A stretch of DNA of 51,348 bases from Promethearchaeota archaeon (lineage in GTDB: Archaea; Asgardarchaeota; Lokiarchaeia; Sigyniarchaeales; SOKP01), in the NCBI GenBank assembly GCA_048941285.1, contig JBHLNS010000019.1, positions 1 to 51,348 on the forward strand. The letters are read 5' to 3'. Positions 1-51,348 of the stretch are shown here, in pieces. The first letter of the stretch is position 1, and every line of letters begins with the position of its first letter. The position numbers and the translations under genes are program-made. The notes below the pieces were generated by a model, which was not told the origin of the DNA, ran no database searches, and worked only from the letters and a program-made list of their open reading frames with translations.

Positions 1-1025
1 GATGCATTATAAAGAATGGTTTTTCCCTTAGCAAAAGCACCGACAACAGATAATATTGGAAACAAATCGGGAATATCAGTGCAGTCAACCTCAATTCCTT
101 TTAAAGACATATCTGATAATTCCTCATTTATCATAACCTGATCGTTATCTCTATTAATTTTGATAATGGCCCCCATTCTTTCTAGTATATTGATTATTTT
201 TTGGTCTCCTTGTTTATTTCTGAAGGAAATATTACTAATAATTACTGATGAGGGCTTTTTAGACAATATTGCCGCAACAATGATATTTGAGGCTGAGGAG
301 AAATCTCCGGGTATTTTATAAGATTGGGAACGATAATTTTGCTCATTTGTAACGTAAAATTTTCCAGTTTCGAAATTAGCGTGAATATTTATTCCAAATG
401 CTTCTAATACATCCAAAGTGATTTCTATATACGGTTTGGAGGCTAATGGAGAAGTAAGTTCGATTTCAATATAGTCTCTATTTTTACACTTTAATTGCGG
501 ACATAGTACGAGTAATGCTGTTAAAAATTGAGAGCTTAAATCTCCTTGAATTTGAACTTTATTACATATGTCACTTATTCGTTGGATTTTAAGTTTTGTA
601 TTTGATAATTTATAATCTGCACCTAATTGCCTTAAGGAATTTAATAAAGGTATTATGGGTCTTTTTAATTTTATAAAATCACCTTTTAATGTAAGCCCTT
701 TTTCAATTAACAAACTTAAAGCACTAAAGATTCTTATTGTTGTCCCAGAATTTCCACAATCTATGGGCTTTTTGATTGATTTATAAGCGTCCTTATCAGG
801 TTTGATAATGTATTCATTATTGGTTCTTCTTAGAATTCTTACTCCCAATGAATTTAATACTTTCAACGTAATAGCAACATCTCCACTCATTAAAGGATTT
901 TTAATAATAGAAATGCCTTCGGATAGACTAGCTGCAATAAAAGCTCTATGTGAATAGCTTTTAGACCCAGGTGCTCTGATCTCACCGTTTAAACTGTTAG
1001 TTATTGGATTAATTTTCAAATTCAT
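1..1025 (-). CDS. aroA: 3-phosphoshikimate 1-carboxyvinyltransferase (EPSP synthase), 3' end truncated by window edge
   Basis: Not in the ORF track. Reverse strand from ATG at 1025 reads MNLKINPITNSLNGEIRAPGSKSYSHRA, and further on contains CGNSGTT and SSQF motifs typical of AroA. Divergent from aroC. Confidence 0.95.
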   Translation of the reverse strand, partial: MNLKINPITNSLNGEIRAPGSKSYSHRAFIAASLSEGISIIKNPLMSGDVAITLKVLNSLGVRILRRTNNEYIIKPDKDAYKSIKKPIDCGNSGTTIRIFSALSLLIEKGLTLKGDFIKLKRPIIPLLNSLRQLGADYKLSNTKLKIQRISDICNKVQIQGDLSSQFLTALLVLCPQLKCKNRDYIEIELTSPLASKPYIEITLDVLEAFGINIHANFETGKFYVTNEQNYRSQSYKIPGDFSSASNIIVAAILSKKPSSVIISNISFRNKQGDQKIINILERMGAIIKINRDNDQVMINEELSDMSLKGIEVDCTDIPDLFPILSVVGAFAKGKTILYNA

Positions 1026-1106
1026 TAAGTAATAAATAGAAAGTAATAGATATAATATTAATTAAATAATCATAATAGACAATTATTATATCAATCCTTA
1101 TCAGGC

Positions 1107-2222
1107 GTGAAAAATTTGGATAATTCGTTTGGTACAATCTATAGAATAACCTCTTTTGGAGAGAGTCATGGAGATTTAATAGGGATCATAATAGATGGAG
1201 TTCCTGCGGGATTAGAATTTGATTTAAATGTTATACAAAATGAAGTAGATAGAAGAAAACCAGCTCAATCATATTTAACATCTCCTCGTTTTGAAGAAGA
1301 TCGCGTTAAAGTATTGGCAGGTGTTTACGAAAATAGAACAACAGGAGCACCACTATGTCTAATAATTGAAAATAAAGATATAGATTCTTCAGTATATGAA
1401 AATTTTCGAGATATTATGCGTCCATCCCATATTGATTATCCGGCATTAAGAAAATATGGTGGATTCTCTGATCCACGAGGTTCAGGTCGTTTTTCTGGCA
1501 GAATTACTGCAGGGTTTGTAATGGCAGGTGCTATGGCTAAACAGATATTGAAAAAATATGATATCATGATTTTTGCTTATGCAAAAAGTATTGGAGATAT
1601 TATTGATAATAGGGAATATTCTCCAAGCGAGATTAAGAAGTTATTTGAATTAAGAACAAAATCTCTTGTTGGAGCAATTGATCTGGAAAAATCAAAAGCA
1701 ATGGAATCATTAATTGAAGGAGTTAAAAAACTAAGGGATTCAATTGGTGGGATGATAAAATGCATTATTTTAAATTTTCCAGCAGGGAAAGGTAGTCCTG
1801 TATTCAATAGCATAGAGTCTAATATTAGTAACGCAATTTTTGCCATCCCTGCCATAAAAGCGATAGAATTTGGTGTTGGCTTTAAAGCAGCTAAAATGAA
1901 AGGCTCTGAACACAATGATCCATGGATAATAAAAGATGGAAAAGTCCAAACTACTAAGAATGATGCGGGTGGGATTATTGGGGGGATTTCAACAGGGATG
2001 CCTATTGAATTTACAGTAGCGGTTAAACCGACTGCATCTATAGGGATTCCTCAGAAAACTATCAATATTAAAACTAAACAAAATGTAGAATTTGAATATT
2101 CTGGTCGATATGATCCATGTATAGTACCAAGAGTAATTCCAGTTGTGGAGGCTATGACTGCTAATGTTTTACTTGACATTTTACTACGTGAAGGTTTCAT
2201 TCCCAGGATCTTGAAATCTTAA
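1107..2222 (+). CDS. aroC: chorismate synthase
   Basis: FGESHG, RPSHID, GRFSGR, VKPTASI and GRYDPC signature motifs. Confidence 0.97.
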   Translation: MKNLDNSFGTIYRITSFGESHGDLIGIIIDGVPAGLEFDLNVIQNEVDRRKPAQSYLTSPRFEEDRVKVLAGVYENRTTGAPLCLIIENKDIDSSVYENFRDIMRPSHIDYPALRKYGGFSDPRGSGRFSGRITAGFVMAGAMAKQILKKYDIMIFAYAKSIGDIIDNREYSPSEIKKLFELRTKSLVGAIDLEKSKAMESLIEGVKKLRDSIGGMIKCIILNFPAGKGSPVFNSIESNISNAIFAIPAIKAIEFGVGFKAAKMKGSEHNDPWIIKDGKVQTTKNDAGGIIGGISTGMPIEFTVAVKPTASIGIPQKTINIKTKQNVEFEYSGRYDPCIVPRVIPVVEAMTANVLLDILLREGFIPRILKS

Positions 2223-2315
2223 ATAAAATGATAATCAAATAAACGTTATTAATAATCATTAAAATGTAAAATAAAAAATTAAAAAGAGCAAAATTTTTAG
2301 TATATTATTAAGTGA

Positions 2316-2570
2316 ATGATCGTGCCTACACCAAACCAAGAAAAATTCATTGAAGAAATCAATAAAATTATAGATAGATGGTCATTTGAACAGTGCGCTC
2401 ATTGTGAAAATGGAACATTAATTTCAATCGATGGAATGCTTGATTTTAAATGCAGTAAATGTGGAAAAACAATGAATCCCGCTGAATATTTAGGAGAGAT
2501 AGCTAAAACTGTTTTTGCTTATAGAGAACAACTTGAAAATCTTAAAATTAAAAAAGAGAATGATGATTAG
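2316..2570 (+). CDS. small Zn-ribbon hypothetical protein
   Basis: CAHC...CSKC pair in an 84-aa ORF. Confidence 0.7.
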   Translation: MIVPTPNQEKFIEEINKIIDRWSFEQCAHCENGTLISIDGMLDFKCSKCGKTMNPAEYLGEIAKTVFAYREQLENLKIKKENDD

Positions 2571-2658
2571 ATTATAACATCAAACTTAATGAATAATTTA
2601 AATAATTTAAATTATTAAACTCAATTCTTTCATTTATTGAAAAATTAATTAGTTAATT

Positions 2659-4092
2659 ATGGTGGTCATGCCGGTTACTGCAGTGTTATTAGGGGCTGGA
2701 AGAAGGGGATTTCACGTTTATGGAAGTTACGCTATAAAAAATAAAAGAAAGCTAAAATTTGTTGCTATAGCAGAACCAATAAAAAAGCGACGTGAGAATT
2801 TTGCAAAATTACATCAAATCCCTTCTAATAAATGTTTTAGAAGTTGGGAAGATTTACTTTCGAAGCAAAAGCTCGCTGATGTCGCATTCATATGTACTCA
2901 GGATCAAATGCATGTAGAGCCTACTTTATTAGCATTAGATAAAGGATATCATGTTTTGCTAGAGAAACCTATCGCAAGTAAATTAACTGATTGCATTAAG
3001 ATTGTCCAGAGAGTCGAGAAGACAGACAGGATTTTAGGGGTTAGCCACGTTTTAAGGTATGCTGATTTCTTTTTAACTATCTTCAAAATAATTAAATCTA
3101 AATTACTTGGAGATATTATTAATATTTCGCAGCGAGAGAACGTGTCATGGTATCATATGGCCCATAGTTATGTGAGAGGACCGTGGGCAAATGTAGAGAA
3201 ATCTTCACCAATAATTCTAACGAAAGCGTGCCATGATTTAGATTTATTATATTGGATGGTAGGTAGCCTACCAAAAAAGATAAGTTCTTTTGGTAGCTTA
3301 TTCCATTTTAAACCTGAGAATGCACCTAATGGAGCTCCAAAATATTGTCTAGATGGCTGTCCAATTAAAAATACTTGTAATTATTACGCTCCAAGAACCT
3401 ACATCGATATAATCCCGATAATTCAAATTATGCTAAAGGGAAAAAACAAGTTATATAAATTTATAGGAAATTTAAGATATAGACATATAAAATTATTAAC
3501 GTTTCTATCTAAAATATTCCCTCAATTTAAGAGATTAAGGTATTGGAGTGAATGACCTGTTTATTATCTTTATACAGAACAGAAAGAAGACTATTCAGAC
3601 GCGGCAAAACTTAAACTTCTTAAAACAAGTCTATATGGCAGATGTGTTTATTATTGTGATAACACTGTAGTTGATCATCAAGTTGTAAATATTGAGTTTG
3701 AAAATGGTACAACAGCTAATTTTACCCTACATGGCTTTAGTGAGAAAGAAGGTAGAACCCTAAGAATTGATGGTACAGAGGGAACACTATTGGGTGAATT
3801 TCACGATGCATATAAGAAAATAACTCTTTACAATCATTACTCAGGTGAAAAGAAAGTTATATTAAACCAAAAATTATCTCTTCGCACAGTTGAACATGGT
3901 GGTGGAGACATTAAGTTAATTGACGCATTTCTTGATTCAATCACAAACCCGAATACTAAAAAACCTCTAACAAATGCTAGGGAATGTCTTGAAAGTCATT
4001 TGATGGCTTTTGCTGCTAATGAATCTCGTATAAATGGAACTATAATCAATATGGATGACTTTCGCAAGAAATCCGAACTATTTTTACGGTAA
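2659..4092 (+). pseudogene. Gfo/Idh/MocA family oxidoreductase interrupted by a single in-frame TGA at 3553-3555 (pseudogene, sequencing error or readthrough)
   Basis: GAGRRG Rossmann motif, LEKP and KACHDLD. The frame continues open after the TGA (PVYYLY...YGRCVYYCDNTVVDHQVV...) into the 3790..4092 ORF (HGGGD, ESHLMAFAA), giving 477 codons. Confidence 0.8.
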
Positions 4093-4165
4093 AAATATAG
4101 TTAAGTTATTATAATTGATATCATAAAATATCTTATTCATACCAAATTTAAAAAGCTAAATTAGA

Positions 4166-4393
4166 ATGGAAAAAGACAATATTGATACATCTAGTCAATT
4201 TATTGAATTTTATAAGAAAAAAGGAGATTACCTTGTTTCTCTTTCGGAGAATCATTTCAAGAATGTAGAATATCGTAAATGTCTTGAATTATTAAATCAG
4301 GCTTATGGAATGTACATGAAAGGGAATTATACTGAACTTGCTGAAAAAACAAAACAAAGATTCTTAGAAATTAAAGAAAAATACTTTAAGTAA
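4166..4393 (+). CDS. small helical (TPR-like) hypothetical protein
   Basis: 75-aa ORF with TPR-like pattern YRKCLELLNQAYGMY. Confidence 0.6.
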   Translation: MEKDNIDTSSQFIEFYKKKGDYLVSLSENHFKNVEYRKCLELLNQAYGMYMKGNYTELAEKTKQRFLEIKEKYFK

Positions 4394-4401
4394 TTAATAT
4401 T

Positions 4402-4896
4402 TTAATCATATTTAAAAGTTTTACTTAATTTATACTCGATATCTTCAATATGGGAGCCCTGCCAGTACACTTTTTTGCATTGAATGCTCGAACACTGATA
4501 GAAAATATCGAAGTGATTATATGTCTCTTTTAAAACATCCTTTTTAATTGAAATTTTATCTTCAACTCTTTCTAACTTGGAATTACATAAAGAACATCTA
4601 GCTCGTTTTAAGTTAAATTCAAATTTTAAGCCAATTTGCTTATTTAGTTGATCAAGGTAATTATATAACCCTTCCCCTTTAAGAAAGATACTTTTATCCT
4701 TATAACGCCTATATAAAGCTAAATCTTTTGTAATGATAATCCTGTTCTCATTATTTGCATATTCAATTAAAAAGTCATCAGGAACAGGATCTATATTATA
4801 TATCTTTATCAAATCATTAGCGTATACTGTGTTATATCCAAAAATACGCAAGAACCTTGTTAATTTACCCAGCATTGAATTGACTAAAAATTTCAT
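4402..4896 (-). CDS. Mut7-C (PIN-like) RNase domain protein
   Basis: MKFLVNSMLGKLTRFLRIFGY, RIIITKD, RCSLCN, CKKVYWQGSH. Confidence 0.9.
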   Translation of the reverse strand: MKFLVNSMLGKLTRFLRIFGYNTVYANDLIKIYNIDPVPDDFLIEYANNENRIIITKDLALYRRYKDKSIFLKGEGLYNYLDQLNKQIGLKFEFNLKRARCSLCNSKLERVEDKISIKKDVLKETYNHFDIFYQCSSIQCKKVYWQGSHIEDIEYKLSKTFKYD

Positions 4897-4995
4897 ATTG
4901 AAGAAATAAGAATTATTCTAAAGTAAATATATTTAAAGCATCTAATAAATTATATAATCGAAATTTAATCATAATAAAACTTTTTATGAATATAA

Positions 4996-5523
4996 ATGGA
5001 TGCTAAAGGCTTAATGGAAAAAGCTGTAAGATTTCATGGCCACATTTGTCCTGGTCTAGCGATTGGTGTTTTAGCTGCAAAATATGTTTTGGAAAATGGA
5101 TTTGATTATTCACCAAACGAAGAGTTAGTTACTGTCGTTGAGAACGATAATTGTAGTGTTGATGCGCTCCAAGCAATACTAGGTACAACATATGGGAAAG
5201 GAAATCTTGTTCATCAAGATTATGGAAAAATGAATTACTTCTTTTATGATAGAAGAATCAAAAAAGGTGTAAGACTAGCTTTAAAAAGTGAGGAGCTTAA
5301 TAATAAAAAGTTGTCTAGAGATGAAAAGATACAGTTATTGTTAAAATCAAAGCCTGAAAGTATATTCAATATATATGAAATAGAATATAATCCCCCAGGC
5401 TTGGCACAAATAGAACAATCAGTCCCATGTGAGGTATGTGGAGAACTTACTATGAATAGTAGATTAATGACATATAACAACTCTGAGATGTGTATTCCTT
5501 GTTATAAAAAAATAAGAGGTTAA
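4996..5523 (+). CDS. FmdE family protein (formylmethanofuran dehydrogenase subunit E-like) with C-terminal Zn finger
   Basis: FHGHICPG, ENDNCSVDALQ, CEVC...CIPC. Confidence 0.9.
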   Translation: MDAKGLMEKAVRFHGHICPGLAIGVLAAKYVLENGFDYSPNEELVTVVENDNCSVDALQAILGTTYGKGNLVHQDYGKMNYFFYDRRIKKGVRLALKSEELNNKKLSRDEKIQLLLKSKPESIFNIYEIEYNPPGLAQIEQSVPCEVCGELTMNSRLMTYNNSEMCIPCYKKIRG

Positions 5524-5610
5524 AAAAAACAATTTTTCAATTCTAGCTATTTGGACTCAATTACCCTAATAAATTTAATATTATTGATACAGTAAAAATC
5601 CATTCATTTT

Positions 5611-6396
5611 TTGGATAAATTTGAGAGAAAAATGAAAAATATAATTAAGAACATAATGCCTGGTGCAGGACCTTTTTATTTTGAAGGAAATAATATTGGA
5701 ATTCTTTTAATTCATGGGGGAGGTGGTGGAACAGCAGCAGACTTGAAACCTCTAGCAGAAGATTTACACTTGAAAGGAGGTTATACTATTCGTGTTCCTT
5801 TACTTCCAGGTTATGGGACTACACCTAAGGATTTAAAGAATACTTCTATTGATTTTTGGAAATCAGCTCTACATAGAGAAATACGTATCTTGAATGAAAG
5901 ATGTGATAAGATTATTATAGGAGGACATTCTATGGGAGGTGTGTTAACTTTGATTTTGGCTAAAAATTATAATTTGAATGGTATTTTTACCATCAGCGCA
6001 CCACTTGGAATTCAAAGATTTTTATTTCATCTCGTTCCATTGTTTAAAATTTTTATACCATATCATTCTATTGAATCAGAAAAATTTAAAGAAGATACTA
6101 ATGGAAAATGGGTTGGTTATAATAAAATTCCATTAAATATTGCTACAAAGCTGAAAAAACTAATTAAAGAGATGAAAAAATCTTTAAGTGAAATTGAATG
6201 CCCTGCAATTATTTTTCAAGGAAAAAAAGATTCCGAAATTAAAAAAAATAGTATGCTGTATATTTTTGATAATATTAAGTCTACAAAGAAGAGGAAAATT
6301 TGGTTAGAACATAATGATCATCCAATATTAGATAGTCCAGATCACAATGAAATAGTATTAGAACTCGTAAAATTCATTAATGAATTTTGTACTTAA
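5611..6396 (+). CDS. alpha/beta hydrolase, carboxylesterase/monoacylglycerol lipase type; true start may be ATG 5632 or 5656
   Basis: GHSMGG nucleophile elbow, LPGYGT, catalytic D and H candidates. Confidence 0.88.
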   Translation: MDKFERKMKNIIKNIMPGAGPFYFEGNNIGILLIHGGGGGTAADLKPLAEDLHLKGGYTIRVPLLPGYGTTPKDLKNTSIDFWKSALHREIRILNERCDKIIIGGHSMGGVLTLILAKNYNLNGIFTISAPLGIQRFLFHLVPLFKIFIPYHSIESEKFKEDTNGKWVGYNKIPLNIATKLKKLIKEMKKSLSEIECPAIIFQGKKDSEIKKNSMLYIFDNIKSTKKRKIWLEHNDHPILDSPDHNEIVLELVKFINEFCT

Positions 6397-6608
6397 ATTA
6401 TTTATTTTTAAATTAATTACTAAAAATATCAAGATTGGACATTTGCAATTTTTATACAAAATTATGATTAGAAAAAATTTATGGTATTGGCTAATCAGAT
6501 GTCAATCCTTTATTTCTATAAATTTACATAATATTATACGAAAAAAATTAAATGAAATCATAATTGAACAACAGATTTAAATTACTTTATGCATAAGATG
6601 AATAATTT

Positions 6609-7835
6609 ATGATTAAGGATGTAAGTAAAGGCCATACATTATTAATAAAAGGGCCCGCAAGAATAACATTGATAGAAGGAAAAGTTGATGTTTTTGGAAA
6701 AATTTTTACTCCTGGAACAGAGAAAGCACCATTGGAATCTTCAAATTTAAATGATGTTTTAATAGTACCCAGTGCTCACAGTTATCCTATTTATGCTGTA
6801 GAGAAATCAAAAATAGAAATTTATATAAAAACTGAAGAAAATCTTATAAATATTGAAGAAAATTCGATATCTCCCAATTGGAGTGAGATTAAGGACGCTA
6901 TAATAAAGATAATAAAACAAAACCAAGGTATACCTATAAAGATTATGGTATTGGGAATTAGTAGTGGCAAAACAACTTTTATAAAGTATCTAGCGAACAA
7001 TTTCCTAAAAGAAGGTCTAAAGGGGGGCTATCTCGATTCTGATCTAGGTCAACAGATAATTTATGTCCCAACCACAATAAACATTGGCTCCATTGAGAAT
7101 TATATTGTCTCAAGTGAAAATATTAATTCTGAGAAAACAGTATTTATTGGCGCTACTTTTCCAAAAGGTGATTATAAATTCATAGTTTCTCTTTCATCAA
7201 GAAGATTAATAGATGACTACATTGCAAAAAATAAATCGATTAATTTTGTATTAATAGATACAGATGGTTGGATTAAGACTGAAGCGGGGATTCTTTATAA
7301 AAACTTTTTTATCAAAACAGTTGATCCAGACGTTTTAATTATATTTCATGATGAGACAATTGAGGAACTCCAGACAATAGAAAAAACCTCCTCAAGTTCT
7401 AGAAAAGATAGAAAAATATACTTAATCAAAGATAAGAATAAATATTTTTATGAAAAAGATAAAGATGAAAGAAGATTTTTACGTCAAAGTCAATTTTCAA
7501 AGAAATTTGAAGAATTTAGGAAAATTTCGATTCCTTTAGATATGATGAAATTTATAAAAAAAGAATATGACAAAGAAAAAGATCAAATTTTTGAAAAAGA
7601 AATAGACGTCTACGATCTTGTTAATCTTCCTTATCATTATGTAATTATTGGCTTAATGTCTGAAAAATCTGAGTTAATAGAAATTGGACTTCTTTTCACT
7701 GTGAATATTGAAAAAAATTATATTTTACTATATTCAAACTTAACTTATAAGCAACAACTTAAGGTAAAGAAGATTTTAATCGGTTCACTTAGGTTAAGCA
7801 TAAAAGGGAATCATCAGGGATATTTATATCTTTAA
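6609..7835 (+). CDS. Clp1/Grc3/Nol9-like polynucleotide 5'-hydroxyl kinase
   Basis: N-terminal LIKGPA beta domain, GISSGKTT P-loop, LDSDLGQ, PTTI, IDTDGW. Confidence 0.85.
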   Translation: MIKDVSKGHTLLIKGPARITLIEGKVDVFGKIFTPGTEKAPLESSNLNDVLIVPSAHSYPIYAVEKSKIEIYIKTEENLINIEENSISPNWSEIKDAIIKIIKQNQGIPIKIMVLGISSGKTTFIKYLANNFLKEGLKGGYLDSDLGQQIIYVPTTINIGSIENYIVSSENINSEKTVFIGATFPKGDYKFIVSLSSRRLIDDYIAKNKSINFVLIDTDGWIKTEAGILYKNFFIKTVDPDVLIIFHDETIEELQTIEKTSSSSRKDRKIYLIKDKNKYFYEKDKDERRFLRQSQFSKKFEEFRKISIPLDMMKFIKKEYDKEKDQIFEKEIDVYDLVNLPYHYVIIGLMSEKSELIEIGLLFTVNIEKNYILLYSNLTYKQQLKVKKILIGSLRLSIKGNHQGYLYL

Positions 7836-7931
7836 CTTTTTATTTTATCATTAAATACATTTCAATTTTTATTATTTCAAAATTGGCAATAAGACTAATT
7901 TTTTTAAATTTTGAAATAATTATAATAATTT

Positions 7932-9377
7932 ATGGATGAGGATCTTCTCACTAAGTTTCTGAAAATGATGTCTTCAGAAATTTCAGAATCAGATTTAGAA
8001 TTAATTAGTTTGGGAAAATCATTAGGATTAGATTTAGTATCATTTGCCGATTTGAGAGCATCTCAAGATGATTCATTTACCGATGAAGTAAGAAATAAAG
8101 CTTTAGATATTATGAAAAAAGATATGGGCAATGTATTGAACAGTAGGGATTCATTTTATGCTGGTAGTATCGATTTCATGGTATCTGATGAACCTAATAG
8201 TAAAAAATTTTTCCTTTTAGAAACGAATGGAGGTTCTCACAGAGGACTCTCAATAATTACCGAAAAACAACAAACTATTTTATATGATGGATATTTAGAA
8301 GCTATTAACCAGGCTATTTATAGAAATAAGAATAATCTCAATAAAATTTTTGTAATAGTCGGTGTAACGATTAACGACGGCCTAATTCATGAAAAGATAA
8401 TAATGATAGAATATTTTAGAAAATACCTTAAAGCTAATGGGCATTCTGTAAAAATTTTTAATACGGAAAATTACGATAAAGAATTCAAAGCGGAAATTGT
8501 ATTTCTAATAGCCGATTATAGCCAATTGTCCATATCTCTTTCATTTTCAAACAACTGGATTAAATATAATGGAGAGGAAGTTAGTGTATTAATTGGTGAT
8601 GGAATAACGAGACGGTTCAATAATAAAAAGTTCTTAAAATTAATTAAAAAAAATTTTCATAAGATAAATTCAATTTTAGTAAATCCTATTTATAATGTAA
8701 CTGACGATAAGTCTTTAACATATTTAGCAAGTTATTTTAGTAAAGAAATTCTCAAAAAGTATAATTTAAAATATCTTATATTCACAAAAGCATTCACGGA
8801 AAAAGATTTAATTGAAAAATTAAAGTATCTTATTAGAGAATACAACAAATCGTTTATTATCAAACCTAGTGGGGGATCGGGAGGAGCGGGAGTAATACCT
8901 ATTTCTAGGGAGGAGGATGTCCTTAATATTAAAAATCTTGTTGAAAAAAGTAAAAATGAATTTTTTGCAAAATTTACTAAAAATCGTAATCCTTTTCCGT
9001 ACACTATCCAGGAAATGGCTGATTTCTCATTAATAGATTGGAAGGGAGGGAAACACACATTTGATTTACGCATTTATTTAGCTCAAAAAGATTGTCAAGT
9101 TATCCCTATAGGAGGGTTAGCTCGAATTGCACGTGAACAATTTGTTAATAAAAAAATCCTAAATAAGCAAGAGTTTGTTGTAAATTTATCTGGGTATAAT
9201 GGCCAAATTGAAGTTCAACGTGGAATAGGTTTTTCGGAGAATAATTGTAGGCTATTAAATTTAACCAAAGAAGATTTTGTAAATATGTTTTGTATAGGAT
9301 GTGTATTATTTACAAATATAGTAAAAAATTATAAAAAAATCATCAATTTTTCAGATTGGAAAAAGATTTTTGATTGA
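7932..9377 (+). CDS. circularly permuted ATP-grasp amide ligase
   Basis: IDFM...FLLETN near the N-terminus; IKPSGGSGGAGV, TIQE, DLRIY and GGLAR in the C-terminal half. Confidence 0.7.
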   Translation: MDEDLLTKFLKMMSSEISESDLELISLGKSLGLDLVSFADLRASQDDSFTDEVRNKALDIMKKDMGNVLNSRDSFYAGSIDFMVSDEPNSKKFFLLETNGGSHRGLSIITEKQQTILYDGYLEAINQAIYRNKNNLNKIFVIVGVTINDGLIHEKIIMIEYFRKYLKANGHSVKIFNTENYDKEFKAEIVFLIADYSQLSISLSFSNNWIKYNGEEVSVLIGDGITRRFNNKKFLKLIKKNFHKINSILVNPIYNVTDDKSLTYLASYFSKEILKKYNLKYLIFTKAFTEKDLIEKLKYLIREYNKSFIIKPSGGSGGAGVIPISREEDVLNIKNLVEKSKNEFFAKFTKNRNPFPYTIQEMADFSLIDWKGGKHTFDLRIYLAQKDCQVIPIGGLARIAREQFVNKKILNKQEFVVNLSGYNGQIEVQRGIGFSENNCRLLNLTKEDFVNMFCIGCVLFTNIVKNYKKIINFSDWKKIFD

Positions 9378-9577
9378 AATGACTATTGAAACTCGGTCGA
9401 ATCTGTATTCTATAGAATTAGAGGCTTAAAAGCATTTTTTTCACTTTTTTGAAGAAGTCAAGAATTCAAAATCAGATCCTAATTACTTCGAAAAAAAACT
9501 TATTCTTATTAATATTGGCATAGAATTAGCTTTAAAATCTATAAAAGCAATGAATAATTTATTTTAAAACCATACCA

Positions 9578-10579
9578 TTATGAATTAAGAAAATTGAGAG
9601 TAGCTCCGATTAATATAGATTCATTTTTCTTCTGAGAATGTCCTCCTTTCTTTAAGATTATAATATTTTTTTTAGGGGGTTCTAAAATCAATATATTTTC
9701 TTTTAAATTTTTGAATTTTATGACTTTATCGTTTTTACAATGTATTAACATTACTCGCTTTGCGAGTTTTTCCCATTCTTCTGAAGTTATCTCCTCTTTT
9801 ACTTTTTTCATTAATAGAAAAGGGCTTAATAGGTTATCTTCTTTGGCATTTGGGAATAATTTCACCCCTTTCATTATATAACTAAGCATAATAATAAGAT
9901 TATATTTTGGTATATTCTGTTTATAATGAGACATTGACGAAATAGCAATAATTTTCTGAATTATTTTATTAGAAAAACCTCCAGATAAAACAGTAATAGC
10001 ACCAATACTAAAACCAATACAATATACTTTTCTATTTATAAATTCTTTTTGATTTTTTACCCAATCAATAATTTCCTTAAAATCTTCGATTCTTTTTAAA
10101 AAATCACTTCTTTTCCCAGTCTTTTTTGACTTTCCAGTACCTCTCGCATCGTAAGCCAGTATTATGTAGCCCTGATATGCAAGTGGAAAATAGAAATATT
10201 GTAATGTTTCTTTTGTGTCGGAAAAACCGTGACAGACTATAATAATAGCATTTTTTTTATCAACTTTTGATTGATTACGATTTATTACTAGATTTCCCGA
10301 TAAAAGTCCATCAGTCACGCCAATTTTAATATTTGAAACCTTGAGATCTTTGAGAAAAAGTTTTCTCCACCTATCAAACCAAAGATCTCTAAAAGACCAA
10401 TAAATCTCAAAAGGAACATATACAATCAGGAATGTTGTAGTTGATAAAGTAAAGCATTTAGAGAAAGCTGTTGTATAGCAAGGATTTCCAAATGAAATAT
10501 TTATTTCCCAGATATACCAGCTAATTAAAATATCAATAATTATTAATATGATGCGTTTTAAAAGATTTGAAAGCAACAT
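9578..10579 (-). CDS. membrane-anchored alpha/beta hydrolase
   Basis: Two N-terminal hydrophobic segments; CHGF, YDARGTG, GFSIG, NDKVI, GGH. Confidence 0.85.
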   Translation of the reverse strand: MLLSNLLKRIILIIIDILISWYIWEINISFGNPCYTTAFSKCFTLSTTTFLIVYVPFEIYWSFRDLWFDRWRKLFLKDLKVSNIKIGVTDGLLSGNLVINRNQSKVDKKNAIIIVCHGFSDTKETLQYFYFPLAYQGYIILAYDARGTGKSKKTGKRSDFLKRIEDFKEIIDWVKNQKEFINRKVYCIGFSIGAITVLSGGFSNKIIQKIIAISSMSHYKQNIPKYNLIIMLSYIMKGVKLFPNAKEDNLLSPFLLMKKVKEEITSEEWEKLAKRVMLIHCKNDKVIKFKNLKENILILEPPKKNIIILKKGGHSQKKNESILIGATLNFLNS

Positions 10580-10646
10580 ATTCCCTAAAAGAGTATAATC
10601 TAAAGCGATTTAGGTGATTAATTAATAAAAAAATAAAAAATAAAAA

Positions 10647-10964
10647 TTATGGCATTTTTGGTTTTGGACATCCATAATCATGAGCAATTTTACAATCTGG
10701 TTTGCTTCTTAAACCGGGACAGGGTTTACATTTAACATCTCGTAACATTTTCACGATATCATCTACTTCCATCCCAAATTCTTCATCCTCATCTTCATCT
10801 GCTAACATATCATCTTCGATTTTACTTAAATCATAATCTAAATCTTCTTCTAAATCATCCTTCCAATCAGCAAGATCCAATATTTCATCTCCTTCTTCAT
10901 CTACTTTTCCATTTGGAACTTCATATTCATCTTCTTCAATTGGCGTACTCTTTTTTTTAGCCAT
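10647..10964 (-). CDS. very acidic small protein with C-terminal Cys cluster
   Basis: ATG at 10964 (the track starts at GTG 10973); long D/E-rich tract, then CKPC...C...H...C. Confidence 0.75.
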   Translation of the reverse strand: MAKKKSTPIEEDEYEVPNGKVDEEGDEILDLADWKDDLEEDLDYDLSKIEDDMLADEDEDEEFGMEVDDIVKMLRDVKCKPCPGLRSKPDCKIAHDYGCPKPKMP

Positions 10965-11081
10965 ATCTCTCACTCACAATTTTAATTTATTTTTAGATAT
11001 TATTGTTTTAATATATAATCTTTGTTAAAATTTAATTTTAATTCGACTTTGAATAACGAAAAATAAAGTAAGAATTGTATT

Positions 11082-13178
11082 TTAGCTAAAATTATTTTTT
11101 ATTATATCTTCTATTTGATTTAATAAATTTTTATTCGAATATAATTGGTTAAATAACATGTTTATTTGATTTAAATTAGAATCTAATTCCTTTAATGAAT
11201 AGACTCTATAATTTTTTATATCAAATATGGGGATATAAAACTTAAATAGGATTTTTTGTGATTCTACTTTTAAATCTAATAAATCTCGCAAGATATTGTA
11301 ATCTAAATTAGACTTTAGGTAAAATTCATCTAAAAATAGCAATTTTACTAAAGAATTGTTTAAAAAATTGAAAAATTTGAGGTATATATTTATTTTTTTA
11401 TAGTATTTCATGTTAAAGGTCTCTAATTCAGCACTTTTAACACTTTCAGAATTATATGAATCAAGATCATATTTTAACTGTGAAAGTAGTTGCAATATCC
11501 TTCCTAGGTAAGATAAAAATATCGGAAATTTTCTTGGGACTGGTAATCTTTTAACAAAACTGCCGTTGAATCTTAAATAACCTCCAGCCATATGTAGTGT
11601 ACCAAATAATGTTTTGAAGATTATGTCCATGAATGTAGAATTCAAAATAGTCAGAAGACAAAATAATTGATCGGTGTTTAATGAATCAATTTTTATGAAA
11701 TAAAGCCCTGTTATATTTACAAATACACCAGGATCATAGCAAAAAGTCAAATCTTTTCCAATTTCTCTAAAAATTAGTTTTTCGCTATTAAGATTTTTCC
11801 AAATTTGCTCAAAATTAGAACGATAATTAAAATATGAAACTATGATGTTTTTGCCTGCAATTTTTATTCTTTTGCTAAATTTAACATAATATTTATCAAT
11901 ATTGCCTGTACCAATTAACAACAAGTCATCGTCTGATTTAGGTTTATCGCTTATATTATCAAAAAATTTGCTATATTTTAAGAAACCAAAAGGCCGATAT
12001 ATAATTTTTAAATCTTTATAGGTTTCTGCCAGTGATTCGAAGTGTTTATATATGTATGTTATTAATTTTATATTTCCTGAAATTGGAATAACTCTTGATG
12101 GTAATTCATTAATTATCTTTTGATCGAATTTTATTATCATATTTCTTTTATATTCAATTAACTCGTTCATATGATTCACTTTTTTAATAGTTACCTCTTT
12201 TTCCTTGTTAGTTTTATCCTTTTTTAATGATAGAATAATTGGGTACGTAGAGGTCTTTTGAAATATGGGTAAAGATGATATATTTATGATTTCTTTTATT
12301 GCTGTTTCATTTGATAATAATAATCTCACTTTAAAGCCATAATCTGCAGATAAAAATTTATTAGGTAAAACAAATGAAAGAAACCCATTTTTTTCTAATA
12401 ATTCTAAAGATTTCTCAATAAAAATAATTGAAAGATCAAATAAACCATAAGCTGTTTTATATCTCTTGGTTATCTTTTTTTTTAACTCCTTATCCTTAAT
12501 CTTTTTATTTTCTACATAAGGAGGATTTCCAATTATTATGTCGAATTTATCAATATTAAAGTCGAATAGAAAATCAAGGTTGAAAAGATTAAATTTAAGA
12601 TCGAGTTTTTCTATCATTTGGTGAATAATCTTGAGACTTAAATTTTTAGTGTTTAAGTTATGAAAGATTTGATCGTTCATATCAGTGGATATAAGCCATT
12701 TAAATAATCTCAATTTTGAAATATTAATAGCTGATTTTTCAATTTCAATTCCATAGAGGTTTTTCTGAATTATTTTTTTTTTAATATCGACACTAGATAA
12801 TTCAGGTTCTACTTTTTGATAAATTTTATATAATTCTTCAGCTATAGATATTAAAAATCTCCCAGAACCACAAGATGGGTCTAAAATCTTTATACTTTTT
12901 ATTTTTTTATTTAAATTTTCTTTATTTTTCTGACTTTTGACTAATTGATTAAATGCTTCTTTTAAGTTAGTTTCAATTTTGAAAATATTCAGAGAATTAA
13001 AAAACTCTTTAAAATATAATTTGAAAATATTAGAAACCATCTGATCTACTAATTGATTTGGTGTATATATTATACCAAGATTACGATCACTATCTTTTCC
13101 AAAGAGTTTTTTATTTTCAAAACTCTCAATTTGCTTTTCAATAAAACTTAATAAATTTTGAGCTAATTTTTTATCCAT
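11082..13178 (-). CDS. N6-adenine DNA methyltransferase, Eco57I/TaqI-like (gamma class), no nuclease domain seen
   Basis: GIIYTP (motif X), DPSCGSG (motif I), GNPPY (motif IV), TaqI_C-like LLTILNS...KRLPVP. Confidence 0.88.
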   Translation of the reverse strand: MDKKLAQNLLSFIEKQIESFENKKLFGKDSDRNLGIIYTPNQLVDQMVSNIFKLYFKEFFNSLNIFKIETNLKEAFNQLVKSQKNKENLNKKIKSIKILDPSCGSGRFLISIAEELYKIYQKVEPELSSVDIKKKIIQKNLYGIEIEKSAINISKLRLFKWLISTDMNDQIFHNLNTKNLSLKIIHQMIEKLDLKFNLFNLDFLFDFNIDKFDIIIGNPPYVENKKIKDKELKKKITKRYKTAYGLFDLSIIFIEKSLELLEKNGFLSFVLPNKFLSADYGFKVRLLLSNETAIKEIINISSLPIFQKTSTYPIILSLKKDKTNKEKEVTIKKVNHMNELIEYKRNMIIKFDQKIINELPSRVIPISGNIKLITYIYKHFESLAETYKDLKIIYRPFGFLKYSKFFDNISDKPKSDDDLLLIGTGNIDKYYVKFSKRIKIAGKNIIVSYFNYRSNFEQIWKNLNSEKLIFREIGKDLTFCYDPGVFVNITGLYFIKIDSLNTDQLFCLLTILNSTFMDIIFKTLFGTLHMAGGYLRFNGSFVKRLPVPRKFPIFLSYLGRILQLLSQLKYDLDSYNSESVKSAELETFNMKYYKKINIYLKFFNFLNNSLVKLLFLDEFYLKSNLDYNILRDLLDLKVESQKILFKFYIPIFDIKNYRVYSLKELDSNLNQINMLFNQLYSNKNLLNQIEDIIKNNFS

Positions 13179-13293
13179 TCAAATTTATCTTTTCATATTA
13201 AAATTCTTTATTATAAATATACTCGAAACCATAATAAAAGTAATACAATTAATTTAAAATAATTACAATATATCATTTAAACAAAATATCATA

Positions 13294-14193
13294 TTGATAG
13301 AAAACTCAAATTTACAGGACTTAATAAAGCATCCTCAAAAAATCTCAAAATTGCAATTTGATGATATTTCAAGTATTATCACAACAGTTATAAAAATCTT
13401 TAAGGAGGAAAATCTACTTTTAGAGTTTAATGTTAATAGAGAAAAAGATTCAGCTTATGTAATTGGAGATATTCATGGTAACTTAGATACCCTAATAGAA
13501 TTAATCAAAATCATAAACAACGAAAACCCTAAATTAATAATTTTTTTAGGAGATATAGTTGATCGAGGATCCAAACAATTAGAATGCCTCCTTATAACTT
13601 TTGCATTAAAGATTCTTTTCCCTTCAAAGTATTATATAATAAGAGGTAATCATGAAACTCTTGAAATGAATAAGTATTATGGATTTTATCAAGATTTTAT
13701 TTCAAGATTTCGTGATCATAATAAGTTCAATGAAATAATTGATGTATATAACTCACTTCCGCTATCTGCTGTGATTAATCAAACAGTTTTATGTTTACAT
13801 GGAGGGATTCCACAAGATATTGAGATTCTAAAAAAAATAAAAGGTCGAAAATGTAAGGATTTTAGTGAAATATTTGCCTCAAATGCACAATCCATATATC
13901 AAATAATGTGGAATGACCCTAAGTCTGAATTAGAAGGATTTTCTGAGAGTTTTAGAGGCCCTGGTATTAAGTTTTTTGGAAAAGATGTATTTGAGTTGTT
14001 TATGAATCATAATAACCTTGATTATCTTATTAGAGCCCATGAATGCTTTCCTGAAGGCTATAGATGGTTCTTTAATAAGAAATTATTATCAATATTCTCA
14101 TCGGCGAATTATAGAGGCATTTATAGCCCTAATCCAGCATCTTACGCAATAATTAAGAATAATGAGATAATATTAAAACTTTTAGAATTGTAG
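13294..14193 (+). CDS. PPP-family Ser/Thr protein phosphatase
   Basis: GDIHG, GDIVDRG, RGNHE, LHGG, WNDP, IRAHE, IFSSANY. Confidence 0.95.
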   Translation: MIENSNLQDLIKHPQKISKLQFDDISSIITTVIKIFKEENLLLEFNVNREKDSAYVIGDIHGNLDTLIELIKIINNENPKLIIFLGDIVDRGSKQLECLLITFALKILFPSKYYIIRGNHETLEMNKYYGFYQDFISRFRDHNKFNEIIDVYNSLPLSAVINQTVLCLHGGIPQDIEILKKIKGRKCKDFSEIFASNAQSIYQIMWNDPKSELEGFSESFRGPGIKFFGKDVFELFMNHNNLDYLIRAHECFPEGYRWFFNKKLLSIFSSANYRGIYSPNPASYAIIKNNEIILKLLEL

Positions 14194-14261
14194 AATTTTT
14201 CGAGTAAAAAATCTCTCCTCTTTAAGAATTCCTATGTTATATAAAATACCTACTCGTAATT

Positions 14262-14525
14262 TTATGAGATTTGGGAAGCATCTGGCTTTATAAAGAGAAG
14301 ATTGTTGCCACGAATGAAAATTTCATTGTATTTGGCAATAGGCTGCCCTTCCATGAGCTCAGTGGCATCTTGAAGAATCATGTTCATATAAGCGTCTATC
14401 TCTCTTAATAAACCTCTATATTCGGTTCCATCTTTCAATCTAAGCAAAATTACCGAACCTTGGCTATTCTGTAAAATTTGTAAAGGGTTCTTGGATCGTT
14501 GTTGATTATTATTTTTACTTGACAT
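14262..14525 (-). CDS. Sm/Lsm RNA-binding protein
   Basis: Sm1 motif YRGLLREIDAYMNMIL and Sm2 motif IFIRGNNLLFI. Confidence 0.95.
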   Translation of the reverse strand: MSSKNNNQQRSKNPLQILQNSQGSVILLRLKDGTEYRGLLREIDAYMNMILQDATELMEGQPIAKYNEIFIRGNNLLFIKPDASQIS

Positions 14526-14636
14526 TTTTAATTCTTATATCAAAAGATTATTATTATAATTATAAAAAAGATAATTTAAAGATAGAATTTTTTGAATTAA
14601 AACCTTACGACATTAAAAAAACAAGATAAAATTTGT

Positions 14637-15251
14637 TTGGTTATCATCTTGGAAGAGCATTCTAAAAATAATAAGAAAAAGAAAAAGATCATTAAAAAAT
14701 ACAATCTTACTTCCTATTTTTATGATAAGAGATATAGTTCAATACAGACAGAAAAATATAAAGTTGTATTAAGTAATTATAGGCCAAAAGGAAGACTTAT
14801 TCTAGATTTAGGTTGTGGTACAGGTTTATTTTTTGAATATATTAAAAATTATTTATTATTTAATGAAGAGATTAAATTAAATTATGTAGGAGTAGATATA
14901 TCTTGGAATATGCTGTTAAAATTTAAATCAAAAGTTAATAATACTGATCTATGCAATCACACTCTGAATATCATTTTATCTGATATTGAAAATTTACCTT
15001 TTAGAGATGATGTATTCATGGCAATTTTTGCTCTTACTTCTTTCCAAAATTTACCCGATACTAAAATTGGAATAAAAGAATCATTTAGAGTTAGTAAAAA
15101 CAATGCTGAATTTAAATTTTCGATACTAAAGAAAAATTTAGATTTAGAATCATTATTAAAGAAATATAAAAGTAAGATCAGAAATTTATCCATAATCAAT
15201 ATTAATACTATAGAAGATATTGTGATTCAGGGGGAAATATTAAAAACATAA
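14637..15251 (+). CDS. class I SAM-dependent methyltransferase; start uncertain
   Basis: LDLGCGTG, GVDIS, DIENLPF. Confidence 0.88.
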   Translation: MVIILEEHSKNNKKKKKIIKKYNLTSYFYDKRYSSIQTEKYKVVLSNYRPKGRLILDLGCGTGLFFEYIKNYLLFNEEIKLNYVGVDISWNMLLKFKSKVNNTDLCNHTLNIILSDIENLPFRDDVFMAIFALTSFQNLPDTKIGIKESFRVSKNNAEFKFSILKKNLDLESLLKKYKSKIRNLSIININTIEDIVIQGEILKT

Positions 15252-15265
15252 GGAGTTAATACTTA

Positions 15266-16141
15266 TCAACTATAAAATGATTGAATAATTTCGTCTATAT
15301 TGCTTTGAATTTTATACTTTTTCTGAAAATAATTACAAATATTCTCAATATCCCTGGCTAAAAGCGAATTGGCATTGGGATGATCAGTTGGAACCCACTG
15401 CAGCCAATCGATTATTAATATGTTACCTTTTTGGCCTATTACTATGTTAAATTCACCTAAATCCCCATGAATCATATTTGCTTTTTTAAATATTATTTTA
15501 TATTGCTTTATTATTCTTTTGAATATTTTTAAAGGTTTATTTATACGTTTATAATAAACCAATTCCTTACCTCTTAAATATGACATTATGATTATATGTC
15601 TGTTATATCCTATTGGTTTTGGAGTATTTAAATTGAGTTCATATATCTTTTCAAGAGCTTCATATTCTTTTTTAGCAGCAAGCCTATTAATGTAAAGCCA
15701 AGATAAATGTCCTCTTTCTCCAATGATGTCTCTTAATTGTTTGATACTTTTAAAGCTTGTTCGCCCCATTCGATAAAATTTTGCTGCATAAATGTTTTTT
15801 TCGTCATCCATGCAACTATAAACATCTGACTCTTTGCCCTTACCTATGAGTGGCCCCAACTGACTGATTATATTTTTTTCAACGAGCGTATGCAACGCAA
15901 GTAAATCATATGCCTTAGAATTGAGAGTGTATGCAATTTCATGTTTAGAGGCATCTCTAATAATTAAATCAAATTTGTGAACTCTTTTTAGACGGAAAAG
16001 TGTTTCTTCCATCTTGTAGCGAGAATAGAACTTAATGTTATTTACAGTTACAAACTCTGATCTTTTCATCCCAATCTCAATTGCCATAAGTATTCTAAGA
16101 TCTTCCTTTTCAAGTTTGGTAAGAAGGCTTGCTACTTGCAA
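15266..16141 (-). CDS. rio2: RIO2-type atypical protein kinase with N-terminal winged helix
   Basis: GKGKESDVY, KFYRMGRTSF, IHGDLGEFNI, IIDWLQ. Confidence 0.93.
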   Translation of the reverse strand: MQVASLLTKLEKEDLRILMAIEIGMKRSEFVTVNNIKFYSRYKMEETLFRLKRVHKFDLIIRDASKHEIAYTLNSKAYDLLALHTLVEKNIISQLGPLIGKGKESDVYSCMDDEKNIYAAKFYRMGRTSFKSIKQLRDIIGERGHLSWLYINRLAAKKEYEALEKIYELNLNTPKPIGYNRHIIIMSYLRGKELVYYKRINKPLKIFKRIIKQYKIIFKKANMIHGDLGEFNIVIGQKGNILIIDWLQWVPTDHPNANSLLARDIENICNYFQKKYKIQSNIDEIIQSFYS

Positions 16142-16152
16142 AGTATTTCCAG

Positions 16153-16935
16153 CTAAAAAATGAATTTTCGATATGTTTTGAAAAAAGATGTTAATTTATA
16201 TATATTTGGTATTTCAAAAATCAATAATGCTATAAAATTCAACAGTAAAAAGTTGAAAATATCTTTTTGTAATATTTGATAAGTGGTTGATGTTTCTTCT
16301 TGGAATAAGAATAAAAAGATCCCTTGGTTTAGGTAAAGAATCAACCCGATTGAAATAATCATACTGTTTATTGAAAGTATGATAACTTGATTTTCATACT
16401 CTATTATTCCAATCATTATATTAATAGAAAAAAATATTAATGTAATCAGAGTTATTAATTTCGAATTATTTAGCCAATTTGCATAAATCAGTTTACCTAC
16501 TTGATAGTTGCCATTAAAACTTGGCCAAAACATGGATACACTTAAATTAAAAAACGATATGATTGGTAGGATTACTGAAATTATTATTGAAACGCTGTAA
16601 ATCCGTATAGTGGTAAATCTGCTAAATTTTAAATGTTTCTGCTTTCCTAATTTCGTGGATTCTAACAATGAATCAAGTTTATTTTGAATTAAAATAGGGA
16701 AATTCTTCTTTGCCATGACTAATTGAATATTTAAGTTAGGATAGTTAGAAACTAATTGTTTTATTTGTCTATAACCTTTTCTAAAATTTTTTTTTTTGCT
16801 TTTGGGACCGTTCCAAACATAGAGAATTTTGTTGTCCTCATCCAAAATTGCACAAATTTCTTGAGATAGTAAATGGTGTTCCTCTTCGATCCAATGAGAC
16901 TTCGACTCATCAAATATAAATGTTCTTAGCATCAA
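16153..16935 (-). CDS. gelsolin-like N-terminal domain fused to a multi-pass membrane region
   Basis: LLSQEICAILDEDNKILYVWNGPKS matches the gelsolin-repeat pattern (LxSxDxxILD...IYVWxGxxS); about four hydrophobic helices follow. Confidence 0.65.
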   Translation of the reverse strand: MMLRTFIFDESKSHWIEEEHHLLSQEICAILDEDNKILYVWNGPKSKKKNFRKGYRQIKQLVSNYPNLNIQLVMAKKNFPILIQNKLDSLLESTKLGKQKHLKFSRFTTIRIYSVSIIISVILPIISFFNLSVSMFWPSFNGNYQVGKLIYANWLNNSKLITLITLIFFSINIMIGIIEYENQVIILSINSMIISIGLILYLNQGIFLFLFQEETSTTYQILQKDIFNFLLLNFIALLIFEIPNIYKLTSFFKTYRKFIF

Positions 16936-17048
16936 TTATCTACTTAACTTAACTAAATTTAGCTTTTATTTTTTACCATGACAATAAGATAAATTAATAA
17001 AAATTAGCGATATAAGAAATTTCTAACCTTGACTTTATAACCAATATT

Positions 17049-17948
17049 TCACTGATTTTCTACTCTCTGTTTTATTTCTTTCCACATATTAGCAATATAT
17101 TCCTCATATATCTTAATAGTCGCATCATCAATAGATTTGAATCTTTTTTGAATATCTAAATAGTTTGTTATTGGCTTTCGTCTTGAAGATTCTAAATACT
17201 TTTTACTAGGTTTCGATAATTCAAATTTACCATCAATAACTTCATAAAGAGGCCAAAAACCTGTTTCATTCGCTAATCTACCAATTAACATTGTATCTTT
17301 TGGTTCATATCCCCATCCTGGAGGGCAGGGCGATAATATATGGAAATATTTTGGTCCTTTTATATCTTTAGCTCTTCTAAATTTTTCAAATAGATCTAAA
17401 GGATAAGCAGCATTTCCTGTAGCGACATATGGAATTCCATGGGCTTCTAATATTTTAGGCATATTTTTTTTATGAACATCCTTTCCTTCCGGCGTGGTTG
17501 TTGTTCGAACACCTAAAGGAGTTGAACCACTTCTCTGAACTCCTGTATTCATATATGCTTCATTATCATAACAAGCATAGATAAAGTTAGTTCTTCTCTC
17601 TGCAGCTCCACTTAAAGCTTGTATCCCTATATCTGTTGTCCCGCCATCTCCTGCAAATGCGAGAACAGTAATTTCATCTGCTAATCCTTTATCTTCTAAT
17701 GAAGCTAGGATTCCTGATGCTGAAGCACCTGTAGTTGCGAAAGGTGTATGGTATACAGAAACTTTAGTTGAACAGAATCCTTGCATTCCATGTAACACCG
17801 TTAAACATGATGCTGGTACTGTTATTATTGTTTTTGGCCCTAATGCTTTAAGTGCAATTCTATAAATCAATGCCATCCCGCATCCTGCGCATGCACGAGT
17901 TCCTGGATAAATAAATTCCTCTTCGGGGAGGTCCATAACATTTACCAT
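17049..17948 (-). CDS. porB: pyruvate/2-ketoisovalerate:ferredoxin oxidoreductase beta subunit (TPP binding)
   Basis: ACAGCG, GDGG...DNEAYMNTG, SPCPPGW. Confidence 0.92.
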   Translation of the reverse strand: MVNVMDLPEEEFIYPGTRACAGCGMALIYRIALKALGPKTIITVPASCLTVLHGMQGFCSTKVSVYHTPFATTGASASGILASLEDKGLADEITVLAFAGDGGTTDIGIQALSGAAERRTNFIYACYDNEAYMNTGVQRSGSTPLGVRTTTTPEGKDVHKKNMPKILEAHGIPYVATGNAAYPLDLFEKFRRAKDIKGPKYFHILSPCPPGWGYEPKDTMLIGRLANETGFWPLYEVIDGKFELSKPSKKYLESSRRKPITNYLDIQKRFKSIDDATIKIYEEYIANMWKEIKQRVENQ

Positions 17949-17954
17949 TATTTT

Positions 17955-19247
17955 TCACCCATTTTTAAAATATGTTGATTCATCATAATCTTTTAATTCT
18001 TCTAATCTTAACCCTAAGAAATCTGTTTTATTTGTGAATATTCCTTTTTCAAATTCATCCAAAGCTTTATGAACACCCGTAATAATATGCTCTGTTTTTA
18101 CATCTCTGCCACCTAAACCTACAATAAAGCCTTTTATATTTGGTCGATTCTTTACTCCATAAAGTGCAGCTTTTAATTCGTAAGATAGAACACCCTCATA
18201 TCCATATCCAATATCTCTATCAAAAACAATTATATTTTCAGTATCTTGGAAGAATTCTTTTAATTCCTCGTGCGGATACGGTCTAAACAATCTAAGGCTT
18301 AATATTCCTATTTTTAAACCTTCTTCTCTTAACTTTTTAATCGCCATTCTAGCTTGTGACGCAACGGAGCCCATAGCAAAGATAATTGTATCTGCATCTT
18401 CGGTTTGAACTTTTTTATATATTCCATTTCCATAAGATCTTGCAAATTTGGAAGCAAACTCGTTATGAACCTCTTTAATTATATCAATTGAATTTTCTAA
18501 AGATTTTTGAAGGGCATATCTATATTCATAATACCCCGGAGCCGTACCTTCTGCTCGTTTAACAATATGAGGTGTGGTAACAGGATCAATGCCTTTTACT
18601 TGTGAAATATCAGATAAATTAATGTGATGGTTAAGAGGTGGCAAAAACTTGTCTATATCTTCTTGATTTTCTAATTGAACAGGCATCATTGTATGACTTA
18701 GTATGTATCCATCATATGCAACTATTGCTGGTAGGTATACACGTGGATCTTCGGCAATCTTAAATGCTTGAAGATTAGTATCATAAATTTCTTGGTTAGT
18801 TTCACACATAAACTGAATCCAACCAACGTCTCTGATTGTTATAAAATCTGAGTGATCTGTCCAAACTGACCATGGTGCCCCAAGTGATCTTGTCGCGAGA
18901 TTAATGATAATAGGTAATCGGTTACCTGCTGCCCATGGTAAAAGTTCATACATTAATTCTAAACCATGAGCAGAAGTTGCAGTGCCAACTCTTGATCCAG
19001 TTGCAGAGGCAGCACAACATACCGCTAAAGCAGAATGCTCAGATTCAACTTTAACGAATCTAGCTTTTAATTGCCCTTCTGAAATGAATTCAGCAATTTT
19101 TTCAACAACAGGACTTTGTGGTGTGATTGGATATGCGGAGACTACGCCTACTTTCGCTTGCCTAAAAGCATGTGCAGCAGCATGATTTCCAGTAAGTATC
19201 ATTACCTTTTTATCTGATTCGATCTTTTCTGATTCGAGTATATTCAA
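17955..19247 (-). CDS. porA: pyruvate/2-ketoisovalerate:ferredoxin oxidoreductase alpha subunit
   Basis: AYPITPQS, VESEHSA, TATSAHGL, GLGGRD; overlaps the porD stop by 4 nt. Confidence 0.93.
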   Translation of the reverse strand: MNILESEKIESDKKVMILTGNHAAAHAFRQAKVGVVSAYPITPQSPVVEKIAEFISEGQLKARFVKVESEHSALAVCCAASATGSRVGTATSAHGLELMYELLPWAAGNRLPIIINLATRSLGAPWSVWTDHSDFITIRDVGWIQFMCETNQEIYDTNLQAFKIAEDPRVYLPAIVAYDGYILSHTMMPVQLENQEDIDKFLPPLNHHINLSDISQVKGIDPVTTPHIVKRAEGTAPGYYEYRYALQKSLENSIDIIKEVHNEFASKFARSYGNGIYKKVQTEDADTIIFAMGSVASQARMAIKKLREEGLKIGILSLRLFRPYPHEELKEFFQDTENIIVFDRDIGYGYEGVLSYELKAALYGVKNRPNIKGFIVGLGGRDVKTEHIITGVHKALDEFEKGIFTNKTDFLGLRLEELKDYDESTYFKNG

Positions 19248-19543
19248 TCAGTCTTCACCTCCTCCATGCTAATAGCTTTAACTGGGCATTCTTCCATACA
19301 AATTCCGCATCCTTTGCAGTGTATTAAATCAATTTCCGGAGGAATTTTTCGTGTCACTACTGCTTCAGGACAATAAAGCCAGCAATTAAAACAACTAAGT
19401 TTTCCCGATTTAACTGGGATACATTTATTTAAATCAATAATAGGTTTCTTCGAACTCCAAGTTCCAGTTTCACCCGCTTCACCAATTACTGGTTTTTGGA
19501 CTGAACCTAATATTTTTTGATAGTCTTTTTTTGAATCAGTCAT
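19244..19543 (-). CDS. porD: 2-oxoacid:ferredoxin oxidoreductase delta subunit (2x 4Fe-4S)
   Basis: TGTW...KP, C...CFNCWLYCP, CKGCGICMEECP. Confidence 0.92.
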   Translation of the reverse strand: MTDSKKDYQKILGSVQKPVIGEAGETGTWSSKKPIIDLNKCIPVKSGKLSCFNCWLYCPEAVVTRKIPPEIDLIHCKGCGICMEECPVKAISMEEVKTD

Positions 19544-19854
19544 CTATCCATCAAAAATAGTTATAAATCAGATTCTGTATGAAATCAAACGTTCATAAGT
19601 TTTTAATTCTTACCATTTATAAAAATAAAAGATTAAGGTAAATTTCACTTTCTTTATTAAAAATTGCATTATTAATATCCAATTAATTGAGCGATATTAG
19701 TTGAAAAATAATATTTGTGTTTAAATAAAAATTAAATACTAAATATTTCATTAGACCTATAGTAAAAAGTTATAAAATTTGAAAATTACTGTAAATGTTC
19801 TGATATTATAAATATTTTTGTGAAGAATTATCTAAATAGCAGGCTAAGGGAAAA

Positions 19855-22800
19855 TTGGAAGTTTCTAAAGATAAATTTTTTCAGGTAATCGATAATATTA
19901 AAGAAGGCTATTTTGAAGTAGATCTATGGGGTAATTTTACTTTTTTTAATAAATCTTTACTCAAAATTACTGGATATTCACGAGAAGAATTATTGGGGTT
20001 GAATTATAGATATATAACTGATGAGAAAAATAGAAAAAAAATTTTTGAAGGTTTTAACACTGTTTTCCAAACTGGGCAACCATTAACAGACTTCGAATAT
20101 CAATTTAAAAACAAATCTGGAGAAAAAGTGATTGGTGAAACTTCTGTATATTTAAAGTATGATTCTAAAGGTAATAAAATTGGATTTTATGGCATATTTC
20201 GAGATATAACCAAAAAAAAGGAAGAACAAGAGAGATTTAAAAAAGAAGCAGAACAATTAATTAATTTAAGAACATTAGAATTAAAGGAATCAGAAGAAAA
20301 ATTCCATCAATTATTCAATAAAGCTCCTTATCCTATAGGTTTATTCGATTTAGAAGGTAAATTAATAGAGTGCAATAATGCTACAAGTATTTTATTATCT
20401 ACTCACACTTTAAAAGATTATATTGGAAAAAACTATAAAGAATTTTGGGCCTATCATGAGAAGGATAAGCCCTTAATATCGTTATTTGACGATAAGTTTA
20501 CAGAAATTATTAAAAAAGGAAATACGTCAAATTTTGAATTTCCAATTTATCGGACAAAAGGAGGAATAATATGGTGTTTTGCTACAGCTTCGAAGATAAA
20601 AATTGGCAATAAAGAGTTTATACAAATTATATTAAATGATATCTCAGCACAAAAAGAAGCTCAACAGAAATTAAGAGAATCTGAAAAAAAGTATAGAAAC
20701 TTAGTAGAAAATGCTCAAGAAGGTGTTTGGGCTGTAGATGAAAATGATGTAACTATTTTCGTTAATCCAAAAATTTGTGATATGCTGGGATATACTAAAG
20801 ATGAGATGATGGGTAAAAGTTTGCATTTATTTCTAGAGGACTCAATGACAGAATTCGTTAATAGCTATCGAGAACGTAGGGAAAGAGGATTGAAAGATAC
20901 TTACGAACTTGAATTTATAAAAAAAGATGGAAGTATATTAAGCACTAATATAAATGCTGCTCCAATCTTTAGTCAAAGTGGAGAGTTTAAGGGTTCATTT
21001 GCATATATCAATGATATTACAAACAGAAAAATTGCAGAACTAAAATTAAAAGAGTCTGAAGAAAAGTATCGTTTCATATCTGAAAATGCGATGGATTTAA
21101 TTGCTGTTATAGACATGAAACTAAGGTTTGAATATATAAATGAAAAAGTGCATTCTAAAGTTATGGGATATAAAAAGGAAGAACTTATCGGCAAAAATGC
21201 CATAGAATTTATCCATCCAGATGATCGTGAAAAAGTACTTAATATATTCAAAAAAGCTTTAGATAAAGGTGAAGTTTTTGCAGAAGTAAGAATTAGGCAT
21301 AAAGATGGGCATTATAAGTGGATAGGAAATAATGGAACGATTTATATTGATAAAAAAGGAAAACCAAAATTTCTAATAATAGCAAGAGATATAACAAAAC
21401 GCAAAAAAGCCGAAATAAGGTTGATGGAATCAGAGGAAAAATATAGAAGTATGATAAATCATTTAGATTTAGGATTTTATCAACTAACCTGGGATGGAAT
21501 TTTGTTAAATCATAATCCTAAATTTTGTGAGATCCTAGGTTATAGTCTCTATGAAAATTTAAAAAATAAAGATGTTCACGAATTCTGGCAAAAAGCAGAG
21601 GAACGAAAAACTTATTTAACAGAATTAGAAAAAACGGGTTATATTAAAAATTATTTAGTTAATGCTAAAAAGAAAAATGGTGAAAATATAGTATTACAAT
21701 TAAATTCTCATATAATAAAAAAAAGTGAAGGAAAACCAGTTTTAATTCAAGGTTTAATTTCAGATATTACTCAGAAATTTGAATTAGAAAAAAAGTTAAT
21801 GGAATCAGAAGAAAGATATAGAAATTTAATTGAATCTGTCCCATTTTCAATAGCTTTGATTAATAAACAAGGAGAAATTACATATTGTAATCCTGTAATA
21901 GAAAAATTACTTGGATATCATCGAGATGAATTAATTGGATATCAATTCAAAGATCTTCCATTAATTCATCCAAAATACTTACCTATATTGCTTAGACGTT
22001 TTCAGCAAGTCATAAATGGAGAAATATTAACTCCATTTGAAATTGAATTATATAAAAAAGATAGTAGTATGGTTTGGGTAAGATATCAGTCCACATTAGT
22101 TAAATTAGGTAATGAAGAACTGTTACAAGTAATTCTAAATGACATTACAGAACAAAAACAAGCTGATCTTCTTATAGAAGAAGAGATCATAAAATTGAAA
22201 GAATTGGATCAAATCAGAAAAGATTTGATTTCTCGTGTTTCACATGAATTAAAAACCCCATTAGTTTCTGTATGTGGTGCTGCTGAGCTTCTTTTAAATT
22301 CATTTATAGATGAATTTAAAGATGAACCAAAAGAACTTATTGAAATGATTGAAAAGGGAGGTAAAAGATTAAAATACTTAGTTGATAATTTGGTTGATAT
22401 TACAAGAATAGAATATAAAAAATTCAAATTAGAAAAAGAACTAAATGATTTCAACCAAATTGTGAGGGATTGTACAAGAGAACTGATGTATCTTATAAAA
22501 AAGCGAGAAATAAATTTAGAACTTAACCTTATGGATGATTTATATTTAGAAGTTGATAAAGTAAGAATCGAACAAGTCATACTAAATCTCCTTTCCAATG
22601 CAATCAAAAATACACCCCCCAATGGAAAAATCACAATAAATTCATTACAAGTAGATAATTGTGTGCAATTATCAATACGCGACACTGGTATAGGCCTAAT
22701 AAAAGAAGAGATAGACAGACTATTTACTAAATTTGGTAAGATAGAAAGATATGGGGATGGAATGGAGTATATTGATATCCAGGGAACTGGACTAGGATTA

Positions 22801-22908
22801 TACATCTCTAAAGAAATAATAGATTTGCATAAAGGTCAAATTTGGGTAAAATCTGCTGGTAGGCATAAAGGGAGTGAATTCTCATTAAAAATACCAATAA
22901 GAAGTTAA
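19855..22908 (+). CDS. cytoplasmic histidine kinase with about six PAS domains
   Basis: Repeated ESEEKYR...DIT units; SHELKTPL H-box, NLLSNAIK, DTGIG, GTGLGL; no TM helix or receiver domain. Confidence 0.95.
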   Translation: MEVSKDKFFQVIDNIKEGYFEVDLWGNFTFFNKSLLKITGYSREELLGLNYRYITDEKNRKKIFEGFNTVFQTGQPLTDFEYQFKNKSGEKVIGETSVYLKYDSKGNKIGFYGIFRDITKKKEEQERFKKEAEQLINLRTLELKESEEKFHQLFNKAPYPIGLFDLEGKLIECNNATSILLSTHTLKDYIGKNYKEFWAYHEKDKPLISLFDDKFTEIIKKGNTSNFEFPIYRTKGGIIWCFATASKIKIGNKEFIQIILNDISAQKEAQQKLRESEKKYRNLVENAQEGVWAVDENDVTIFVNPKICDMLGYTKDEMMGKSLHLFLEDSMTEFVNSYRERRERGLKDTYELEFIKKDGSILSTNINAAPIFSQSGEFKGSFAYINDITNRKIAELKLKESEEKYRFISENAMDLIAVIDMKLRFEYINEKVHSKVMGYKKEELIGKNAIEFIHPDDREKVLNIFKKALDKGEVFAEVRIRHKDGHYKWIGNNGTIYIDKKGKPKFLIIARDITKRKKAEIRLMESEEKYRSMINHLDLGFYQLTWDGILLNHNPKFCEILGYSLYENLKNKDVHEFWQKAEERKTYLTELEKTGYIKNYLVNAKKKNGENIVLQLNSHIIKKSEGKPVLIQGLISDITQKFELEKKLMESEERYRNLIESVPFSIALINKQGEITYCNPVIEKLLGYHRDELIGYQFKDLPLIHPKYLPILLRRFQQVINGEILTPFEIELYKKDSSMVWVRYQSTLVKLGNEELLQVILNDITEQKQADLLIEEEIIKLKELDQIRKDLISRVSHELKTPLVSVCGAAELLLNSFIDEFKDEPKELIEMIEKGGKRLKYLVDNLVDITRIEYKKFKLEKELNDFNQIVRDCTRELMYLIKKREINLELNLMDDLYLEVDKVRIEQVILNLLSNAIKNTPPNGKITINSLQVDNCVQLSIRDTGIGLIKEEIDRLFTKFGKIERYGDGMEYIDIQGTGLGLYISKEIIDLHKGQIWVKSAGRHKGSEFSLKIPIRS

Positions 22909-22937
22909 ATTAAAGAATTAAATCAAAACTTGAAGAT

Positions 22938-24809
22938 ATGATGCCATATAATAGAGATGAATTAGGAGAGAGTTATAAGGAGTTGTTTGAACATTCACTA
23001 GATCTAATTTATGTCAATGATTTAAATGGAAATTTTCTAGATGCTAATGATCTTACCTTAATTGCATTGGGTTATGAAAGGGAAGATATTGCAAATATTA
23101 AATTTACAGATATCCTTGAAAAAGCTGAGATAGAAAGAGCAGATAATGTTTTGCATGAAATTTTAAAATTTGGAAAACAATCCAGACGTAGAGAATATAA
23201 AGTAAAAGCGAAAAATGGTAATTATTTAGATATTGAAACTTACAGTATTCCTTTAAAAAGAAATAACAAAATATATGCAATTTTAGGCGTTGGGAAAAAC
23301 ATCACAGATCGAAAAAAAGCAGAACAAAAATTAAAAAAATCTGCCGATATGTTTACCGCTCTTTACAAAGAAGGACCAATTGCAGCCTTTACATGGAAAA
23401 AAGTTGATAAAGATTTCATTTTCATTGATTTTAATAATGCTGCTGATAAAATTACTAATGGTAATATTGTGAATATTTTAGGTCATAAAGCATCAGAATA
23501 TTATATAAATAGACCAGATATTTTAGATGATTTAAATGAATGTTTTAACAAAAAGACTCATTTTGTAAGAGAGATGCAATATAAATTTGAGTTTACTAAT
23601 GAAAAAAAATATTTTTTAGTTAACTATGGCTATGTAAATCCTGATTTGGTTATTGTTCAAGCAGAAGACATAACTGAGAAAAGAATTACTGAAGAAAAAC
23701 TAAAAGAATCTGAAAAGAAATATCGATTTTTTTATGAAAATACTCCATCCTCTATCGTTGTTATAAATTCTAAAGGAAAAATTATTGAATGTAATCCTAC
23801 AACAGAATTAATGTTTGGTTATAAAAAAGAGGAGTTAGTTGGTAAAAAGTTTAATAAAATTTCGGTAATTCACCCAGATTTTTTACCATCCATTATAGAA
23901 AACTTCCAAAGATTCATAAAAGGAGAGGTGGTTCATCGTGTTGATCTCCAAATGTATAAGAAGGATCAAAGTTTAATCTGGGTAAATTTATTAGCATCTC
24001 TGATTCGTATAGAAGATGAATATTATGTACAAGCTTTATTTACTGACATTACAAATCGAAAGGAAGCAGAATTTCTAATAAATGAAGAAATAACAAAACT
24101 AAAGGAACTTGATAAACTCAGAAAAAATTTAATATCTAGAGTTGCTCATGAATTAAAGACTCCGCTTGCCACAGTATGTGGAGGAGCAGAACTTTTTACA
24201 GATCTTTATAGAAATATTTTGGATAATGAACAATTAGAATTAATTAATTTAATTGAAAAAGGAGGAAAGCGACTAAAATATCTGGTTGATAATTTGATTG
24301 ATATCTCTAGGATCGAATATGATAAATTCAAATTAAAAAAGGAAAGAATAGATCTATCTAAGTTAATCAGTGATTCTACTAATGAAATGATACATTTTGC
24401 CAAGGAAAGGAAACTGGTACTCAATTTAGAACTTTCTGAGGAAGTGTATTTGAATATAGATAGAATTAGAATGGAGCAAGTATTGATGAATTTATTATCC
24501 AATGCTATAAAAAATACACCTCCTGAAGGAAAAATTAGCGTTAAGCTAAAGAGATATAATAATAGTGTAGAGTTCTCAATATCCGATACGGGAGTAGGTT
24601 TAACTACAGATGAAATAAATGTTTTGTTTACTAGATTTGGTAAAATCGAAAGATATGGTAATGGATTAGAATATATTAACATTCAAGGTTCTGGGCTTGG
24701 ACTATTTATTTCAAAAGAAATTGTAGCTTTGCATAATGGGACTATTAGAGCAGAATCAGAAGGTAGAAATAAGGGTAGCACTTTCATAGTAGAATTACCA
24801 TTGAACTAA
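22938..24809 (+). CDS. cytoplasmic histidine kinase with about three PAS domains
   Basis: AHELKTPL, NLLSNAIK, DTGVG, GSGLGL; kinase core closely similar to the upstream gene. Confidence 0.95.
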   Translation: MMPYNRDELGESYKELFEHSLDLIYVNDLNGNFLDANDLTLIALGYEREDIANIKFTDILEKAEIERADNVLHEILKFGKQSRRREYKVKAKNGNYLDIETYSIPLKRNNKIYAILGVGKNITDRKKAEQKLKKSADMFTALYKEGPIAAFTWKKVDKDFIFIDFNNAADKITNGNIVNILGHKASEYYINRPDILDDLNECFNKKTHFVREMQYKFEFTNEKKYFLVNYGYVNPDLVIVQAEDITEKRITEEKLKESEKKYRFFYENTPSSIVVINSKGKIIECNPTTELMFGYKKEELVGKKFNKISVIHPDFLPSIIENFQRFIKGEVVHRVDLQMYKKDQSLIWVNLLASLIRIEDEYYVQALFTDITNRKEAEFLINEEITKLKELDKLRKNLISRVAHELKTPLATVCGGAELFTDLYRNILDNEQLELINLIEKGGKRLKYLVDNLIDISRIEYDKFKLKKERIDLSKLISDSTNEMIHFAKERKLVLNLELSEEVYLNIDRIRMEQVLMNLLSNAIKNTPPEGKISVKLKRYNNSVEFSISDTGVGLTTDEINVLFTRFGKIERYGNGLEYINIQGSGLGLFISKEIVALHNGTIRAESEGRNKGSTFIVELPLN

Positions 24810-24829
24810 TTCCATTAGATATCAATAAC

Positions 24830-25417
24830 TTATTTAATTTTTGCCAGATTATACCCTTGTTCGATTAATTCGTAATTAATATTACCTAATTTTTCCCCCA
24901 TTCGCTTAAGAACTACAGACTTCAAGTTATCTAAATTTAGATCAGGTAATGCTTTTGAAAGTAAGCCCAGAATTGGAGTGTTAATAACAGGATTTCCATC
25001 AATAGTGAGATCTTTCTCTATTGCTAATTTGCTGATGTCAGCAACAATTATCTTTATATCCATACTTAAATTAAATTTACTAACAAAAAATTCTGGATCT
25101 TTTTCAGAATTAATTATAAAAAATCCATCTTGTCTTAAAGAAGACACAATTTCTTGACTTAACACAGTTTCATCAAAAATAATTAGAATATTCGGTCTTT
25201 CTATTTGAGCTCTATCCCAAATAGTTTCTTTTCGAGATAATTTAACATATGCTTGCACAGGAGCACCTCGTCTTTCTGCTCCGAATGAAGGATATGCATG
25301 CACATCAATAAAATTTCCACTTAAATAGGCAGCTTCTGCAATAATTTCACAAGCGGTTACTGCGCCTTGACCTCCTCTTCCATGAATAATTATTTCGATA
25401 TTTTCTGATTCATTCAT
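24830..25417 (-). CDS. porG: 2-oxoacid:ferredoxin oxidoreductase gamma subunit
   Basis: HGRGGQGAVT, PSFGAERRGAPV, NTPILG. Confidence 0.93.
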   Translation of the reverse strand: MNESENIEIIIHGRGGQGAVTACEIIAEAAYLSGNFIDVHAYPSFGAERRGAPVQAYVKLSRKETIWDRAQIERPNILIIFDETVLSQEIVSSLRQDGFFIINSEKDPEFFVSKFNLSMDIKIIVADISKLAIEKDLTIDGNPVINTPILGLLSKALPDLNLDNLKSVVLKRMGEKLGNINYELIEQGYNLAKIK

Positions 25418-25626
25418 AATTAAAACTGAAGAATATTGGTTAAATGTTAATTATTATGAAGTTTACCGAATAATATAAAATTTTTTTAAATTTCTTGCAA
25501 GCATGTAAATAAAAAAAGTTAATAAAATTATCAATTCTTTAAAAGAAATAACATTTATAAGAAAAAGAGATTATAATTTATCATTAACTCAATAAATAGC
25601 TATTCTCAAGTCTAAGTGAAAAGCAT

Positions 25627-26472
25627 ATGAAAAATCAAACTGGATTTTTTGAAGGAAGGGAATTAAAAAAATTATTCTATCAATGCTGGCTACCAGATAT
25701 GGGAGAAATTAAGGCATATATTATCGCAATTCATGGTTGGGGAACTAATTCTGAAAGATTAAAAAATGTTTCAGAATATTTGACAACAAATGGGTACGCT
25801 ATTTATGCTTTTGATCTAAGAGGGCACGGGAAAAATATTGGGGATATACCTGGACATATAGATAGTATAGATCATATCCTAAAAGACACACTTCTTTTTA
25901 TGGACTTCATCAAAAAAATTGCGAATGATAAAAATATTTTTATAATGGGACACTCTTTTGGGGGTTTAATCAGTTTAATTTTTGCTATTCACCATCCTAC
26001 ATTATCAGGAGTATTAGTCTCGTCACCATTATTAGGAATGTATTTAAAATTATCGTTGGGTAAAAAAGTTATAAAATCGATATCTAAAACTATTACCAAG
26101 TTGTCACCAAATAAGATGTTAGATTACGTTATTGATCAAAATCAATTAACAAGTGATTTAAAAATATTAAGACTATATATTGCTGATAAGCATAAAATAG
26201 AAGTCATGTCGGCAAAATCTGCGACAGATATTGATCAATATTCAAAATGGGCAATGGAAAATGCATCAAATCTACTCTGCCCAACATTAATTATGCAGGC
26301 TGGATCAGACAAAATAGCAGATTCTTCTAAAACTAAAGAATTCTTTGATAAAGTAAGAAGTGGGGATAAAACCTATAAAGAATACCCTGGCTTTTTACAT
26401 GAATTATGGAATGAAAAAAATAGAGCTCAAATATACCAAGATATGTATGTGTGGCTTGAGAAGCATTTATGA
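25627..26472 (+). CDS. alpha/beta hydrolase, lysophospholipase/monoglyceride lipase type
   Basis: IHGWG, DLRGHG, GHSFGG, SDKIAD, LHEL. Confidence 0.92.
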   Translation: MKNQTGFFEGRELKKLFYQCWLPDMGEIKAYIIAIHGWGTNSERLKNVSEYLTTNGYAIYAFDLRGHGKNIGDIPGHIDSIDHILKDTLLFMDFIKKIANDKNIFIMGHSFGGLISLIFAIHHPTLSGVLVSSPLLGMYLKLSLGKKVIKSISKTITKLSPNKMLDYVIDQNQLTSDLKILRLYIADKHKIEVMSAKSATDIDQYSKWAMENASNLLCPTLIMQAGSDKIADSSKTKEFFDKVRSGDKTYKEYPGFLHELWNEKNRAQIYQDMYVWLEKHL

Positions 26473-26538
26473 AATAATAATAAAGTTATAAATATTGTAA
26501 GAATTCATCTGTAATTATTATAATAAAATAAATTTTCT

Positions 26539-29316
26539 TTGATCAAAATGTCGAAAACTAACCAAAAAATCTCAAAAATATTAATAATCAGTCTAGTAGT
26601 ATTAATAGCTAGCAACATTCTTGTGTTTTTTTTGATAAAACCATCTTTCGGTCAAACTAATAGCTCAAAAAATATATTACTAATAAGTAAAGGAGATGAT
26701 AATGAATTTGTACAGGGTCTGGGAATTGATAAGGATAATTTCAATGTATCGACTATTTCTGATACTGAACCTTTAGAGTCTATTGGTCCATGGATTGATT
26801 CTGTTATTTTATTTGATGTTCATTTAAACTCATCGCAGCAACAAGTGATTTCTAATTTTGTTGAAATGGGTGGAGCTGCAATAATTTTTATGGGGCAAAA
26901 TCTGCATGATAACGCTTCTCTATTAGAAGAATTAGGAATAATTAATAACGCCTTGTATGAATCAGGGAAATCTAAAAATCAGGAAATTATGCTTTCTATT
27001 ATATATAACGGCACATATTCAATTTCTAAGAATATTGATTGGAATTCTGCTCCTGAAATGAAGGTTAATAATATGACAATAATTCCAATAGCTAGTTTGA
27101 ATTCATCAGTTAGAAGAATAGTTGACGTTTATCCTGCATCAAGAAATTTGCAGATTAACCTATTTCGACAACCACTTATACTAGAAAGAGAAAAAGGAAG
27201 CGGTAAAGTAACTCTATTTTCAGGTTGGTTAGAAACAGATGCGAACAAGGATTTTAAAGTATGGCCTTATTTTAATTATCTATTATATGGTTTAATTTTT
27301 GAAACTCTAGATTCACCATTTCAAACATATCCCATATGGCCTTATTCACCAGTTCCTCATCTTTTAGAACAAATTATTATAGGTGTAATTATTTTTATCC
27401 TTGCAATTTTGGCAATAGCTTTATTTGTTATTGTTAAAAGAAGATCTAGAACTGCTATCGACCAAGAAGCTATAGAAGCTTTAAAGCTTCAAGCTGAAGA
27501 GGAAGAGAGAAAAAAGTTAGAAGAAGCTGAAGCTTTAGATAAAAGATTGGAAGAGCATGTAGATTTAAAAGATGATTGGGAAGTAATAGGGGTTCACCGT
27601 CAATTAGGAGGCTTTCTTTTTACATTATTCCTAGCACTTATTTTAGTTTTACCGCAACTATTAATCTCAAACTATATAATGCCACAATTCATACAACCAT
27701 ATCCACAAGCTGCAGGTTGGTATAATTATGCATTTAATTTCTTTCAAATCATATGGATTCTATTTGATTTTGGAACTAGTTTTGCTTTAGCTAAATATTT
27801 TGCCCAACATCGGGTAAAAAATCCAGAAAAAGCAATACATTATATACAGATTTATGTTTGGTGGCAAATATTTACTGGAATTATTCAGATATCAGTGATT
27901 GGTTTTATAGGTTCTATTATCTTCCCGTATACTAATCTTGCTCATATGAGTTGGATTTTTGTGGTTTACTCTTTTGTGCAATATCCTGGTGTATTTTTAG
28001 TATTCATGTATACTTTTCAAGGAATGCAGCGGTCAGACTATTATTTAATCTTGTACATCGCTTGGGAAGTGGTGTTTTTATTAGTAGGGCAAGTCCTCTT
28101 TTGTTATATTGGCCGTATATGGGGTGCTGCTAATCCAATATTTGGTGAAGCTTTGGGTGCAGGAATTGGTTATGCTATTGCCAGGTGCTTCGATTACTGG
28201 ATGACATTTATTATTTCTATATTAATTTTTAGGAAACAGGGATTTTCGCCAAAAACGTGTTTTAGAATTGACTTTTCTAAAAGTGAGATTAAAGAATCAC
28301 TAGTTTACGGTTCAAGATTAGGGATTGGAGAAGGTTTCGTACAAATAGGATGGTTTATACAAGTAATAATTACATCTACTTTCGTCGCAAATTATTCTAA
28401 CAATTTAGGCTGGTTCAATTTAGTATGGACATTGGGTCAAATCGTAATGATAGTAACATTATATTCAAATACATTATTAGGGGCATACAGCGAATCGTTT
28501 TCTCATAATAAAAAGGCATTAACAAAATTATATATATATCAAGCATTTAGATGGGGTAATTATTTTGCATTTTTCTTAATATCTGTTTTATTTGCAACAG
28601 GAGCAAAATTCTTAATTGGAGCCGCAGGTGAGGAATATGGCGGTCCTGCAGTTAAATTCTTAGTTCCGTTATTATTCTTTCATGTAGGAGGAATATATTC
28701 TTGGCTGGTTGACCCCGTATTCCAAGGCACAGGACGTACAAATTATGCGATGATAACATGGATTATCGAACAAGCAACTCGCGCATTTCTCATGTTGCTA
28801 TTCGTAATACTTCTTAGAGATATGGTTTTTGTAATTATAGCTTACATTCCTGCAGTAATTGTAAAAGATATAATTGCATGGTTGATTGTTAGGAAAAAGA
28901 TTATTAAATTTAAAATCTATCCATTTAAAACATTTCTAACTCCATTAATATCGGCAATTATAAATTTTATTGTTTTATATTACTTAGGCGAACTGATTTG
29001 GATGATAGATTTAGGAGATAAAATCATTAATACCGCAATACTGTTCTTATTAGGGATTTTTGTTTTTATATTCTTTTACGCTTTCTTAGATGGTTTTCTG
29101 GGGGGATATGATGATAATACATTGCAAGAATTTCAAAGAGCAACATCTTTGGTAACCACCCGAGGAATTAAAGCTTTTCCAAAGACAATGAGTAAACTAG
29201 CAAAAATTGGCAGCAAAATAAGTCCATTTCATAATAAATTCAAAGTAGACATTTATGAAGAAGCAATGAAAGAAGCATACGATTTAACATTAGAAAAACG
29301 GATTTTAAAAATTTAA
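26539..29316 (+). CDS. large membrane protein: extracytoplasmic class-I GATase-like domain, TM, charged linker and MOP/Wzx-like flippase region
   Basis: N-terminal signal/TM; FVEMGGAAIIF and KGSGKV motifs; more than 12 hydrophobic helices with FDFGTSFALAKY and FQGMQR patterns. Confidence 0.6.
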   Translation: MIKMSKTNQKISKILIISLVVLIASNILVFFLIKPSFGQTNSSKNILLISKGDDNEFVQGLGIDKDNFNVSTISDTEPLESIGPWIDSVILFDVHLNSSQQQVISNFVEMGGAAIIFMGQNLHDNASLLEELGIINNALYESGKSKNQEIMLSIIYNGTYSISKNIDWNSAPEMKVNNMTIIPIASLNSSVRRIVDVYPASRNLQINLFRQPLILEREKGSGKVTLFSGWLETDANKDFKVWPYFNYLLYGLIFETLDSPFQTYPIWPYSPVPHLLEQIIIGVIIFILAILAIALFVIVKRRSRTAIDQEAIEALKLQAEEEERKKLEEAEALDKRLEEHVDLKDDWEVIGVHRQLGGFLFTLFLALILVLPQLLISNYIMPQFIQPYPQAAGWYNYAFNFFQIIWILFDFGTSFALAKYFAQHRVKNPEKAIHYIQIYVWWQIFTGIIQISVIGFIGSIIFPYTNLAHMSWIFVVYSFVQYPGVFLVFMYTFQGMQRSDYYLILYIAWEVVFLLVGQVLFCYIGRIWGAANPIFGEALGAGIGYAIARCFDYWMTFIISILIFRKQGFSPKTCFRIDFSKSEIKESLVYGSRLGIGEGFVQIGWFIQVIITSTFVANYSNNLGWFNLVWTLGQIVMIVTLYSNTLLGAYSESFSHNKKALTKLYIYQAFRWGNYFAFFLISVLFATGAKFLIGAAGEEYGGPAVKFLVPLLFFHVGGIYSWLVDPVFQGTGRTNYAMITWIIEQATRAFLMLLFVILLRDMVFVIIAYIPAVIVKDIIAWLIVRKKIIKFKIYPFKTFLTPLISAIINFIVLYYLGELIWMIDLGDKIINTAILFLLGIFVFIFFYAFLDGFLGGYDDNTLQEFQRATSLVTTRGIKAFPKTMSKLAKIGSKISPFHNKFKVDIYEEAMKEAYDLTLEKRILKI

Positions 29317-29372
29317 ATTTCTTTTTTCTCCATATATTTTTTTTTTTATCCAACTTCCTTTTTTTTATTTCT
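29317..29372 (+). terminator. oligo-T tracts, probable archaeal terminator
   Basis: Several long T runs immediately after the 29316 stop. Confidence 0.5.
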
Positions 29373-29524
29373 TAGTATTTTGGAAGTCTCTTAAAAATAA
29401 TAAAAAGCCAATATATCTTCATTATAATTGTTATTAAAAATTTAACAAATGCAGTTAATATTAAATCACTGTTATAATAGAATATGTGATTAATATTCAT
29501 ATTTAATGTTCAAATGAGTGAATT

Positions 29525-32380
29525 ATGGAGGAAATAGACCCTAGAAAACTTACTCCTATGTTGAAGCATTGGTATTCGATTCGCAAAAGGTTTCCTTCAG
29601 AGTTCCTTATTTCATATCGTATGGGGGATTTTTACGAGTTCTTTTTTAATGACGCCGAAAGAATTTCAAAACTTTTAGGAATTACATTAACAAAAAGAGG
29701 TGATGTTCCGTTAGCAGGAATTCCACATCACTCTGGTCATAATTATTTTAATAATCTTATGAATCTTAATCAAACAGTAGTTATAGTAGATCAACTAGAA
29801 GATCCCGCAACAGTTAAGGGAAGAATTGTCAAGCGAGGAGTAACACGGATACTTTCTCCAGGTACAATTATAGAGCCAAACCTATTAAAATCTAATGAAA
29901 ATAATTATATAGCCTCCATGGTGAAAGAAAGAAATGGATATGGTGTTGCTTTTGCAGATATATCTACCGGAGATTTTGTAGCGACTGAATTCTCCAACAA
30001 AGAACAAGATCCACAAGAAAAATTGCTTAGCTTATTTTCTCAATATGATCCAGTAGAATTGATTCTTTCTCCTGAATTAAAAAAAGATGAACGTCTTTTT
30101 ATAATTTTAACGGATTTAACAAGAGCGATCATTAAGGAGTATGAAGAGAATGTTTTTCTATTCGAAGAAGCTCACTCAATAATTATACGTCATTTCAAAA
30201 TTTCTAATTTAAAAAGTTTTGGTTTAGAACAAAAAGAAATGGCAGTTCAAGCAGCTGGTGGCCTTTTAGCATTTTTAAAAGATAGCCAACGAGATGTCGT
30301 TCCAAATATTTTTAAAATTAATGTAATCCACGAGAAAAATGTATTACATTTAGATTATATCACCCAAAGAAATTTAGAATTAATTAATTCTCTGTGGGAA
30401 AGAGGGAAGGATGCTACACTATATTCTGTTTTTAACAGTACCCAAACACCAATGGGAGCTCGTTTACTGAAAAAATTTATTCTCCAACCCCTAACTGATG
30501 TTGAAGCAATAAATCAGAGACTTAATATAATTCAAAAATTTAAAGATGACATCTTTTTAAGATCTGATTTAAGGGAAGAGTTAGGAATCCTCGGTGATCT
30601 CGAAAGGTTTATTAATAGAATCAATTATGTAGGTCGTACTAATGCTCGAGATCTAATAAACATTAAAAACTCTTTAGAAAAAGTCCCAATAATTAAAAAA
30701 TTATTAGAAAAGGCAGACATTCCCGAAATTTCAAGTTTTCTTGAAAATATTAAAACTTTCGATGAAATTAAAAATTTGATTAACATTTCAATTAAAGACA
30801 ACCCTCCAACCACTATTAGAGAAGGAAATATTATTAAAGATGGCTTTAACAATGAAGTTGATGAACTTAGAGATATAATCCATAACGGAAGGAAATATGT
30901 GCTTGAGTATGAAAAAGAACAAAAGAATAAATGGAACTTAACAACAGGCTTAAAGGTTGGATATAATAATATCCTAGGGTATTATATCGAAATTACCTTA
31001 AAAACGCTCGCAATTATTCGAAATCTTCCTGAAGAATATGTCGAAAGAGCAACACTAAAAAATGCTAAGAGATATACAACTAAAAAATTAAAAGAACTTG
31101 AAGAAAAAATTGTTAATGCAGAAGATAAAATTAATGATTTGGAATATGAAATCTTCAATACTATTAGAGAAATGGTTGAAAAAGAAACAAAAAGTATTCT
31201 TGAGACTGCACAAAATATCGCAATCATTGATGTACTTGCCTGTTTTGCTGAAATTGCAGAGAAATACAATTATTGTCGTCCTAAGATAAATAATGAAAAC
31301 AAAATTAAAATTAAAGATGGTAGACATCCAGTCGTAGAGCAAATAAATTTGGATGAACAATTTATACCTAATGATTGCTACTTAGATAATGAAAATGACC
31401 AATTACTAATTATTACTGGCCCAAATATGGCAGGTAAAAGTACATATCTTAGGCAAGTGGCATTAATATGTATAATTGCACAAATGGGATGTTTTGTTCC
31501 AGCAAAATCAGCCACAATTGGAATAATTGATCAAATTTTCACACGAATAGGTGCTTCTGATGATCTTGCCAGAAAATTAAGTACATTTATGATTGAAATG
31601 ACAGAGACGGCAAAAATACTTAATTATGCTACCCGTAAGAGTCTTATAATAATAGATGAGCTAGGGAGAGGAACGAGTACTAGTGATGGTCAAAGTATAG
31701 CAATGGCGACTCTTGAAAAATTGCATGAATTAAAAGTAAAGACTTTATTCAGCACCCATTATCATCAATTAACAGAAATTAATTTACCAGGCGTTAAAAA
31801 TTATCATTTAGATATCATTGAAAATGATGATGGGAGCATTAATTTCGTCAGAACATTGAGACAAGGGAGTACAGATAAATCCTATGGTATCCATGTTGCA
31901 AAATTAGCAGGTATTCCAGATGATGTGATAATAAGAGCATTTCAGATTCTTGAACAAATAGAAGAAAAAGACCCTTTTAGAACAACAGTAAGAGAAAATG
32001 GAGAAACAACATCTTCAAGTAAGTACTATGATAAAATTATTCATGAAAAAAAGGTTGAACTTGAAAAATTAAACTCTGAACTAAAAAATGTTAAAGAACA
32101 ATTGAGCCAATGCAACGACAATCTAAGTAGAACAGAAAAAAAACTTGGAAAAAAAATGGAAGAAATTAATAAACTAGATGTAGATCTTGGAAAGAAAAAT
32201 GTCAAAATCCCCAAAAAGAAAAAATATGTTCAAACTAGTTTATTTGAACATACTACCAATAAAGAAAAATTAGGAGATTTACTTAATTTAATTAATAAAA
32301 TTGAATTAAAATCAGATACTCCGGAAAATATAAAGGAGCAATTATCTGAAATAAAGAAGAAAATAGAGAAACTCAACTAG
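29525..32380 (+). CDS. mutS: DNA mismatch repair protein MutS (MutS1 type)
   Basis: LTPM, GDFYEFF, GRHPVVE, TGPNMAGKSTYLRQ, STFMIEM, DELGRGT, STHYH, SYGIHVAKLAG. Confidence 0.97.
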   Translation: MEEIDPRKLTPMLKHWYSIRKRFPSEFLISYRMGDFYEFFFNDAERISKLLGITLTKRGDVPLAGIPHHSGHNYFNNLMNLNQTVVIVDQLEDPATVKGRIVKRGVTRILSPGTIIEPNLLKSNENNYIASMVKERNGYGVAFADISTGDFVATEFSNKEQDPQEKLLSLFSQYDPVELILSPELKKDERLFIILTDLTRAIIKEYEENVFLFEEAHSIIIRHFKISNLKSFGLEQKEMAVQAAGGLLAFLKDSQRDVVPNIFKINVIHEKNVLHLDYITQRNLELINSLWERGKDATLYSVFNSTQTPMGARLLKKFILQPLTDVEAINQRLNIIQKFKDDIFLRSDLREELGILGDLERFINRINYVGRTNARDLINIKNSLEKVPIIKKLLEKADIPEISSFLENIKTFDEIKNLINISIKDNPPTTIREGNIIKDGFNNEVDELRDIIHNGRKYVLEYEKEQKNKWNLTTGLKVGYNNILGYYIEITLKTLAIIRNLPEEYVERATLKNAKRYTTKKLKELEEKIVNAEDKINDLEYEIFNTIREMVEKETKSILETAQNIAIIDVLACFAEIAEKYNYCRPKINNENKIKIKDGRHPVVEQINLDEQFIPNDCYLDNENDQLLIITGPNMAGKSTYLRQVALICIIAQMGCFVPAKSATIGIIDQIFTRIGASDDLARKLSTFMIEMTETAKILNYATRKSLIIIDELGRGTSTSDGQSIAMATLEKLHELKVKTLFSTHYHQLTEINLPGVKNYHLDIIENDDGSINFVRTLRQGSTDKSYGIHVAKLAGIPDDVIIRAFQILEQIEEKDPFRTTVRENGETTSSSKYYDKIIHEKKVELEKLNSELKNVKEQLSQCNDNLSRTEKKLGKKMEEINKLDVDLGKKNVKIPKKKKYVQTSLFEHTTNKEKLGDLLNLINKIELKSDTPENIKEQLSEIKKKIEKLN

Positions 32381-33300
32381 CCAAGAACGACAGGAATAAT
32401 AAAAACTATGGTAGTCAAATAAATATAATATACTGTTATTATTGAGACAAGGATAATTCGGTATATATTTCTTCTATCCTCATTTTTTATATTCTCTAAA
32501 AATATAATCAAAAGCAAACCAATGAACATTAAATGTGAGGGTTGTAAAGCTTTCCACATAATTGAATCAAATATTAAAATTCCTTGAATCCCTGAATCAC
32601 CATGAAGCCAATTACTAAACATTTGTAAGAAATAAGGAGGAAAAACTATATAGGGAATACAAATTATTGCAAAAGGAACTAAATAATAGATAAGATCTTT
32701 CCATTTTATTCTTTTAACAACAAGTAAAACTGGAAGAAACAATAATGCAGTTATTTTAAACGTAGAAAGAGTGAATAATATCCCAGAAATCCATTTTTTA
32801 TCTTTTTCTAAAAATACAAATGAATAAAATAAAAAAAATAAGATTAAAGAATTGACATTATTATAATACGCGTCAATACTATAGCCGATAATACTCAAAA
32901 TATAAAAAATTAGTAAATCTTTTCTATTTTTAAATATTTTGGGTGACTCTCTGATAACCAGAATAGTTAATATTAATCGTACAATATCCCATATATAAAC
33001 TCCTATTAAAGGGGGGATTATATATATAGGAAAAAATATAAAATACCAAAAATAAAGATAATATGGTGGCCAATCCGATATAGCAATAGGATCATAGAAA
33101 TTAATCAAACCATTATTCATTCCTTCAATCAGTATATTAAAATCAACATCCTTAGTTTCTTGAATCCACTCAGAAATTTCAAAAAAATAAAGTAGGACTC
33201 TTAAGATGATAAGAGTAATAGTAATAATTATGAATAAATATATAAAATAAACAGGAACCGAAGATTTTTCCTCTTGCTTAGAACTATTTTGAATACTCAT
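32377..33300 (-). CDS. GT-C fold membrane glycosyltransferase-like protein (GT87/DUF2029-like)
   Basis: Multi-TM; DF motif after the first helix, YYLYFW...FFP, NVN, GILFTLSTFK. Confidence 0.6.
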   Translation of the reverse strand: MSIQNSSKQEEKSSVPVYFIYLFIIITITLIILRVLLYFFEISEWIQETKDVDFNILIEGMNNGLINFYDPIAISDWPPYYLYFWYFIFFPIYIIPPLIGVYIWDIVRLILTILVIRESPKIFKNRKDLLIFYILSIIGYSIDAYYNNVNSLILFFLFYSFVFLEKDKKWISGILFTLSTFKITALLFLPVLLVVKRIKWKDLIYYLVPFAIICIPYIVFPPYFLQMFSNWLHGDSGIQGILIFDSIMWKALQPSHLMFIGLLLIIFLENIKNEDRRNIYRIILVSIITVYYIYLTTIVFIIPVVLG

Positions 33301-33506
33301 AATTTGGTCTCGATAAAATTATATTAAAGTATTAAAAGAAATTTAAAAGACTTACCTTCAAGTTATTGGTTGTTTAGAAAAATCTCGATCTATTTTTATT
33401 TAAACTTTAATAGTGTACTATTTTAAATTTGATTGTAATGAGAAATATATTAGCTTAAGAATCTTATTTTATCAATGAAAAAAATTCTGAAAAATATTAG
33501 AAAATT

Positions 33507-35372
33507 TTGAAAATACCTAAAATTGAAAAAATTATAGATGCAGAGAAAATTGCAGCGGGAGAAGTAGTTGATAGACCTGCAAACATCGTGAAAGAACTTA
33601 TAGAGAATAGTATTGATGCACAAGCAACAGAAATAAGAGTTATAGTAAAGAGGGCAGGAAAATCTTTAATCCAAGTAATAGATGACGGTACTGGGATTCC
33701 CTCTGAAGATATTGAAAAGGCTTTTGAGAGACATACAAGTAGTAAAATTAGGAGTATTAAAGATTTAGAACATCTTTCTACCTTAGGATTTAGAGGAGAA
33801 GCTCTCGCTAGTATTGCAGCAGTAAGTAAAGTTGAAATAATCTCTCGAATAGAGTCTGAAGAGAAAGGAGTGCAATTACATATTCAAGGCGGTAAAATTG
33901 TAGATAAGAAATTAATTTCATGCCCAATAGGAACAAAAATTCATGTAAACAATCTTTTTTATAACCTTCCAGCAAGACAAAAATTTCTTAAAACCGATGC
34001 AACTGAGTTGAGTCATATTACAGATATTCTCCAGAGATATGCTTTAGCCTACCCAGAACTTCATTTTGTTTATCGTCATAATGATTTAGACATACTCAAC
34101 TGTCCTGCATCAAATGATTTAAAAACAACAGTATTTCACATCTATGGAAAAAAAGTAGCTAAATTCATGGACCCATTCAACTACACAGATAAAGATGTTA
34201 AATTTCATATTTATGGTTTGTTAGGACATCCTCAAATTGCTAAAAAAAACAGGTCCTACTCAAGTTTATTCATAAATCGGCGCTATATCATTAGCGATAT
34301 ATTATTTAGAGCTATTAATGAAGCATATGAAGGAACGTTAATGGTGAGTAAATATCCTTTTTTTATTATTTTTCTTCAGTTAGATCCTTCTGTGATTGAT
34401 TTCAATGTTCATCCGAAGAAACTTGAGGTGAGATTCGAAAGAGAAGAAGCTATATATAATAAAGTCTATAATGTTATCAAGAGTTTTGTAGAAGACAAGT
34501 TTATTATCAAGGAGGCAAAATACTTAGCCACTGAATTAGAGGTTTTTATTCCAAAACAAGAAAAATTAACAGAAACAATTATAAAACCAATAAAAGAAAT
34601 CCATGTAAAAGATCTTGAAAATGACAAAACCCTTCAAATTTCACCTTTTTTCCCTGAAGAGAGTGTTCAATTGAGCTTAGAAGATAACATAATTGAAGAT
34701 AAAAAAGAGAAAATATATTCTTCTGAAGCTTTTTTAAGAAAAAAGTTTATAGTTGCTGAGAACTTTCCTAAATTGCGATTTATTTCTCATACTGGACAGT
34801 TAAGCAATAAAGTTTACGTTGTGTTAGAGGGAGTTAATGAAAATGGTGAAGAAGGATTATTTATTTTAGATCAGCACGCTGCCTCAGAACGAATAAATAA
34901 AGAAAAATTTCAAGAAGAATATGAAACTTCAAAAACGAGTAAACAAAAACTAATATCTCCATTAAAAATTGAAGTATCGCCGAGCGAGAAAATCTTTTTA
35001 GAGGATAATTTAAATGAAATCCAGAAATTGGGATTCAATTTTGAATATTTTGGGGGGAATAGTTTCATTTTAAGAGAAATTCCCGTGATAATGAGGAGAC
35101 TTCCAAATATAAATGTGATAAAAGAAATTGTGGGTGATATAACGGAAATCGGTAAGGATAAAAGCTTTGCAGAGGTTCAAGAAGAAATTATCAATTATTT
35201 ATCATGTCACAAAAGTATTAGAGGCGGTGATGATCTTTCATTGAAAGATATACGTGGATTATTGTTAAAATTAGCAGCATGTAAAGATTCTTTTCATTGT
35301 GCTCATGGAAGGCCAACAATGAGGTTTTTTTCTTTTAAAGAACTAGATAAACTTTTTAAAAGGATTATTTAA
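33507..35372 (+). CDS. mutL: DNA mismatch repair endonuclease MutL
   Basis: IAAGEVVDRP, KELIENSIDA, LGFRGEAL, DFNVHPKK, DQHAASERINKE, CAHGRP. Confidence 0.97.
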   Translation: MKIPKIEKIIDAEKIAAGEVVDRPANIVKELIENSIDAQATEIRVIVKRAGKSLIQVIDDGTGIPSEDIEKAFERHTSSKIRSIKDLEHLSTLGFRGEALASIAAVSKVEIISRIESEEKGVQLHIQGGKIVDKKLISCPIGTKIHVNNLFYNLPARQKFLKTDATELSHITDILQRYALAYPELHFVYRHNDLDILNCPASNDLKTTVFHIYGKKVAKFMDPFNYTDKDVKFHIYGLLGHPQIAKKNRSYSSLFINRRYIISDILFRAINEAYEGTLMVSKYPFFIIFLQLDPSVIDFNVHPKKLEVRFEREEAIYNKVYNVIKSFVEDKFIIKEAKYLATELEVFIPKQEKLTETIIKPIKEIHVKDLENDKTLQISPFFPEESVQLSLEDNIIEDKKEKIYSSEAFLRKKFIVAENFPKLRFISHTGQLSNKVYVVLEGVNENGEEGLFILDQHAASERINKEKFQEEYETSKTSKQKLISPLKIEVSPSEKIFLEDNLNEIQKLGFNFEYFGGNSFILREIPVIMRRLPNINVIKEIVGDITEIGKDKSFAEVQEEIINYLSCHKSIRGGDDLSLKDIRGLLLKLAACKDSFHCAHGRPTMRFFSFKELDKLFKRII

Positions 35373-35394
35373 AAATATACTTATATCCCACTGT

Positions 35395-35661
35395 TTATGC
35401 TTTTGAAAAAGCTATCCCTTCAATACCTTGTATCCCCTCAACTTGACTAAATAATTCTTCAAGCTTGTCAGTTCCACCCCATTCTTCGGGGTATCTTACT
35501 CGGACTCTTGCTTTTTTCAATCCGAAAGCAACTGGTAAAATATCATAATGCTCAATAACACAGATGTCAGGTAAGACGCTTTTTAATTTTTTGACAAATT
35601 CTTCAAAATTTACATCAGTGCTTTCAGGAACAACATCTATTAAGGCAACAAATTCTCCCAT
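35395..35661 (-). CDS. ef1b: archaeal elongation factor 1-beta
   Basis: PVAFGLK, GGTDKLEE, VEGI; downstream of the Zn-ribbon gene as in many archaea. Confidence 0.92.
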   Translation of the reverse strand: MGEFVALIDVVPESTDVNFEEFVKKLKSVLPDICVIEHYDILPVAFGLKKARVRVRYPEEWGGTDKLEELFSQVEGIQGIEGIAFSKA

Positions 35662-35686
35662 TATAAATTCACTTCAAATATTATTC

Positions 35687-35869
35687 TTATGGCCCAGAAA
35701 AGTCACATTTCAAACAACGATACTCTTTTCCCATTTCTCTACAGCGTTCACATCTCCAAATAGTCACATCTCCGCATGAGGGACAGGGAAAATGAACTGC
35801 TGCTTCATAAGGAGTTATTGGTCTGCCACAACCAAAACACACGTTTCGTTTGTACGTTGACATTGACAT
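35687..35869 (-). CDS. HVO_2753/DUF1610-like double Zn-ribbon protein
   Basis: CFGCG...FPCPSCG...IWRCERCR...YRCLKCDFSGP. Confidence 0.9.
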   Translation of the reverse strand: MSMSTYKRNVCFGCGRPITPYEAAVHFPCPSCGDVTIWRCERCREMGKEYRCLKCDFSGP

Positions 35870-36106
35870 ATCACAAATAAATCTTAAATTTGATTTAGAT
35901 TTAGGTAATTTTACATAATTTAAACTTAGATAATAGAATAAATTATAATTTTAATTATTTTTGGTTTTAAAATTACTCTTATTAGACCAAATATAAGTAG
36001 TTCTAATTAATTTAGTGGTTGATTTAAATTGATATATTCATTAAAGAACAAACTATTAAATTAAATTTTAAATTGATAAACACCTTAATTTGCATATAAC
36101 TATTTT

Positions 36107-36652
36107 TTGGAGAGAACTGAGTTGCCAGAAAATAAGGTAAAAAAATACTTTTCATTAATAGAAGCATGGGCATGGTGCGATATATGTGAGGATATGGTTG
36201 CATTAAGAGTCGATAAAAAAGAGATTATTGACGGATTAAAAATGGGTATTTACGCAAAAGAGTTTAAGCATTCCAACGATCACCCTGATCCAGAAGATCT
36301 AGATGATCGTTCTGGACAAGAGCACACAATTTATGTTTATATAAATGATAATTTTGATGTAACCGGAGTTAAATCCTTTTTTGGAGAATCGCCAACTACA
36401 GAAGAAATTGGTGCAGAAGCTATTCAAGAAGGAACAGAGGTTCGAATTCCTATTGTAGTAAAAGATGTTCCCCCAATGGCAGTGCAATTGGGAATGCTAA
36501 ATAAAGAACAGTTTAAAGTCTTAAAAGTATGTGATGGAATGAACACAATCGAACAAGTTGCGGCTATAGCACAAATAAGTGAGAACGAAATTGAACAAAT
36601 GATGGAAGAGCTTAGAAAAAAAGGATTGGTAAGAGTTATTAAAAGAGCTTAA
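36107..36652 (+). CDS. CxxC/His N-terminal domain plus C-terminal winged helix protein
   Basis: CDIC...H...EH; VLKVCDGMNTIEQVA...ELRKKGLV. Confidence 0.7.
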   Translation: MERTELPENKVKKYFSLIEAWAWCDICEDMVALRVDKKEIIDGLKMGIYAKEFKHSNDHPDPEDLDDRSGQEHTIYVYINDNFDVTGVKSFFGESPTTEEIGAEAIQEGTEVRIPIVVKDVPPMAVQLGMLNKEQFKVLKVCDGMNTIEQVAAIAQISENEIEQMMEELRKKGLVRVIKRA

Positions 36653-36700
36653 AAAAGATTTAATATATTTTAGATTACTTTTAAATAAAAATTTGTAAAT

Positions 36701-37240
36701 TTATTTGGGATAATCCACCATCCTTTTTGCAATAAATTTGAAAACTGTCTCTACATTCTCTCCTGTCTTAGAAGAGCACTCGAAATAACCTGATAAACCA
36801 TATTTATTCGATAATTCCATAGCTTCTTCGGTTTCTATAGATCTTTTGTCTTTAAGATCTATTTTTCCTCCAACCATTATTACAGGTATGGTTGCCTTAG
36901 ATTCAGATACAAAATATTCAAAAATAGAAAGCCAATCATCTATATCTCGTATAGTTGAATACCTAGTGGTGTCAAACATGAAAATACCTCCATCGGATCC
37001 TTTAGCAAAACTAGGTAATAGCACTCTGAAACGTTCTTCTCCCGCAAAATCCCATATTCGAAGTGTTATCTTTTTGTCATCAAGCTGCACTTTTTTGATG
37101 CTAAAATCTGCGCCGATTGTCATCTTTATATTTTTCTCAAATACCTTTGTAACAAATCTTCTTATTAACGTGGTTTTCCCAACACCACCTGCACCAAAAA
37201 TGCACAGTTTGAAAGCAAGCTTCTCTCCTATGTTTAACAC
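36701..37240 (-). CDS. Rab-like small GTPase
   Basis: GAGGVGKTT (G1), TIGADF, WDFAGEE (G3), GKID (G4 variant), ECSSK (G5). Confidence 0.95.
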   Translation of the reverse strand: MLNIGEKLAFKLCIFGAGGVGKTTLIRRFVTKVFEKNIKMTIGADFSIKKVQLDDKKITLRIWDFAGEERFRVLLPSFAKGSDGGIFMFDTTRYSTIRDIDDWLSIFEYFVSESKATIPVIMVGGKIDLKDKRSIETEEAMELSNKYGLSGYFECSSKTGENVETVFKFIAKRMVDYPK

Positions 37241-37471
37241 CTTCTATTAGATTAAAAAATTTTTTATTTTTAAATTATCTGTTAAAGGCTTAAAATACTT
37301 TTTTAAAATTGATTTAAGATGTATTAATTATGTTATTTATTTTTTATGTTCTTTATTGAAGTTTCACTGTTTCTGATTAATTTTATTAAAAATTGAATGA
37401 GTCTTATATTATAGAAATTTTAACTTTCAAAATTTAAAATCTTTAAGATTTAAAAAAAGCTTGAATATTCA

Positions 37472-37891
37472 TTACTTAATAATATCAGTTATAAAGCAAG
37501 TTTCAATAATCTTGATTCCGGTGATTTGCGATATTTTATCCTCAATCAAAGGATTGAATCTGTCAATTGAGTCAAGATCTACCTTAAGAAGTAAACCGCA
37601 ATCACCCGATAACCGCCATATATTAGAAATCTCTTTTATATTAGATAAATCTCTCAAAATTCGTTTAATATCCTTAAAATCAGGCTCAATTTTTATAGTA
37701 GCGTGAACTTTTTGTCCAGTGTCAATATCATAATCAATTGTGAATTTCTGTATAATCCCTTCTTCCGTCAATTTTTTTACTCTTCTTCTAACTGTTGCTT
37801 CTGTTTTATTTATTTTTTCAGAAATCTCATAGAATGACATTCTACTATTTTCTTTAAGCAAGTCTAATATTTTTTGATCAATTATATCCAT
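37472..37891 (-). CDS. Lrp/AsnC family transcriptional regulator
   Basis: Start reassigned to ATG 37891: MDIIDQKILDLLKENSRMSF...TVRRRVKKL..EGII, LSGD. Confidence 0.93.
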   Translation of the reverse strand: MDIIDQKILDLLKENSRMSFYEISEKINKTEATVRRRVKKLTEEGIIQKFTIDYDIDTGQKVHATIKIEPDFKDIKRILRDLSNIKEISNIWRLSGDCGLLLKVDLDSIDRFNPLIEDKISQITGIKIIETCFITDIIK

Positions 37892-38012
37892 AAATATGAA
37901 AATTTTATGTAATTTGAAAAAAATCTTTTCTTTACTAGTAAAATATGATGACTTCTTTATTAATCCGTATATTAAAAGTGTAGAAAATATTTCCTTCACT
38001 TAGGTAAAATAA

Positions 38013-38045
38013 ATTAGTGTGTTTTAAAGGTATTAGTGTCTTTTA
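38013..38045. promoter_or_regulatory. direct repeat ATTAGTGT(G/C)TTTTA in the divergent lrp/lpdA intergenic region
   Basis: 38013-38026 and 38032-38045 match at 13 of 14 nt. Confidence 0.35.
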
Positions 38046-38269
38046 TTGAATAAATTCACATTTTTCATAATGATATGTTAAAGATCTAATGAAATGATGT
38101 ACGTTTTACAATTATTTTCACGACTAATATCGATAAGATCATTATTTATTTTTTGAAAAATAATTAATATTTTGAAGATTTTTACTATCACAGAAGAATT
38201 TAAATTAAGTATTAACACCTTTAAATTTATTTTCGAGTTAAATTTGACAAATATGTTTATGATGAAAAA

Positions 38270-39751
38270 ATGAGTGAAAATCAATATGATTTAGCTATTA
38301 TTGGTGCTGGACCTGGTGGATACCATGCCGCTATTAGAGCAGCTCAGTATGGTGCAAGAGTGGCTTTGATAGAGAAAGATAAACTAGGAGGGACATGTCT
38401 TAATTGGGGCTGTATTCCTACTAAAGCATTATATGCATCTGCTCATTTAATTGAAAACATTGAAGAAGCTCATGATTTTGGCATCGAAATTTCTGATTAT
38501 AAAGTCTCATTTGCAAAAGCAGTGGAAAGAAAAAATAGAGTGGTTCAGGAATTAGTGGATGGTATTGAAGCTTTAGAGAGAAGTTGGAAAAATGATATAT
38601 ATAGAGGATTCGGGAAAATTGTTGGTGGAAATTCGGACACTGGTTTTAAGATCTCAATTACAGGTGAGAAGAGTTCCACGATTAATGCAAAAAGAGTGAT
38701 TATTGCTACTGGATCTTCGCCCGCAATGATCCCTGCTTTTAATATTGATCATGAACGAATTTTAACGAGTGATGATATCTTAGATCCTAATTTTAAGACG
38801 GTCCCAGAAAGATTATTAATTATAGGAGCGGGTGTCATTGGATGTGAATTCGCAAATATTTTTACGTATTTTGGTAGTAAAGTGACTATGTTAGAATATT
38901 TATCATCTCCCATTGCTACAGAAGAACCTATGATTGTTAAAGTTTTGCAAAAAAAATTTGAAGAAATTGGCATTGAGATTCACACATCAAAAAATGTTCT
39001 TTCTGTAGAAAATACGGGAAAATCTGTCAAAGTTACAACTTGCTCCGCTGATACTGTGCGAGATCAAATAGAAAGTGCCGAAAAGGATGTATTTGAAGGG
39101 GACTTTTGCTTAGTTTCAATTGGCCGGGCAAAAGAATCAAAAGGCATCGGTCTTGAAGATTTAGGTATAGAATCAGAAAGGGGGGCAATTAAAGTAAATT
39201 CGGATACCTTAGAAACTAAAGTTAAAGGAATTTATGCTATAGGTGATGTTACAGGGGGAATTATGCTCGCTCATGTTGCAAGCTACGAAGGGGATATTGC
39301 TGTGGCAAATGCATTAGCCAGTATTGGTGGTTTTCCTGTAGAAGAAATGAAACCAAATTATAACGTTGTACCAGCAACAATATTCACTTCTCCAAATATA
39401 GGTTCTGTTGGATATAGAAGGAATATTGCTAAAAATATGGGTTATGATGTCCTAATGGGACAGTTCCCATATCAATCACTTGGTAAAGCTAAGTGCATGG
39501 GAGAAGAAGAAGGTTTTATTATGGTTCTTGCAGATAAAAACACATATAAAATTCTCGGAGCATCTTGCATTGGAACTGAAGCCCCCGAACTTATAGCTGA
39601 AATTGCATTAGCAATGCAGCATGGATTAACAATCCATGATGTCGCAGAAACCATTCATAGTCATCCTACGATATCAGAAATGGTACTCGAAGGAGTTGAA
39701 GCTGTAGTAGGAAAATCTATTCATAAGAAAGGACGCCCTATTCATCATTAA
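38270..39751 (+). CDS. lpdA: dihydrolipoamide dehydrogenase
   Basis: GAGPGG, GGTCLNWGCIPTK, GAGVIGCE, AIGDV, HSHPTISE. Confidence 0.95.
   Translation: MSENQYDLAIIGAGPGGYHAAIRAAQYGARVALIEKDKLGGTCLNWGCIPTKALYASAHLIENIEEAHDFGIEISDYKVSFAKAVERKNRVVQELVDGIEALERSWKNDIYRGFGKIVGGNSDTGFKISITGEKSSTINAKRVIIATGSSPAMIPAFNIDHERILTSDDILDPNFKTVPERLLIIGAGVIGCEFANIFTYFGSKVTMLEYLSSPIATEEPMIVKVLQKKFEEIGIEIHTSKNVLSVENTGKSVKVTTCSADTVRDQIESAEKDVFEGDFCLVSIGRAKESKGIGLEDLGIESERGAIKVNSDTLETKVKGIYAIGDVTGGIMLAHVASYEGDIAVANALASIGGFPVEEMKPNYNVVPATIFTSPNIGSVGYRRNIAKNMGYDVLMGQFPYQSLGKAKCMGEEEGFIMVLADKNTYKILGASCIGTEAPELIAEIALAMQHGLTIHDVAETIHSHPTISEMVLEGVEAVVGKSIHKKGRPIHH
39707..39751 (+). repeat. lpdA 3' end, copy 1 of a 45-bp imperfect direct repeat
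   Basis: 39 of 45 nt identical to 40253-40297. Confidence 0.9.
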
Positions 39752-39888
39752 ATCTACTTTCTTTTTTTTTAACTTCTTATAATGATTTTCTACTTTTCTG
39801 TAAAAGTTTAAATATTATCTTTGGGGCTTTAATAATTACTAATCTAATTATCTAAATTTCTAAAAAGTATAAAAGAGGTTAAAAAAAA

Positions 39889-40194
39889 ATGATCTTTATA
39901 ATCACCCAATGGACTCCATATAATAAAACCGAAGAATGGTTTAAAATATTTCAACAAGTTCGAGGAAAGATTCCCTCATATGTGAAAAAATGGCAAATGT
40001 TTGCTTGTCCTGACGAAAATCGGGGGATCAAAGGATATAATCTAATTATGATCGAAAAAGGAAACGCTGACGAAGCAATGGTTGAAATTTCGAAACTAAT
40101 CGCTCCCTTTTGGAAAATCGAAGGCTTTGCGATGAAAACTGAAGCTGTATTTGCAATGAAAGATGCACTAAAAGTATTAGGGAAAAGTCTCTAA
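39889..40194 (+). CDS. small hypothetical protein, possibly a ferredoxin-like alpha+beta fold
   Basis: 101-aa ORF with GAGGT SD upstream and a T-tract downstream. Confidence 0.75.
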   Translation: MIFIITQWTPYNKTEEWFKIFQQVRGKIPSYVKKWQMFACPDENRGIKGYNLIMIEKGNADEAMVEISKLIAPFWKIEGFAMKTEAVFAMKDALKVLGKSL

Positions 40195-40252
40195 ATCTTA
40201 ATTATATTTTTTTTTATGTTTCTTTAAAAAATTGGAAATTTTTTTTAAAGGA

Positions 40253-40297
40253 GTAGGTAAATCTATTCATAGGAATGGAAGATCTATTCATCATTAA
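40253..40297 (+). repeat. orphan diverged copy of the last 15 codons of lpdA
   Basis: Reads VGKSIHRNGRSIHH-stop versus lpdA VGKSIHKKGRPIHH-stop. Confidence 0.9.
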
Positions 40298-40380
40298 TTT
40301 TTTTAGATTATTTTAATGATCCTTATTTTTTTTATTTTAATTTTAAAAATAAGTTAATTAAAATACTAGAGAAACCAGAG

Positions 40381-40776
40381 TTAAAGAAAATTAGAAAGAG
40401 GAAATAAGATACAATTATTAAAAATCATTTCTAAGATAACAATTATTATAATTATGACCTCATGCCTTAAATCTTTGAAAATGATCTCAAAAAGTAGGAT
40501 TCCTAACAAAAAGTTGATAACAAAAGATATAATCACTAAGATATTAGGTAGGAATAGTATTTCATAATGATAGAATGGATCTATTTTCCCTATCTGGTCA
40601 TTCATATAATCTGTCCATATTAAAATAAAAAGCATTATAGTTTTCCAAACACCAATAAAAATTATGATCCTTTTAATGTCATATTCTAACCCTTTTTTAT
40701 GGAGATACCATTTGAATATAAAAAATCCAGTGATGATAAAAAAAAGAAAACCTAATAGTTGAAATGTAAGATTCAT
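40381..40776 (-). CDS. small multi-pass membrane protein
   Basis: About four hydrophobic segments; GGGAG SD-like sequence upstream. Confidence 0.6.
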   Translation of the reverse strand: MNLTFQLLGFLFFIITGFFIFKWYLHKKGLEYDIKRIIIFIGVWKTIMLFILIWTDYMNDQIGKIDPFYHYEILFLPNILVIISFVINFLLGILLFEIIFKDLRHEVIIIIIVILEMIFNNCILFPLSNFL

Positions 40777-40831
40777 CTTATTCTCCCCTTTAACTGCTAA
40801 ACTAGTATATGATTATAATTTATTTAAATTA

Positions 40832-41740
40832 TTAAAATACAGTTATTATTCTTCTTCGATTTTTTCTAATAAGTATTACTAAAATGATAATTATGGCAAT
40901 TCCAATAGACGCTGAGATATTAATAATAATTATTATTAAGAATCCATCATCGCTAGGTCCATAGTATGTGACTCCAATAAAACCATCAGGAACTTGACTA
41001 TTATTCCATAAGCATATAAAGACAGTTCCTCCATTGATATCAACAAGTTCATATTCAGGTGAGAATGCCGATCCTCCTATACTAAATACAGGTTGTTTGC
41101 CATAAGCTCTTAATTCTACTCTCCCTGAAGTATTTCCAATCCATTCTTGCGAAGTCCCTATATGATATATCATATAAAATGGGTCAATGGAATCCAAGGG
41201 ATTAAAAACCTTAGTATGAATATAATATCCTATCATTGATGTGCTGTTCTTGATTAGTGTTACATTAGTTTTAATAAAATTTATTGGATACCGTTCAGTA
41301 AACCAAGGTGGATTGGTATCAATTGCTGTTAAAGTCTCATTCCAATTTGAGATCCTGAATAAGCTATGAGGGATTTGTGTATTATTTACATATACTTCAA
41401 TAATAGATTGAGACATATTTATATCCAAAGACAAGGGTAAGATAAATGAGACATCAGTAGAATTCTCTGCATAATTTATTGTGTAATTTGCTTCAAATTG
41501 GATATTAATTTTATTCGGGAGATCAGTTGCGTTAAATGTTATAGTAATATCACTATTAATAAGCTTTAAAGGTAATGTGCTATTTGGAAATATTTCAGAA
41601 ATAAACTGATCTGGAGGGGAAGGTGGAGGAGGCGCAAATACTTTAGGAATTGTAAAAATATTATTTATTATAATAATTAAAATAAAAATGTTTAGAACTT
41701 TTTTCCCTGATACTTTCATTTTCATACGCTTTTCAATCAC
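40832..41740 (-). CDS. cell-surface glycoprotein (signal peptide, Pro-rich start, DUF4424-like beta domain, C-terminal TM anchor); start may be a few codons downstream
   Basis: VFA-PPPPSPP, many NxS/T sequons, YHIGTSQEWIG, C-terminal TM followed by RKNRRR. Confidence 0.7.
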   Translation of the reverse strand: MIEKRMKMKVSGKKVLNIFILIIIINNIFTIPKVFAPPPPSPPDQFISEIFPNSTLPLKLINSDITITFNATDLPNKINIQFEANYTINYAENSTDVSFILPLSLDINMSQSIIEVYVNNTQIPHSLFRISNWNETLTAIDTNPPWFTERYPINFIKTNVTLIKNSTSMIGYYIHTKVFNPLDSIDPFYMIYHIGTSQEWIGNTSGRVELRAYGKQPVFSIGGSAFSPEYELVDINGGTVFICLWNNSQVPDGFIGVTYYGPSDDGFLIIIIINISASIGIAIIIILVILIRKNRRRIITVF

Positions 41741-41949
41741 TCTATAAGATCTAACACAGATGCTAGGTATTTATTAAATATGAATTTTCTAATCTTCTTT
41801 ATTCAATTCAATTTAAAAATATTTAGTACTAAAGGTTGCGTTCTAAGACAATAAGTATGTCTTTTAAGACTAATATCTTGTTTAATAAAAATTAATAGTG
41901 GAAATCATAAAATTTAGTACAGAATGTTTATATTGTTATTTTTCAATTT

Positions 41950-42423
41950 TTGATCCTTAGTATGTTTTCATTTAATGATTTTGTAGAAAAATATAGCCTT
42001 AGCAATTTTAAAGCAGTATTAGAATTAAAAGGTAATGATAAAATTAACTTTTATAACGATTTAAACTCAATAATGGAGGGTATTTGTAGAATATTTAATA
42101 GATTAACGACGATATTTTCTCTTAGAGGTGGACAGGTTTTAATGAGTTTGGCTAAATTACAAGCATCTGAGGAAATTATTTCAAAAACTGATATTATGAA
42201 CTGCTTAAATATAGATAGGCGAGAAAAGTTAATTCATGCTTTCGATTTTTTACTTGAACAAAATTATATTAAGATCAAGAAAAAAACAACTAAATTCCAT
42301 ATGGTTGAATTAAATGAAAAAGATAATCCAGACTTTAGATTATTTCGAGAAATTGTTCAGAAATTTTGGATTTCTCCTCAAGAAGAGAAAACTGAAACAA
42401 AATCATGGAGGGAGTTAAAATAA
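41950..42423 (+). CDS. winged-helix hypothetical protein
   Basis: ISKTDIMNCLNI...AFDFLLEQNYIKI...VELN pattern. Confidence 0.6.
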   Translation: MILSMFSFNDFVEKYSLSNFKAVLELKGNDKINFYNDLNSIMEGICRIFNRLTTIFSLRGGQVLMSLAKLQASEEIISKTDIMNCLNIDRREKLIHAFDFLLEQNYIKIKKKTTKFHMVELNEKDNPDFRLFREIVQKFWISPQEEKTETKSWRELK

Positions 42424-43286
42424 GAAATTTGAATGAAAAGCATGTTGAGTTTTATTATGAAAATAGTGATAAGAAATTAAAGTTTCTCAGTTTAATTAAG
42501 AAAGAATATATTAAGCAGGTATACAGATTAACCATTTGGCTAATAATATTATTTTTAATATACTCAATTTATTATACTCTTTTCTATCGATTTTTAATCA
42601 TTGAAGTTCGAGTGTTTTTAAATCAGTTTGTAGCAGGGATTATTTTTACCACATTTTTATTAATACATTTCTTTCAGTTAACTTTCTCTAAATTTTCACC
42701 TTCACTAGTAAATCTTCTTTACTCTGAATTAAAAAATTTAGATTTCGAAATTAAAAAAAAATATAAAATGGGATTAACCTTTTTTCTTTTTAATAGTCTT
42801 GCGATAACTTTTTTCATTTCAATTAATGTATTTATTCAATCTTCTACTGATTATTTTATTTCTTCTTTAACTATAAGATTTATGATTATATTTATTTTTT
42901 CCTGTACAATAATTCCTCTAATTGGGGGCGTATTTCATGATAAATTTATTGTTAAATTAAAGAGTCCCTATTTTGTAAAAATATATTTACGATTTAAATT
43001 TATGAAACACTCAGAAGCTGAAGCTCATATGATTAGAATTTTGATGACGTCAAGCAAATTGTGTTTAAGATCAAACAAAAATGGTTATGTTATTTACAAA
43101 GAGATTTCAGAGAAAAGATGGTTACCAATAAAAAGTAGATTTATCACTCCAAAATTTCAATTAACTAAATATTTGCATTTTCAAGACAATTCGTCATTCA
43201 TTAATTTTAAAGAACACTTTTTAAATATCGTCTCAGCAATTAGAGAATGGGATATCAAATATCTTAAAAAGGATACTCACGTGTAG
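42405..43286 (+). CDS. membrane protein with about four TM helices and a basic C-terminal domain
   Basis: Hydrophobic segments; overlaps the upstream gene by 19 nt. Confidence 0.65.
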   Translation: MEGVKIRNLNEKHVEFYYENSDKKLKFLSLIKKEYIKQVYRLTIWLIILFLIYSIYYTLFYRFLIIEVRVFLNQFVAGIIFTTFLLIHFFQLTFSKFSPSLVNLLYSELKNLDFEIKKKYKMGLTFFLFNSLAITFFISINVFIQSSTDYFISSLTIRFMIIFIFSCTIIPLIGGVFHDKFIVKLKSPYFVKIYLRFKFMKHSEAEAHMIRILMTSSKLCLRSNKNGYVIYKEISEKRWLPIKSRFITPKFQLTKYLHFQDNSSFINFKEHFLNIVSAIREWDIKYLKKDTHV

Positions 43287-43298
43287 AAAACTTATTTT

Positions 43299-43402
43299 AA
43301 AAAAATTAAAAAGGACAGTTCCCCCAGCAAAACCTTGAATAGAATGAGTGTGTGAGGTGAGTATTCAAGCGAATGGCTCAGGGAACTGGTTATAGAAGTA
43401 TG
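43299..43402 (-). ncRNA. candidate structured small RNA or 3'-UTR element with an anti-SD loop
   Basis: Nested stems 43316-23/43381-88 (8 bp), 43326-28/43376-78 and 43334-41/43362-69 (8 bp); 20-nt loop CUCACCUCACACACUCAUUC; U-tract after it; CTTATAAA box at 43432-43425. Confidence 0.55.
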
Positions 43403-43452
43403 ACTGTATTACTATAACAATTAATTTATAAGAATAATGAAAATAAGCTCTC

Positions 43453-43719
43453 TTAGGCATTCGCTAAATATTCGTTTAACACAATGTTTAATTCGACTTC
43501 TGAGTTTTGGATTTTCTTCAAAAGATTCCTAAGTCCATACTCATTTAATAATAATTCGACAAGATTCTTATATACTGCTGTAATGTTATCTTTCCCTGCT
43601 TCATAATAGAATTTATCGTCACTTAGGGTAAGATCTAAAATATCGTATAAACCTTTTAAGGCTTCCTTTATATTTTCAAAATTTACAACAGCTTTTTCTT
43701 TCGATTTTGAACTATTCAT
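43453..43719 (-). CDS. 88-aa helical hypothetical protein
   Basis: Strong SD (GAGGTGA) 9 nt before the ATG; TTTATATA box upstream. Confidence 0.8.
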   Translation of the reverse strand: MNSSKSKEKAVVNFENIKEALKGLYDILDLTLSDDKFYYEAGKDNITAVYKNLVELLLNEYGLRNLLKKIQNSEVELNIVLNEYLANA

Positions 43720-43725
43720 TTCACT

Positions 43726-43765
43726 TACTCACCTCAATTATATTATGTAATTGATCATATATAAA
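43726..43765 (-). promoter_or_regulatory. TATA box and Shine-Dalgarno of the 88-aa gene
   Basis: Minus strand TTTATATA (43765-43758) and TGAGGTGAGTA (43736-43726). Confidence 0.6.
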
Positions 43766-44055
43766 GATGACGATTTCCGTTTATTATGATGCAATATATC
43801 GAAAATATGAATGATGGGATTTATCACCATTCGGCGATAATAGTGAAAGTAACTTTTGCTTACCTATCACATATAGAATAATCACATGATTCTATGTCAA
43901 CTTTTGGAAAAATAGATATCGATAATTGATCATCAGTGATGAAATCAATCACAAAATATTGAACTTTGATCAACCTCAAGATAAAAACACAAGGAAAAAA
44001 TAAGATTAGAGCAGTTCTTTTTGAGTTTCATACATTTTTGAGATGGTAGAAGAAT

Positions 44056-44092
44056 AAAAGAAAAAAAAAGAAATTCGATCTCAACGATCGAA
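44056..44092 (-). terminator. hairpin plus U-tract terminator of the 44117..45076 gene
   Basis: TTCGATC-N5-GATCGAA (44074-44092) followed on the minus strand by TTTCTTTTTTTTTCTTTT. Confidence 0.6.
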
Positions 44093-44116
44093 CAATTATA
44101 ATTTTATTAATAAATA

Positions 44117-45076
44117 TTACCACTCAGATACCCAGAACGTCCAAGCCCATGAAATAACGCTTTGCGATCTGCTTTGTCCAATGCCATCGTACCAACTAAC
44201 TTCATGCTCAATTGTATGCTCCCCCATATCTAGAGTAAATGGTTCGAAAACAAAGTAAAAAATTAGCCACTTGACAGGTTCCCCATATATTAATCCCTCT
44301 GTATCATCCCACCAGAATTTATTTAAATTTAATTCTTCTCCATCTAAAACCATAGTCCATGAATAAGGGGGTGTAAATATATGTTCTTCTTTTTCAGAAG
44401 CTAATTGCCCCATTGCTACACTAATATAATTGGTCTCTGCGGTATTTATTTCAATTCCATTTGTTATTCGATTTTCTCCAGTTAATAAAGAGTTAATTAC
44501 TTGCCCATGTTCAAATTGATTAAGTCCAATTTCCTCGTAATTTGTAATTAGGGTTAGAGTTCCTGGACCTCCAATTGGATGATATGGGCCGTAAGGCCCA
44601 TCAACTCCGCTTTCTGGATCCAAAAAGCTCGCGTAAGCCCAATTCCCGCTCAAGCAAAATACAAGTGTAATTTCCGCCTCAGAATATGTATCAGTTTGAG
44701 TTTTAACCACTCCATTCCCTACGATTATCCAAACATATTGCCACCAACCACTTAACTCCGTATACCACCACTCGAAATAACCCGCCCATCCTCCTTTAAG
44801 TCGCCCATGACATAACAATGTTTCTTCCCCACTTATGGGATCAATAAAAATTTTTTTAAATTCTCCATTATCCAACCATGCATTATTGTAATCGTATTCA
44901 ACGTTTCCCTTGATTAAAACTCTAGCATTAGGATCCCATAAATCTGCTCCTTCACCCCTCATGTGTAGTTTTACTACTAGACCTGATTTCACGGCATTTA
45001 CTTGAACTGCAACGCATACTGTACCTAATAAAAAAAGTATAGAAATTGCCAAGAATACTTTTATTTTGGTTTTCAT
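44117..45076 (-). CDS. secreted Trp/Gly-rich beta protein of unknown function
   Basis: Signal peptide ending VNA; GGAG SD; no C-terminal anchor. Confidence 0.75.
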   Translation of the reverse strand: MKTKIKVFLAISILFLLGTVCVAVQVNAVKSGLVVKLHMRGEGADLWDPNARVLIKGNVEYDYNNAWLDNGEFKKIFIDPISGEETLLCHGRLKGGWAGYFEWWYTELSGWWQYVWIIVGNGVVKTQTDTYSEAEITLVFCLSGNWAYASFLDPESGVDGPYGPYHPIGGPGTLTLITNYEEIGLNQFEHGQVINSLLTGENRITNGIEINTAETNYISVAMGQLASEKEEHIFTPPYSWTMVLDGEELNLNKFWWDDTEGLIYGEPVKWLIFYFVFEPFTLDMGEHTIEHEVSWYDGIGQSRSQSVISWAWTFWVSEW

Positions 45077-45509
45077 TATAATTTTTCTCCAAAATCTATT
45101 CTCTTAATACATTGAATTTCGCTCTACAATCAGTCCTGATCAAAAAATTGGATGTTTGATCTAAATTGATCATAGAAGTTTATTTTAAATCTATATATAA
45201 GGATTATGCTAATTTTTGGTGGTAAACATATAGAAATTACTGGTAAATTTCCTTTTTCACCATTTAGGAAAAGTTATTTCTTTTTTTATATTATAAAAAT
45301 TTTGAAATTAATTTAGTTTTACCAAAATGTAAAGAGATTTTTCCTCAATTCATAGGAAAAAAAAGAAAAATATAGTACAGATTTTTTAGAAATTAAATTT
45401 CCATTAATTTACGGGAATAAAATGACAAACGGATTGAAAATTTAGCATATATTTATATATGTAAATTATTATTCATATGTTGCCTTAATTTTACTTAGTT
45501 GTGAGTTGT

Positions 45510-46025
45510 ATGAAAAAAACAATAACAGGGTTAATTATTTTAGGGTTGGGGATAGGGTTTCCAGCATGTTTAGGTATTTTCCTAATAGAAACACAAAACA
45601 CAGAAGACAATTATATTGATGGAACTAAACCTGACGATTTACCTCAAAAAGAAGAAGAAGAATTACCAAAAAAAGAACCACCTGGTGATACCATAGACGC
45701 AAATATAAACTTTGACCCGAATGTGCTAAATTTTAAAAGTAAGGGCAAATGGGTCACTGTTTATATTAAATTAACCAAGGGATATGATGCTAATGATATT
45801 GTTCTGGACTCAGTTTTATTAAACGAATTAATACCTGCTGAGTCTAAATTTGCAATTATTGATATCGATAGTTGTATGGTATTAATGGTTAAATTTAACA
45901 GAACTAGAGTTATAAATGTAGTTCAGCCCCAAGAATTTTGTACTACAATCATTACTATTACTGGAAAATTGATTGATACTAAAGTTTTTGAAGGCAATGA
46001 TATAATAGAATTGATACATTTTTAG
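45510..46025 (+). CDS. membrane-anchored extracellular protein with a small Ig-like domain
   Basis: ATG 45510 preferred over GTG 45501; N-terminal TM, acidic/Pro linker, PNVLNFKSKGKWVTVYI and LMVKF motifs seen in archaeal secreted proteins. Confidence 0.75.
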   Translation: MKKTITGLIILGLGIGFPACLGIFLIETQNTEDNYIDGTKPDDLPQKEEEELPKKEPPGDTIDANINFDPNVLNFKSKGKWVTVYIKLTKGYDANDIVLDSVLLNELIPAESKFAIIDIDSCMVLMVKFNRTRVINVVQPQEFCTTIITITGKLIDTKVFEGNDIIELIHF

Positions 46026-46399
46026 GAGGTTTAATGGTTAAATTCAACGTTAAAAGAAAATGCGGTTTTAATACATTAAATTCATGGCTCCATAATTTTT
46101 AAATTCTCTTTTTTTTTTTAATTCTTTTTTTTTTAATTCTAAGTATTTTAACTTTTAACTAATTATCATCGAGATTCAACTAACTCGCCCTTTCTTTTTG
46201 AATTTTATAGATCTTCTTAAGAGGTTTTTTTCTTTAAAATTAAGTATTATTAATACAATATAAAAAAATGGCAAAAAAACCATTAAAAAAATTATCATTT
46301 AGAGTGGTTTCTATTCAAAAAATAATAAGAATACATAAGAACCCTATTTATTATTGTAAACAATGACATTAGTGAATATATAGAAAAGGTGATATTATA

Positions 46400-46939
46400 A
46401 TGAGTTTAATATGTAGTAAATGTGGCAGAAAAAGTGAAACCTTACCATTACAATGTGGATATAGTATTTCGATGAATAATGACACAAATCAATGGGAATG
46501 CTACATGGAAAACTGTGGAGTTATTTCCTTAAGTAAATATATATGCGAAAATTGCTGCCTTAATAAAAATATAATGAAATCTAATAAAGCTCTTGAACAT
46601 TTGGCAAAAAAGAGTAATGAGTTTTATAAAGAGTTAAGTTTTTTCAAAAAAAATATTGTACAAACTAAATTAGATAACTCAGATTTTAAATATTGGGTTA
46701 CCTTTGGTGATGGAGAATTTAAGTGCGGGAAAGGAGATATAGAAGGGGCAACAATCTTCATAACTAGCCCGGAAAAGACCATGAATCAAATTCTTCTTGG
46801 AAATTTGGATGCCTATAGTGAATTTTTAACCGGAAATGTTAAAATAGAAGGAGACATGCAATATGCTGTAGTTTATTTTGATTTACTTAAATTAGGTCTA
46901 GAAATAAAGAAAGAATTGGAGGTTTTAACAGTTGAATAG
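46400..46939 (+). CDS. Cys-rich Zn-binding domain fused to an SCP2 lipid-carrier domain
   Basis: CSKC...C...C...C...CENCC; ILLGNLDAYSEFLTGNVKIEGDM SCP2 signature. Confidence 0.85.
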   Translation: MSLICSKCGRKSETLPLQCGYSISMNNDTNQWECYMENCGVISLSKYICENCCLNKNIMKSNKALEHLAKKSNEFYKELSFFKKNIVQTKLDNSDFKYWVTFGDGEFKCGKGDIEGATIFITSPEKTMNQILLGNLDAYSEFLTGNVKIEGDMQYAVVYFDLLKLGLEIKKELEVLTVE

Positions 46940-47687
46940 AACATTTATTTGGGGTCATAGAGGTTCTGGATTCACAGGGGTACAAAACACACTTTCTTCA
47001 TTTAAGAATGCAATTGATATGGGAGTCGATGGATTAAAATCAGAGGCTAAATTATCAAAAGAAGGAGAAGTAGTTTTAACATTCTTTCAGAGCCTTAAAA
47101 CAGATGGAAATGAAGCATTAATAAATGATTTAACTATTAATGATGTTAAAAAGTTTAAATTAGAAAATGGTGAGACAATTCCAACTCTTCGTGAAGTCTT
47201 TCATGCTTTTAAGAAATATAATATAAAATACAACTTTGATATTACTGAACCTGAAGTAGGAATAAAAATAATTGAACTTGCTGAAGAATTTAAATTAGTT
47301 AGTAAAATAGAAATTGGAAAACCCTCCCTTTATCCTCACTCTCTTCCTGTTATATTTTCTAAGATAAGGGAGTTTAATCAAGATGTAACATTAATCAATT
47401 CGATTTTCTTGAAGCATTCAAGTATAAAAGAGGAACATTTAGAATTAGAGAGCATGAGAAAGTTAGAAATCCAGGGAATAAATGTCAATTTCAATTATGC
47501 CAATTATGAGTTATTTAAAAAAGTCAAGGATGAAGGTTTTAAATTTTATATATGGGGTCTTCTTTTTGAAAGATCGATAAAACATTTTCTTTCAATGAGA
47601 TATAATGGAGGCTATATAGACGCAGTCTTTTCGAATTTACCCGAAAGAGTATTGCAAATGAGACATGAGATTCAGCAGATCAATTAG
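46932..47687 (+). CDS. glycerophosphodiester phosphodiesterase family protein with atypical active-site residues
   Basis: GHRG, QNTLSSF, IPTLREV, SNLP; overlaps the SCP2 gene by 8 nt. Confidence 0.85.
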   Translation: MNRTFIWGHRGSGFTGVQNTLSSFKNAIDMGVDGLKSEAKLSKEGEVVLTFFQSLKTDGNEALINDLTINDVKKFKLENGETIPTLREVFHAFKKYNIKYNFDITEPEVGIKIIELAEEFKLVSKIEIGKPSLYPHSLPVIFSKIREFNQDVTLINSIFLKHSSIKEEHLELESMRKLEIQGINVNFNYANYELFKKVKDEGFKFYIWGLLFERSIKHFLSMRYNGGYIDAVFSNLPERVLQMRHEIQQIN

Positions 47688-47884
47688 TCTATAAATAATC
47701 TTAAAATTTTTCTACTTTATTTTTTGAGAAATTTTTGCATCCCATTTGTCTAATAGAATAAAGTTGTAAATTTAATATTCTCTTTCTACATTATTTTTAA
47801 AGTAATTTATTTATTTTTTTAAAAGTCGGTGCTTGAGGAACATTTAAATATTGTATTCTTACTAATACAATCAACATAAAATTA

Positions 47885-49612
47885 TTGAAATCCAAAATGA
47901 CTAAAAAGAAAGTTTTAGCATTAATAGGGATTTTTTGTTTAATCCTATCGCTTTCAATAATAAATTTAAATATTAGAAGTTCAATAGCTTCAACTCCTTT
48001 TAATCCACCACCAGATCCTCCAAACGAGAATATATATTGGGATTTTGATGTTGGTAGGATTGTTGCTTGGGAGACGAGTTGTTATAATGGCACAGAGCTC
48101 CTTTCAGGGCCATTGAGGACAGTCTATAATATTTCTGATATCACTTATTTCAATAATTATAAAGGAAGTGGTGTTGATTATTACGGAATTATATTAACAC
48201 ATATGTTTTTTAATCCTAGGACAAATTTAATGGAAGAATTACCTTCTTATATATTCAATTGCTCATTAGTTAATTTTACGTATGGAGGAGTTGGTGATTT
48301 CGTGGGTTTTGATAATATGGCTCTATTTGAACCTATTTTTATTCCAATAAATGGAACTGATGGCTTAATTATAAAATGGTGTGCTGAGAGAATGAAGGAT
48401 GAATTTACATTCTTTTTAGGAGGAGATTTAAACCCAATCATATCACTTCCAGAACTTAATACGATATTACTTGAAAACAGTATGGGGTCTGGAGAATTTG
48501 TTAAATTGATATTTTATAATAATGGGACACTAAAGAGCGGGGAATTTCATACAACTATTAGTGCACCCATTCCATATACTCTTACTATTCATTTGAGGAG
48601 AGTATTTGATTTTAATCCTATTGATGATATAGAATGGGTCGTAGATATTGGAGATGTCTTTTATACAGGGTCTAAGTCTCTATTTAAAATGGAATATAAA
48701 ATTAAAATTATAGATTTTATTAATTCTATAAGATCTTCAGCGATGGGATTAACGAGTTTTCAAGAAGTTAGAGCGAACATTTTTCGATGGAATTGGCCAA
48801 CTGATTCTTGGATTTTATCCTATTCAAATATTACGATAGCAATTGCCAATGAAGACCTATTGATGACTACAGGTGAATATTTCATGAGTGGACAACCATT
48901 GTTAGTTCCTAAAGGAACTAAAGGGTATGAACTATATAACCTGCTTTATAATATAAGAATGTATGTTCCTAATTTTTATTCAGAATATAGCATAAATTTT
49001 GATGAATGCTGGATAAATATTGTCCATAAATCAAGTCAAGAAATTGTATTTTATTTAGAATATTACTCAAATGGCATTATAAAATACTTGTATAATACTA
49101 TTGATTTAACGGATTTTGACCAAGGTTTCTTATATTTTAAAAATTCAACAATAATCGAGGGAAGTTATAACTTCAAAATAAGTCCACATTGCACGACTGA
49201 TTTTAATGTTAATGTAGAGATTTCTGTTTTTGACATTACCCTTTTACTTTTTGCTGGATTGGTTGAAAATCCTACACCCCAACACTTTAAGGATAGTTTG
49301 CTTTACATTGACTTGTTTATAAACAAATCAAGTAATCTAAGAGCTCCTGTGAATATAACCATTAACTTTGATGGAAATAAGTATAAAGTTTTAGAAGTAT
49401 GGTGCTACAATCTTACAACTTTAGTATGGGAAAAAGCACATTTTACAGATCTTGGACATGGCATAATTCTCATCAGGGCAAATCACGTAGGAATTTTCGC
49501 TCTAGTTGGAATTGAAAAACAAAAACCAAACATAATTCCTTTCGGTAATTTTTACTTAATATATCTAGGTATCGCTATAATTGGACTTACAATTTATAAA
49601 AAATATAAATGA
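47885..49612 (+). CDS. cell-surface glycoprotein with two internal repeats and a C-terminal IPFGN-TM-basic sorting signal; ATG at 47897 is an alternative start
   Basis: Signal peptide, NPPPDPP, many sequons, C-terminus IIPFGNFYLIYLGIAIIGLTIYKKYK. Confidence 0.8.
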   Translation: MKSKMTKKKVLALIGIFCLILSLSIINLNIRSSIASTPFNPPPDPPNENIYWDFDVGRIVAWETSCYNGTELLSGPLRTVYNISDITYFNNYKGSGVDYYGIILTHMFFNPRTNLMEELPSYIFNCSLVNFTYGGVGDFVGFDNMALFEPIFIPINGTDGLIIKWCAERMKDEFTFFLGGDLNPIISLPELNTILLENSMGSGEFVKLIFYNNGTLKSGEFHTTISAPIPYTLTIHLRRVFDFNPIDDIEWVVDIGDVFYTGSKSLFKMEYKIKIIDFINSIRSSAMGLTSFQEVRANIFRWNWPTDSWILSYSNITIAIANEDLLMTTGEYFMSGQPLLVPKGTKGYELYNLLYNIRMYVPNFYSEYSINFDECWINIVHKSSQEIVFYLEYYSNGIIKYLYNTIDLTDFDQGFLYFKNSTIIEGSYNFKISPHCTTDFNVNVEISVFDITLLLFAGLVENPTPQHFKDSLLYIDLFINKSSNLRAPVNITINFDGNKYKVLEVWCYNLTTLVWEKAHFTDLGHGIILIRANHVGIFALVGIEKQKPNIIPFGNFYLIYLGIAIIGLTIYKKYK

Positions 49613-49849
49613 TTTTTTTTTCATATTTTATTAATTGTAATGCTATAAATGTATATTTATGAAATAATCAAGAAGTTAGGTTGAAATTCAAATAAAATTG
49701 ATTCAGATTTTAAACATAACTATCTAACACTTATGTAAATAATGTTTTATCTGTTTTATTCTCAAGACTATTCATTTCTTTTCTTGCAATTAAGCTAATG
49801 AAAAATATTTAAATAATTTATTACTACTTATTCATTAGATATCAATTTA

Positions 49850-51348
49850 GTGAAATCCAAAATGAATGAAAAGAAAGTTTTAGCATTAATAGGGATTTTT
49901 TGTTTAATCCTCTCGCTTTCAATAATAAATATAAATATTAGAAGTTCAGTAGCTTCAACTCCTTTCAATCCACCACCAGATCCTCCAAATGAGAATATAT
50001 ATTGGGATTTTGACCCTGGTACGATTGTTGGCTGGGAAATAAGCATTTATAATGGCACTGAGCTTTATTCAGGACCAATTAGGTATATTTTCAATATTTC
50101 AGATATTACTTATTTCAATAATTATAAAGGAAATGGCGTTAACTATTATGGAATCCAATTAACATCCTTATTTTTTAATACAACTACAAATTCATTGGAT
50201 CAAATGCCTTATCCTTCTCCTATAATAAATTGTTCTTTAGTTAATTTTACGTATGGAGGAGTTGGTAAGTTCTTGGGATTTGATGGTATGAGTCTATTCA
50301 CTCCCCTTTTTATTCCAATAAATGGAACTAATGGTTTAATGATACAATGGTGTGCTGAAAGAATAAAAGATGATTTTATGACTCTTTATATAGTTGGTAC
50401 AAATCCAATCATATCGTTTCCAGATGTTAATACGGTAATGTTTGAAAATAGTACAGGTTCAGGAGAATATATGAAAATGATATATTATAATAATGGTACT
50501 CTAAAAACTGGGGAAATTCACTCTACTTTTAGGGGAGGAAGTCCATATGCTGCTACTTTTAAAATTAATAGAATATTTGACTTCAATCCTCTTGATGACT
50601 TAGAATGGGGAATCGATATTGGAGATGTCTTTTATTTCGGATCGAAGTCTCTATTTAAAATGGAATATAAGATAGAAGTCATAGATTTTATTAATTCTTC
50701 AAGATCGTCACTGGTGGGATTCAATGGATTTCAAGAGGTTAGAGCAGACGTTTTTCATTGGGATTGGGCAACAGATTCTTGGATTTCAGACTATTCAAAT
50801 ATAAGTATTGCAATTGCTAATGAAGATCTAGTAATACTTACTGGTGAACATTTCATGAGTAGATTACCATTATTAATTCCAAAAGAAATGAGAGGTAGAG
50901 TCTTATATAACCTAATTAGAAATTTATTCTTGTATGATCCTAATTTTATTCTAGAATACAAGATAATTTATGGTGAATACTGGCTAAAAATTATCCATAA
51001 ATCAAACCAAGAAATTGTGTTGTATTTAGAATATTTCCCAAATGGAATCATAAAATACATGTCTAATAGTATTTATTTAACTGATTTTGACCAAGGGTTC
51101 TTATATTTTAAAAATTCAACGATAATCGAGGGAAGTTATAACTTCAACATCATCCCATATTTTACAACTGGGTTTAATGTTAATGTAGAGATTTCTGTTT
51201 CTGATGTTACCCTTCTACTTTTTGCTGGATTGGTTGAAAATCCTACACCCCAACACTTTAAGGATAGTTTACTTTACATTGACTTGTTTATAAACAAATC
51301 AAGTAATCTAAGAGCTCCTGTGAATATAACCATTAACTTTGATGGAAA
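49850..51348 (+). CDS. tandem paralog of the 47885..49612 surface protein, truncated by window end
   Basis: Not in the ORF track. From GTG 49850/ATG 49862 the frame is open to 51348 and collinear with copy 1. Confidence 0.9.
   Translation, partial: MKSKMNEKKVLALIGIFCLILSLSIININIRSSVASTPFNPPPDPPNENIYWDFDPGTIVGWEISIYNGTELYSGPIRYIFNISDITYFNNYKGNGVNYYGIQLTSLFFNTTTNSLDQMPYPSPIINCSLVNFTYGGVGKFLGFDGMSLFTPLFIPINGTNGLMIQWCAERIKDDFMTLYIVGTNPIISFPDVNTVMFENSTGSGEYMKMIYYNNGTLKTGEIHSTFRGGSPYAATFKINRIFDFNPLDDLEWGIDIGDVFYFGSKSLFKMEYKIEVIDFINSSRSSLVGFNGFQEVRADVFHWDWATDSWISDYSNISIAIANEDLVILTGEHFMSRLPLLIPKEMRGRVLYNLIRNLFLYDPNFILEYKIIYGEYWLKIIHKSNQEIVLYLEYFPNGIIKYMSNSIYLTDFDQGFLYFKNSTIIEGSYNFNIIPYFTTGFNVNVEISVSDVTLLLFAGLVENPTPQHFKDSLLYIDLFINKSSNLRAPVNITINFDG

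Follow-up and report, generated by a model that had tools for sequence, protein, structure and literature searches.

A gelsolin-type domain joined to a conserved four-helix membrane domain in Lokiarchaeia: an architectural variant of the Asgard gelsolin family

Background

How the actin filaments of Asgard archaea attach to the membrane and push on it is an open question. The regulators of Asgard actin described so far, namely the profilins, ProGel, 1DGelX and 2DGel, are all soluble. The last three were defined in PMC7444086, and counts of ProGels, 1DGelXs and 2DGels in two Lokiarchaeota genomes are given in PMC9433394. An integral-membrane gelsolin domain would be the first candidate for a direct link between actin and the membrane in these archaea.

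A stretch of 51,348 nucleotides of a Promethearchaeota archaeon of the class Lokiarchaeia (contig JBHLNS010000019.1 of assembly GCA_048941285.1, positions 1 to 51,348; hereafter the window) raises this issue in a concrete form. A preliminary description, made from the letters alone, had proposed that one of its genes encodes a gelsolin-like domain fused to a multi-pass membrane anchor, and that the product might tether or regulate actin. We sought to establish whether the gene is real, whether its N-terminal part is indeed a gelsolin-type domain, how the remainder is disposed in the membrane, how far the architecture extends among related archaea, and which function is best compatible with these features.

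Results and discussion

Identity and conservation of the gene

The open reading frame at 16153..16935 of the minus strand takes in both the stop codon (16153-16155) and a TTG situated one codon 5' of an ATG. All 35 aligned homologues begin at the position of this ATG (16932), where their N-termini conform to M-[LIM]-[RK]-T; hence the ATG, rather than the TTG, is the real start. The coding sequence of the gelsolin-domain membrane protein accordingly spans 16156..16932 (minus strand) and specifies 259 aa, laid out as an N-terminal domain of about 95 aa (hereafter the head), a short flexible linker and four hydrophobic helices.

A word-index search recovered 160 homologues at E<=0.01, and among the 120 of these that were listed nearly all are 256-261 aa long, with identities of 45-80%. 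Of five pairings tried for estimating dN/dS, three were dropped for being thrown out of register by internal indels, which gave them an apparent identity of 25-56%. The other two, gap-free pairs with relatives 79% identical to the window protein, gave 0.11-0.15 for the whole gene, 0.05-0.11 for the head and 0.14-0.17 for the membrane part. These ratios indicate that the head and the membrane part are both under purifying selection. Given 160 homologues of near-constant length and the low whole-gene dN/dS, we conclude from comparison of sequences that the gene is real and conserved, and more than the product of chance.

That the frame might be a chance one, or that an assembly error might have fused a gelsolin gene to a membrane gene, deserved consideration because an AT-rich genome favors long spurious open reading frames, and three evident chimeras or fragments do occur among the database entries. 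This explanation, to which we assign a vanishingly small probability, was rejected: the same architecture of 257-263 aa recurs in more than 100 genomes, closed single-contig ones included, its synteny is conserved, dN/dS is low, and both of the AlphaFold models discussed below are confident.

A weak hint of expression came from a metatranscriptome (one marine run), in which two read-length contigs are identical to the window, at 16064-16214 and 16263-16413. The former, a 151-nt RNA-library contig without differences, spans the end of the gene, the following spacer and the start of the downstream gene rio2, and is a weak hint that the gene and rio2 share a transcript; RNA libraries can carry DNA, and the remainder of the gene is without cover in this run. 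On its 5' side the gene is preceded by an AT-rich intergenic region of 116 nt (16933..17048, minus strand), which follows the gene for the beta subunit of a 2-oxoacid:ferredoxin oxidoreductase and is a candidate region that may contain the gene's own promoter.

Genomic neighborhood

Downstream on the same strand lies rio2, which encodes a RIO-type kinase (15266..16141, minus strand; Pfam RIO1 6.4e-48, Rio2_N 1.8e-18) and is considered here as context only. It starts with a TTG at 16141, and the ORF coordinates leave a spacer of 11 nt (16142..16152, minus strand) between this codon and the stop codon of the gene, exactly the distance noted earlier. Upstream, beyond the 116 nt, are the genes for the beta, alpha and delta subunits of the oxidoreductase. 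The order oxidoreductase, gene, rio2 is kept in 30 of the 30 best loci, the window included, and in four of four further genera of the window's family.

The order to which the window belongs comprises further families with homologues of the gene, and we refer to the window's family as f1 and to the others as f2, f3 and f4. The window's neighbors are present in none of the seven loci from f2-f4. In f3 a TFB gene precedes the gene (4/4) and an Eco57I-like methylase gene follows it in three of the four loci, and in f4 a gene for a ubiquitin-conjugating enzyme is found nearby (2/2). A functional partnership with rio2 was therefore rejected, the adjacency being limited to f1. No cytoskeletal gene is a neighbor in any lineage; the one exception, in a single genome, is a gelsolin protein with a coiled coil, encoded at a distance of about 1.3 kb. 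Thus, gene context points to no partner.

The N-terminal domain

The head (residues 1-95; 16648..16932, minus strand) was assigned by means of profile matches, predicted structures, Foldseek and VIA, an aligner independent of Foldseek that was run against 48,161 chains. At the sequence level the window protein on its own gave no Pfam match at E<=1, and its sole match in the PDB, a marginal one, was the Thorarchaeota ProGel (7c2f_B; phmmer E 0.007). The signal strengthens at the level of the family. Of 35 close members, 22 touched the Pfam Gelsolin model (PF00626) at E<=1, the best of them at 1.3e-4. The profile of these 35 members retrieved 27 PDB matches at E<=10, comprising 24 of the gelsolin family (gelsolin, villin, CapG, adseverin or Asgard gelsolins) and three of RbcX. 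A profile of 38 distant members matched villin at 6e-12, gelsolin at 1.5e-8 and ProGel at 8.6e-7, and 34 of its 38 PDB matches at E<=1 were gelsolin-type. In a profile search of 1.84 billion cluster representatives, a eukaryote-type villin was matched at E 5e-4. Membership of the gelsolin repeat superfamily is thus significant at the level of the family.

The residues D31, W40 and G42 are invariant in all 35 close members. In the order as a whole G42 alone never varies, a few distant members having Y or F at the W position. A W-x-G following the strand that contains LD is the gelsolin signature in PMC9433394, and it is under the name 'DWG motif' that the signature appears in PMC7444086; the family therefore carries it.

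The AlphaFold2 model of the window protein (pLDDT 84.6) displays the strand and helix order of a gelsolin repeat. Strands are formed by residues 2-8, 13-17, 26-31, 36-41 and 70-73, a long helix by residues 47-63, and a second helix begins at residue 80. The string that the preliminary description had singled out within the N-terminal ~90 aa, LLSQEICAILDEDNKILYVWNGPKS, constitutes residues 21-45 of the 259-aa protein, so that the long helix does follow it as had been described. In Foldseek searches with this model ProGel (7c2f_B) came first (E 3.5e-5, target-normalized TM-score 0.67), and all 35 of the matches listed were gelsolin-superfamily chains; VIA aligned 84 of 88 residues to another ProGel chain (7c2f_D) with Z 10.6 and an rmsd of 2.5 Å. 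A second, independent model was made for a member that shares only ~21% identity and is encoded in a closed genome belonging to a different family of the order (pLDDT 91.8, pTM 0.73). It has the same architecture, and ProGel was again its best match, both in Foldseek (7c2f_B; E 8.6e-5, target-normalized TM-score 0.75) and in VIA (Z 11.8, rmsd 2.2 Å, 82 of 88 residues aligned). Both predicted models contain the mixed β-sheet packed between a long and a shorter helix that typifies the gelsolin fold. The comparison with gelsolin and ADF folds that had been suggested as a check on the earlier proposal thus came out in its favor, as did the profile searches, and profile matches and predicted structures jointly identify the head as a gelsolin/cofilin-type domain that is closest to Asgard ProGel.

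Degeneration of the calcium sites

The positions of potential calcium ligands were located by aligning the head to domain 1 of the 2DGel encoded by the same genome, using residues of the type I and type II sites which we take to be those of human gelsolin G1. A type II site combines an Asp before the central strand with a Glu where the long helix begins. The Asp position (15 residues before the W of the signature) is D in 34 of the 35 close members, the window protein having E. The Glu position (W+9) is acidic in none of them (K in 22, R in 10, N in 2 and S in 1), and is acidic in 15 of 34 members of the distant branch. Because of this last feature the type II site may be ancestral and may have been lost in the clade of the window. 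The type I site, which is shared with actin and defined by an Asp where the long helix ends, is likewise missing: all 35 close members have a hydrophobic residue (I, V, M, L or F) at the corresponding position (W+21). The earlier remark that the calcium-site pattern looks degenerate consequently holds for this clade.

The membrane domain

A Kyte-Doolittle scan placed hydrophobic segments at about residues 106-136, 156-180, 181-211 and 220-247, and the AlphaFold model has long helices at 105-135, 147-178, 181-201 and 222-258; the estimate of about four hydrophobic helices is thereby confirmed by two approaches. The head is joined to them by a basic linker of low confidence (residues 96-104; 16621..16647, minus strand), in a region where pLDDT falls below 50 (residues 94-103), and five of the 20 residues before the first helix are K or R. 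Helix TM1 occupies about residues 108-135 (16528..16611) and includes R110 and P123. TM2 (about residues 158-178; 16399..16461) ends in a conserved E178-x-E180-x-Q182 turn that is predicted to be cytoplasmic. TM3 (about residues 183-207; 16312..16386) leads into an outward loop with the motif LYLNQG.FLFLFQ (residues 199-211), and TM4 (about residues 225-245; 16198..16260) bears an FEIPN motif and E240. The protein ends in a basic C-terminal tail (residues 246-259; 16156..16197), which is also predicted to be cytoplasmic; all of these features lie on the minus strand.

Topology was predicted by the positive-inside rule. Across the 35 members, the C-terminal tail averages 3.7 K/R against 0.1 D/E per sequence and has a net charge of +3.6, the segment preceding TM1 has a net charge of +1.0, and a net negative charge characterizes the two loops that follow TM1 and TM3 and are predicted to lie on the outer side. 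The N-terminus lacks any hydrophobic segment or signal peptide and is itself the first strand of the domain. On account of this charge distribution and the missing signal peptide the head is predicted to be cytoplasmic, as the earlier proposal required, and, there being four helices, both ends of the protein should lie on the same side. Both termini are therefore predicted to be in the cytoplasm.

The mean column identity of the membrane domain (0.68) is on a par with that of the head (0.675), and the C-terminal tail is the most conserved segment of the protein (0.83). Residues of the membrane domain that are invariant within the window's family are R110, P123, W136, W153, G175, E178, S187, G196, F208, F210, E240 and Y254. 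Across the order the outward loop after TM3 (LY.NQG..LF.FQ.GS) is the only part of the membrane domain that can still be recognized, and it is kept even in members of 20% identity. Short β-hairpins are predicted by AlphaFold in both outer loops, and distant members carry extra cytoplasmic tails, either conserved or repetitive. The preliminary description was thus correct in seeing a four-pass fusion, and the word anchor undersells a domain that is as conserved as the head. Because the membrane domain and its outward loop are conserved, their conservation suggests a role that goes beyond anchoring.

Searches for relatives of this domain yielded no known family. VIA matched the membrane domains of both models to generic four-helix bundles, mostly designed ones, with Z of 11-15, a range that VIA itself calls uninformative for helical bundles. 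In the ESM Atlas, features retrieved its own cluster only and structural TM-scores were at most 0.5, and Pfam and NCBIfam contained nothing that matched consistently. The membrane domain accordingly matches no known family in these resources, from which newness of the fold does not follow.

Phyletic distribution and gene loss

When 400 genomes of the phylum were scanned with the family profile, matches through both domains were confined to a single order, where 126 of 153 genomes have them: 111 of 134 in f1, 1 of 1 in f2, 11 of 14 in f3 and 3 of 4 in f4. The matches in f4 span only part of the profile, yet the ORFs concerned have the same layout. Outside the order there were weak matches to ProGel-like ORFs of ~93-130 aa and to one partial head joined to an EamA transporter. 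The survey across Asgard genomes that had been proposed earlier thus finds the architecture, among these 400 genomes, in this one order of Lokiarchaeia only. In an exhaustive profile search of the 1.84 billion cluster representatives, 100 proteins were found at E<=0.001, corresponding to about 100 clusters at 50% identity worldwide. In 68 of them, which are 225-395 aa long, a single match extends over both domains; another 31 are pieces of lesser length, and the last, of 807 aa, resembles villin and has a headpiece-like C-terminus.

The gene has also been lost on occasion. In one genus of f1 no full-length copy is found in any of four genomes (89-100% complete), with a broader profile too, and Lokiactin is kept in all three that were searched for it. 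In two genomes of the window's own genus (99-100% complete), the oxidoreductase beta gene directly adjoins rio2 and the gene is gone, a 24-codon remnant of it persisting in one of the two. Some close relatives have thus undergone a deletion of the gene and retain rio2 beside the oxidoreductase gene.

Functional implications

In favor of an actin-related function, the genome of the window encodes Lokiactin (381 aa; Pfam Actin 440.9 bits), three further actin-family genes, one 336-aa two-domain gelsolin (2DGel) with a Cys-rich C-terminal end and three single-domain gelsolins with soluble extensions. Lokiactin itself is at least 88% identical across the order. In PMC7444086, ProGel is shown to occupy the G1/cofilin site of actin, and regulation of actin in vitro is reported for Asgard gelsolins with a single domain. 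In L. ossiferum, Lokiactin co-precipitates five gelsolin-homology proteins, which are of soluble types, and the authors of that study note a bias of the co-immunoprecipitation against transmembrane proteins (10.1101/2025.11.30.690169).

While the architecture of a gelsolin head followed by a four-helix membrane domain is nearly certain, its function has to be judged more cautiously. In our estimate the best explanation, in which belief and doubt are about equally balanced, is that this is an integral membrane protein whose ProGel-like head brings an actin-binding module to the membrane, this being the most likely function. The flexible basic linker of ~10 residues would hold the head at the inner face of the membrane, just before the four-helix bundle. 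From there, like ProGel, cofilin and gelsolin domain 1, the head may dock on Lokiactin in the cleft that separates subdomains 1 and 3, and would tether, cap or locally remodel the filaments under the membrane. Since anchoring in the membrane would raise the local concentration, even a weak, ProGel-like affinity could suffice for a tether or cap, and canonical calcium control would probably be absent in this clade. That the head binds actin at all we consider an even chance. The protein is thus a plausible membrane-actin linker, and its features do not yet amount to evidence of an actin-membrane tether.

Against an actin tether stands the very low affinity for rabbit actin of ProGel, the closest relative (Kd of about 337 uM; PMC7444086). 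Also to be set against it are the missing cytoskeletal gene context, the absence of the gene from genomes that keep Lokiactin and from two near-complete genomes of the window's own genus, the weakness of the Pfam and PDB signals given by the window protein on its own, and the soluble types of the five gelsolin-homology proteins that co-precipitate with Lokiactin.

The gene context and the loss of the gene where Lokiactin stays, together with the incomplete calcium site and the consideration that a gelsolin fold by itself does not entail actin binding, lend some credence to the alternative that the head is an interaction module for a partner other than actin, comparable to the gelsolin-like domain of Sec23/24, and that the protein acts as an adaptor or receptor in the membrane and has nothing to do with the cytoskeleton. 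The sequence and structural affinities of the head pull in the opposite direction, in that every significant sequence match is to an actin-binding member of the gelsolin family (villin, gelsolin, CapG, adseverin, ProGel or 2DGel), the nearest structure is that of ProGel crystallized on actin, and Sec23/24 chains are missing from the 35 Foldseek matches listed for either model. We therefore regard this alternative as improbable, though it is the foremost competitor of the actin-recruiting function. The pattern of conservation in the other half of the protein invites a different view, namely that the four-helix domain is the working part, as a channel, a sensor of the outside or an oligomeric scaffold, and that the head couples it to actin or calcium; the protein would then be a transmembrane signaling or adhesion link instead of a passive anchor. 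A membrane domain as conserved as the head, the polar or charged residues R110, E178, S187 and E240 that are invariant within the family, the persistence of the outward loop motif at 20% identity, the predicted β-hairpins of the outer loops and the additional cytoplasmic tails of distant members would all be accommodated by it. Its appeal is reduced by the exclusively generic, mostly designed four-helix bundles among the structural matches and by the empty ESM Atlas search, as well as by the fact that the charged residues are not conserved beyond f1 and that oligomerization has no support. We consider this view somewhat less probable again than a head with a non-actin partner.

With membrane recruitment of an actin-binding module still as the favored function, a more ambitious possibility can be raised, which we offer as a long shot. 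The protein could be a primitive link between the cytoskeleton and the outside, with the conserved outward loops (the LYLNQG-FLF-FQ-GS hairpin) contacting the S-layer, a substrate or a partner cell as the head holds or caps Lokiactin, and it might in this way serve the protrusions and the crawling motility of Lokiarchaeia as a coupling device of an integrin-like or focal-contact-like kind. If true, this would represent a mode of actin-membrane attachment not known in eukaryotes. The head, a 95-residue domain, is expressible alone, and homologues exist in closed genomes of the order, which includes cultured species. Should the head turn out not to bind actin, the family would remain an example of how the gelsolin fold has been reused on a membrane scaffold.

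Relationship to known gelsolins

Eukaryotic gelsolin-family proteins attach to the membrane via PIP2 or via partner proteins, and we know of no integral-membrane member among them. The repeats of gelsolin, villin, CapG and adseverin (PF00626) share the fold of the head, a homology that is visible with profiles. Unlike the window protein, these eukaryotic proteins have 3-6 repeats, are regulated by calcium and are soluble or peripherally associated with the membrane. The window protein has neither the type I nor the complete type II calcium signature.

Within Asgard archaea, the Thorarchaeota ProGel (PDB 7C2F, chains B and D; Akil et al. 2020, PMC7444086) likewise has one gelsolin/cofilin-type domain, of ~90 aa. 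The sequence of the window protein and the structures of both models match it best, and ProGel and the window protein have the W-x-G signature in common, at an identity of 21-23% over the domain. ProGel is described as being without calcium sites (PMC7444086), and the window's clade similarly has no acidic residue at the type II Glu position; in contrast to ProGel, the window's family keeps the Asp that aligns with the corresponding type II residue of the 2DGel encoded in the same genome. The main distinction is one of architecture. ProGel is a free soluble protein of ~90 aa, whereas here the domain is part of a 259-aa protein and is joined to a conserved four-helix membrane domain, at least 150 residues being given over to the latter.

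The Asgard 2DGel (PDB 7C2G, 7WHG, 7WHF) contributes domains to the structural matches (7whg_G at Z 9.6, 7c2g_G and 7c2h_G). It differs from the window protein in being a soluble, calcium-regulated protein with two domains, a WH2-like linker and calcium sites. No Sec23/24 chains are among the Foldseek and VIA matches listed, although a relationship may nonetheless exist. In Sec23/24 the gelsolin-like domain sits in a subunit of the COPII coat together with trunk, zinc-finger and helical domains, which are absent from the 259-aa protein.

Full-text searches of the literature, with supplementary gelsolin lists outside their scope, found no archaeal integral-membrane gelsolin-domain protein described, and the available portions of PMC12962969 and PMC13734099 likewise contain no integral-membrane gelsolin. 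The protein is hence a new architectural variant of the Asgard gelsolin family, and any function assigned to it is an inferred one. Its layout most resembles that of 1DGelX (GelX), in which one N-terminal gelsolin domain is also followed by a non-gelsolin extension, the 'unknown domain X'. The 1DGelX of Thor severs actin independently of calcium (PMC7444086). With its domain X, predicted to be a coiled coil in PMC7444086 and described as disordered in 10.1101/2025.11.30.690169, 1DGelX is soluble, whereas the extension of the window protein is formed by four hydrophobic helices. Some of the database entries labeled '1DGelX' for Lokiarchaeota genomes could belong to this membrane family.

Apparent loss of the membrane gelsolin gene and its genomic surroundings

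Within the genus to which the window belongs, the membrane gelsolin gene is absent from two near-complete genomes (G205, locus L088; G183, locus L089), in which the gap between the 2-oxoacid:ferredoxin oxidoreductase beta gene and rio2 is only ~135–245 nt. A leftover of the start of the gene, comprising 24 codons with 58% identity, persists in the former of these loci (L088 2436–2507). The absence from both loci looks like a recent deletion, and the membrane gelsolin gene is therefore dispensable. In g6, a genus of the window's family without the gene, the position immediately upstream of rio2 is instead occupied by a gene for another small membrane protein, multi-pass and 158–176 aa long (L090 822–1349; L092 883–1356); these proteins had no match in Pfam and showed no similarity by tblastn.

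The window also carries a gene for an Eco57I-like N6-adenine methylase (11085–13178, minus strand; Pfam Eco57I, 5.6e-32), ~3 kb from the membrane gelsolin gene. A similar methylase gene directly adjoins the homologue in three of the four loci of f3, another family of the same order (L042–L044), and the proximity seen in both settings may be a trace of an older synteny.

Sequence variation and C-terminal extensions

Residue 25 of the window protein (codon 16858–16860) aligns with the Asp of the type II calcium site, which is here replaced by Glu, a substitution found in none of the other proteins among the 35 close members. At the opposite end, the f3 homologues (L041–L044) possess an additional cytoplasmic tail of 35–40 residues, which is lacking in the window's family, with a conserved stretch of the form SRPTILRDK ... 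VELKEIE. The ILRD portion of this tail bears a loose likeness to the LKKT-like core of WH2 motifs. A lengthened cytoplasmic C-terminus is also seen in the family members P0121 (384 aa) and P0198 (395 aa), where the extension takes the form of either a long Lys/Glu-rich segment or tandem repeats of ~10 residues (TKPSTTKKPA).

Related gelsolin architectures

A 378-aa ORF in a genome of another family (G058, L049 1829–2962, minus strand) starts partway into the gelsolin domain, from the IYxWNG strand onwards, extends past the start of TM1, and then continues as a transporter of the EamA type (Pfam EamA, 2.5e-33). Upstream of this ORF, the frame is not gelsolin-like; the ORF could have arisen by gene fusion, could be a remnant, or could reflect a chimeric assembly. 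In genome G279, a 422-aa protein (L051 5661–6926, plus strand), whose gene is separated from that of the membrane gelsolin by ~1.3 kb, combines an N-terminal gelsolin repeat (Pfam, 0.0017) with a long charged coiled-coil-like extension, and resembles the soluble Asgard gelsolin 1DGelX.

Follow-up and report, generated by a model that had tools for sequence, protein, structure and literature searches.

In the bacterial type I toxin-antitoxin system hok/Sok, an element at the 3' end of the mRNA pairs with the message's own 5' end or initiation region, blocking its translation. In the archaeon Methanosarcina mazei, sRNA154 is a stem-loop sRNA whose anti-RBS loop masks the ribosome-binding site (RBS) of glnA2, and sRNA41 has been proposed to repress translation via RBS masking, its targets being internal RBSs of polycistronic ACDS mRNAs that are reached from a distant locus (PMC5867862, in the parts available). 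In haloarchaea, the 5'-UTR and 3'-UTR of one mRNA act together in translational control (PMC2636863, in excerpt), and 5' UTRs largely do without use of a Shine-Dalgarno (SD) sequence (PMC3986360, also in excerpt). For the Asgard archaea, no regulatory RNA is described in the available portions of the literature searched, paper supplements possibly excepted, and the Rfam searches turned up none.

Here we consider a locus in the window, that is, the whole 51,348-nucleotide stretch of DNA that was analysed, in which a hairpin RNA appears to be encoded just behind a gene for an 88-aa protein. Like sRNA154, it is an archaeal stem-loop RNA with a loop carrying an anti-RBS sequence, but it belongs to another phylum, has one functional loop, is encoded immediately behind its target in the same orientation, and exists in multiple copies. 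Whereas sRNA41 reaches internal RBSs, the candidate target here is the 5'-terminal RBS of an adjacent monocistronic gene, and the likeness between the two RNAs is one of proposed function. If the RNA acts in cis, the locus resembles hok/Sok in that a 3' element would close on its own 5' end; unlike hok/Sok, it has an archaeal host and lacks both an overlapping antisense RNA and a small hydrophobic toxin, and copies acting in trans would have no hok/Sok counterpart. From the haloarchaeal work on 5' and 3' UTRs, we know of no defined base-pairing motif of this kind. The locus RNA differs from the known anti-RBS RNAs in lying co-directionally downstream of its own target, in having multiple copies that close gene cassettes, and in occurring in Promethearchaeia.

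Our preferred reading, to which we assign a probability of roughly 0.6, is that this RNA masks the SD and the 5' end of the 88-aa mRNA, whether by fold-back of a 3' UTR, as a separate sRNA, or both. The locus, read in the direction of the gene, has the following parts.

43758..43765, minus strand: TTTATATA, TATA box of the 88-aa gene with GATCA motifs on either side; kept, with minor variants, in 18 of 18 aligned upstream regions
43724..43737, minus strand: RBS block UUGAGGUGAGUAAG, followed after 4 nt by the start codon; bases 2-12 pair with the loop
43453..43719, minus strand: open reading frame of the 88-aa gene, the candidate target, with orthologs of 74-94% identity in 23 related genomes
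43397..43452, minus strand: spacer from the stop codon to the RNA and candidate sRNA promoter, with a TATA-like CTTATAAA at 43432..43425
43295..43396, minus strand: full match to the covariance model R1, comprising a short leader, the hairpin and the U-tracts (cmsearch 88.9 bits, E 2.5e-23, model positions 1-104 of 104)
43376..43388, minus strand: 5' arm of the outer stem, CAGUUCCCUGAGC, from the MFE structure; helix pairs are kept in 93.6% of cells in 47 copies
43362..43369, minus strand: 5' arm of the inner stem, CUUGAAUA, from the MFE structure and both copy alignments
43353..43363, minus strand: anti-SD 11-mer UACUCACCUCA of the apical loop, which contains the 16S anti-SD core UCACCUC and complements 43726-43736 exactly
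43334..43341, minus strand: 3' arm of the inner stem, UAUUCAAG, from the MFE structure and both copy alignments
43316..43328, minus strand: 3' arm of the outer stem, GCUGGGGGAACUG, from the MFE structure and the 47-copy alignment; its G·U wobbles fit the minus strand only
43299..43312, minus strand: U-tracts (U5, AA, U7) directly 3' of the outer stem, seen in the sequence; candidate 3' end of the transcript

The hairpin and its family

A GC-rich nested hairpin in minus orientation had been proposed here by an earlier, sequence-only reading of the window, and the fold holds up well. The minus strand from 43388 to 43316 has a minimum free energy of -27.7 kcal/mol (z = -4.23), which none of 200 shuffles equals, against -27.6 kcal/mol for the plus-strand fold of the same DNA (z = -2.48, equalled by 2 of 200 shuffles). 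The core of the outer stem joins CAGUUCCC (43388..43381) to GGGAACUG (43323..43316) and is prolonged by U·G and AGC/GCU pairs; the inner stem encloses a loop of 20 nt, and beyond the outer stem the minus strand continues, from 43315 to 43299, as UCC-UUUUU-AA-UUUUUUU. The 11-mer that had been described as apical is mostly loop, with a mean predicted unpaired probability of 0.83, but its first two bases (UA) are the closing pairs of the inner stem. A search for tRNA and tmRNA across the window found neither.

BLAST of the element against relatives returned full-length copies in several genomes of the same genus and, in the genome G003, six copies within 18 kb of one contig. The covariance model R1 was built from 19 aligned full-length copies (alignment A1). 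When 134 other genomes of the archaeal family were scanned with it, 26 gave matches; of these, 23 belong to the window's genus (53 genomes scanned) and 3 to a second genus (42 scanned), whereas the 39 genomes from eleven further genera gave none. Each positive genome has 1-6 copies. The sequence-only reading had raised the possibility of a known RNA family, and a search of the whole window against Rfam gave no family at gathering score. The best match below threshold is sRNA154 (RF02906), which runs through a C/A-rich loop. It scores 20.8 bits where gathering requires 88, and its E value in a 1.5-kb search is 0.24; with such a score the RNA is not a member of the sRNA154 family. When 596 Gb of genomes and IMG/VR were scanned with a loose two-arm pattern, 116 stretches on genome contigs and 6 on viral contigs came up, of which rescoring with R1 left only known Promethearchaeia loci. 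The remaining stretches were chance occurrences, none of the six viral-contig stretches matched R1, and the carriers of loci that scored were Promethearchaeia or Promethearchaeota MAGs. As far as comparison of genomes can tell, the locus RNA is a conserved structured family, previously uncurated and restricted to some Asgard archaea, the Promethearchaeia.

Conservation of the stems was assessed in two alignments. With 19 copies aligned by MAFFT and not fitted to the model, the share of paired cells is 91.8%, compared with 29-52% in slid controls; with 47 copies aligned to the model (alignment A4) it is 90.9%, against 23-49% with the partners slid. Covariation of the stems, which the sequence-only reading had named as a check, is significant in the second alignment and not in the first: among the 19 unfitted copies 53-88 of 500 shuffles reach the observed values, whereas A4 has 8 double-changed pairs, compared with 2.1±1.3 in shuffles and with none of 500 shuffles reaching 8. 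A4 is fitted to R1 and hence leans towards the model, and the significant covariation rests on A4. The same alignment contains 49 G·U cells that on the plus strand would be A·C mismatches (one such pair is U-A in 34 copies and U-G in 13), and the evolution of the stems therefore fits a minus-strand RNA only.

Just 3' of the 3' arm there is a T-run of at least 5 in 27 of 41 copies and of at least 4 in 37 of 41, which fits the U-tract 3' end of an archaeal transcript as described in the available parts of PMC8716108 and PMC7515710, where U-tracts terminate archaeal transcription. On the other side, about 35-55 nt before the stem, the 41 copies have a T-rich tract and then an A/T box, both weakly conserved (<1.2 bits per position). 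A lesser suggestion of the sequence-only reading, a plus-strand SD before a 14-codon ORF (43373-43417), was rejected: the complement of its start codon occurs in only four of the 19 aligned copies (G000 and copies a, b and d of G003) and is absent from the other 15.

The loop and the ribosome-binding site

The loop sequence (43363..43353) is perfectly complementary to UGAGGUGAGUA (43736..43726), a site that precedes the ATG of the 88-aa gene by 6 nt. This 11-nt match had been the central observation of the sequence-only reading, and it stands: as TACTCACCTCA, the 11-mer occurs exactly twice in the window (43353-43363 on the minus strand and 43726-43736 on the plus strand), against 0.00 expected from 100 shuffles. 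In its RBS sense, TGAGGTGAGTA, it occurs four times on both strands of the 3.55-Mb assembly, for which a rough composition estimate gives about 1. The 11 loop columns are 97.3% identical across the 47 copies, compared with 77.6% for all columns, and 37 of the 47 carry the exact 11-mer. That an unpaired loop should be more conserved than the stems around it points to a sequence-specific partner.

UCACCUC had been cited as the anti-SD core of archaeal 16S rRNA; no 16S was found in the window's own assembly, and the 16S 3' end read in an RNA-bearing genome of the same genus, GGAUCACCUCCU, identifies UCACCUC as the anti-SD core in that genome. Descent from the 16S 3' domain, or mimicry of it beyond this 7-mer, was considered and rejected, local alignments to the same-genus 16S being no better than those of shuffles (188 of 300 shuffles reach the score of the window copy against the whole 16S, and 183 of 1000 against its last 70 nt). 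One of the G003 copies did match another part of the 16S, in a lone and stray run of 18 nt.

The RNA is closely tied to the 88-aa gene, as the sequence-only reading had suspected. All 23 of the 23 genomes with a close ortholog (74-94% identity) carry the RNA, and at 29 loci, drawn from 23 genomes, the window and 5 metagenome contigs, it follows the stop codon at a distance of 16-75 nt and on the gene's own strand. The next-best homologs, at 63% identity or less, are in genomes with no R1 match. Paralogs at 62% identity or less (17 matches, 15 loci) have SD-led starts and GATCA/TATA promoters; no anti-SD hairpin was found downstream at these 15 loci, their genomes have no R1 match, and the RBS regions of these RNA-less paralogs differ among themselves.

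Next to the homologs, loop and RBS also change together, an expectation of the sequence-only reading that the relatives bear out. The 14-mer RBS block is identical in 26 of the 29 orthologous loci, while its flanking bases vary, and each of the three variant RBSs is matched by a complementary change in the cognate loop. In G148 and G135, an RBS with UUAAGG faces a loop with CCUUA (G-C to A-U), and in their relative mgE this CCUUA loop stands beside an RBS of the standard form, giving a G·U intermediate. In G033, the RBS has GAGCA and the loop CGCUC (U-A to C-G), with an additional C-to-U change that gives a G·U pair. The further loop changes next to the gene, C-to-U in G001 and A-to-G in mgA, both yield G·U. 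Positions 2-11 of the loop are able to pair with the RBS in all 29 pairs; G001, G011 and G033 have lost the terminal pair, at loop position 1. On the gene tree G148 and G135 share a supported clade with mgE and G115, from which G033 stands apart, so that the compensations amount to only two separate events; the chance of two such independent events is about 0.005 by a rough estimate that is not tree-corrected. Separately, C-to-U changes are also to be expected from an AT-biased genome.

The predicted energies follow the same pattern. The standard loop-RBS duplex is predicted at -18.6 kcal/mol, whereas the SD paired to the 16S tail reaches -11.5. The G148 RBS pairs with its own loop at -16.3 kcal/mol and with the standard loop at -14.1, and the G033 RBS at -17.2 and -15.9, respectively. 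With the 16S tail, the RBS shared by G148 and G135 reaches only -8.5 kcal/mol, against the usual -11.5, while pairing with the loop is kept, suggesting that in these two genomes the RBS has drifted from the ribosome's complement and not from the loop's. With an accessible SD complement and with complementarity that is conserved and co-varying, the RNA qualifies on comparative grounds as a candidate RBS-masking riboregulator, and because loop and RBS have changed together in relatives, it most likely controls translation of the 88-aa gene.

Mode of action and competing explanations

Under our preferred reading, the minus strand would encode an RNA of about 75-100 nt with an outer stem of 11-13 bp, a short middle stem, an inner stem, the 20-nt loop and a U-tract end. 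The loop, an extended version of the 16S anti-SD core, would form 11-12 bp with UUGAGGUGAGUA, the SD region located at, or close to, the 5' terminus of the 88-aa mRNA, which is encoded just upstream on the same strand. This pairing would hide the SD from the 30S subunit, and the likeliest effect would be that translation of the 88-aa protein is lowered or gated. The RNA might do so as the 3' UTR of the same transcript (5'-3' fold-back), as a separate or processed sRNA, or in both ways, and loop-intact extra copies elsewhere would act in trans on the 88-aa mRNA.

The two ends of the putative message offer some clues. The TATA box of the 88-aa gene ends 20 nt before UUGAGG, so the 5' UTR of the mRNA is probably very short, and an alignment fold of the conserved 260 nt upstream of the gene did not yield a shared structure (-0.54 kcal/mol). 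Two RNA libraries of close relatives contain contigs that bridge the 3' end of the 88-aa gene, the spacer and the 5' arm (43358-43563 and 43379-43596), a weak hint of transcription through the spacer from contigs that stop inside the element and may have originated from DNA carry-over. Gaps in the cover of the window by the four RNA-labelled runs carry no information. In the nested minimum-free-energy fold of a putative 443-nt transcript the SD is not paired with the loop, a result that is uninformative because the contact would be a pseudoknot, which the program is unable to draw. Fold-back of a 3' UTR is favoured by these bridging contigs and by the window's spacer, in which T-runs of 5 or more are absent. 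An independent or trans-acting sRNA is favoured by many orthologous spacers, where a T5-T7 run right after the stop codon is followed, some 20-36 nt ahead of the stem, by a TATA-like box, which in DNA of 30% GC is weak evidence. Fold-back of a 3' UTR and a separate sRNA are both live modes, inseparable here.

The extra copies sit behind unrelated genes that have no complementary RBS; from a reading of their ORFs alone, with no scan of family libraries, we take these genes to encode LRR, ComF-like, ferredoxin and MarR-like proteins. Of the 18 copies that are not adjacent to the gene and reach 56 bits or more, 15 keep the 11-mer exactly; the loop of one shows a G·U-compatible change, and those of two show disruptive ones. 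A remnant of the last 20-30 codons of the 88-aa gene is retained by several extra copies along with the spacer, indicating that the duplicated unit includes the spacer. G003 has five direct copies that each form the end of a gene "cassette", some of them with a 3' remnant of the 88-aa gene. The extra copies in general probably act in trans. It is tempting to go further and to suppose a switch specific to Promethearchaeia, in which the 88-aa mRNA is born closed, its 5'-terminal SD held on its own 3' hairpin loop, and the stand-alone copies serve as trans repressors; this fuller version of the preferred reading is tentative, and we are inclined to doubt it as a whole.

The same pairing could have the opposite effect, the loop shielding the 5' end of the mRNA from 5'-to-3' decay or putting the mRNA into storage, and so stabilising or activating it. 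Given the distance between the TATA box and UUGAGG, the pairing probably involves the extreme 5' end of the message, and Methanosarcina sRNA154 is reported to stabilise some targets while blocking translation of another (PMC5867862, in part). The paired block, however, spans the whole SD, and the predicted duplex is stronger than that of the SD with the 16S tail, so that some loss of initiation would be hard to avoid while the two are paired. We think it unlikely that protection is what the pairing is for.

The sequence-only reading had also mentioned a general SD decoy, that is, an anti-SD mimic whose loop titrates all strongly SD-led mRNAs, a small regulon in which the 88-aa gene is one target of many. 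The loop does contain the 16S core UCACCUC, many copies lie away from the 88-aa gene, and strong SDs are few, the sequence GAGGTGA being rare in the window's genome (179 sites, only 22 of them with an ATG 3-10 nt downstream). In addition, the full RBS-sense 11-mer occurs at two other places in the genome, C82:16615, before a gene for a 143-aa protein, and C57:8699. The C82 gene was nevertheless rejected as a conserved trans target. The extended match is absent from all six homologs read (3 at 72-85% identity), one of them G009, from an RNA-bearing genome; five have GAGGTGATT and one has GATGTGATT. A general mimic also leaves out of account that the match to the RBS of the 88-aa gene in particular goes 4-5 nt further than the SD core, and that the loop tracks the changes of this RBS. 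A specific target is thus the likelier of the two, and we give the decoy only a slim chance.

It is harder still to believe that the element is only a terminator, or a hairpin stabilising 3' ends, which has spread by duplication and whose match to the RBS is incidental. It does always lie at the 3' ends of genes, in the gene's orientation and with U-tracts next to it, its copies follow unrelated genes, and stem covariation is weak in the unfitted alignment. Archaeal termination, however, is not known to need more than U-tracts, and a terminator has no use for an unpaired loop that is 97% conserved, nor does it explain changes that compensate for those of an RBS about 370 nt away.

The sequence-only reading had likened the locus to a type I toxin-antitoxin module, in which the 88-aa protein would be toxic and the RNA its antitoxin. 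An RBS-masking RNA beside a small gene, possibly folding 5' to 3', does resemble control of the hok type, and the protein has a weak match to AbiJ_NTD4 that falls below threshold (E 0.03, 15.2 bits against a cut-off of 34). The protein itself argues otherwise. AlphaFold2, run with 40 sequences, gives four helices at a pLDDT of 90.5, and the sequence is charged and has no hydrophobic stretch or membrane helix; it is predicted to be a soluble all-helical protein of a widespread Asgard family. That family has matches in 117 of the 134 related genomes, usually as several paralogs, most of them without the RNA. Searches of the protein against Pfam, NCBIfam, PADLOC, a PDB sequence profile, Foldseek (PDB) and the ESM Atlas returned nothing significant. 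Moreover, the RNA is co-directional with the gene and does not overlap it. Of the features of type I systems, an antitoxin-type pairing with the mRNA is seen here, whereas the small (usually <60 aa) hydrophobic toxic peptide is not. As nothing supports a toxin, the label is left with the analogy of an RNA that masks an RBS, and we consider such a module very improbable.

Integron attC sites have the architecture R''/L''-L'/R' (RYYYAAC ... GTTRRRY) with a variable centre, and like them the imperfect inverted repeats of the G003 array close successive gene cassettes. A DNA-level element of this or another kind (a recombination or attachment site, or a MITE-like repeat) in place of an RNA can nonetheless be set aside as scarcely credible, superficially integron-like as the five direct cassette-closing copies may be, in view of the G·U wobbles by which the stem evolves on one strand only, the loop-RBS co-variation, which is a signal at the RNA level, the 1-6 copies per genome, the failure of R1 to score any of the viral-contig stretches, and an element order of GTTCCC ... 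GGGAAC around an invariant loop, the most conserved part, where attC has the reverse R''/R' order.

Implications for Promethearchaeia

Of the readings weighed above, masking of the 88-aa RBS by the RNA is the one we retain. As judged from sequence comparison, the riboregulator candidate is real, conserved and previously uncurated, and its target has comparative support. The locus offers a concrete candidate RNA-RNA interaction in Promethearchaeia, complete with a target site and two natural compensatory variants. It would also indicate that SD-dependent initiation is both used and regulated in this lineage, and it ties an uncharacterised but widespread Asgard family of small proteins to what may be tight post-transcriptional control. 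If the cis reading is true, a base-paired closed-loop mRNA would exist in the closest archaeal relatives of eukaryotes, and if cis and trans action are combined, the RNA would represent a hybrid family of riboregulators for which no counterpart has been described.

Complements of the loop on the opposite strand and elsewhere in the genome

The sequence-only reading had offered, as a weaker alternative, a plus-strand SD ahead of a short ORF:

43373-43417, plus strand: a 14-codon ORF, preceded by the Shine-Dalgarno (SD)-like complement of the loop.

An equivalent of this ORF was found in three of the RNA copies (a, b and d) of the related genome G003; the start codon is absent from 15 of the 19 aligned full-length copies, which argues against this alternative.

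The window's own genome has few strong SD sites. Its 3.55 Mb (29.7% GC) contain GAGGTGA 179 times, both strands counted, with an ATG 3-10 nt downstream at only 22 of these sites. The RBS-sense 11-mer UGAGGUGAGUA was found at two further sites, one preceding a 143-aa gene (contig C82, 16615-17055; stretch L109) and the other preceding what may be an ORF with a GTG start codon, close to the end of a contig (C57, 8699; stretch L110). At the 143-aa gene, the extended 11-mer match is not conserved in the homologs read (0 of 6).

Surroundings of the 88-aa gene

The ORFs neighbouring the 88-aa gene (window 40832-45076) encode proteins of 302, 319, 293 and 157 aa; the first two each have an N-terminal hydrophobic segment, and the 293-aa protein is a multi-pass membrane protein. 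None of the four has a match in Pfam (E up to 1), nor did PADLOC match the 157-, 293- and 319-aa proteins, the three scanned (E up to 0.1). The gene neighbourhood is not conserved, differing from genome to genome.

On the 5' side of the gene lies about 260 nt of conserved non-coding DNA (window 43738-44010, minus-strand sense, and the orthologous regions in alignment A5). The alignment gives no consensus RNA structure for this region (-0.54 kcal/mol). TGATCA/GATCA motifs recur within it, and the TTTATATA box lies between two of these; GATCA also stands beside the TATA box in several of the paralog promoters read. These motifs look like candidate operator sites for some regulator, possibly the 88-aa family's own product.

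RNA copies at the ends of genes and gene pairs

Further copies of the RNA were located in the window's own genome and in G003:

L002 (contig C3 of the window's genome), 382-478: second, partial copy, just 3' of a 73-aa 4Fe-4S ferredoxin ORF (185-406).
L028 (G003, contig C7, 74500-94499), 1368-11192 and 18588-18688: five direct copies, and a sixth on the other strand.

The partial copy retains the loop and the 3' half, with an exact shared block of 14 nt; in place of the 5' arm it has the 3' end of the ferredoxin ORF. The same partial copy is present in G003, immediately 3' of its ferredoxin gene. Low-scoring copies in G026 and G005 also lie 3' of what, judged by reading, is apparently the end of a ferredoxin gene; their loop, AUAUUUACCUCA, could pair with the RBS via two G·U pairs.

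In G003, each of the five direct copies closes a single gene or a pair of genes. These are the 88-aa gene, two LRR-protein genes paralogous to each other, a pair of DprA-like and ComF-like genes, and the ferredoxin gene. The LRR units hold a remnant of the 3' end of the 88-aa gene together with the spacer, and in G036 an LRR gene is likewise flanked by two RNA copies (L031, 4783-5826). In these two genomes the loci have grown in a cassette-like manner, through duplications centred on the RNA.
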